Origin: Promethearchaeota archaeon
GTDB lineage: Archaea > Asgardarchaeota > Lokiarchaeia > Sigyniarchaeales > SOKP01
NCBI GenBank assembly: GCA_048940925.1
Contig: JBHLOC010000045.1
Coordinates: 1-37,154, forward strand
DNA: 37,154 nt
Reading direction: 5' to 3'
The notes under the pieces were generated by a model. That model made no database searches, was not told where the DNA came from, and was given only the letters and a program-made list of their open reading frames with translations. Numbering within the stretch: the first letter of the stretch is position 1; each line of letters starts with the position of its first letter. This document shows positions 1 to 37,154 of this stretch, piece after piece. A program made the translations under genes and the position numbers.

Positions 1-142
1 TGGAATTCTTTGATATATTATGCGCTACTGAATGAAATGCAACTATTTCACCATCAAAATTCTCTTGAATCTCTATTACTCGATTAACAGCTCTAAAAGA
101 TTCCTCTGAATTATCAATACCTATTAAGATTTTTTTAAAAAT
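1..142 (-). CDS. Universal stress protein (UspA family), 3' end runs off the window; probable ATT start
   Basis: Manual translation gives (M)FKKILIGIDNSEESFRAVNRVIEIQENFDGEIVAFHSV, a typical USP N-terminus. An in-frame TGA lies three codons upstream. GAGGTGA SD at 155-149, then 6 nt, then ATT at 142-140. Confidence 0.85.
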   Translation of the reverse strand, partial: MFKKILIGIDNSEESFRAVNRVIEIQENFDGEIVAFHSVAHNISKNS

Positions 143-368
143 AGGTGTTCACCTCAAAAAATATCAACTTAGTTTGTATATTAATAACTTATGATTAATA
201 CTTAAACATATTTATAATAATTTTTAAATTACTTCGTTAGAATATATTATTCTAAAATCGATATCTATATTATTTTTAGAAATTAATATATTATAATTTA
301 AATCGAACAGATTTAAAATTAGTATATGCTTATAGAAAAATATTAGATGATTCTTAGAGATAATTCCT

Positions 369-881
369 ATGTATAAAAAAATTTTACTAGCTACAGATGG
401 TTCAGACCATATAGATCGAGCTGCTTCAATTGTGATTGGATTTTATAAAAAGTGGGGTTGTGAGATTAGAATATTTCACTCTATCAAACATACATTGGAA
501 AAAGTCGAGCGTCCTACTCTTAGGCTATATTTACCTTATTCTGATAGTGGTTATTTAGATTTACCTTCCTCTCCTCCGGTTTACAGTGGTAATTTGAACC
601 CAAATAACCAATTGCGTGAATTTGAAGTTGAAAAAATAGGTAGAAATATTTTAGATGAAAAGAAAGCTATATTTGAAGAATTACATATACCTGTTAAAAC
701 TAAGTTAGTTGTTAAGGAAGATCCTGAATATTATATAATAAGATTAGTAAAAAAAAAGAACTTCGATTTGGTCGTAGTCGGATATAAGGGAATTCATTCT
801 AAATTAAGTCAACTATTTTTAGGATCAGTCGCACAATATGTTGTAGAACACTCTCCCTGTGATGTATTAGTTATACGATAA
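369..881 (+). CDS. Universal stress protein (UspA family)
   Basis: MYKKILLATDGS N-terminus; DLVVVGYKG...LGSVAQYVVEHSPCDVLVIR C-terminal motif. Confidence 0.95.
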   Translation: MYKKILLATDGSDHIDRAASIVIGFYKKWGCEIRIFHSIKHTLEKVERPTLRLYLPYSDSGYLDLPSSPPVYSGNLNPNNQLREFEVEKIGRNILDEKKAIFEELHIPVKTKLVVKEDPEYYIIRLVKKKNFDLVVVGYKGIHSKLSQLFLGSVAQYVVEHSPCDVLVIR

Positions 882-890
882 GAAAAATTA

Positions 891-1280
891 TTAGTTTTTA
901 TTTTCCTCTAATAATTCTTGAATTTTTTTCAATAGTTCTTTACCAGAAAATGGTTTTGTAATATATGCATCAGCACCTAACTTCTTTCCTTTTTGAACAT
1001 CCTCATTAAAGCTTTTAACTGTAAATAAAACAACTAGAATATCTCTATATCTCTCATTGTTTTTGATTTCTTCCAAAACAGAATAACCAGAACGTCCGGG
1101 CATCATTATATCTAAAAGGATTAAAGCAATTTTCTCGTGATTTTCTTCAACCATCTTCATGGCTTCTTTCGCATTATTACTTGTGATTGTCTCAAAATCT
1201 CCCAATCTCAGAAACTTCTCGGTGAGATTGACAATATCAGGTTCATCGTCAACTATGAGAATTGTATTTTTACCAGACAT
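891..1280 (-). CDS. Single-domain response regulator (CheY-like receiver)
   Basis: ILIVDDE, LLDIMMP (phospho-Asp), GADAYITKPF. ATG at 1280 preferred over TTG at 1286. Confidence 0.95.
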   Translation of the reverse strand: MSGKNTILIVDDEPDIVNLTEKFLRLGDFETITSNNAKEAMKMVEENHEKIALILLDIMMPGRSGYSVLEEIKNNERYRDILVVLFTVKSFNEDVQKGKKLGADAYITKPFSGKELLKKIQELLEENKN

Positions 1281-1394
1281 ACGCAAATCCTAAACACAAT
1301 TTTTTGTCTTAATTAAGACTAAATTAATTTAACTATATTATATTGAATTATGCATTTATATAAATGACCTTATTTTTTTCATTTGTGATAGACA

Positions 1395-2063
1395 TTGGTA
1401 AGAAAAAATAGACTTCCGAAATTCCCAGATGATTATATAAGAGATAAAGCTAAAGAATATGATAGTTCAAGTTGGATGGAGCGTAATCAAAAAAAAGCAA
1501 CCTTATTAAGTATACAATATCTTTACGATGAAAAATTGAGTGGAAAAGAGAACAATGTAATAAATGTAGGAGATTCTCATCTTATTTTAGATTTAGGGTG
1601 TGGTACGGGATTCTCCTCAGGAATTTTAATAGAGAATGGTTTTAGGGTAATTGGAATAGATGTATTGAGAGATATGTTGTTTAAGGCAAGAGAAAAAAAA
1701 AATATTTTTAAAATTTATAAAAAATTAGAGCTAATATTAGCAGATATCAATTTTTTACCTATAAAAGATGCTTCGATTGATCATATCATTTCAATTTCTT
1801 CTTATAATTTCATAACATATGGAAAAGACAACTATGGTGAAAAAGTTAAACTTCTAAATAATACAGCGAAATATTTGAATAAAATTTTGAAAAAAAGAGG
1901 AAGAATTATTATTGAATTTTACCCTAAGGATGATAGGGAATTGAAGATTTTTAAAAATTCATTTATTATGCATGGATTTGAAGGTTATATGGTAAAAAGT
2001 AAACCTTCTCAAAAATCAGGTCAAACTTTTTTATTATTAAAAAAAAAAAGTTTCAAAATATGA
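1395..2063 (+). CDS. Class I SAM methyltransferase, Bud23/WBSCR22-like (putative SSU rRNA m7G methyltransferase)
   Basis: ILDLGCGTGFS motif I plus Bud23-type motifs: N-terminal P..Y...A..Y..S....Q.K.TL, DHIISIS, EFYPKDD, GFEG..V..P..K...FLLL. TTG start. Confidence 0.8.
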   Translation: MVRKNRLPKFPDDYIRDKAKEYDSSSWMERNQKKATLLSIQYLYDEKLSGKENNVINVGDSHLILDLGCGTGFSSGILIENGFRVIGIDVLRDMLFKAREKKNIFKIYKKLELILADINFLPIKDASIDHIISISSYNFITYGKDNYGEKVKLLNNTAKYLNKILKKRGRIIIEFYPKDDRELKIFKNSFIMHGFEGYMVKSKPSQKSGQTFLLLKKKSFKI

Positions 2064-3187
2064 AAATGGGAACCTGTAAGTTCTGTGGTAAAGTCGATAA
2101 GAATATTTCTGAAGTATTGCAAATATGTAGAGATTGTATTTTAAACGGAGAATGGGACACCATTGAACCCCATATTTTCAAAGTTCATAAACAAGTTCGT
2201 CAACTTGTAGAGTTACCCGATAAACCTCCTAAAGCAGAACGACCAAATATTAAACTAAAATGCAATTACTGTATAAATGAATGTTCTCTTTCTGAAAATG
2301 ATGTAAGTTATTGTGGATTAAGAAATATCCAGAAGAAAAACTCAGGTGAATTACCGTTTCCTTCAAAATCAATGGGTTATATTCATGGCTATTTAGATCC
2401 AAATCCAACAAATTGTTGCAATGCGTGGTTCTGCCCCGCAGGGACTCCCGCAGGATATCCTGAATTTTCTGATTTTAAGGAACTGGAATATGGGACGTAT
2501 AACTATGCTGCTTTTCTATATGGATGTACATTTAATTGTTTATTCTGTCAGAATGCTTCACACAAAAATTTTTCAAAAAGAAATTTAGTTGATGTAGAAT
2601 CATTAGCAACTCAAATTATAGAAAATAAGAAGATCACATGCTTATGTTATTTTGGAGGAACTCCCGAAGCACAATTACCCTTCTCAATCAATCTAGCTGA
2701 AAAAATTTTGAAAAAAAGAAAGGTAAGAATCTGTTGGGAATGGAATGGAAGTGGAAACCAAAATTTAGTTGAGAAGTGTATGGATATAGCAATTAAGTCA
2801 GGAGGCAACATCAAATTTGATTTAAAGACATTTAATGAAAAATTAAACTTAGCCCTATGCGGGGTTAGTAATAAGAGAACTCTTGAAAATTTTAAATTTT
2901 TAGCGGAGAAATATTTCGGAACTAGAGGGGAAGATATGCCAGAGATGAGTGCCTGTACGCTGATGGTTCCTGGATACACTACTTATGAAGAAGTTGAGTT
3001 GATAGCTAAATTTGTTAGTTCCATAAATAAAGAGATTCCTTTTAGTTTATTAATTTTTCATGGAGATTATCAAATGAGGGATCTAGGGATTACACCGCGT
3101 AAGCAAGCGTTAAAAAGTTTTGAAATAGCGAAAAAATATTTAAAAAATGTGAATTTAGGAAATAAATTCCTGTTAGGATTTTCTTAG
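2060..3187 (+). CDS. Radical SAM protein, PflA/COG1180-like, with N-terminal Cys-rich zinc-binding region
   Basis: CTFNCLFCQN (CxxxCxxC), GGTPE, FDLK; N-terminal CxxC...CxxC. ATGA overlap with the upstream methyltransferase. Confidence 0.9.
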   Translation: MKMGTCKFCGKVDKNISEVLQICRDCILNGEWDTIEPHIFKVHKQVRQLVELPDKPPKAERPNIKLKCNYCINECSLSENDVSYCGLRNIQKKNSGELPFPSKSMGYIHGYLDPNPTNCCNAWFCPAGTPAGYPEFSDFKELEYGTYNYAAFLYGCTFNCLFCQNASHKNFSKRNLVDVESLATQIIENKKITCLCYFGGTPEAQLPFSINLAEKILKKRKVRICWEWNGSGNQNLVEKCMDIAIKSGGNIKFDLKTFNEKLNLALCGVSNKRTLENFKFLAEKYFGTRGEDMPEMSACTLMVPGYTTYEEVELIAKFVSSINKEIPFSLLIFHGDYQMRDLGITPRKQALKSFEIAKKYLKNVNLGNKFLLGFS

Positions 3188-3258
3188 TTTTATACAAAAA
3201 TGTTAAATATTTGTAAATAATACTTATTTATTGATTATCATTTTTTGGTGAAATTTAA

Positions 3259-5115
3259 ATGAAAAAAAAATTGCTAATCTTTTTAATTTTAACTCTTAAT
3301 CTTAGTATTAGTCTAATAATGACGCGAAATTACTGTTTTGATTGTAAGCCTAATTACATTAGGAGTAAAATTGATGAGTTTACTTTAAACTTATCAGCTG
3401 AGCAAGATCTTTTTGAAGAATGGTATCGTACCTGGGATTCGGGCTATACTGATTACGTCTATGCAATCACATTAGACTCTTTAGAAAATATCTACATTGC
3501 AGGCAAAACCTCCACCGAAACTGGACAGCATTTAGTTATCATAAAATTTGATAAAAATGGCAATTACCAATGGAACCGCACCACTATTTTTGCTGCTGAA
3601 GCAAGAGCAATGGAAGTAGATTCGTCTGATAATATTTATATTGCTGCTACTTTTGCGTACACACCAGGAATTGTTTACTTAATAAAATATGATCCTTCTG
3701 GAGATTTGCAATGGAATAAGACATGGGATCCACCTAGCAGTGAACAACCTTTTGATATTGCCATAGACGCATTCAATAACATATATATAACAGGATATAG
3801 TCAAAGCAATCCAGGAAAATTACAGGATGTATTTTTAGTTAAATATAATAGCACTGGTGATCAGCAATGGGTTCGTACTTGGGGTGGAAATGCTGCAGAA
3901 GTGAGTTATGGTGTTGCAACTGATTCATCTGATGGTATATATCTTACAGGACTTACGGAAAGTTACGGAACGGGAGATATGGATATTTTTGTTATGAAAT
4001 ATAATAGTTCAGGCATGTTACAATGGAACTATACCGTAGGTACAGATACTCCTTACAATGAACGTGGTTTTGATATAGCTCTAGATTCTTTAGAAAATAT
4101 TTATGTTAAAGGAAATATGTATGGTGGTGATATTCTTTTTAAATTTGATCATTTTGGAATTTATCAATGGAATAAGACTTATGCAACATATACTACATAT
4201 TATCCGTGGAGTGATTTAGAAATAGATTCTTTAGGTAACTTTTTTATGACGGGAGATAGATGGTTAATGAAATGTAATAGCTCAGGTGATCTTCTTTGGA
4301 CTACTAATATACTTCATGTTAACCATCTCACTGACACAGCATTAGATTCTGATAATAACGTGTATATTTCAGGATATGGAAATAATGATGCATTATTAAT
4401 AAAATACAGCTCTAAACCTAAGATTATTATAGAATCACCTCAAATTGGGGATTTTTTTGGAAAAAATGCCCCAAATTTTAACCTTACAATTTATGAACCA
4501 AATGTAGATACTTCTTGGTATTCAGTAGATGGAGGAATTACTAATGACACATTTGAAGGTTCAATAGGGCAAATAGATCAAATGGAATGGGACAAGCTAG
4601 GACACGGAACTCACAATATTACGTTTTATGTGAACGATTCATATGGGAATGAAGGATTTTCTGAAATTGAAATTAATAAAGATATTAAACCTCCCAAAAT
4701 TTTGATTTATGAACCCACGCCAGATAGTATATATGGAGATATTCCGCCAAATTATTCTATATCTGCACTTGACCAATTTAAATATAATGATACTAATTAT
4801 AATCATTTAGACTTAGTATGGTACACAATAGATGGAGGTTTAACAAATATTACTATTACTCATCCTGATTTCTGGGTTGGTACCATTGATGCAGACGCTT
4901 GGTCTGACGCTCCATATGGTAATATTACTATCCGATTTTACGCTACTGATGATTTTGGTAATATTGGATTTACTGATGTGATTGTAGAAAAAAGAAGCGA
5001 AATTATCCCAAAAAAAGCTAAAACTCCAGCGATTATAGGATATAATTTAATTTTAATCACTGGTATAGTTTCTGTAATATCCGTAATTATAATAAGAAAT
5101 CGAAAAAGTAAATAA
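3259..5115 (+). CDS. Secreted/surface SBBP-repeat beta-propeller protein with two Ig-like domains and a C-terminal Loki-CTERM-like anchor
   Basis: Signal peptide; repeated 'DS..NIYI.G...KY.S.G..QWN.TW'; two 'WY..DGG.TN' repeats; C-terminal IIGYN + TM helix + basic tail. GGTGA SD. Confidence 0.88.
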   Translation: MKKKLLIFLILTLNLSISLIMTRNYCFDCKPNYIRSKIDEFTLNLSAEQDLFEEWYRTWDSGYTDYVYAITLDSLENIYIAGKTSTETGQHLVIIKFDKNGNYQWNRTTIFAAEARAMEVDSSDNIYIAATFAYTPGIVYLIKYDPSGDLQWNKTWDPPSSEQPFDIAIDAFNNIYITGYSQSNPGKLQDVFLVKYNSTGDQQWVRTWGGNAAEVSYGVATDSSDGIYLTGLTESYGTGDMDIFVMKYNSSGMLQWNYTVGTDTPYNERGFDIALDSLENIYVKGNMYGGDILFKFDHFGIYQWNKTYATYTTYYPWSDLEIDSLGNFFMTGDRWLMKCNSSGDLLWTTNILHVNHLTDTALDSDNNVYISGYGNNDALLIKYSSKPKIIIESPQIGDFFGKNAPNFNLTIYEPNVDTSWYSVDGGITNDTFEGSIGQIDQMEWDKLGHGTHNITFYVNDSYGNEGFSEIEINKDIKPPKILIYEPTPDSIYGDIPPNYSISALDQFKYNDTNYNHLDLVWYTIDGGLTNITITHPDFWVGTIDADAWSDAPYGNITIRFYATDDFGNIGFTDVIVEKRSEIIPKKAKTPAIIGYNLILITGIVSVISVIIIRNRKSK

Positions 5116-5280
5116 TATTTAATTTAAATATTTTTTTTTACTTCTTTCAAACTTTTTAATACAATAGGAATTAAAGAAGAATTATTTGATTTGGTTTTAA
5201 TATTTGCCTTATTAGGATTTACCTAAATTTTATTTAAAAAAACTTACTTTGCATTAATTCAAAAATGAATATTAAACACA

Positions 5281-5700
5281 TTATACGTTAAATAATCTAT
5301 ATGGTACTCCAAAAAATGTATCTCCTCCGACAATTTCTAAAATCTTATCTTTAGTATAAACAGTATCATAATAAATGAATAATTCACCTTTTCCATTGCA
5401 TCTTTCATTAATCTCAACCCAAACATTACCAGGGCTTGTGTTTTCGATCTCTTCTATAATATCTTTATGATCCTCAACAACTTGTCTGACAGTTTCAATT
5501 TCTGGGAGTTCCTCACAAGGTAATTCTTGGGTATAGTTTACCAAATTCTTAATCGCATTATATGCATAAATACCTATTGAAATACTTGCCAGAGATATTA
5601 TTACAATGACAGTTATGATTATTGCGGTCCAAAATCGGTGGTGATCTTTTTTTCTTAAGGAAAAATCATATCTAATCGAAATATTATTATCTTTCTTCAT
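5281..5700 (-). CDS. Hypothetical single-pass membrane protein
   Basis: 139-aa ORF with one N-terminal hydrophobic helix and two Cys in the soluble domain. Confidence 0.75.
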   Translation of the reverse strand: MKKDNNISIRYDFSLRKKDHHRFWTAIIITVIVIISLASISIGIYAYNAIKNLVNYTQELPCEELPEIETVRQVVEDHKDIIEEIENTSPGNVWVEINERCNGKGELFIYYDTVYTKDKILEIVGGDTFFGVPYRLFNV

Positions 5701-5936
5701 GATATTCTATCTTTTTCTCTTTTTAAATAAAGATGTCTGCCGATTATTATATTGAAACCTTCCTTTTTAAATTTATTGCGTAAAAAACAGAAATTATCAT
5801 AAATATTGAATATCCTTCTAAAAATTACATGAAAAAATTTATTTAAGAGCAATTATTTAATAATTTTAATTAGTAGCAATTAGAATGCTAAAACTAAGGG
5901 TATTTTTTAAATATAACTTTAAGTGGTGAGTAAAAC

Positions 5937-6242
5937 ATACAAAAAGCGCGCATACGGTTATCCTCAACCCAATTAGACTCATTACAATCAGTATGCGGGC
6001 AAATAGAAAGTGTGTGTAAATCACAGGGTATAAGAAAAACTGGACCCATTCCACTCCCTACGAAAAGATTACGTGTACCTGTAATGAAAGCACCAAGTGG
6101 TCAAGGTACGAGTACTTGGGCAAAATATGAGATGCGAATCCATAAAAGGCTTTTTGAAATTATTGCTAATGAGCGTAGCATGCATCTCATTATGAAGATC
6201 CAGATTCCTGAATCTGTTTTAGTTGAAATTGAGCTGATGTAA
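5937..6242 (+). CDS. rpsJ: 30S ribosomal protein uS10; true start ATA at 5937 (101 aa)
   Basis: The frame extends upstream of the track call to (M)QKARIRLSSTQLDSLQSVCGQIESVCK...GPIPLPTKRL...YEMRIHKRL. In-frame TAA at 5931; GGTGAG SD at 5925-5930. Confidence 0.95.
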   Translation: MQKARIRLSSTQLDSLQSVCGQIESVCKSQGIRKTGPIPLPTKRLRVPVMKAPSGQGTSTWAKYEMRIHKRLFEIIANERSMHLIMKIQIPESVLVEIELM

Positions 6243-6285
6243 TCTGGATTAATAAAAAAATTTGAATAAAATATTTTTTCTAAGA

Positions 6286-7041
6286 TTATAGTTCTTCTAA
6301 TTTAATTTGTATCGGTTCGTTTGCCAATTTTGTTTTTTCATTGACTTCTATATTTTCAACATAGTATACATTTCCAAGAATTTCCGATCCTTGACCAATT
6401 TTAACATTTCGTCCCTTAATATCTCTTTCAACCCGTGTTCTGATAATACTTACATCGTTTTTAGCAAAAATACTTCCATGGATCCTATAATGTTGTTTTT
6501 TTATTTTTTCTAGAGTCCCAATTATAATGTTTTCAGCAACCACATTTCCCTCAATCTCAGTTGATCCATTAATTTTAATAGTTTTTTCAGAAGATAGATT
6601 TCCATTGATTTCTGAAGAACCTGAAAGCTCGACTCCTTGTTCTCCTCTTACAAAATTACCTCCTCTAAAAGATCCTGATACTATTAAAGATTCTTGAATA
6701 GTAACAATATTTCCCACCTGCGCTGAACCAGCAAAATCAGCGCTTTCATTGCCATAAAGGAATCCTGCTACAATAAATGTACCTGAGCTACTGATGTCTC
6801 CATGAACAGTAATATTACCAGATCCCTCTAAAGAGCCTGAAGATGTGAGACCATTACATTCTAAATCTCCATTAATTTTTCCTGAACCAGATATTCGTAT
6901 AGATTTATCTACTTTTCCACCCGAGATTTTTGTAGACCCTGATACACTAATATGTTTATCAAATTCTGTAAAGTCTCCTGAACTACTTATAATAGCTCTT
7001 TTTTCCGCTTTTTCTATAGAATCATCAACATTTTTTTCCAT
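6286..7041 (-). CDS. Polymer-forming cytoskeletal (bactofilin-like, YhbE/F-type) beta-helix protein
   Basis: Repeated I.GS..I.G.. beta-solenoid motifs; C-terminal DIKGRNVKIG..S.I.GNVYY. Confidence 0.82.
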   Translation of the reverse strand: MEKNVDDSIEKAEKRAIISSSGDFTEFDKHISVSGSTKISGGKVDKSIRISGSGKINGDLECNGLTSSGSLEGSGNITVHGDISSSGTFIVAGFLYGNESADFAGSAQVGNIVTIQESLIVSGSFRGGNFVRGEQGVELSGSSEINGNLSSEKTIKINGSTEIEGNVVAENIIIGTLEKIKKQHYRIHGSIFAKNDVSIIRTRVERDIKGRNVKIGQGSEILGNVYYVENIEVNEKTKLANEPIQIKLEEL

Positions 7042-7277
7042 AAATTTAACCTTTAAAGATAATTGATTTACAGTTATATAAAATCAAATTTTATAAAACT
7101 TTTACTCATTTAATAGATTTCTAGAAAAATAAAGGTCGCAATTATATACTTTATATTGTTAAAGTAAAAGAACCTAACCTAAAGATTTTTTTCATAGAGA
7201 TTTAAATCTAAAAAGAATTATATTTTTATTAAGAACTTAAAAATCTTTTACACTAATCTTTAAATGTGGATTTTATA

Positions 7278-8003
7278 ATGGCAGATTTTCATACTAAAAC
7301 TTTTTATGGACAAAAATCAAGTCTAATTATTACCAGTCCTGCTAAAATGGTTCCATATATCTTTTTAAGTTGTATAAAGAGGAAAGATAATGGAACTTGG
7401 GAACGTACTGCAGAAGGAGAAGGAAAAACTGTTAAAATGTCAATCGAAGAAATAATATGTATTTTAGAGGTCCTTCATAGAAGAAGTGCTAACTGGCGAG
7501 GATATCATGTATTCAGAGATCGCAAAACAGAGATTTATGTTGGTTGGGAAGATGAAACTCGACAAGTGCTACAGGTTAAACTAGGAGATTATAAAAAAAA
7601 AGTTCGATTTCCGAATTTAATCTTTATTACACTATTGCTTGAACATATATTAAATGAGAAAATTGAATTTGCTACAAGTGGAACTTTTGAATCAAAAGCA
7701 AAAGAAAAAATAGAGGTTGATGAGGAAACAGAATATAGTGTGTTTGCCGAACATATCACTGCTAGAGATGGGCTGCATATAGTAGAAACTACTGAATATG
7801 GCGTTTCAGTTGATACAGTTGATATAAAAGCAACTATTAAAGTTGAAAGTCCCAAAGCTTTATTAATTACTTTAGAATCTGGTGAAGAATTTTGGATTCC
7901 TAAAAGCACTATTCACTCGAATTATGATGTAAATAACAAAGAAAATTATCAGAAGTTTATTATAGATAAATGGATAATTGAAAAACATCAAATTCTAAGA
8001 TGA
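7278..8003 (+). CDS. Hypothetical protein, putative Whirly/PC4-like ssDNA-binding fold plus small C-terminal beta-barrel; paralog of 33864-34340
   Basis: Shares motifs with the 33864-34340 ORF (F.G....L.I..S....PY.FL.CIK.K..G.WE...EGKT.K...EEI..IL.VL). C-terminal ESPKALL...E.WIPKS. ATG at 7278. Confidence 0.6.
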   Translation: MADFHTKTFYGQKSSLIITSPAKMVPYIFLSCIKRKDNGTWERTAEGEGKTVKMSIEEIICILEVLHRRSANWRGYHVFRDRKTEIYVGWEDETRQVLQVKLGDYKKKVRFPNLIFITLLLEHILNEKIEFATSGTFESKAKEKIEVDEETEYSVFAEHITARDGLHIVETTEYGVSVDTVDIKATIKVESPKALLITLESGEEFWIPKSTIHSNYDVNNKENYQKFIIDKWIIEKHQILR

Positions 8004-9259
8004 CTAATAGAAACGAAAATCTAAAGATTTATGAAAATCCTATTTTTTTAAACTTTTTTCTCTTCTCTATTACTCTGTTATTATTCATTTTAAAACTAAT
8101 ATTTTCTTATATTACAAATAGTTTAGCCCTTCAAGCAGATGCTTTTGATAATCTCACTGATCTAGTTATGATATTTGCAGCCTTAATTGGAATTATGTAT
8201 TCTAGAAAAAAACCTAATGAAAACTTTCCTTATGGGTATTACAAAGTTGAGAATATAGTGAGTTTATTTATTTCAATATTTATCTTTTATACTTCTTATA
8301 CCATAATTTCGCAATCAATAAGAGATTTTATAAATTTTATCTCCGGTAATTTTAAAACAATAGAAACATCAATTGTAATCTATTTTTTCTTAGTAATTTC
8401 ATTAATAATTACTTTATCTCTAACTTTTTATTTGAAGATATTAGGAAAAAAATCGAATTCTCCTGTGATTGAATCAGAAGCAAGCGAAAAATTGTATGAC
8501 AATTTTATATCTTTATCAGTTTTAATCGGATTTATTGGTGCTAGTTTTAATTTATTTCTTTTGGATTCTATAATTGGATTTTTCATTGCTCTTTTTATTA
8601 TTAAAGGAGGATACGATATTTTTTTAAACTCTACAAAAGTTTTACTCGATGCGGTGATAGATTTTGATAAAAGAACTGAACTTAATAATTTAATAGAAGC
8701 TTTTCCAAAAATTAAAAAAATAGAGAAGTTAGAAATAAGATCTTATGGGAAATATGTTTTTTTAGAAGTGAATGTCAATTTAAATAAAGATCTTACTTTA
8801 AATCAAGCTCAGACATTAAAAAGACTCATAAATAATAAGATTAGGGAATCATTCCCTCAGATCTTTAAAGTATTAATTCTAACCCAAACTGCAGAAAATC
8901 CTACAGTGAAATTTGCTGTTCCCCTATTAGATAATAATGGATTAAACTCTCACATATCCGATCATTTTGGGGAATCTCCTTTTTTTGCTTTATTTGAAAT
9001 TGAAGAAAGTGGGATAGAAATACAATTACTAAATTATAATATAGTAGCGAATAAATTTATTAAGGAAGAAAAGAGAAAAGGAATTTTAATTTCAGATTGG
9101 CTAATTTCATACAAAATCGATAAAATCCTTTTAAAAAACGATCTCAAAATTGGTCCTAAGTTAATGTTCGAAAAAGCACTAATTTCAATTGAAATAATAG
9201 ATCTAGATAATTTAAATGAAATAATAAACTATGAATTAACACTTTCAAAATCACAATAA
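8000..9259 (+). CDS. Cation diffusion facilitator (FieF-like) fused to a C-terminal NifB/NifX-type domain
   Basis: SLALQADAFD, FPYGYYKVE, TM helices, dimerisation domain; C-terminal FAVP...ISDHFGESPFF. Confidence 0.9.
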   Translation: MTNRNENLKIYENPIFLNFFLFSITLLLFILKLIFSYITNSLALQADAFDNLTDLVMIFAALIGIMYSRKKPNENFPYGYYKVENIVSLFISIFIFYTSYTIISQSIRDFINFISGNFKTIETSIVIYFFLVISLIITLSLTFYLKILGKKSNSPVIESEASEKLYDNFISLSVLIGFIGASFNLFLLDSIIGFFIALFIIKGGYDIFLNSTKVLLDAVIDFDKRTELNNLIEAFPKIKKIEKLEIRSYGKYVFLEVNVNLNKDLTLNQAQTLKRLINNKIRESFPQIFKVLILTQTAENPTVKFAVPLLDNNGLNSHISDHFGESPFFALFEIEESGIEIQLLNYNIVANKFIKEEKRKGILISDWLISYKIDKILLKNDLKIGPKLMFEKALISIEIIDLDNLNEIINYELTLSKSQ

Positions 9260-9314
9260 AAATTTATTATTACTTTAGTTTTTTGGATATTTAGTAAAAT
9301 TTACGTTGATTTTA

Positions 9315-10145
9315 ATGGAGTTAGATATCACTTTCTTAAAACAGATTGCGATTGATATATTTAATAAAGTCAATCCTTTACTAGGATTAAAAGAAGCTGC
9401 AGTAAAATCGGAAAGAGGTGCTGGCGGCGATATTTCTATGAATATTGACATTATTGCTGAGAATGTGATAATTAAATCTTTGGAAGAAGCTAATATTAAT
9501 ATCTTATTGATTAGTGAAGAGAAAGGAGAAGAATTTATAGGAGATAAAAGCAAAGCATTAAAAAATCAAAATGTATTAATAGTTGACCCGATTGACGGAT
9601 CGAATAATGCTGTAAGGGGTATACCATATTGTTCTGCTTCTTTAGCATATGCTGTCGGAAAAAAAGTTAACGATATCAAAAAAGCTGTCGTTATTAATCT
9701 AATTACTAAAGATATTTATTGGTCAGAAAAGGGTAAAGGGGCATATTTGAATGATGAGAAGATTAAAGTATCTAATCTTGATATAACTCAAAATTGTTTT
9801 TTTGAACTTAATCTCCCTATGAAGAATTTAATGGAAAATCTGCAAAAATTAGCTCCAATTATTAAGAGATTTTATCGTATTCGGATATTAGGCAGTAGCG
9901 CTTTAACACTATGTCAAATAGCTAGTGGGTGTATGGAAGCATTTATTAACTTACGAAAAAGCAATCGATTAGTAGATGTAGCGGCAGGAATATTAATTTT
10001 AAACGAAGCTAAAGGTCGAATTTTTTCATTAGAGGGAACTGAAATTGACCAAGATTTATCAATTGATGTCACATTCCCCTTTATAGCATGTAATGTTAAG
10101 TTAGAATCATTTCTTAAAGAAGAATTAATCAATAAAAAGACCTAA
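9315..10145 (+). CDS. suhB: Inositol monophosphatase / FBPase family (archaeal bifunctional type)
   Basis: ISEE, VDPIDGSNNA, RILGSSAL, RLVDVAAG motifs. Confidence 0.9.
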   Translation: MELDITFLKQIAIDIFNKVNPLLGLKEAAVKSERGAGGDISMNIDIIAENVIIKSLEEANINILLISEEKGEEFIGDKSKALKNQNVLIVDPIDGSNNAVRGIPYCSASLAYAVGKKVNDIKKAVVINLITKDIYWSEKGKGAYLNDEKIKVSNLDITQNCFFELNLPMKNLMENLQKLAPIIKRFYRIRILGSSALTLCQIASGCMEAFINLRKSNRLVDVAAGILILNEAKGRIFSLEGTEIDQDLSIDVTFPFIACNVKLESFLKEELINKKT

Positions 10146-10195
10146 TGATTTTAAATTATCAGAAATTTAAATACTAAAAACAATAACGTATAGTT

Positions 10196-11356
10196 ATGAA
10201 TTCAAGAGAAAGAGTAAATACAACATTAAATCATCTAAAACCAGATAAGGTACCTTTAGATTTGGGAGGGAATCAATCAAGTATACATATTAAAGCTTAT
10301 AAAAAATTACTAGAATATCTCGAGATTGAGGATAAAGAAATTCAAATTTTAGATTTCATTCAACAGATCGCTATTCCCTGTGAGGAATTATTAGAACGGT
10401 TTAAAATAGATGTTAGATATATCCGACCGCTTGGAGGTATGGTAAAAATTGATGACTTTGAGTTGCAATATGAAGGACAGTTTGTTGGTGTTTATGACCA
10501 ATTTGGTTGCTTTTGGGGAAATGATGCAAATAAAGATATAGATGAGATATTATATTATGACCCTGTTATTCATCCTTTTGCTGATTTTAAGACAGTTCAG
10601 CAAATTAAAGAGTTTAACTGGCCTAATGGAAGGGATAAATCTCCATTTGAAGGTTTAAAAGATTATACTAAGAACTTACATGAAACCACTGATTATGCAT
10701 TAGTATCGCATCCCTCTGGTTGTATATATGAGTATACCACCTTTCTTTTTGGATTTACTAAAGCTTTAATATATCTTAAAAAAAAGCCTGAATTAATAAT
10801 AGCTGCCATGGAAGGGCTTTTAGACTATTGGACAGATTATAACATTACTTTTTTAAATGAGGTTGGTGAATTTCTTGATGTCGTTTGTATTAATGGAGAC
10901 TTAGCAGAGCAAGCAGGACCGATCATGAATTTGAAAACATATGAAGAACTCATAAAACCTATTGAGAGAAAATTATCAGAAAAAATACATGAGTTAGCTG
11001 ATGTCAAAATCAATTATCACTCTTGCGGGTCGATTTCTTTATTCATTCCCCATTTTGCTGATATTAAATATGATGCTGTTAATCCTGTCCAGATATCTGC
11101 CTATGATATGGAACCATGCAGTCTTAAGAAACGCTATGGAAATATGATAACATTTTGGGGAGGCATATGCAACACTCAATATACACTTCCGTTTGGAACA
11201 CTTAAACAGATTCGAGAAGAAGTTAAAAGAAATTTTGAATGTTTCAAACCAGAAGGTGGATTTGTTGCTTCGAATATTCATAATATTACAGCAGAGGTAG
11301 ATCCCCAGAACATTGTAGCTATGTTTGATGCTGCTAATGAATTTAGAAATTACTAA
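10196..11356 (+). CDS. Uroporphyrinogen decarboxylase / MtaA-CmuA family protein
   Basis: MNSRERV..TLNH..PDKVP; YHSCG; NPVQ; FWGG; GGFV...HNI. Confidence 0.9.
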   Translation: MNSRERVNTTLNHLKPDKVPLDLGGNQSSIHIKAYKKLLEYLEIEDKEIQILDFIQQIAIPCEELLERFKIDVRYIRPLGGMVKIDDFELQYEGQFVGVYDQFGCFWGNDANKDIDEILYYDPVIHPFADFKTVQQIKEFNWPNGRDKSPFEGLKDYTKNLHETTDYALVSHPSGCIYEYTTFLFGFTKALIYLKKKPELIIAAMEGLLDYWTDYNITFLNEVGEFLDVVCINGDLAEQAGPIMNLKTYEELIKPIERKLSEKIHELADVKINYHSCGSISLFIPHFADIKYDAVNPVQISAYDMEPCSLKKRYGNMITFWGGICNTQYTLPFGTLKQIREEVKRNFECFKPEGGFVASNIHNITAEVDPQNIVAMFDAANEFRNY

Positions 11357-11361
11357 AAAAT

Positions 11362-12453
11362 TTAATCTGGAATATTAATCGGATAACTTCCATATTTCCT
11401 TCTAATATTTTGCATTGCTTCAAAGCGATCAATAGTAACAGCAGGATTTATACTGTGACCTGAACTAAAAATATATCCTCCTCCTGGTGCTAACTCCCTA
11501 ATTAATTTTTTTGCATAAGTTTCAATTTCTGTAATTTCTCCCATAGCTAACATTATTGGACTTAAATTGCCTGAAAATGTTATCTTGTCTCCATATTTCT
11601 GATTTAAATTGAAAATATCATAGTCTGGATTTGCTGTAGTTGACTCTATTGGATTTATAGCGTCAACTCCACAGTTTATAATATCTTCAAAAACTTCCAA
11701 AAGATCACCGTCAGAATGTAAAAAAATTTTACAATCTCGTTTATGAGCTGCTTCACATATTCTTTTTAGCCAAGGAAATACATACTTTCTATAATTATCA
11801 GGAGACATAAAGAGTCCATTCTTAAATCCATAATCATCCCATAGTAATACGATTTTAGCGTCATTTTCAGCTAATATTTTTACAATTTCAAGAGTAAAAT
11901 TGCCATTGGTATCAAAAATTTTTTTTGCTTGTTTGTGTTTTTTTAATATTCTTGAAAAAGTTTCTAATCCGAATGCTTCCCATGTAACTTCCATTAAACA
12001 TCCTGTTGCTGGTATTGAGAAAACTTCATCTTTCATTTCCTCTTGGAATTTCCTTCCTAATAAAAATTGTTCTAATCTCGTTTTTAAATAAGGATCTGGT
12101 TTTTCCCAACTTTCATAATCTTCAAATGATTTTAAATGTCCTCCATAATATCCGTATATTAACGTTCCGTCTTTGTAATATTCAGATTTCATTATCCTTC
12201 CATATTCATCAATAAAACCTTTTCTGTCTTTAGTAGATCTTCGAGGAAAAAGACTAACCATACTTAAGACTAAATCTATACCAATTCGACGAGAAAATTC
12301 ATAGATAATTTTATATCCACGCCCCATAGTTATATCAATGCCATAGTGTTTCATAATTGTATAATTCGTAAGAGCAGTTTCAAATGCAGGAACCTTATCT
12401 GGTTCTCTATGATTAATGGTTTTTAAAATTCTTTCTGGTGCTTTCAGATGCAA
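11362..12453 (-). CDS. Uroporphyrinogen decarboxylase / MtaA-CmuA family protein
   Basis: ERI..TINH.EPDKVP; WDDYG; LHSDG; GGGYIFSSGHSI. Confidence 0.9.
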   Translation of the reverse strand: MHLKAPERILKTINHREPDKVPAFETALTNYTIMKHYGIDITMGRGYKIIYEFSRRIGIDLVLSMVSLFPRRSTKDRKGFIDEYGRIMKSEYYKDGTLIYGYYGGHLKSFEDYESWEKPDPYLKTRLEQFLLGRKFQEEMKDEVFSIPATGCLMEVTWEAFGLETFSRILKKHKQAKKIFDTNGNFTLEIVKILAENDAKIVLLWDDYGFKNGLFMSPDNYRKYVFPWLKRICEAAHKRDCKIFLHSDGDLLEVFEDIINCGVDAINPIESTTANPDYDIFNLNQKYGDKITFSGNLSPIMLAMGEITEIETYAKKLIRELAPGGGYIFSSGHSINPAVTIDRFEAMQNIRRKYGSYPINIPD

Positions 12454-12537
12454 TCCCCAAAAAAATTTAGATTTAATAAAACAATATAAAATAGAAATTG
12501 TTTTTGTAAATAAATAGATTATAAATAAAAAATTTAT

Positions 12538-13146
12538 GTGACATTGTCAGCATTTAAACGTGTAGATAGAGAATATTTTGCAAAGGATACGAAATTTGTA
12601 GCAAAAGAATTATTAGGAAAATATCTTATAAGAGAGACACAAAAAGGCAGAATGGTAGGTAAAATCATAGAAGTAGAAACATATCTTGGATCGAATGATA
12701 AAGCTTCCCATTCTTATAATAATAGGAATACGGAAAGGACTAAAGTTATGTATGAAGAACCGGGAACTCTCTATATTTATTTAATATATGGCATATATTA
12801 TTGTTTAAATATCATTACTGAACCAAAAGGAATTCCTTGTGCGGTATTAATTAGAAAACTATATCCGATTGAGGGAATTGAGCAGATGTTGGAATATAGA
12901 CCTATACAAATTGGAAAAAATTCTAAAAATCTGACTGATGGACCTGGAAAGCTGTGTATGGCTCTAAATATAACAAAAGACAAATTTAATGGTAAGGATT
13001 CTTGTTCAAAAGATTCGAAATTATTTTTTACTCAAGGTGAAGTAATAGATAAAACTAATATTAAAGCAAAAAAAAGAATTGGTATTGATTATGCAGAAGA
13101 AGATAAAGATAAGCTCTTAAGATTTAAACTAATGGAAGATAATTAA
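12538..13146 (+). CDS. mpg: DNA-3-methyladenine glycosylase (MPG/AAG family)
   Basis: A..LLGK.L, IIEVETY.G..D.ASHS, YIYLIYG, AVLIR, GPGKLC, RIGI. Confidence 0.93.
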   Translation: MTLSAFKRVDREYFAKDTKFVAKELLGKYLIRETQKGRMVGKIIEVETYLGSNDKASHSYNNRNTERTKVMYEEPGTLYIYLIYGIYYCLNIITEPKGIPCAVLIRKLYPIEGIEQMLEYRPIQIGKNSKNLTDGPGKLCMALNITKDKFNGKDSCSKDSKLFFTQGEVIDKTNIKAKKRIGIDYAEEDKDKLLRFKLMEDN

Positions 13147-13350
13147 AAAATTTTTGAGGTTTCAACTGATAGTGAATATTAGCTTGAACGGTTTATACTC
13201 GTTTTCTAAAATTCTAAATTTTCACGTGAAAAATTTGACAATAATGGATAAATTTAAATATTAGTTTTTCTCAATTCTAGATTGGATATTGGGATTAATG
13301 GGTTAAGGTATTCAGTTAGATATTAGAATTAAGATACTAATGGTGATTAT

Positions 13351-13821
13351 GTGGTAAAGGATGCTTTAAAGTTCTTCCAAGCCTACGTCCGTGAGATGAT
13401 AGATGTTGGGGGAAATAATTTACCCAAAGCGATTTCAACAAAATCTGGTGCAAAATTAGGTAAGTTATATAAGAAGAGAGAGATGCCATTAGATTTAACT
13501 TCTGCTTTAAAACAAATTTATATTGTATTGAAAGCAAAACCAATTATTACAAAATTAAATGAAAATACTTATGAAGTTGTAATTAGATATTCAAAAAAAT
13601 TTTGCCCAATTGGAGGAAGCCATAATCCATCACGAGCGTCCATGTTTCAAGAGAACATTTGTATTCCCTACACAAGAGGATTTTTGAATGAGTTATTTCC
13701 CGAGTATAACTTCGAATCTGATATTTTAAATTGTATTCCTCAAACAAATCAACGGACTTGTCATTATATTTTAAAAATAACTAATAAGAATCATGTAAAT
13801 AATACTATTAACGATACATAA
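13351..13821 (+). CDS. V4R / methanogen output domain-like ligand-binding protein
   Basis: G..LG helix, CPIGG, CIPYTRGF and C-x7-C pattern typical of the V4R/H-NOX-like superfamily. GGTGA SD before GTG. Confidence 0.6.
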   Translation: MVKDALKFFQAYVREMIDVGGNNLPKAISTKSGAKLGKLYKKREMPLDLTSALKQIYIVLKAKPIITKLNENTYEVVIRYSKKFCPIGGSHNPSRASMFQENICIPYTRGFLNELFPEYNFESDILNCIPQTNQRTCHYILKITNKNHVNNTINDT

Positions 13822-14041
13822 ATCCTGAAGTGTAATCCGTTAATCATGGGGGTTTTTTCCAGTCTCATTGTGTAATTCTTAATCTAAAATTTTTAAATAT
13901 TTTTAAAATCTAATTTGAATTTTGAGTTATTTGATTTCAAATATTCTCAAATGAATAATTTTTTTAAAAACTATTAAATACTTTTGAAGTGAGGTTTAAT
14001 TAAGTTTTTTTAATACTTTTTATTAAGGATTTTAGGGATTT

Positions 14042-14137
14042 ATGTCTAAAAATAGAGATGCTTTAAAGTTTTTCCAGAATTTTATTAGCGAAATGATTGA
14101 TATTGGCGGTCAAAATCTTCCGAAGTCAAGTAGTTAG
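14042..14137 (+). pseudogene. Truncated tandem paralog of the 13351-13821 gene (31 aa)
   Basis: MSKNRDALKFFQNFISEMIDIGGQNLPKSSS* aligns with MVKDALKFFQAYVREMIDVGGNNLPKAIS. Similarity ends at ~14128. Confidence 0.88.
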
Positions 14138-14148
14138 CAATTAACAGT

Positions 14149-14492
14149 GGTTATGAATTTAAACCCGAATCTTGACCTCAATTTTATCGCTATAGCCAGA
14201 GGTCATGCCTCTCCACACCCTTACTTTCTTCATATGCCGTACAAACACAGCAATACTATAAAGCGTAAATACCTATAGTTATGGTTGCTCCATCCCTGGC
14301 CTAGCCAGTTTTCTAATTACGAGCTTATACCTTTCCTACAAAAGGCACTGCTCTGATACCTACCATTATAGGGAGTGCTTCGACGAGAACATAACGGTGG
14401 ATAACGGTACTCATGAAATCTTAACTCGGGCAATTTCCGTTATGTGCATTTCACGGTCCACCCAGCAGAGGGGCTTCAAGCATTGCACAACT
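14149..14492 (-). ncRNA. ffs: Archaeal signal recognition particle (7S) RNA
   Basis: Minus strand. Helix 8 GGCUAGG-CCA-GGGA-UGG-AGCAACC (14306-14283, SRP54 site). Helix 6 GUGCCUUUU-GUAG-GAAAGGUAU (14348-14327). Helix 5 pairings CCUAUA.AUGGU/ACCAU..UAUAGG, UCCAC/GUGGA, CCGAGUU/GAUUCGG. Alu-like helices GCAAU/AUUGC, GCCC/GGGU, CCGU/ACGG. Helix 1 GUUGUG/CAUAAC. GC-rich island in AT-rich DNA. Ends approximate. Confidence 0.92.
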
Positions 14493-14517
14493 TGCTCGTA
14501 AATGTAAAGAAATGATA

Positions 14518-14535
14518 AAATTTAAAATTTTACAT
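14518..14535 (-). promoter_or_regulatory. Putative TATA box for the SRP RNA
   Basis: AAAATTTTAAAT on the minus strand ~25-30 nt upstream of the predicted RNA 5' end. Weak evidence given the AT richness. Confidence 0.4.
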
Positions 14536-14586
14536 TATTAGTAAAGATAAAATTAATACTCGCTTTAGGCTCAAGAAAATGATAAT

Positions 14587-14760
14587 TTAATCTTTAATTT
14601 TCATTTTTTTTAGTTTTTGAGAGATCTCTTTTCTGCGAATTATTGACAAGAACTCTTTTGTATCAGGAAAGACATATATGATATCTTCACCGTCATCTTC
14701 AATTGTTACTTCTCTATAAAACTTTCCATCAACTTTAGTTTTTAAATCATTTACAATCAT
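14587..14760 (-). CDS. Small hypothetical protein (57 aa), not in the ORF track
   Basis: MIVNDLKTKVDGKFYREVTIEDDGEDIIYVFPDTKEFLSIIRRKEISQKLKKMKIKD*. Fills the intergenic gap, is co-oriented with its neighbours and has protein-like composition. Confidence 0.7.
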   Translation of the reverse strand: MIVNDLKTKVDGKFYREVTIEDDGEDIIYVFPDTKEFLSIIRRKEISQKLKKMKIKD

Positions 14761-14874
14761 GAATTGAAAATGTGAAAAAATAATTCAAAAAAACATATAA
14801 CATGGTGATAACACTCAAGAGAACTTAGATTCTGAATTCTAAAAAATACAAGCATCAACATGTTATATAGTGTT

Positions 14875-15732
14875 CTAATTCACAATAAGTTTCTCTAAGA
14901 ATTCTTTTATTTGGTTATTAACAACTTTACCATCATTGAAAATGTTATTTAAATATCCATCAAGAAAGACTTTGATTTCAGTATTAAGGTCTTTTATGTC
15001 TATATAACTATATTTAGATTTCAATTTTTTACTGTCAATTAAGGGTTTTAGATGTGTATCCACTAAATTTAATATAAATTCGACAACAACATGATTAATT
15101 CTATTTTTATCTAGTTGAGTTAATTCATATTCTCCATGAATCGTTTTAGTTCTAATTTCATTTAATTCAATTAAAGTTGCTTCTAAATCTGGTGATAGGT
15201 TCAATAATTTAATTTTTGTTGGTAAATCCTTCTCTTTTTCTGAATCAAGATGAGAATTGCAGTAATTTTCTAAATTTGCATAGAATCGAACTAATAATTT
15301 AAATGTATCTGCAAAATCATACATATTTTCCCATGCTGTTAAATTTAAATCCTTGAGAGAAGATTCTAAAGTTCCTGTAATTTTACCTGCAACATTAGTG
15401 AGATATTGCGTATAATCTTCAAATGGAAATCCAAAATAGTAGTTATTATATTTTTCCTTTATATCTTTTGCGACTACACTCTGATGTTGAATTTTTTCTT
15501 TTTTAACAATTTCTTTAACAAATTTCATAACATAGTTACATTTCGGACAATAAGTAATCCAAGAGCTTAAAATTACTTCTGCTGGCTTAACTCCACTCGA
15601 ATCAATATACCCATTAAATCCTGACAATTTTTTTCCATCAGAGGTTGAAAAAGTTGCCTCTTCAGGATAAAAAGTTCTAGGAATGAATTTAACACTACAT
15701 ACAGGACATCTTAATTTTTCCTTTTGATTCAT
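14875..15732 (-). CDS. Zn-ribbon + HEPN/DUF4145-like protein
   Basis: CPVC...CPKC N-terminal pair; helical C-terminal domain with LNEIRTKTIHG (Rx4H). Confidence 0.55.
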   Translation of the reverse strand: MNQKEKLRCPVCSVKFIPRTFYPEEATFSTSDGKKLSGFNGYIDSSGVKPAEVILSSWITYCPKCNYVMKFVKEIVKKEKIQHQSVVAKDIKEKYNNYYFGFPFEDYTQYLTNVAGKITGTLESSLKDLNLTAWENMYDFADTFKLLVRFYANLENYCNSHLDSEKEKDLPTKIKLLNLSPDLEATLIELNEIRTKTIHGEYELTQLDKNRINHVVVEFILNLVDTHLKPLIDSKKLKSKYSYIDIKDLNTEIKVFLDGYLNNIFNDGKVVNNQIKEFLEKLIVN

Positions 15733-15986
15733 ACTTATTATTACTTCGAATATTGATTATTTATTAATTTTGTCTGTAACGACTCAATACCTTCATTAAT
15801 CTTTAAATATTTGTAATATAAATACGCAAATAATATGTAGACCATATTCATATGAAGACTAATTTTTACATTAATATTCATCTTACAATTGGAAATATAT
15901 TAAATTTCAAGACTTTTGTTATATTATTACGATGTTTTAATTAAATCCCTAAATTAATTTATAATTAAAAAATAGAGAAAGATAAA

Positions 15987-17090
15987 ATGTCAGAAGAAAT
16001 ATCATATCTAGATGCAGTAACTCTTGAGAGTTTTATGAGAGACGTTTTTATAGGTCTTGGGGTGCCTAAAGATGATGCTAAAATCATTGCTGATGTACTC
16101 ATAACTTCAGATTTAAGAGGTATTGATTCACACGGCATTCAGAGATGCAAAATGTATTATGATCGAATTAAAGAAGGAATCTATGAAGTTAAAACTAAGA
16201 TAAATATAATTAAGGATGGTCCTACTACGGCTCTTTGGGATGGAAATTGCGGAATGGGGCATGTAATAGCGTATAAGGCTATGCAGGAAGCGATAAAAAA
16301 AGCAAAAAAATATGGGTTGGGTGCGGTTGCTGTTCGTAATAGTACACATTTTGGTATTGCTGGTTATTATTCTTTAATGGCTATTAAAGAGGGCATGATA
16401 GGATTAGCAGTAACAAATGCTAGACCTTCAATTCCTCCTACTTTTGGAGTAGAACCAATGTTAGGTACTAATCCTTTAACAATAGGAGCCCCAACTGACG
16501 AAGATTTTCCATTTCTCATAGATGCGGCAACATCAATAATTCAAAGGGGCAAAGTAGAGGTTTATGACAGGATTGATAAACCACTTCCAAAAAATACTGT
16601 CATTGATGAAAATGGTGAATTTGTTACAAATGCTGGTAAAGTGCTAAAAAAAATGCTTGAAAGAAAAGCTGCATTATTACCCTTGGGAGGGAAGGGAGAA
16701 GACACCGCAGGATACAAAGGGTATGGATATGCAACTGTTGTTGAATTATTGTCTGCGGCTTTACAAGGAGGCATCTATTTACAAGATACCTTGGGAATAA
16801 TTGAAAATGGTCAAAGAAGGTTGAAAGTTGGGCATTTCTTTTTAGCAATTAATATAGATAGTTTTATTGGGATTGACTCCTTTTTAAATACTGCGGGAAA
16901 TATTATGAGGGATCTAAGGAATTCAACAAAAGAACCAGGAGAAAATAGAATATTTACTGCTGGAGAGAAAGAATACTATTCAGAAGCTGAAAGAAAAAAA
17001 ACAGGGATCCCTCTCAATAAAAGCTTAAAAAAAGATATTAAAAGAATGAAAAAAGAGCTTAGTTTAAATCAATACAATTTTCCTTTCTAA
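15987..17090 (+). CDS. Ldh_2 family (malate/L-lactate/sulfolactate) dehydrogenase, copy 1
   Basis: DLRGIDSHG, NSTHFGIAGYY, GTNP, GYKGYG, GHFFLAIN. Confidence 0.93.
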   Translation: MSEEISYLDAVTLESFMRDVFIGLGVPKDDAKIIADVLITSDLRGIDSHGIQRCKMYYDRIKEGIYEVKTKINIIKDGPTTALWDGNCGMGHVIAYKAMQEAIKKAKKYGLGAVAVRNSTHFGIAGYYSLMAIKEGMIGLAVTNARPSIPPTFGVEPMLGTNPLTIGAPTDEDFPFLIDAATSIIQRGKVEVYDRIDKPLPKNTVIDENGEFVTNAGKVLKKMLERKAALLPLGGKGEDTAGYKGYGYATVVELLSAALQGGIYLQDTLGIIENGQRRLKVGHFFLAINIDSFIGIDSFLNTAGNIMRDLRNSTKEPGENRIFTAGEKEYYSEAERKKTGIPLNKSLKKDIKRMKKELSLNQYNFPF

Positions 17091-17257
17091 TTTTTAACTC
17101 TTCAATAAATTTCTTTTATTTATATTAAGATATTAGTAAAAATTTATTAAAATCAATCATCTAATCAATATTTTTCAACGTATATTTAATATGATTTTAC
17201 TTAAATAATCATTTGAATAAATAAGAACTATCACAACTTTTATTAAATCTTTGATAA

Positions 17258-18397
17258 ATGACTGAAAAAGCAATAGAAAAAGCTGAAATTACTACATCAG
17301 ATGATATAGTGTATGTTGATGTAGAGAGTCTCAGGGATTTTATTAAAAATGTTTTTTTTAAATTAGATGTTCCTGAAGAACATGCTGAAATTATTGCTGA
17401 TGTGCTGATTACTTCAGATTTAAGAGGTATTGATTCACACGGCATTCAGAGATGCAAAATGTATTTTGACCGAATACGAGAGGGAATTTACAATCCAAAA
17501 ACGGAGATTGAAATTGTTAATGATAATTTGACCACTGCTGTTATTGATGGACACTGTGGAATGGGGCATGTTATTGCCTATAAAGCGATGAAATTAGCAA
17601 TAGAAAAGGCTAAAAAATATGGTCTTGGAGCTGTGGCCGTTAAAAATTCAACACACTTCGGCATTGCAGGTTATTATAGCCTCATGGCAATTAAAGAAGG
17701 AATGATAGGTTTTGTAACAACAAATACACGACCGTCTGTTCCTCCCACATTCGGAGTTGAGCCAATGTTAGGAACCAATCCTCTTACTTACGGTGCTCCT
17801 ACTGATGAAGAATTCCCATTTCTTATGGATGCAGCAACTTCAATTATACAAAGAGGAAAAGTGGAAGTATATAATCGCATTCATAAACCACTACCGAATG
17901 GTTTAATTATATCTAATAATGGTAATTCGAGAACTGATCCTGGAATAGTTTTAGATAAGTTATTAAGCCGATCTGCGGCATTATTACCCTTGGGGGGAGA
18001 AGGTGAAACTACTTCTGGGCATAAAGGATATGGATATGCAACTTTCGCTGAAATTCTTTCTGCAGCATTACAAGATGGTATATATCTTCGAAATACAGCA
18101 GGTTTAGTAGAGAATGGTCAAAAAAGGCTTAAAGTGGGACACTTCTTTTTAGCAATTAATATTAGTAATTTCATACCATTAGTAAGATTTAAAGAAATTG
18201 CAGGAAATATTATGCGAGAATTAAGAAGTTCTAAACTTGCACCAGGTAAGGATAGAATATACACTGCGGGAGAAAAAGAACATGATGCGGAGAAAAAAAG
18301 AAGAGAAATGGGTATTCCAATAAATAAAAGCTTACAGAAAGATATTAAAATAATGCAAAAAGAACTTGGATTAAATAAGTATAATTTTCCTTTTTAA
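17258..18397 (+). CDS. Ldh_2 family dehydrogenase, tandem copy 2
   Basis: Same motifs; closely similar to copy 1 along its whole length. Confidence 0.93.
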   Translation: MTEKAIEKAEITTSDDIVYVDVESLRDFIKNVFFKLDVPEEHAEIIADVLITSDLRGIDSHGIQRCKMYFDRIREGIYNPKTEIEIVNDNLTTAVIDGHCGMGHVIAYKAMKLAIEKAKKYGLGAVAVKNSTHFGIAGYYSLMAIKEGMIGFVTTNTRPSVPPTFGVEPMLGTNPLTYGAPTDEEFPFLMDAATSIIQRGKVEVYNRIHKPLPNGLIISNNGNSRTDPGIVLDKLLSRSAALLPLGGEGETTSGHKGYGYATFAEILSAALQDGIYLRNTAGLVENGQKRLKVGHFFLAINISNFIPLVRFKEIAGNIMRELRSSKLAPGKDRIYTAGEKEHDAEKKRREMGIPINKSLQKDIKIMQKELGLNKYNFPF

Positions 18398-18400
18398 ATC

Positions 18401-19840
18401 TTAAAAGATAATTCCTTTTTTTTGGTCTTCAATTGGTTCAGAATGTAGCAAAATTGAATCCAAATTATCAATCCCTAATTTTTCTCTAATTTGAGATTCC
18501 AATTCGCTAATATAATCATGAACTTGTGAGATGTTTAAAGACCCAATAAAAAATACATGAACTTCTAAGATGCAATAATCTAAGGTTGCCCAGAATTCTA
18601 ATGAATGATATCCTTTAACATATGGATGTGCTCTTAGCACCTCTTCGACTTCTTCACTAATTTGTTTAATCATTTCAGGTCCCACATCAACACATTTTAT
18701 TTGATCTGGTATCAAAACCTTACTATAAGGCTGAGCTTCGATATGTGTGACAACTCTTGATATAAGAGGAGCTTGCTTTTTTATCTCCTTCTCAAAGTGA
18801 GTACATACTCTATGAGCTTCCACAAGTGAAAGTGTTTCATCAACTATCACAACTAAGGAAATAAAATAATTATTTTCGATTCGAAAAATGTTAAGATCTT
18901 TAAAATTAATAATTCTAGGATATTCTGATTTCATTGAAAAAATTAAGTTAATTATACCTTCACCAATTGATTCTTCACTGGCTAATGGATTCATCTCAAC
19001 TATACATTCCACTTCATACAAAGGAAATTTTCTCTCACTCATGCTTCTTATGGACTTGATAATCTCATTTGCGTGTACAATAGAAATATGATCTTCGACT
19101 GAGATATATACTTCTAAAAATAATATTTTACCACTTGATCTTATTTTTATATCATTTACGCCCACAACATGTTCTAACAGAAAAATTTTTTGTCTTAATT
19201 CTTCTATTATAAGGGAACTTATAGGGTTCGTGTCTGTTAGTTCTTGAACCCCTTTCTTTGTTAATTTAAATGCTCCAAAAATTATCCAAATTGAAAGTAA
19301 AATACTAAATATTGGATCCATAAAAATAATGCCAAAATAAGCAAAAGTAAAACTTAACAAAACTACAATTGCTCTCATAGAATCTTGAAATAAATTGAGG
19401 CCCTGAATCTCCATTGTCAGGCTTTTTTGACTTCTACCCTGAGATAATAATATTCTTGAGAAAATAAGATTAACAATAAAAGAAATAATTAATAAAATCA
19501 ATCCTAATTCTGGATTTATAATTTGAAAATTACCCGCTATTATTGTTTGGATAGCATTATAAATCAATACCACATAAATATTCATCAAAATAATGCCTTG
19601 AACTAGTCCTGAGAGAGAATCTAGTTTTGTATGTCCATACATATGCTCATAGTCTGCGGGTTTTTGACTGTAATATAATGAATAAATTGTTAATGAGATG
19701 AACAATATATCAAGAAGAGTATCTGCTGTTTCAGATAAAAAACTTAAGCTTCCCGTGATCAAAACTCCATATAATTTTATTGTTGACTGAAATAAAACTA
19801 TAGCAAGAGTTATAAAGCCATATTTGATTTTGATATCCAT
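18401..19840 (-). CDS. Cation diffusion facilitator with three tandem C-terminal dimerisation (ZT_dimer) domains
   Basis: KPADYEHMYGH.K; repeated 'S...AH...' and 'H.E(P)' motifs. Confidence 0.9.
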   Translation of the reverse strand: MDIKIKYGFITLAIVLFQSTIKLYGVLITGSLSFLSETADTLLDILFISLTIYSLYYSQKPADYEHMYGHTKLDSLSGLVQGIILMNIYVVLIYNAIQTIIAGNFQIINPELGLILLIISFIVNLIFSRILLSQGRSQKSLTMEIQGLNLFQDSMRAIVVLLSFTFAYFGIIFMDPIFSILLSIWIIFGAFKLTKKGVQELTDTNPISSLIIEELRQKIFLLEHVVGVNDIKIRSSGKILFLEVYISVEDHISIVHANEIIKSIRSMSERKFPLYEVECIVEMNPLASEESIGEGIINLIFSMKSEYPRIINFKDLNIFRIENNYFISLVVIVDETLSLVEAHRVCTHFEKEIKKQAPLISRVVTHIEAQPYSKVLIPDQIKCVDVGPEMIKQISEEVEEVLRAHPYVKGYHSLEFWATLDYCILEVHVFFIGSLNISQVHDYISELESQIREKLGIDNLDSILLHSEPIEDQKKGIIF

Positions 19841-20018
19841 ATTTTAATTCTTTCAAATTGCTATAAAGTCATTAAAAATGTAATAGATGAATTCTAAAAT
19901 AAATATTTTGTAATTTAAAAATTGGACTACTCAAGTTATAAGTTAGGCAATATTTTATTAAAAATTATAATGAGGAAGTTATAACTCTCAAAATTTAAGA
20001 ATAAATGGATTGTATTAA

Positions 20019-21137
20019 ATGTCAGAAAGTAAGGATAAAAGGTTTTTAAATCGTACGCTCAAGAATGTTGACCCGAATATGGCAAAAATTTTCATGCCAT
20101 GGATTCTGAAGCATCCAAAAAGTGTCTATAAGATGATACGGCTCGCTAGAGCCTATAAAAAATCCCGAAGGGTAAGAGGAGAGGAATTTCTTAAAGGTTT
20201 GAAAGTACCTCCATTCTTAATATTAAGCATAACATCAAAGTGTAATCTTAAATGTAATGGATGCTATGCAGCCGCAACTGGAACTTTATGTAATAATAAC
20301 AAAAAAAAATCTCTTAATTTAGAGCAGTGGACAAAAATTATTCAAGAAGCAAAAGATTTAGGGATTTTTGGCTTTATAATAGCAGGTGGGGAACCCTTCT
20401 TAATGCCTAATCTGTTAGAATTAAGTGAAAAATTTAAGGATCGATTATTTCTAATTTTCACTAATGGAATAATCTTAGGAAAACAAGATTTTGAAAAGTT
20501 AAAACGATTAAGAAATACAATAGTTATTGTTAGTATTGAAGGAGATCAAAATTTAACAGACGAAAGAAGAGGTCGGGGAGTTTATTACCAAGTAATTAAT
20601 ACTATTAATGAGTTGGACAGTATTGGAGTAATAAGCGGAATTTCAGCAACAATTAATCGTAATAACTTCAGATTTTGGATGGATCCAAAAAACATTGATG
20701 ATTTAATAAATAAAGGGGTACGTTTAGCTTTCCTACTTGAATATATACCTGTTGATAATGATATTGAATTAATGCTTACCCATGATGAAAGTACCGAATT
20801 CAGAAACATGATATTGAATTATCGTGAAACTAAACAAATCTTCTTAATTCACTCGCCAGGAGATGAAGAATATATGGGAGGTTGTGTATCCGCAGGTAGA
20901 GGTTTTGCTCATGTTACACCTTCTGGAGATCTAACTCCTTGCCCCGTTTCTAACATTGCAACTCATAATTTAACTAAATCATCTTTAAGAGATGGTTTAA
21001 AGAGTGAACTATTTAAGATTATTAGGGAAAATGAACATCTACTAGAAACTAATGGCTCACCCTGTGCATTATTTTCACATCCTGAAGAATTAAATGATTT
21101 GGTTAGACAAGTTAAAGCTTACAAGACAAGTGTGTAA
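20019..21137 (+). CDS. Radical SAM / SPASM-twitch domain protein
   Basis: CNLKCNGCY, AGGEP, FTNG, GCVSAGRGF.H....G..PCP. Confidence 0.92.
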   Translation: MSESKDKRFLNRTLKNVDPNMAKIFMPWILKHPKSVYKMIRLARAYKKSRRVRGEEFLKGLKVPPFLILSITSKCNLKCNGCYAAATGTLCNNNKKKSLNLEQWTKIIQEAKDLGIFGFIIAGGEPFLMPNLLELSEKFKDRLFLIFTNGIILGKQDFEKLKRLRNTIVIVSIEGDQNLTDERRGRGVYYQVINTINELDSIGVISGISATINRNNFRFWMDPKNIDDLINKGVRLAFLLEYIPVDNDIELMLTHDESTEFRNMILNYRETKQIFLIHSPGDEEYMGGCVSAGRGFAHVTPSGDLTPCPVSNIATHNLTKSSLRDGLKSELFKIIRENEHLLETNGSPCALFSHPEELNDLVRQVKAYKTSV

Positions 21138-21173
21138 AAAAATATTAGTTCTAAAAATAGAAATAATTTTTAT

Positions 21174-22049
21174 CTATATTAATTCTCCTTTAGCAACTAT
21201 AAAAGCTTTTCCTCCTACTTCAACGCTAAATTGCTCTTCCTTATCTTCTGCTCTTAGCAGGAGTAAGCTTGGTCTGCCTATTTCATACCCTTGTTCAACT
21301 CTAATATCAATTTGAGACTTTCCCCAATATTGATATTTTGCTAAATATGCTGCAAGACAACCATTACCACTTCCAGTGGCAGGGTCCTCTGGGATACCAT
21401 AGTAATGAACAAAAACTCGAACACTTAATTGATTTCCTTTATTATGAGTTTCTGGACAGAAGATTAAAATGCTTTTTGCCTCAGTAGTTTCTACTAAATC
21501 TAAAAATTTGTCTCTATTTACCCTCACTCCTTTTAAGGTATCTAACGTTTTTAATGGGACGATAATGAAAGGTACTCCTGTAGATACTTCTTGAATTGGG
21601 AATCTTGCATCAATATCATCTTCTTTAATATTCAATACTTCTGATATTAATACTGGATCAACATATTTCATAAATGTAGGAGGATTTTGTTCCATCCAAA
21701 TTTCCTCTGCTTTTCCGCTCTTATATTTAAACAATACAGGAATCTGACCTATTTTTAAATTTAAAAGTATCGTTTTAATATGACTTTTTATTATCTCCTG
21801 TTGAATCACATAAGCAGTTCCAATAGTTGGGTGTCCTGCAAAAGATAACTCTGCTACTGGTGTAAATATGCGCACATCATAGTTTTCAACAGAAGTTATA
21901 AACGTTGTCTCTGAATAATTCATTTCTTTTGCGATTTTTTGCATTTCAACGGTGCTAATATCATCTTCACATATGAAAACAGCAAGCTGATTTCCCTCAA
22001 ATTCTCTTTCAGCGAAAACATCCACGATATAAAATTTACATTTTGGCAT
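21174..22049 (-). CDS. PhzF family isomerase/epimerase
   Basis: VDVF...F.GNQLAV, NYSETTF, FAGHPT, EDPATGS, EQG...RPS. Confidence 0.95.
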   Translation of the reverse strand: MPKCKFYIVDVFAEREFEGNQLAVFICEDDISTVEMQKIAKEMNYSETTFITSVENYDVRIFTPVAELSFAGHPTIGTAYVIQQEIIKSHIKTILLNLKIGQIPVLFKYKSGKAEEIWMEQNPPTFMKYVDPVLISEVLNIKEDDIDARFPIQEVSTGVPFIIVPLKTLDTLKGVRVNRDKFLDLVETTEAKSILIFCPETHNKGNQLSVRVFVHYYGIPEDPATGSGNGCLAAYLAKYQYWGKSQIDIRVEQGYEIGRPSLLLLRAEDKEEQFSVEVGGKAFIVAKGELI

Positions 22050-22198
22050 ATAATTTCCCTCTTTAATGATTAAAGCTTAAAGTATAAAATTAATAGTTAT
22101 AATATTAAAATAAATCTTTTTAAAAGACATTCAGAATTAAAATATTGAAAATATTTTTGAATATTACATCAAATTTAAGATATTAAAAGGATGAAATT

Positions 22199-22654
22199 AT
22201 GAATCAAAAAGATACTGAAAAAATTGCTAGACTCTGGTTTGAAGTAATGTGGACTAAACCAGACTTATCCGTCGCCGATGAAATTGTAGATTCGGAATAT
22301 AACCCGAGTTGGATTCAGATTAATAAAGTAGGTCCAGCTCAAGTTAAACATGAAATCAGACATTTTCGAACTATTTTTCCAGATTTAATATATGAGATTG
22401 TAGAATTAAATGGAGAAAAAAATAAAGTTTGGATTCGGTATAAAGCTCGAGGTACGCATTTAGGAAAAGGATGGGGATTTGAGCCAACAAATAAAACTGT
22501 GGAATTTGAGGGGGCAGCAATTTTATATATTAATTCAAAAGGGAAAGTAATTGATCAATGGGGCGCATTTTGCATTTATGATATCTTTACAGATTTAGGT
22601 GTGGTACCCCCTTTCTGGGAGGTTAATAAATATCTAACTAATTATGAGAAATAA
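22199..22654 (+). CDS. SnoaL-like ester cyclase (NTF2-like)
   Basis: FPDL, KVW.RY..RGTH.G...G..PT.K.V. Confidence 0.88.
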   Translation: MNQKDTEKIARLWFEVMWTKPDLSVADEIVDSEYNPSWIQINKVGPAQVKHEIRHFRTIFPDLIYEIVELNGEKNKVWIRYKARGTHLGKGWGFEPTNKTVEFEGAAILYINSKGKVIDQWGAFCIYDIFTDLGVVPPFWEVNKYLTNYEK

Positions 22655-22661
22655 TATATTC

Positions 22662-23528
22662 CTACTTTTTTGCGGGAGAAGCATAACAATAATCACAATT
22701 ATGTCTACATCGAAAAATACCTGTATATCCTCCAATATCCTTTGATTTAAAACAACCGCAATTATCTCTTTGTCCTGTGTCTCTTATTTTTGGTATAGTA
22801 TCCCCAATTAACTTTTCTATTTTATAGGCATCTATACAATGAGCTTGTTCAATTCCTTCCATATCTAATAACTCTGGTTGACAGCACGCCTTCATATGTA
22901 TCCCAAAATCACTACATACTTTAATTAAATTACTTAAAATCTCTCTTTTTTTCTCTAAGGGGGGATCAATAGGGATATACCCTCGAGCGTTCATCCTATT
23001 CTTTACTTTAGTGTAAATGGTGGCAAAAGAGAAGATTAATTCCCTAATTCCAAGATGAGATGCTTTCTCAATAATAAATTTAAATTTCCCTAGATTATTT
23101 GATATTTTGTTTGAGCCCTTTTTCTTATAATAAATTATAGGGTCATACCTAAAATTAATAGCTAATAAACTGAACTCTTTAATTAGCCATTCTATCTGCT
23201 TAAATCGTTCTTCTAGGGAGGCATGAATATTCTTTTCTAATTCTGATGGAGAATTTATTGTGAATTGAAAAGTGTGTCCCTTAAAAGCGTTGAAAAGATC
23301 TCTATTATTTTGATACACTTTAATCCATTCTTTGAAATTCTTACTCCACCATACAAAACATTTTACATCTATAGGATTTAAAGACACACTATTTACTTGT
23401 TGACGATTAAATGGATTTACTACATCAACATATCCTATTTTGATTTTATCAATTACCCAATCCATTAAAAATGCTGGGATATCTGTTCTACGACTACATG
23501 ATATTATTGGTGATTTAATTAAACTCAT
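22662..23528 (-). CDS. DUF1848 family Fe-S protein
   Basis: IISCSRRTDIPAF, VNPFN, WSKN, RYDPI, QR..CGC..S.DIG.Y...C.H.C.YCYA. Confidence 0.93.
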   Translation of the reverse strand: MSLIKSPIISCSRRTDIPAFLMDWVIDKIKIGYVDVVNPFNRQQVNSVSLNPIDVKCFVWWSKNFKEWIKVYQNNRDLFNAFKGHTFQFTINSPSELEKNIHASLEERFKQIEWLIKEFSLLAINFRYDPIIYYKKKGSNKISNNLGKFKFIIEKASHLGIRELIFSFATIYTKVKNRMNARGYIPIDPPLEKKREILSNLIKVCSDFGIHMKACCQPELLDMEGIEQAHCIDAYKIEKLIGDTIPKIRDTGQRDNCGCFKSKDIGGYTGIFRCRHNCDYCYASPAKK

Positions 23529-26005
23529 ATATAAATTCCTTTTTCTAAACTTTTGTTATCAAATTCTCCTATTATAATATTATTTAATAAAATTTTAATT
23601 GGATTTTGTGGTGGATTTCTTGCTTTTATTATTATTCCTTTTTTTTCAGGGAATTTATAGTATTCTATATCAATTTCTTGATTTGTAATTCTAAACGAAT
23701 TTATTTGGATACCGTTAATTCCCCAAATCATCTCTTCAGAGAAATCTATAAATAGGTCGCCAAAATTTTTCATTACATAGGCAGTGGCAGTTGCAGCTGT
23801 ACCAACACCCCAATCAAAAGCAATGTGTCCTGGAGTTCTAAAATTAGTACCAGTATGACCATAATTTTCATATACTACTCCTTTATCTATTCCATCAACG
23901 GTATCTAAACCTTCTAAATTCCCAGGGGATTGGCTTTTATACTCTGACAATAATTGGAGGGTCCAACATGCTCTCAAGGCTGCGATCCCTCGTTCCATGT
24001 ATTCCCTCTTACCTGTAAGTAGATAATATTCCATATATGTACGCACAAATAGTCCTTGTCTAGCATCATTTAACTCAGCATCAGCATTATGGACACCAAA
24101 ACCTCCAAACGTATTTATGCTAATATAAGGCATATTCCATACCTGTTGAAATAAAGACAGTATTGATAAGACATTTTCACCCATCCTTAGATATTTCTCA
24201 TTTTTAGTGATCTGGTATAGTTCTTTTAAACCTTCAGTACACCAATATATGCATAGAGTATTCATGACATGACTTCCTGTGAAATTATCATAAGTGTCAA
24301 TAGGTACTTGACTACAGCTGAAGTATGGCTCAAAATCTTGCCACTTATTAAATGGGATAATTGAATCTCGTAAATACTCAACAATTCTTTTTGTTATAGA
24401 TAAAATTTTTGGGATTTTCGAAATCTTATAAAATTCTGCCAAGAACATTAATGATGCTCCAGAGCTAGCGGAATTAACCAACGTATTTTTGATGATTGTA
24501 GTTTTCATATCTTCTTTAAAATTGATATAGCTTGGAATTTCCCCATTATCTAACTGGATTTCTTCTATGAGATTAACCAATTGTTCACAATTTCTAATAA
24601 TTAATTCATTTTCTTCAAAATCTTGGTAAAATCTTAATGTCCAATACATTGCTAAGCATGCATCAACCACATGAAAATCGTCTGTATAAGAAAATGCTTT
24701 AAGTCCATTTATAATTGAAAATGTTTCGGAATTCGGTGAAGAAGGAAATATAACACTTGGAAATATCCCCTTTATTCGTGGTATATTTAAAATAGTATTT
24801 AATATCCGGTTTGCTTTATCTATGAACGTATCATCATTCCAAAGTTCTCCAAAGTATTTTAATCCATATGCCGTCCTCATATTAAGAAAGAAAGCATTAT
24901 TCCATATTTCAGCAGTTCGTGGAATATAGGCTCTTCGTCGTGTGTATTTATCAAACCATTTAACCTTATCTGGATCATAAGTTAACTCATTTATCATATC
25001 AATTGCTTTTGATTGTAAACTTGGCATTCCAGAGGTACTTATTTTTCTATGTTCCTCTAAAGACTTATTATTTATAAATTCAATAGGCTTTTTATTTTTT
25101 CCTGCCCAAGACCTAAACCAAATTCCACCTGAGTCTACATTATTAATTTTAAAATCTCCCCAAAACTTATGTCGTTCAAATAAGGCAACATATCCTTCAT
25201 GAACATTACTTTCAAATGGTAAAATTTGAGGATCTAAGCTTTTAAATAGAGTTTTCCTTCCATATTTCTCCCAGAAGAAGTTGTTGATGAAATGTAAAAT
25301 TTCATTGCGCGTTTTATTAATAAATATGATGATATAATATCTAAAGGTTAAATCTGTATCTTTTTTAACTATAAACCCCTTATGAGGTTCATGCTTGAAT
25401 AGAACATGCTTATACGGTCTATAATTTCCAAATCCAAAAGATATAGAAGGATTTTTTTTATCATCAAAAGGTTCTAAATTGAAATCGATGAAAGTCGGAA
25501 ATGGACGATTATTTCCTAAGGTTTTTAAATCTGGAATGAAAGCAAAAGCATACCTATCTTTTTTATATAGAATTACAGGTGAACGAAAGACGTGGTCCCC
25601 GATGACAAAATCTTCTCCGGGGCAATGATGAGGAACCCATGTAAAATCGGGATTACCTCCCAATGGAATATCATACTTTACTAGGATTTTTGATAACTCA
25701 ATCTCTCTATTACTTGACAATTTATATCTTATATGAAGGATATTACTTTCTTCTAAACAATAATCTAAATTTAATAAAAAAGCATCATTATTTAATTGAA
25801 AATACAATTTCTTTTTGGTCTTTTTTCGAAAAAATAATTGACTTGTCACTCTTTTATTTTTTATCCAATAACTTAGAGTACTATAAGAGTTTTGACTTTC
25901 TAAGATAGAGATTAATTTATTTGCACCTTTTATTTCAATTTTCTCCTTTGTATAATTAGGATTTTGTTTAATAGAGAGTTTGATCAAATCATTTTCGATA
26001 ATCAT
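23525..26005 (-). CDS. Large hypothetical protein, probable (alpha/alpha)6 glycoside hydrolase-like
   Basis: 826 aa; helical repeats such as ELYQITKNEKYL and YYLLTGKREYMERG..AL; GGFG..N.D.E.ND motif. Confidence 0.6.
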   Translation of the reverse strand: MIIENDLIKLSIKQNPNYTKEKIEIKGANKLISILESQNSYSTLSYWIKNKRVTSQLFFRKKTKKKLYFQLNNDAFLLNLDYCLEESNILHIRYKLSSNREIELSKILVKYDIPLGGNPDFTWVPHHCPGEDFVIGDHVFRSPVILYKKDRYAFAFIPDLKTLGNNRPFPTFIDFNLEPFDDKKNPSISFGFGNYRPYKHVLFKHEPHKGFIVKKDTDLTFRYYIIIFINKTRNEILHFINNFFWEKYGRKTLFKSLDPQILPFESNVHEGYVALFERHKFWGDFKINNVDSGGIWFRSWAGKNKKPIEFINNKSLEEHRKISTSGMPSLQSKAIDMINELTYDPDKVKWFDKYTRRRAYIPRTAEIWNNAFFLNMRTAYGLKYFGELWNDDTFIDKANRILNTILNIPRIKGIFPSVIFPSSPNSETFSIINGLKAFSYTDDFHVVDACLAMYWTLRFYQDFEENELIIRNCEQLVNLIEEIQLDNGEIPSYINFKEDMKTTIIKNTLVNSASSGASLMFLAEFYKISKIPKILSITKRIVEYLRDSIIPFNKWQDFEPYFSCSQVPIDTYDNFTGSHVMNTLCIYWCTEGLKELYQITKNEKYLRMGENVLSILSLFQQVWNMPYISINTFGGFGVHNADAELNDARQGLFVRTYMEYYLLTGKREYMERGIAALRACWTLQLLSEYKSQSPGNLEGLDTVDGIDKGVVYENYGHTGTNFRTPGHIAFDWGVGTAATATAYVMKNFGDLFIDFSEEMIWGINGIQINSFRITNQEIDIEYYKFPEKKGIIIKARNPPQNPIKILLNNIIIGEFDNKSLEKGIYI

Positions 26006-26157
26006 TTTACTTGTTCTTTCGACCTTTTGATCTTATCCACAAAAAAGTTCTTCAGAATATATCATTTTCCTTTATATTATGTAAAATCTGAATAGATTAA
26101 TTTCAAATTTAATGAATAATTAAATGAATAAATAAATTGTTTTAATGAATATGAAAA

Positions 26158-27183
26158 ATGATTCCGTCGATTGAATGGATTGATAATAAAGTTAAGATGA
26201 TTGATCAAACTTTATTGCCCCATAAATTAAAATTTTTAGAGTTTGATGATTATAGAGATGTTGCTACCTCCATTAAAGTGATGAATATTCGTGGTGCTCC
26301 TGCTATAGGGGTTGCCGCTGCGATGGGAATGGCATTAGCGACAATTGAATACAAGGATCTTCCAAAAGAAAAATTTATAGAAAAAATGGAAGAAGCCGCT
26401 AATTTAATTAGAAATACTAGACCGACAGCATCAAATCTTTATTGGGGGGTTAACAGAATATGGAAAATAATCGAGACATATCCAGATAATCCTCCTAGAC
26501 TTTCAGATTTAGTAATTGAGGAAGCACAGATTATGGCACAGGAGGATATAATTGTTAATAAGAAGATTGGTAAGAACGGAGCTACATTATTAGAAGATGG
26601 TGATACTGTATTAACGCATTGTAATGCTGGATCACTGGCAACTGTACAATATGGTACTGCGTTAGCACCAGTTAGAGCAGCAATTGAAGAAGGTAAAAAA
26701 ATATCCGTGATTGCAGATGAGACTCGTCCAAGACTTCAAGGGGCTAGATTAACTGCTTATGAATGTCACTATGATAAAATACCTGTGAATGTTATATCTG
26801 ATACATCCTCAGGATTAATTATGATGTTAGGAAAAGTAAACAAAGTTATAGTAGGAACCGATAGAGTTACTTCAGATGCAGTTTTTAATAAAATTGGTAC
26901 ATATTTAGTCGCTCTTGCTGCAAAAGATAATAATATCCCATTCTATGTAGCAGCACCTATATCTACATTATCTCTCCATGAGACTATAGATGATGTTACT
27001 ATTGAACAAAGGGATAGTAATGAAGTAAGTAATGTGTTAGGCAAGGTTCAAATTGTGCCTGATGGAGTCCAATGTTTGAATTATGCTTTCGATATAACAC
27101 CTTTTAGATTAGTTTCAGGAATCATAACAGAAGATGGCGTTTATACGCCTGATGAACTCTTAAAAAAGTATAAAAAATCTTAA
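26158..27183 (+). CDS. mtnA: S-methyl-5-thioribose-1-phosphate isomerase (eIF2B-alpha-like family)
   Basis: IDQT.LP, RGAPAIG, RPTA.NL, LTHCNAG.LAT, ETRP.LQG.RLT, NKIGTY. Confidence 0.95.
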   Translation: MIPSIEWIDNKVKMIDQTLLPHKLKFLEFDDYRDVATSIKVMNIRGAPAIGVAAAMGMALATIEYKDLPKEKFIEKMEEAANLIRNTRPTASNLYWGVNRIWKIIETYPDNPPRLSDLVIEEAQIMAQEDIIVNKKIGKNGATLLEDGDTVLTHCNAGSLATVQYGTALAPVRAAIEEGKKISVIADETRPRLQGARLTAYECHYDKIPVNVISDTSSGLIMMLGKVNKVIVGTDRVTSDAVFNKIGTYLVALAAKDNNIPFYVAAPISTLSLHETIDDVTIEQRDSNEVSNVLGKVQIVPDGVQCLNYAFDITPFRLVSGIITEDGVYTPDELLKKYKKS

Positions 27184-27193
27184 ATCGCTTCTT

Positions 27194-28183
27194 TTAATTT
27201 GAAAAAATTTCTTCTAGCATTAATCTTAACTGTTTAAGATTTTTAATTTCACTTAATTGAGTTCTAATTTTAGTAGAATTATTTATATTTTTAAATAACC
27301 AAATAATATTTCTTTTTAATTCTCTAAATTTGAATAGTTCATTTCCATATGAATAGGATATTCCAGATAAATACTCATCAATAATCTCTTCATAAATTAA
27401 AAAATGGTTTTTTATTCGTTCTAGATTATTTATAATTGGTGAATATTTACCTTTAGTAAAATATTCATGCATTTGGCTAAAGATTTCGGGGTTTCCCATT
27501 GACTCTCTCCCTATCATTAAAGCATCTACATTTGTATAATCTAAGAAATGTTTTGCTATGATTGGGTCTCTTATATTTCCATTACCAATTAAAGGAACAG
27601 TTAGATTTTCTTTTAGTTGCTTTACAGTGTTTAAATCTAGAGTTTCATCATAAAAGTAACTTTTAACGGGCCGAGCATGAATAATTAAAAAATCGATACC
27701 AGAATCATTAACTAGTTTTGCCATCTTAACAGTATTCATTGGACGTTCGAATCCTGTTCGAATTTTAAGTGAAACAGGTTTAGAAGAATATTTAATAGCT
27801 TCGTTTACTAGTTTTTCTAATGTTTCTAAATCTTTCATTAAATAACCCCCTTCTTTAGCATTGATGGCTCTTTTAGAAGGACATCCTGCATTAATATCTA
27901 GAACATCATAACCATAACTCTCAAGAAGATTGATAGCTCTTTTTAAAGATTTAAAATCATTTCCTATTAGTTGAATACTAACATGTTTTTCTTCTTTAAT
28001 CTTATATAATTCTTGCTCTATAGATTTAGGATTTTTTATAATTCGTTTGACATACAACATAGGAACACTTACTAGTCCCACATTATAAAACTTTCTTATA
28101 AACCGCCTATAAGGAGCAGTGGTGACATTTTGCATAGGTGCTAAAATATACCTATTCTCCAATTCAAGTGTTCCCAATTTCAT
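27194..28183 (-). CDS. dus: tRNA-dihydrouridine synthase family protein
   Basis: LAPM, QL.G, DINAGCP, KIRTG, HAR, NGNI, MIGR...NP.IF. Confidence 0.92.
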   Translation of the reverse strand: MKLGTLELENRYILAPMQNVTTAPYRRFIRKFYNVGLVSVPMLYVKRIIKNPKSIEQELYKIKEEKHVSIQLIGNDFKSLKRAINLLESYGYDVLDINAGCPSKRAINAKEGGYLMKDLETLEKLVNEAIKYSSKPVSLKIRTGFERPMNTVKMAKLVNDSGIDFLIIHARPVKSYFYDETLDLNTVKQLKENLTVPLIGNGNIRDPIIAKHFLDYTNVDALMIGRESMGNPEIFSQMHEYFTKGKYSPIINNLERIKNHFLIYEEIIDEYLSGISYSYGNELFKFRELKRNIIWLFKNINNSTKIRTQLSEIKNLKQLRLMLEEIFSN

Positions 28184-28291
28184 TGTTAACTCTAATGTAG
28201 TTTACTTTATTCTTATGAATTAAAATCATGAAATTTTTTATAAAAAGAAATTTACTATAATTAAATAAATCTACTGGATTTTATATCTAAA

Positions 28292-28789
28292 ATGTCAAAT
28301 CTTCTCAGAGAATTTACATTTGAAAAGCCTCCAAAAGAAATAACATATCTCGATAATGAACCTTTAAAATTAACCAAAGAGTTTGTGTTTTTTCATAATA
28401 AAAGCAAGTTTAGAAAAGAGCTTAATCGCCTTCAATACTTATTTAAATCTTATACGAGAATACCTCTAAAAGCCGAAGGAATAAGAGACTCTTATTTAAA
28501 AGAAGAGCTTTCTGAAACCTTTTTCATGGTCCTATTTACAACATCAGATATCGTTAAAAAGACTAATAAGATTTTAAAAAATTACTCTGATCAAGAATTT
28601 GAATCTGGTTGTTTTCTTATAGAAGCAACATCGAATTATTTGTTACTTCTGACAAAAGAAATAGATAGTTTAATATCTGGTATTAACTTGTTGGAAGAAA
28701 TATTAATACAGATTTTAGAGGATTATATTAACCAACAGAATTTTGATGAATATATCAAAATTCGTCCCTTTAAATTAAAGAGTTGCTAA
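28292..28789 (+). CDS. Stand-alone GH20 domain-2 (zincin-like) fold protein
   Basis: N-terminal PKEI and 'GCFLIE..SN.LLL.....SL..GIN.L..IL' resemble the GH20b accessory domain. No catalytic barrel follows. Confidence 0.5.
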   Translation: MSNLLREFTFEKPPKEITYLDNEPLKLTKEFVFFHNKSKFRKELNRLQYLFKSYTRIPLKAEGIRDSYLKEELSETFFMVLFTTSDIVKKTNKILKNYSDQEFESGCFLIEATSNYLLLLTKEIDSLISGINLLEEILIQILEDYINQQNFDEYIKIRPFKLKSC

Positions 28790-28850
28790 AGGAATAATAA
28801 ATAAAAAGTAATGAATATAAAAACTAACTTTTTCTATTATATAGATCTGA

Positions 28851-30575
28851 TTAAGATCCAATATATTTCCAAGGTGTCCGTTTTCTTAGCCTGTAAGCCT
28901 TCTCAGCATATTCTAAGCACATTCTATGCGTATTAAAATATGCGGCAAGTGAAATCGCATTTTTCTGTCTAAAGATCCACTCATCATGGTTCATATATGT
29001 AGGAATAATTTGATTTTCCAATACCTCATATAGTGCATTTGCATCGATTTCCCAATTATTTGACACTCCTGGATCATTTGGATTTGAATCATCTGGGCCA
29101 ATAGCCCAGCCCGCAAGAGGATTCATTTTATATCCTTCCATCCACCAACCATCTTGGACACTAAGATTTAATACGCCATTTAGAGCTGCTTTCATGCCAC
29201 TTGTGCCACTGGCTTCACGATATCGTTCAGGAGTGTTAAGCCAGACGTCAACTCCTGATACAAGCATATGGGAAAGGTCCATGTTATAATTTTCCATCAT
29301 AACCACTTTTACACCATAATTATTATATAAATATTCACCTGATTCATGGATTTGTTTAATATAATCCTTACCCATTTGATCTTTGGGATGGGCTTTACCT
29401 GCAAAAATGAATTGTACACCATTTTTACAAATTTTCCCTAATCTATCAATATTATGAAAAATTAATACTGCTCTTTTGTAGGTTGCAAATCTTCGAGCAA
29501 ATCCAATAGTAATTAATTCCTCATCCAACAAATTCCATGAGTGTCCTTTCTGATAACTTATCAAATTGAACTTATTTTCTATATGAGCATCAAAGACATC
29601 AAGATCATCAAGTTCAATTGCGTTCTCGAGCAAATGAGGATTTGATCTCCAACTTGGCCATTTTCTGTTATAAATTTTACGAAAAGGTTTTGAACACCAA
29701 AATGGCAAATGAACTCCGTTAGTTATATGATCAATTTCATATTGAGGGAACATTTTCCTAGATATATCACCATGTTTTTTTGCAACTCCATTTCTATATC
29801 TTGAAAGAGCCATGCCTAAGTAAGTCATATTAAATTCGCCATTATCATCTGCTAGTTTTCTTATTTCTTTCGGCATTCTTTTTCCGAAGACTTTATCTAC
29901 TAAATCTTGTTTAAAGCGATCATGCCCTGCTGGAACAGGAGTGTGGGTTGTAAAAACCACTTTTTCCTTTACTTTCTCTATATCACCATTTAACATGTTG
30001 TAGAGTTCAATAATGGAAAAAGATCCATGACCTTCATTAAGGTGATAAGTTTGAATGTTGTTATACCCCAAGGACTTTAAGAGTTTGACGCCTCCTACTC
30101 CTAATATTATTTCTTGGACAATTCTATTCCATCTTGATGTAGAATCATATAAAGATCCTGTCATCTCTTTCATCCATTCTTCATTACCTTCTACATCTGT
30201 AGTCAATAGGTAGATAGGTAAAAGGTGCCCCGATTGCCCTATCACATTATATTGCCATGCCGAAACTTTCACGTCTTTATCCTCTATCTTCATTGTAATT
30301 GGTTCTGGAACTCTCTCAAATTCATAAAAGAAATTCCATTCAATTTCTCGTTCCTTTTGTTCCCCAAACTCATTGAAAAACTGGAAAAAATAACCAGAAC
30401 TGTAGCATAAACATATCCCCACTACAGGAAGTTCGAGATCTGCCGCTGATCTTACTGTATCTCCAGATAATACTCCTAAACCTCCTGAATATGTAGGAAT
30501 ATTACTATCAACTCCTATTTCCATCGAAATATAAGCTACTGTCGTATCATTTTTAAAACTTTCATTGACTTCCAT
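28851..30575 (-). CDS. glgP: Alpha-glucan (glycogen/maltodextrin) phosphorylase
   Basis: SME.G, YSGGLG.L.GD, HLNEGH, FTTHTP..AGHD, ARRFATYKR, GKAHP, EASGTSGMKA (PLP Lys). Confidence 0.97.
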   Translation of the reverse strand: MEVNESFKNDTTVAYISMEIGVDSNIPTYSGGLGVLSGDTVRSAADLELPVVGICLCYSSGYFFQFFNEFGEQKEREIEWNFFYEFERVPEPITMKIEDKDVKVSAWQYNVIGQSGHLLPIYLLTTDVEGNEEWMKEMTGSLYDSTSRWNRIVQEIILGVGGVKLLKSLGYNNIQTYHLNEGHGSFSIIELYNMLNGDIEKVKEKVVFTTHTPVPAGHDRFKQDLVDKVFGKRMPKEIRKLADDNGEFNMTYLGMALSRYRNGVAKKHGDISRKMFPQYEIDHITNGVHLPFWCSKPFRKIYNRKWPSWRSNPHLLENAIELDDLDVFDAHIENKFNLISYQKGHSWNLLDEELITIGFARRFATYKRAVLIFHNIDRLGKICKNGVQFIFAGKAHPKDQMGKDYIKQIHESGEYLYNNYGVKVVMMENYNMDLSHMLVSGVDVWLNTPERYREASGTSGMKAALNGVLNLSVQDGWWMEGYKMNPLAGWAIGPDDSNPNDPGVSNNWEIDANALYEVLENQIIPTYMNHDEWIFRQKNAISLAAYFNTHRMCLEYAEKAYRLRKRTPWKYIGS

Positions 30576-30786
30576 TTACTTTCACTCTAATATAGTCTTT
30601 AATTAGAATCTATCTTTACATTTTTGAATCTTATATATTACTTTTAAAATCTATAGTTTAATATCTTATCGTAATGAAAATTGAATTTAAAATTTGTAGA
30701 TTTTTATTAGTTTCTTTGTCAAATGACAAAAAAATAGGTAAAAATGTCATTCGGACTATAAATACATAAAAAAAGAAAAAAACAAA

Positions 30787-30885
30787 TTAGATTTTTAGAG
30801 GTTCTCCGCCCTGATCTAAAATTTCTACTTTAATATTTGGATCCTTTTTCTCCAAGAGTTCCTTAAACGTATTTAGATCTCTCAT
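30787..30885 (-). pseudogene. 32-aa ORF resembling the C-terminus of a UPF0173/MBL-fold hydrolase
   Basis: MRDLNTFKELLEKKDPNIKVEILDQGGEPLKI*, followed by a T-rich terminator-like run. In-frame stop two codons upstream. Confidence 0.45.
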
Positions 30886-31005
30886 TAATCATATAATATG
30901 AAATTCCTTTTTATGAAATTTTTACTTCGAAATTTATTTAAGAGTCTATAATGCATCCAAATTTTTTATTTAAATAGATTCAAAAAAGTTTGCAGTTGAA
31001 TTAAA

Positions 31006-31524
31006 ATGAGTGAATTAAAACTAAGAGTTAAAGATATCTTTAAAGAAGATAATGGGAAAGATATTGCTCGAATCGATCCTGCAGTTTTTACAAAATTTAA
31101 TATAAATACTAATGATATAATTCAAATAATTAATGCGTATAATGAAAATTTCACCGCAGCAAAAGTCTATCCTAGTGATCTTAAAGATAAAGAAAAAAAG
31201 ATAATAAGAATTGATGCCTTCAAAAGAAGAAATATAGGTGTTTTAGTTGATGATATTGTTATAATCAAAAAGACAAAAATAGCATTCGCTCAACAAGTTT
31301 CTTTCGCAGGTTATAAAAAAGGGATTATATTAAAGAATCCGAAAGCATTGGTGAAAAAGTTAAATGACAAATTAGTATCTAAAGGAGATATCTTTACATT
31401 TCAAACTGGGAGTGAACGAGTGGACCTAATTGTAATCAATCATACACCTGAAACCGTAGTCGTTAGAATGCATCCTAACACCGCAATTTATTGTCAAGAA
31501 AAATTTTATGACAAGATAACATAA
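31006..31524 (+). CDS. Stand-alone Cdc48/VAT N-domain protein (no AAA module)
   Basis: LRV......D.GK.IARID, DII.I, IIRID...R.N.G....D.V; second subdomain with KGD...V...P...V....T.I. Stops before any Walker A. Confidence 0.85.
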   Translation: MSELKLRVKDIFKEDNGKDIARIDPAVFTKFNINTNDIIQIINAYNENFTAAKVYPSDLKDKEKKIIRIDAFKRRNIGVLVDDIVIIKKTKIAFAQQVSFAGYKKGIILKNPKALVKKLNDKLVSKGDIFTFQTGSERVDLIVINHTPETVVVRMHPNTAIYCQEKFYDKIT

Positions 31525-31702
31525 GCGATTGAATTTAAAATTCAATATATAGCCTTATATCTTATAGAATTTAATATGGAATACAAAACTAAAAAGTGGG
31601 AGAACTATATGTTATTTAGTAAGACTTTCGAATAATTATTATTTGAAAACTTAAAAAGTGATTTATGATAAAGTTGTAGAATATTAGCAAATTATCTATT
31701 GT

Positions 31703-33229
31703 CTATGATCTTTCTTTTAAAAACTGGGTAAAATCGTTAATAAAGCTTTTTACCCTGAAAATAACAGGATCAAAAGCTGGATCGTGTGTTATGGTCAGAA
31801 TTTCTTTCAGGTCTTTAGATTTTATGATAGATTCTTTTAAAGTCTTATTCCCATATATTACTTCTCCTAATGAATTAAACATGTCTTCTAATCCATCTAT
31901 GGAACTATTCTCTAAGGGAACTTTCAACATATTTATCACTTCTAAAGCCATCGCAAACATTTCCCCACTACGCCACATGTAGGATTGATATTCCATATTT
32001 TTTTCATCAAATTCAGAATTAACAGGATTCATGATATTGGGATCAGTAATATTGTTTTCTTGAAGAACCATATTCAGATCATTAACAATCCATGTAAGAA
32101 ATTCTTGTGTCTTTGAAAATGTCTCTATTATTATTTTTTTATTCTGGTCGATAAAAGCCTTCAGAGGATAATAAATATATTTCGGATCATTATCACCGTA
32201 GATCCAAGAGCCGATTTCATTATAAAGAACGAGGATGACATTGAATAAATGCTCAATTTCTTGATTATGCTTTCTTAATAATTCAGAGAGAATAGTTATA
32301 ATACCTCTCGATAGAAATGCAAGTATTGTTTTTCCTTTATGACGAAATAAATCTTTATATTGCTTAATAAAATCATTAAAAGGGAAGACTTTCTTCATTT
32401 CTTCCTTTTGATCTGGAGAAAGTCCTTTATGTGTTTGAATTAACTCCCATACTTCCTGAATATCTTCATGATACAGTGCGCAGATTTTTTCTGGATTTTT
32501 TTGTAGTAACTCATTGATAATGATAACCCAATGCGTTAGAAATGCCTCATCTGAGGTTATATCGAAGTTCATTGTCATGTTTGGATATAACGTCTTTAGA
32601 AAGGGAAGGTGACTCAAAAACATGACTAGCGAAATATAGACACCAGCTTTAGGTCGATAGATACAAATTGTTGCACCACACTTTTTACATGGCTTACTAA
32701 TTCGCAAATAATATTCATGGATAGTATCTGAAGGAATACCTGCAGGGGGGGTGAAGAATCCTTTAAGCCACTGAGCTTCCTCTAATGTCGCTCCACACTT
32801 GCACCGTATTTTCAGTTGAGTTGGAACTCCTGCAATTAATAAGGCAATTCCGGTTGGATCTGCTTTAAAGAATTGAGTTCTTATAAAAAAGAATTTCAAT
32901 AGATACCAGAAATTTGGTTGTTCAAATTGGCTAGTCTTTTGAACTCTATATTTTTTATTTAGCTTGGTAAGACTTTTCTCAATATTTTTCGGTTTTTTAT
33001 TATCGCTTAATTCTGTATTTAAATATAACTCATAATCAATCTCAAATATAAGATGGTCGTTTATCCAGAAATCAAGAGGGATCTCTATTTGCTCTCCCAC
33101 CTTTGAGAAAATACCGCCCATATGAGCCTTCATATCTTCCTTAGGAACAAATCTAGCATCACAGATTGGACATTTATATGTCCCAGGAGGAAAAGGAGTG
33201 CCACAAACGATACACTTTATTTGAGTCAT
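31703..33229 (-). CDS. Hypothetical protein with an N-terminal zinc ribbon and an internal Cys cluster
   Basis: CIVC..CPIC; RCKC...CKKC; helical C-terminal two-thirds. Confidence 0.75.
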   Translation of the reverse strand: MTQIKCIVCGTPFPPGTYKCPICDARFVPKEDMKAHMGGIFSKVGEQIEIPLDFWINDHLIFEIDYELYLNTELSDNKKPKNIEKSLTKLNKKYRVQKTSQFEQPNFWYLLKFFFIRTQFFKADPTGIALLIAGVPTQLKIRCKCGATLEEAQWLKGFFTPPAGIPSDTIHEYYLRISKPCKKCGATICIYRPKAGVYISLVMFLSHLPFLKTLYPNMTMNFDITSDEAFLTHWVIIINELLQKNPEKICALYHEDIQEVWELIQTHKGLSPDQKEEMKKVFPFNDFIKQYKDLFRHKGKTILAFLSRGIITILSELLRKHNQEIEHLFNVILVLYNEIGSWIYGDNDPKYIYYPLKAFIDQNKKIIIETFSKTQEFLTWIVNDLNMVLQENNITDPNIMNPVNSEFDEKNMEYQSYMWRSGEMFAMALEVINMLKVPLENSSIDGLEDMFNSLGEVIYGNKTLKESIIKSKDLKEILTITHDPAFDPVIFRVKSFINDFTQFLKERS

Positions 33230-33503
33230 ATTAAATACCCTACTAGTAATATTATTTAAATAAAAATTCTGATTCTTTGTCTAGTAAATCTTCATAATAA
33301 TTGACAATACCAAACACTTATTTTTTCATATTCTTAATTCACTCATTTAATTTTAAGATAGTCTTAGAATTTGTCTTTTATTTTTTATTATTTATAAAGT
33401 ATTACAACATAATAGGTTCAACAGATTTATAATTATTTTTACTCTTCTTCTTATTTATAACGCCCCTCTGATTTAAATAATATAAAGGATTTGGAAAAAT
33501 GTG

Positions 33504-33748
33504 ATGAACATCAGAAGCAATAAGGTAGAACAAGCCCGAAAAGAGCTCGTCCAACAAGCATTAGACGAAATTTGCGCCAGTACGGGTTTTTCGCGACCTT
33601 AGACGCATTAATACTTTTGCTTTTTCTAGTACTTTATGAACTGGTAAATCCGTATCTGAGGTGTCATGAAGTAAATCTCATTTCAAAACATAGACGGAGT
33701 TTCCAAGCATTCAAGAAAAGAGAATATCGGTTAATTCTTTTTTCATGA
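33504..33748 (+). pseudogene. Possible frameshifted gene remnant
   Basis: A 32-aa ORF (33504-33602) joins an open -1 frame at a T5 run and continues to TGA at 33746. Locally higher GC. No family recognised. Confidence 0.3.
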
Positions 33749-33863
33749 AGTCTTTTCAGGAATTAACACATAAAGTTACCATTATTAGGAGCATTAAACA
33801 AAACCATATATAATCTCCATAGCATTTTTGCTTTATTTCCATAATTATTCCCTTTGAGTACCC

Positions 33864-34340
33864 TTAAAATCCTTCTCGTTCTTCTACTACTTCTATATTG
33901 TTAAGTTCTGAAAAAGAAGGAATAGTATTCTCATTTTGACGTGCCTTTATTGTTGCGAATTCAATTTTTTCTTGTAAGATATGTTGAAGTAATAGTCTAC
34001 TAATTTCAACTTGAGGATACAACAATTTTTTCCTATACTCCCCGATGTTAATCCATAAAGTATACTGATTCCACTGAAATAAGATTGGTGTCTTATTATC
34101 CTTGAATATATTTACCGTTTTCCATGACTCTGATTTACGGGTAAGCACCTGGAGGATCATGACGATTTCCTCTAATCCTACTTTTATCGTCTTTCCTTCG
34201 TTTTTCGAAGGTTTTTCCCATGAGCCGTCTGGTTTAATTTTAATACAGCGTAGAAACATATAGGGTCCTGTTTTTGAGCTGGTCTGAATGAACAGCCCAG
34301 TATTTTTTCCGAAAAAGACTTGGTTATGTGCATCTACCAT
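33864..34340 (-). CDS. Hypothetical protein, putative Whirly/PC4-like fold; paralog of 7278-8003
   Basis: Aligns by eye over ~135 aa with the 7278 ORF. AGGAGA SD. Confidence 0.65.
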   Translation of the reverse strand: MVDAHNQVFFGKNTGLFIQTSSKTGPYMFLRCIKIKPDGSWEKPSKNEGKTIKVGLEEIVMILQVLTRKSESWKTVNIFKDNKTPILFQWNQYTLWINIGEYRKKLLYPQVEISRLLLQHILQEKIEFATIKARQNENTIPSFSELNNIEVVEEREGF

Positions 34341-34507
34341 TCTCCTTTACCTTGGTATACTTTAGTTATTACCTAAAATTTACAGGGATTTATAAAGAAA
34401 AACAGAGAGTTAAAGTCTTGATTTATTGTATTTCAAAATCATCTGATTTCAAACTTTTTTAAGTTCTTTTTCTAGTAGTGATTTCACCTAAATTTCACGT
34501 TTGGAGA

Positions 34508-35014
34508 CTATAGAACTGACTTCCAAGCTGAAATGCATTCCTCAGGGTTAACTTTAAACTTTTTTTCGATTTTTTCCCATTCCATGTCATTAATAATGCC
34601 TCCAACGAACTTATCGCTTACAGCATGCGCAATTCCTTTAATGTAATCGTCGTTATCACAATAAATGTTAATTTCTATGACATGATTCTTGGCTTTAATC
34701 GCTCCTGCTCCTGCTACTTTAGCTACTACTTCAACGAATAATTTGAGTGCAGGTGATAGATAATACAACGATTTATTTCTATCGGGACGCGATATGCCAA
34801 ATTTTGTAAGGGGATCAAGACCCATAAGATAAACTCTAATTTCGTTCGCAGTATCCGGCACATAAGTCTTAAACATCGGGAGATCAACTAAATCAAGTAC
34901 ATTAGAATACCACTGTCTTGGGTATCTTACTTTAGTAGCGCCTGCATAAAGAGTTGTTTTACGGAAATTCAGAAATCCTAACTCTTTTGCTTTTTTAAGT
35001 ACTTTTTTTCCCAT
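34508..35014 (-). CDS. Hypothetical protein
   Basis: 168-aa ORF with a GGAGTGA SD. No recognised motif. Confidence 0.8.
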   Translation of the reverse strand: MGKKVLKKAKELGFLNFRKTTLYAGATKVRYPRQWYSNVLDLVDLPMFKTYVPDTANEIRVYLMGLDPLTKFGISRPDRNKSLYYLSPALKLFVEVVAKVAGAGAIKAKNHVIEINIYCDNDDYIKGIAHAVSDKFVGGIINDMEWEKIEKKFKVNPEECISAWKSVL

Positions 35015-35496
35015 TTTGGATTCACTCCTTTAAAATTAAAATTGTTTTTATTCTTTTTTTTAACATATACATATATTTCACATTTTTTTAAATTTTAGAT
35101 TTGTGAAAAGTTGGGTCTAGTTACCTATTTAAAACAATAAGGAAGGATTTTTTTACAAAAAAGAGTATACCAAAAAAAATTAGATTATTTAAGAATTGTA
35201 ACTTGACAAATTTACATCGATCAACTATGAACTACGTCCATTCTGAATTATTAGATCGACTAAAGATGAAACAAATAACTTCTAATTTCTTTTTATTTTT
35301 GGTTAATAAAATGAGTACTTGTTTCCCGGTTCGATATACCAGATTATTTTTGTCGGCATAGTCTATGAAGGAAAGGTTCTCTTTTTAGTAAAACCAACAC
35401 CCTCCATGATTTTTATTAGGATCGAGCAAATAAATGAAATACACATTTTCTAATTTTTTTTAAGCTCTTCTTAATTATCATTCAAACTATAATACT

Positions 35497-36243
35497 ATGA
35501 AAACGTATAATAGAATCCAAGACCACGGAGCTTCAATAAAAGGAAATAGTAGAGAAATTGCTCATTTATTCTATAATTTTAATAAAATACCACCCATTAT
35601 TGGCATGATAGTTGCTGATCAATTTGGAAATATACTAATGGTTATAGACTATGAAAACACACCTGAAGGAAAGTATGGCTCAATTAAATCGTATTTGTCT
35701 GGAAATAATGAGAATTTATTAGAGCTTGATCTCATTTCAATGTATTTTAGTTCATTTAAGGTATTCGCCGCACAAACTAATATCCAAAACTTATCGAATC
35801 TTGAGATTCATGGGTCTAATATTAAAGTTCAGCTATATTTCCCTCTCAACAAATATATCTTAATTATTTTCCTTCATTCTAAGGTAGATTTAAATCTAAA
35901 AGAAAAGGAGCAAATAGTTCAGTACTTTAAAGAGATCTTAACTAAATATAGCTATGAATTTCAACATTTCAATGCTTCTCCTTCAAGGAAGACTCTTAAA
36001 ATGTTGGAAAATAAAGGAAAAATATTCTTAAAGAGGTTGAATAGGACCTATATACAGGCATTTCACCATCATTATTTAAAGAAGCATCAAATTCTTGAAA
36101 TGTTAATGAGTAAAATCTCTCCTACCATTGAGGAAGTCTTAGCTGAATATTTAAAAGGAATTCCAAAGGATTTTATTAATGACATGTCAAGAGAATTAAA
36201 GAACAAGATACACGATAAAATGTGTGATTTCAAAATATCTTAA
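35497..36243 (+). CDS. Longin/roadblock-like domain protein with a helical C-terminus
   Basis: IIGMIVADQFGNILM; DLISMYFSSF..FA; NLEIHG.NIK....; YILIIF: beta-beta-alpha-beta-beta-beta-alpha pattern. Confidence 0.6.
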   Translation: MKTYNRIQDHGASIKGNSREIAHLFYNFNKIPPIIGMIVADQFGNILMVIDYENTPEGKYGSIKSYLSGNNENLLELDLISMYFSSFKVFAAQTNIQNLSNLEIHGSNIKVQLYFPLNKYILIIFLHSKVDLNLKEKEQIVQYFKEILTKYSYEFQHFNASPSRKTLKMLENKGKIFLKRLNRTYIQAFHHHYLKKHQILEMLMSKISPTIEEVLAEYLKGIPKDFINDMSRELKNKIHDKMCDFKIS

Positions 36244-36267
36244 TTCATCTTCTTATGGTGGCGAAGT

Positions 36268-37154
36268 ATACTCTATTATATTTCTAACTGGCGTTTTAGA
36301 AACTATTCAACTATAAAGAAAGTTAATCCATTTAAGACATGCAAATTTTATCGATTGAAGTATAGTAATAACACTCTCTTTTTTCACCTTGATAATAATT
36401 TACTGTTTTCGTTAAGACATTTTAATCTAAATTTTGCTACTCATCCAAGCATGATGTATCTTGATAAGTTTGTGAGAGCTTTGAACAGTCATAAAATTCC
36501 CTTTATTTATACCATTAATGCAGTTCCCATCTCTTATTCCCTTTTTTGCTCTGAATGTGCTAAATATTTAAATTTAAAAACTGAAGAAGCCCTCAAAGGG
36601 ATCGTTTTTATAATATATGATGATCCGAAGCCTAGATATATAAAATATCCTCGAGAAGAATTTCAAAATTGGTTAAATATGAGAACAGGAATCTGGAAAA
36701 CGACGCTGAGTGTCTCCACAGCTGCATATAAAGTTGCTAAAAGATTAAAATATAATGATTTTCTTGAGTTAAACGAGCATATTGCTATGAAATCTAAAGT
36801 ATTATTAAATTCCTTTGAAGAGAATTTTATAACCTTGAAGCTTAAATGCCTTATAAATCAACTATTAGTTTCAGGATTCCTAAGTGAGTGTTTCAAAAAT
36901 ACTGTGTTTCGTTTAAATGGCACTCAATTAAATTATCTTTACTTTCAAGGGAAAACATTACATGAACTCGTAAAAGTTGCAAATGAGTTTAAAAAAGGAA
37001 TAGATACTCGAATCGCTGCCGAGTTTAACACGCCCACCCAATTGGATAATAGTATTGTAATAGGAAAGACGATAAATACAGAATTCTTAGAAGAAGAAAG
37101 TCCCTTAGGTTTTACTTTTGATCAATTAAAGCAATTATTTATAACAAATGGTAT
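36268..37154 (+). CDS. Partial large hypothetical protein (runs off the window); start uncertain (ATA 36268, TTG 36355 or ATG 36451)
   Basis: Frame open from 36244 to the window end (~300 codons). Absent from the ORF track because it lacks a stop. Confidence 0.75.
   Translation, partial: MLYYISNWRFRNYSTIKKVNPFKTCKFYRLKYSNNTLFFHLDNNLLFSLRHFNLNFATHPSMMYLDKFVRALNSHKIPFIYTINAVPISYSLFCSECAKYLNLKTEEALKGIVFIIYDDPKPRYIKYPREEFQNWLNMRTGIWKTTLSVSTAAYKVAKRLKYNDFLELNEHIAMKSKVLLNSFEENFITLKLKCLINQLLVSGFLSECFKNTVFRLNGTQLNYLYFQGKTLHELVKVANEFKKGIDTRIAAEFNTPTQLDNSIVIGKTINTEFLEEESPLGFTFDQLKQLFITNG

Follow-up and report, generated by a model that had tools for sequence, protein, structure and literature searches.

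The window, by which we mean the whole stretch of 37,154 nucleotides analysed here (contig C37 of a 4.8 Mb genome in 90 contigs), encodes a genuine relative of the methyltransferase Bud23, with a likeness that goes beyond chance similarity. We hold with moderate confidence that this gene is a Trm112-dependent Bud23 paralogue without the basic C-terminal tail, that it represents an old archaeal clade (clade A), and that its target has changed. Bud23-Trm112 of yeast and BUD23-TRMT112 of human are the 18S rRNA (guanine1575/1639-N7)-methyltransferase. A second copy in the same genome, belonging to clade B, is the more Bud23-like of the two, and the comparison between the copies carries much of the argument below. 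The features on which the analysis draws are collected in Table 1.

Table 1. Features of the window and of other loci considered in this study. Locations without a prefix are positions in the window.
Feature	Location	Strand	Description and basis
Universal stress protein family gene	369-881	+	Pfam Usp, E 2.8e-24; immediately precedes the response regulator gene in window order
Single-domain response regulator gene	891..1286	-	131 aa; Pfam Response_reg, E 1e-24; divergent from the methyltransferase gene
TATA-box-like element	1355..1364	+	about 31 nt 5' of the start codon; read from sequence
Clade A Bud23-family class I SAM methyltransferase gene	1395..2063	+	222 aa; TTG start, TGA stop
ELILAD, residues 112-117	1728..1745	+	strand beta-3, predicted beta-zipper edge; complex model; strand E112-115 in the AlphaFold2 model
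N138-F139 codons	1806..1811	+	just past strand beta-4 (motif IV); QW in other Bud23 relatives; column counts
E174 codon	1914..1916	+	end of strand beta-5 (EFYP); Q (QFYP) in other sampled Bud23 relatives
Radical SAM gene	2060..3187	+	375 aa, PFL-activase-like; Pfam Radical_SAM and Fer4_12
Gene of a 618-aa protein	3259-5115	+	
Trm112 homologue	L001:1081-1704	+	207 aa; contig C63
Trm112 homologue	L002:1072-1695	+	207 aa; contig C89
B-type Bud23-like gene	G000:C19:33520-34152 (= L015:2521-3156)	+ on L015	211 aa; profile searches
eS25-like gene	L015:2067-2369	-	100 aa; divergent from the B copy
Metagenome contig segment with a B-A pair	L145:2796-5885		

Window locus and family membership of its methyltransferase

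The methyltransferase gene overlaps the downstream radical SAM gene by 4 nt, the sequence ATGA holding both its stop codon and the ATG of the next gene. The TATA-box-like element TTTATATAAA is a putative archaeal promoter element of the methyltransferase gene. The radical SAM protein has a Cys-rich N-terminus with a CxxxCxxC motif and gave weak matches only against NCBIfam; searches of the protein atlas, the PDB and NCBIfam returned nothing more specific than a PFL-activase-like enzyme. Its family is common across several archaeal phyla, also where this methyltransferase is lacking. The 618-aa protein encoded farther downstream has an N-terminal signal-like segment, a C-terminal membrane anchor and many SGD.QWN..W repeats, and by its look would be a beta-propeller surface protein.

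Pfam and NCBIfam assigned generic or sub-threshold methyltransferase matches only to the window methyltransferase. A sequence search of PDB chains returned yeast and human Bud23 as the top four matches (E 4.9e-15 to 2e-11), and HMMER aligned window residues 46-215 with residues 33-198 of yeast Bud23, including ILDLGCGTGFSSGILIENG of the window protein against ILDIGCGSGLSGEILTQEG of the yeast protein. The motifs D..ISIS, LKK.G....FYPK.D and GF.G..V...P..K....L.L, which the original prediction had listed as Bud23-like, are present and are aligned by HMMER to yeast Bud23. The order LDxGCGxG, D..ISIS, FYPK and GF.G..V...P..K....L.L is collinear in the two proteins, which are about 26-27% identical over about 200 aligned columns. 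The N-terminal residues Y14, A19, Y22 and Q32 are common to the window clade and eukaryotic Bud23. Scored with an HMM of eukaryotic Bud23, built from 22 sequences picked by their YTGRKR tails, the window protein reached 120.5 bits and the best generic methyltransferase of the genome 49 bits.

The AlphaFold2 model of the window protein (mean pLDDT 88) has a Rossmann-like strand order. Searched with this model, Foldseek returned Bud23 for all of the best eight matches (E ~4e-17, TM 0.77/0.89, rmsd 2-3 Å), and the first non-Bud23 match followed at E ~1e-11 and TM ~0.55, an E-value gap of about 1e6. SAM-binding motif I (LDLGCGTG, residues 64-72) is intact, and this motif and the motif II acid D89 are invariant or nearly so over all clades. 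The window protein thus resembles yeast Bud23 and human BUD23 (WBSCR22) in its class I fold and its Bud23-type N-terminal helices. Unlike them, it has an 11-residue insert of low confidence past these helices, has NF where they have QW and E where they have Q, and ends without the basic C-terminal extension.

The lack of this basic tail had been foreseen from the sequence of the window: the Pfam domain WBS_methylT (PF12589) is absent from the window protein, and it is likewise absent from all archaeal Bud23-like forms examined. The tail is not strictly family-defining, because a tail-less Bud23 also occurs in a eukaryote, the microsporidian Vairimorpha necatrix, whose protein P0313, named BUD23, has 219 aa and no WBS_methylT tail.

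Second copy and history of the family

Among all ORFs of the genome, the eukaryotic Bud23 HMM picked the B copy first (159 bits), followed by the window gene (120 bits) and the next ORF (49 bits), so that the reciprocal best match sought for the window gene went to its paralogue. The B copy also scored higher against solved Bud23 (87 versus 59 bits) and matched the human and yeast structures over its full length at E ~1e-23, the next unrelated match being at 1.9e-8. The two copies are 34% identical to each other, and B keeps both QW and QFYP. From these comparisons, the B copy beside eS25 would be a likelier counterpart of Bud23 than the window gene.

The B copy and the single-copy Hel-type and f3-type forms belong to one family with the window gene, all being tail-less proteins of about 200-220 aa from one archaeal radiation, but QW and QFYP, both missing from the window gene, are retained in B and in the Hel-type. 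Fungal Bud23 and the Hel-type proteins share 42-43% identity along 95% of the Hel-type length. Double the usual length, the metagenomic protein P0127 (412 aa) is matched by the query in two stretches and scores 268 bits with the HMM of eukaryotic Bud23; either two Bud23-like domains may be fused in it, or a tandem pair may have been read through.

Phylogenetic analysis with IQ-TREE (97 rows, 200 columns, LG+C20 PMSF, eight generic methyltransferases as outgroup) placed the window protein inside a Bud23-like clade (88/84) and not with generic Methyltransf_11/25 enzymes. Within this clade the eukaryotes (99/91) and the archaeal forms (78/87) each grouped together, the latter with clade A, which contains the window gene and has a long stem (96/99), and clade B (89/98). 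Clade I, comprising the Hel-type and the small-genome forms, has a placement between A and B that the tree did not settle. The root is only moderately secure because the outgroup branches are long. What the original prediction had proposed, a candidate archaeal ancestor of Bud23, stands as far as the family and the position of its archaeal members as sisters of the eukaryotes are concerned, and gives way in that a second copy is more Bud23-like than the gene it was proposed for.

An AU test did not reject eukaryotes and clade A as one clade (delta lnL 2.1, p 0.47), and for the branching order of eukaryotes, A, B and clade I the tree would appear to hold no preference. Since the AU test keeps A as a possible sister of the eukaryotes, the lower similarity of A to Bud23 could reflect faster divergence and not an earlier split.

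In three genomes of family f2 (L032, L033, L034) the B gene is directly followed by the A gene. One metagenome contig (L145) has the order eS25 (reverse), B, A, one gene and uS10; on this contig the B-A pair lies among genes of small-subunit head proteins. Clade A is probably the product of a tandem duplication of B, as suggested by the order eS25, B, A, which persists in sister lineages. In family f1 the A copy would then have left its place at eS25 for one beside the response regulator gene, and in most f1 genera it would have settled 5' of the radical SAM gene, where co-expression is possible. We also considered a transfer from eukaryotes to archaea and regard it as unlikely, the archaeal forms being deep, diverse, tail-less and outside the eukaryotic clade (99/91); this judgement depends on a root that rests on long outgroup branches.

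Presumed acceptor pocket and predicted Trm112 partner

It is established for class I methyltransferases that the methyl group being transferred and its acceptor are bordered by two loops, which follow strand 4 (motif IV) and strand 5 (motif VI). Clade A differs from the rest of the family in both loops. Column counts were made on 89 Bud23-like rows, including 25 eukaryotic, 16 clade I and 23 clade B sequences. The dipeptide past strand 4 is QW in 100% of the eukaryotic, clade I and clade B rows and NF in 100% of the clade A rows, and the residue before FYP is Q in the eukaryotic, clade I and clade B rows and E in 92% of clade A. The pattern recurs in a larger sample, in which NF is present in 119 of 120 and E in 118 of 120 A-type proteins closely related to the window protein. 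The Hel-type proteins of that sample all have QW and Q (26/26; NF or E 0/26), as do nearly all long eukaryote-type proteins (QW 52/54, Q 54/54; NF or E 0/54). Hence E at the QFYP position occurs in none of the 80 Hel-type and eukaryote-type proteins.

Judged by the general roles of motifs IV and VI and by the model's secondary structure, N138, F139 and E174 presumably line the acceptor pocket. Because the two loops flank the SAM methyl group and the acceptor, these exchanges suggest that the target of the window enzyme has changed, and the window gene probably makes a mark other than that of Bud23. The methyl group would go to a different nucleotide, or a different atom, of rRNA or tRNA and not to N7 of the P-site guanine. 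More speculatively, the acidic residue that replaces Q would be suited to a reaction requiring deprotonation, which N7 methylation does not.

The usual archaeal Trm112 has 60-80 aa, and eukaryotic Trm112 has an inserted helical domain. The two Trm112-like ORFs of the genome are much longer and share 61% identity; in each, 20 residues at the N-terminus and 40 at the C-terminus match Trm112, with about 125 residues inserted. The insert lies between the halves of the zinc knuckle and is reminiscent of the helical domain of the eukaryotic protein. With 8.4% contamination in the bin, the second copy may be foreign to the genome. A profile of 21 long Trm112 proteins matched both halves of Archaeoglobus fulgidus Trm112 (E 4.8e-7) and human TRMT112 (E ~0.003), and a homologue of the long Trm112 was found in all 41 of the 41 genomes searched of the order.

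A complex model calculated from the clade A and Trm112 alignments scored 0.91 (median of three runs; best of three controls 0.08). Of 80 solved complexes 58 attained this mark, as did 2 of 110 mismatched pairs. Because Trm112-methyltransferase complexes have already been solved, the score is a sign of likeness and could have been learned from them. At least 90% of contacts are shared between the runs, and the partner pLDDT is at least 91. Contacts of lowest error join enzyme residues 112-117 to residues 166-173, the C-terminal strand, of Trm112. The model thus predicts a Trm112 interface on strand 3 of the enzyme, the feature whose lack would have spoken against the original prediction. The window enzyme would bind the 207-aa Trm112 by the canonical strand-3/strand-4 beta-zipper.

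Such a beta-zipper has been described for known Trm112 complexes (PMC5372719), and Hvo_0019-Trm112 and A. fulgidus Trm11-Trm112 are archaeal class I methyltransferases that engage Trm112 in this way (PMC6144793). Both were weaker Foldseek matches to the window protein (6f5z and 6zxw, E ~3e-11, TM ~0.57), and in both the Trm112 is short, about 60 aa, in contrast to the 207-aa Trm112 with its insert of about 125 aa in the window genome.

Distribution, genomic context and significance

A profile built from B-type and Hel-type proteins was run over 400 genomes of the phylum, with a cutoff of E 1e-20. Matches were found in 125 of 134 genomes of family f1, 13 of 14 of f2, all five of families f28 and f29, two of three of the class-level family f30, three of four of f3 (genomes of 1.3-1.4 Mb) and the single genome of f18. 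Families f22, f14 and f20 had none (0/22, 0/12 and 0/7), three further families together had one (1/89), and f5 gave weak borderline matches in 5 of 31 genomes. The clade A gene is conserved across a whole Loki-type Asgard family (f1). Relatives named in databases are from Promethearchaeota, Promethearchaeia, Loki_b31 and Helarchaeota, with one Micrarchaeota record, and among the 80 related loci listed all are labelled Asgard or "uncultured archaeon"; the names of the close relatives agree with an Asgard origin of the window. Among these records, the one protein labelled Micrarchaeota may represent a Bud23 relative outside Asgard archaea.

The window gene could also be the functional counterpart of Bud23 that makes m7G with Trm112 at the P-site guanine of 16S rRNA, a reading we consider unlikely. 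Bud23 is its best match in sequence and in fold, the model predicts a Trm112 interface, and the AU test allows clade A as sister of the eukaryotes. Some near-complete genomes, moreover, carry the A copy alone: among genomes rated 99-100% complete, G071 and G174 have only A, and G113, G030 and G008 have only B. Either copy is apparently losable, and because such genomes carry only one of the two, some functional overlap of A and B is possible. However, the B copy outscores the window gene in each comparison with Bud23, it keeps the QW and QFYP that are lost in 118-119 of 120 clade A members, and the conserved position beside eS25 belongs to B and not to A. The assembly's 90 contigs yielded no SSU (16S) rRNA gene.

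Quite doubtful, to our mind, is a broader scenario in which duplication of the Bud23 family dates back to Asgard archaea, clade A works with Trm112 (in most genera also with a coupled radical SAM enzyme) to make an undescribed mark on the Asgard ribosome or tRNA, and the eukaryotic factor might descend from A instead of the copy linked to eS25. Descent of eukaryotic Bud23 from clade A is conceivable because the tree allows A as the closest archaeal relative.

We give little credence to a third reading, in which the methyltransferase and the downstream radical SAM enzyme act on a non-ribosomal substrate (a peptide, cofactor or small molecule) and the likeness to Bud23 is a matter of ancestry. 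The overlapping stop and start codons are in keeping with such a partnership, as is the conservation of the gene pair in six genera: the radical SAM gene lies directly 3' of the A gene in g1, g3, g4, g5, g6 and g8. (The divergent response regulator gene, a conserved neighbour of its own, lies 5' of the A gene in g1, g2, g4, g5, g6 and g8.) The active site of Bud23 also resembles that of plant xanthosine methyltransferase (PMC5372719), which makes a shift to a small purine-like substrate conceivable. The pair is absent, however, from genus g2 and from family f2, where A lies beside B, and the predicted Trm112 partner points to the translation apparatus, as for known Trm112 partners. The functional link between A and the radical SAM protein is weak, since the pair is missing in g2 and the radical SAM family is widespread without a methyltransferase partner. 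A radical SAM gene near the basal clade A member L148 proved unrelated to that of the window. Finally, that the gene encodes a generic UbiE/Methyltransf_11-type enzyme acting on small molecules, as the generic or sub-threshold Pfam and NCBIfam matches and several UbiE-like database names might imply, is very improbable given the 70-bit gap to the generic methyltransferases of the genome on the Bud23 profile, the 88/84 separation of Bud23-like from generic enzymes in the tree and the Foldseek gap between Bud23 and the next match.

According to two papers by specialists, a review of 2017 and a study of 2018, archaea do lack Bud23, and their 16S rRNA carries no m7G at the corresponding position (PMC5372719, PMC6144793); the original prediction, too, called Bud23 generally regarded as eukaryotic. 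Our literature search found no paper linking Bud23 with Asgard archaea or Lokiarchaeota; the supplement of Birikmen et al. 2021 has BUD23 among the traced factors. The JGI pipeline already names many archaeal relatives 18S rRNA (guanine1575-N7)-methyltransferase. On the window gene this label is probably wrong in detail, because we take the gene to be a repurposed copy, and for the window the finding carries the caution that its gene is not the best Bud23 counterpart.

For the family as a whole, Bud23 relatives without the tail exist in Asgard archaea of the Loki-type, the Hel-type and a few further lineages, whose Trm112 is also unusually long. The Asgard Bud23 family is split into at least two paralogues whose presumed pockets differ. 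One eukaryotic factor of small-subunit maturation is thereby pushed back before eukaryogenesis, and concrete rRNA or tRNA marks are predicted for cultured Loki-type strains.

Follow-up and report, generated by a model that had tools for sequence, protein, structure and literature searches.

The uS10 Locus

The window is the whole 37,154-nucleotide stretch of Promethearchaeota archaeon DNA that we analyzed, from an AT-rich, Loki-type member of the Asgard group. Its plus strand carries the gene for ribosomal protein uS10 (rps10), together with the following elements.

5832–5857, plus strand: distal block AAAAAATTTATTTAA..., which is likely the BRE/TATA promoter for uS10, with columns invariant across 20 same-genus loci
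5906–5913, plus strand: proximal TTTAAATA, TATA-like but probably not the promoter, centered 26–27 nt before the ATA
5925–5930, plus strand: Shine–Dalgarno (SD) sequence GGTGA(G), complementary to the 16S rRNA 3′ end ...GGAUCACCUCCU, with GGTGA 7 nt before the start codon
5931–5933, plus strand: in-frame TAA two codons 5′ of the start, ruling out an in-frame upstream start
5937–5939, plus strand: ATA, the probable start codon of rps10, aligned with the ATG, GTG, or TTG of relatives at MQKARIRL
5937–6242, plus strand: uS10 coding sequence from the ORF map, 101 codons plus stop, single copy (PF00338, E = 3.7e-26)
5949–5955 (+13 to +19), plus strand: CGCAUAC, 5′ arm of a possible, unproven hairpin seen in minimum free energy (MFE) folds
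5991–5997, plus strand: GUAUGCG, 3′ arm of the possible hairpin, pairing with 5949–5955

GGTGAG (5925–5930) is followed by TAAAAC (5931–5936), ATA (5937–5939), and then CAA AAA GCG CGC ATA CGG TTA. The frame of this ATA translates as IQKARIRLSST..., spans 101 codons, and ends with a TAA stop at 6240–6242. Residues 5–99 cover positions 1–98 of the 98-position Pfam Ribosomal_S10 profile (PF00338), scoring 91.7 bits against a cut-off of 21.2. Because the TAA at 5931–5933 is in frame with uS10, an upstream start is impossible. In the ORF map, the next in-frame ATG, GTG, or TTG is the GTG at 6012, which is codon 26; a start there would cost a quarter of the Ribosomal_S10 domain. The gene has the functional marks of a housekeeping gene, being single copy and under purifying selection. 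A search of its own genome (4.82 Mb, 90 contigs, 29.6% GC) for a second uS10 copy returned none. Since its neighbors both lie on the opposite strand in the ORF map, it is monocistronic.

A preliminary description of this DNA had proposed that uS10 initiates at the ATA, with the upstream TAA blocking other starts. The sequence itself, the complete S10 domain, and the position of the first NTG at codon 26 all uphold that proposal, and we regard ATA 5937–5939 as very probably the start codon. Only slightly less firm is the complete reading that we favor, in which a leadered mRNA would have its AUA start placed by the SD. Canonical archaeal rps10 encodes MQKARIRL... from an ATG and usually lies downstream of tuf. 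The Lokiarchaeial uS10 is the same protein with the same N-terminus, but the gene described here is solitary between opposite-strand genes, with an SD leader of its own and an apparent ATA start.

Probable Ile-Codon Starts behind SD Sequences across the Genome

The 16S rRNA 3′ end of this genome was found to read ...GGATCACCTCCT, which makes GGTGA a genuine SD core. In long ORFs, the frequency of G ahead of the first ATG rises to 0.20–0.25 at −12 to −8, against a background of about 0.09–0.10, and the first G of GGTGA before ATG starts peaks at −12/−11 genome-wide. SD-type motifs are present in only a minority of the genes of this genome, and SDs have been described as not prevalent in another Lokiarchaeon (PMC7531240).

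We scanned the genome without recourse to annotation. For each SD 5-mer of GGAGGTGAT, we noted which codon lies at distance d, counted from the first G of GGTGA, provided that at least 100 sense codons followed and that no in-frame NTG occurred back to the previous stop or in the next 15 codons. At d = 11, the codons were ATG (77), TTG (34), ATA (19), ATT (15), ATC (10), GTG (5), and ACG (3), and the control codons were AAA (0), AAT (0), TTA (0), and TTT (2). ATA, ATT, and ATC (collectively ATH) thus account for 44 cases, versus 0–2 for each other AT-rich codon, and each of the three stands at 0–8 when d is 15–30. With 4-mer SDs, the scan gave 64 ATH codons at d = 11 versus 0–6 for control codons. 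After frame-matched background subtraction, the ATH excess comes to about 50–80 genes, or at least 1–2% of all genes and about 15% of those strongly led by an SD. Weak codons keep to a narrower spacing: d = 11 holds half of the ATH cases, 41% of TTG, and 26% of ATG. Raw trinucleotide counts after every GGTGA, taken without ORF context, gave no start signal; they are uninformative because most GGTGA occurrences are coding GGT-GAx.

All 19 ATA candidates at d = 11, unselected, were then compared with Pfam. A match was obtained for 17 of the 19, and in 13 of the 19, the domain begins (profile position 1–4) upstream of the first NTG. The 13 domains are GFO_IDH_MocA, Ras, DUF371, profilin, tRNA_bind, polyprenyl synthetase, CoA_binding, NTP_transf_3, AFOR_N, BcrAD_BadFG, SCP2, DUF3592, and Robl_LC7. 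A second species of the genus (0.8 Mb scanned) shows an ATH peak equally strong per Mb. In a genome from another family that has ATG at uS10 (1.6 Mb), ATH starts number 11 versus 96 for ATG, compared with 70 versus 294 in the genome studied here, so that they are about half as frequent. Alignment of SD-led starts between this genome and a congener reveals swaps of ATA to ATT, ATA to ATG, ATC to ATA, and ATG to TTG or GTG. Recurrent SD-guided ATA and ATT starts, as the preliminary description had suspected, are therefore borne out genome-wide by a codon- and distance-specific excess, by Pfam in 13 of 19 cases, and by orthologous swaps. Its further statement that GTG and TTG starts are common holds for TTG (83 SD-led genes) but not for GTG, which is rare (24), with ATG at 290. 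As individual examples, 1395, 12538, and 13351 are plausible; an SD precedes two of them at the customary spacing, and Pfam fits 12538.

A few other codons were seen at the start position. ACG occurs behind GGTGA in 5 cases at an SD distance of 11–12, where the background is near 0, and there is also one CTG (loci in this genome include C56:54439, C55:59277, C58:58980, and C41:211859, all on the plus strand). One ACG candidate precedes a Rossmann-type KVGIIGCGGIA N-terminus. Thr and Leu near-cognate starts may also serve here.

Individual Genes with Apparent Ile-Codon Starts

An ATT start had been suggested for a universal stress protein (USP) gene within the window, and this suggestion stands.

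140–155, minus strand: GAGGTGA (155–149), 6 nt (ACACCT), and ATT (142–140) of the universal stress protein gene, which is cut by the contig end

The SD contains an in-frame TGA, and residues 2–42 align with positions 2–42 of the Pfam Usp profile. A near-identical full copy of the gene on another contig (C84) is entry c74 of the genome-wide candidate list.

The genome contains two aIF1/SUI1 genes, C31:2212–2526 (plus strand; L051:1426–1743) and C58:42821–43135 (minus strand; L052). Both lack an ATG before the zinc knuckle and read ATT-AAA-(acidic ×3)-ATT-TGY-CC behind GTGAT or GAGGTGAT. The ATT, with the fixed leader AAGGTTGTGATAAGAGAGY, is found in 22 of 22 genomes of the genus; in other genera, the aIF1 start is ATA, GTG, or TTG, and ATG occurs in 0 of 29 readable loci of the order. 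Both genes of this genome appear to start at ATT, an arrangement that looks like the infC-style self-limitation of a start-codon fidelity factor. The preliminary description had pointed to aIF1 and the initiator tRNA as places to look. The former is, by all appearances, ATT-started in both copies, and the latter looks normal, with A1:U72, a GGG/CCC anticodon stem, and a CAU anticodon. Among the 34 tRNAs found in the draft genome, no initiator-like tRNA with a UAU anticodon was seen, a weak negative given so small a set.

The start of uL16/L10e (C41:83741–84370, plus strand; L050:91–720) is an ATC behind AGGTG. At the aligned codon, 24 genus genomes have ATC (7), ATG (12), GTG (2), or TTG (3), always followed by Ala-His/Asn-Lys-Arg-Pro-Trp. 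To judge from this alignment, the uL16 codon has the look of a start whose identity is nearly neutral.

Two cytoskeletal-type genes were also observed. A profilin-like gene on contig C40 (minus strand, approximately 170304–170675; L037) has a putative ATA start, a Pfam Profilin match at 6–104, and no NTG until codon 59. For an actin-like gene at C7:31497 (plus strand), the start seems to be ATT.

Conservation of the uS10 Start Codon

ATA stands at the aligned uS10 codon in all 20 same-genus genomes with a match, each with a GGTGA-like sequence 6–7 nt upstream. We extended the comparison to GTDB, with one genome per species, which gave 80 loci with a uS10 at least 83% identical, nearly all from Promethearchaeota or other Asgard-named metagenome-assembled genomes (MAGs). 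At the one aligned codon, these species have ATA (44), ATG (20), TTG (7), GTG (7), or ATT (2). Other families of the order mostly have ATG there, with a single GTG and a single ATT, and two relatives in such families have an ATG one or two codons upstream. A stop precedes any NTG in 43 of the 44 ATA species and lies exactly two codons upstream in 25 of the 44. Contigs from three other public runs (two studies), none of them flagged as a possible source of the DNA of the window, cover 5937–5939 without difference, and contigs of relatives in a fourth run likewise show no difference at the uS10 start codon. The sister genomes and the contigs of other runs thus agree with the ATA read here, and in these alignments, both the ATA and the SD of uS10 are conserved across more than 60 species.

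The pattern of change along the gene was examined on a gene tree of 47 ATA/ATT uS10 sequences (45 ATA and 2 ATT). Synonymous changes reach 10–22 per codon while amino acids are kept. At codons 4 and 7–11, the amino acid is retained in 47 of 47 sequences despite 10–17 synonymous changes each. Since codons 2–11 retain their amino acids through so many synonymous changes, the N-terminal stretch is translated and under purifying selection, starting at the ATA. The third base of the start ATA itself changed twice on the tree, versus 7–17 times at nine of ten internal Ile codons. Codons 2, 3, 5, and 6 are also unusually constant; codons 3 and 6 likewise changed only twice, and codons 2, 3, and 6 are almost fixed as A-ending forms.

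This stability can be read in more than one way. One reading is that the ATA works without any special role: start choice would be relaxed behind strong SDs, AT-biased mutation would turn ATG into ATA, and the result would persist as nearly neutral. The genome-wide frequency of ATH starts, the drift of start codons between species in other genes, and the low GC content of the genome (29.6%), together with the near-fixed A-ending codons 2, 3, and 6, are all consistent with such a history. Against it, the uS10 ATA shows only its two changes in 47 diverged sequences whose synonymous sites changed 7–22 times, no reversion to ATG occurs within the ATA cluster, the uL16 start flips freely in the same genomes, and the aIF1 ATT is equally rigid, in 22 of 22 genomes. 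We consider the neutral reading a serious contender that falls somewhat short of even odds. That the uS10 ATA has changed so much less than internal Ile codons and the uL16 start of the same genomes argues for its having been kept by selection as such, beyond drift. A-biased mutation and a broader synonymous constraint on codons 1–6 could nonetheless account for part of the third-base stability, and the constraint may span the whole uS10 initiation region rather than the start triplet alone. The unusual evolutionary stability of the ATA suggests a regulatory role without proving one, and a specific regulatory role has, in our estimate, somewhat less than an even chance.

Likely Promoter and Leader of the uS10 mRNA

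In an alignment of 20 genus loci, the distal block at 5832–5857 is the only strongly conserved upstream element besides the SD; the region between the two varies in both sequence and length. One species (G014) has lost TTTAAATA while retaining the SD and the ATA. Because of this deletion and of the invariance of the distal block, we read the latter as the likely promoter and the uS10 mRNA as likely leadered, with a leader of about 30–70 nt that includes the SD. The first G of GGTGA in uS10 is at −12, the genome-wide peak position. Of the 44 ATA-start species, 40 have GGTG at −12 and 3 have it at −11 (43 of 44). An SD 4-mer at −22 to −4 (19 nt ending 3 nt before the start) is present in 0 of 20 ATG-start uS10 genes and 58 of 61 with non-ATG starts, a descriptive association rather than a sign test, as it is phylogenetically clustered and amounts to 1–3 independent contrasts. 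ATG going without an SD and non-AUG codons with one suggests that, in the uS10 family, the mode of initiation switched, which would be more than a point change. We also observed that the ATG-start uS10 clade of 18 species (L236, L241–L251, and others) shares a conserved, A-rich leader, ..CAATTAAAAAAAGTTTAAAAA-ATG, that lacks an SD and has TTTTAATAATTT about 40 nt upstream. From this layout, the uS10 mRNA of that clade would seem to be leaderless or to have a very short leader, and the change of start codon appears to have gone along with a change of initiation mode.

These comparisons bear on the possibility that the uS10 mRNA is itself leaderless, beginning at or next to the ATA and driven by TTTAAATA, with GGTGA as a promoter-proximal element rather than an SD. 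TTTAAATA is centered 26–27 nt before A5937, which is the usual archaeal TATA-to-start distance, and many genes here seem to lack an SD, in keeping with the report on another Lokiarchaeon (PMC7531240). We judge this account improbable. The G014 deletion leaves the SD and the ATA in place while the distal block is invariant, GGTGA sits exactly at the SD optimum of the genome, and the uS10 relatives without an SD are the very ones that start at ATG. A leaderless mRNA, moreover, would not carry a conserved SD, and leaderless initiation is the mode that tolerates non-AUG codons least. Statistics on TATA-box position did not discriminate leadered from leaderless genes in this 30% GC genome.

Still less probable are two accounts that move the start to a GTG. 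The first would begin at the GTG inside the SD (5926–5928), in another frame, and reach the uS10 frame by a −1 shift on C-AAA-AAG, or else the A run would have been miscounted, giving MSKTYKKARIRL. In its favor, no stop interrupts the GTG frame in this genome, and CAAAAAG looks like a slippery heptamer. This GTG lacks a separate SD, however, and we rejected this route because one species with a different SD-to-ATA spacing places the GTG in another frame and because several species (including G006) have CAGAAAG, in which the slippery run is destroyed. The second account, in which uS10 is a truncated 76-residue protein from the internal GTG at 6012 or a decaying pseudogene, is what callers restricted to ATG, GTG, and TTG would predict, and forms of 76, 89, and 94 residues are present in public protein sets. 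It is equally hard to sustain, as this is the sole uS10 gene, purifying selection on codons 2–25 is strong and synonymous changes there are many, and the Pfam domain needs residues 5–99. A-to-I editing of AUA to AUI was dropped on reasoning alone, as it cannot account for ATT and ATC starts. Finally, the idea that the organism truly has ATG, and that the ATA is a one-base sequencing or assembly error in a metagenome-assembled genome, was rejected as extremely improbable, since ATA recurs in all 20 genus genomes with a match, in 44 further species sampled by many studies, and in the contigs of three other runs.

RNA Structure around the uS10 Start

The candidate stem formed by 5949–5955 and 5991–5997, whose 5′ arm falls in the rare GC-rich codons CGC-ATA-CGG, forms in the MFE folds obtained for two species, which leave the SD and ATA single-stranded (ΔG of −15.9 and −19.3 kcal/mol; z of −1.5 and −1.8). 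All 7 bp are found in 36 of the 45 sequences that start with ATA, versus 0 of 34 with ATG, GTG, or TTG starts. No compensatory changes or covariation were found in this stem, and RNAalifold gave no consensus structure for −30 to +66 of uS10. The hairpin might help a weak ATA start, and we treat it as a lead only. Ribosomal-protein feedback of the classical kind works through a conserved structured leader that mimics an rRNA binding site; uS10 shows no such leader, and classical feedback on its mRNA is without support from conserved leader structure.

Proposed Mechanism and Comparison with Known Systems

In the reading that we favor, the leadered, monocistronic uS10 transcript would pair through GGUGA with the 16S rRNA 3′ end (..UCACC..), and this pairing would bring AUA 5937 into the small-subunit P site. 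Decoding of the AUA most likely falls to the normal initiator Met-tRNA, whose CAU anticodon mispairs with the last base of the codon, giving MQKARIRL.... Yield from the AUA is expected to be below that from AUG and to depend on the fidelity factor aIF1, itself apparently started at AUU, and the uS10 AUA may have been selected as a throttle or sensor of initiation stringency. A weak start nevertheless sits oddly with an abundantly needed ribosomal protein, unless AUA is efficient in this context.

The literature offers values on either side. Bacterial AUU and AUA starts stand behind strong or extended SDs in E. coli infC and pcnB (AUU) and in S. aureus infC, ccpN, and citZ (AUA) and cvfC1 (AUU), and those of S. 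aureus behind extended SDs reach about 10–30% of AUG (PMC13009471). An AUA mRNA with an optimized initiation region performed like an AUG mRNA in E. coli extracts (PMC5499595); in vivo, in another context, noncanonical codons gave 0.01–2% of AUG (10.1101/063800). A review lists AUG, GUG, and UUG as the start codons of archaea (PMC7531240). Our literature search found no papers on ATA, ATT, or ATC starts in Asgard archaea, most subscription journals being outside its reach.

SD-guided near-cognate initiation is therefore a known kind of mechanism. As in the bacterial examples, an Ile codon stands at the start without a canonical alternative, the SD is strong and the spacing tight, both are conserved across species, and initiator Met-tRNA presumably begins the protein, with a yield that is reduced or conditional. 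Unlike them, the present case, known from sequence, concerns an archaeon with eukaryote-type aIF1, aIF1A, and aIF2 and no IF3, and it involves about 50–80 or more genes rather than two to four, including an essential ribosomal protein. Judged from these comparisons, what is new is the domain of life, the scale, an essential ribosomal protein with its ATA frozen across dozens of species, and the parallel ATT of aIF1.

Autoregulation of infC (IF3) runs through its own AUU/AUA start. We know of no role for uS10 in start-codon proofreading, whereas aIF1 has one, and no feedback partner of uS10 is known to us. Eukaryotic eIF1 and eIF5 autoregulate through start-site stringency (PMC3326321). The genes discussed here resemble these cases in that the genes of the fidelity factor itself have an apparent weak start, ATT, and differ in that the parallel to infC concerns aIF1 rather than uS10 and that the feedback is read from sequence. 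As the aIF1 genes apparently start at ATT, the analogy fits aIF1 better than uS10. The preliminary description had offered relaxed start selection or infC-like autoregulation of uS10; the relaxed, SD-guided starts are sustained by our data, and autoregulation of uS10 finds no conserved leader structure on its side.

A bolder possibility, which we think rather unlikely on present comparisons, is a graded start-codon system in which AUA, AUU, and AUC are combined with an optimal SD and their yield is set by aIF1. Here aIF1 would limit itself through its fixed AUU as IF3 does, and the AUA of uS10, possibly aided by the hairpin, would tie small-subunit production to stringency. Were this true, graded starts would represent, in the archaea closest to eukaryotes, a prokaryotic precursor of eIF1-type stringency control. 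Independently of that proposal, Ile codons starting about 15% of strongly SD-led genes offer a natural system for questions about aIF1/aIF2-type stringency. The lineage contrasts with the AUG/GUG/UUG rule for archaea, and the genes concerned seem to include an essential ribosomal protein and a fidelity factor.

Consequences for Annotation

NCBI translation table 11 allows initiation at ATT, ATC, and ATA. The NCBI pipeline annotates a uS10 of 101 residues with the ATA read as Met, while other pipelines have left shortened forms of 94, 89, and 76 residues in public protein sets. The expectation that gene callers truncate ATH-started genes is thus met by those other pipelines and not by NCBI. The 101-residue uS10 of the clade in GenBank, with Met written for ATA, is in line with table 11 and the homology-guided calls of PGAP; the parallel is one of annotation outcome only, as we found no description in the literature of the ATH habit, its extent, or its link to SDs.

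Callers limited to ATG, GTG, and TTG truncate or miss ATH-started genes, which matters because Asgard genomes are mined for eukaryote-like proteins, and cloning of such genes would take the wrong N-terminus. To judge from their sequences, profilin-like and actin-like proteins, small GTPases, roadblock proteins, uL16, uS10, and aIF1 all seem to have an ATA, ATT, or ATC start here.

Additional Observations

One further site had been put forward as a possible ATA start, at 36268, and was rejected as a third example.

36257–36270, plus strand: GGTGG, 6 nt, and ATA, not a start; GGTGG encodes the conserved WW of a WWR motif

GGTGG here codes for Trp-Trp inside a paralogous family of about 1280 residues. 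At 17 homologous loci, the reading frame is uninterrupted, and the protein extends about 350 residues upstream of the WWR motif. The segment at 35497–37152 (plus strand) is a member of this multicopy family, which has 17 homologous loci in the genus; its 3′ end is cut by the contig end, and no Pfam match was obtained for its protein. The family is laid out as an N-terminal YLxIWxVNPSFKDI region, a transmembrane segment, and WWR. In the copy at 35497–37152, an in-frame TAA at 36241–36243 lies 9 codons upstream of the motif at the 36268 site, and the 248 upstream codons are unrelated to the N-terminus of the family, which suggests either a rearranged copy or a pseudogene.

Elsewhere in the genome, a tRNA-Sec with anticodon TCA is predicted at C3:50049–50141, and this archaeon probably uses selenocysteine.
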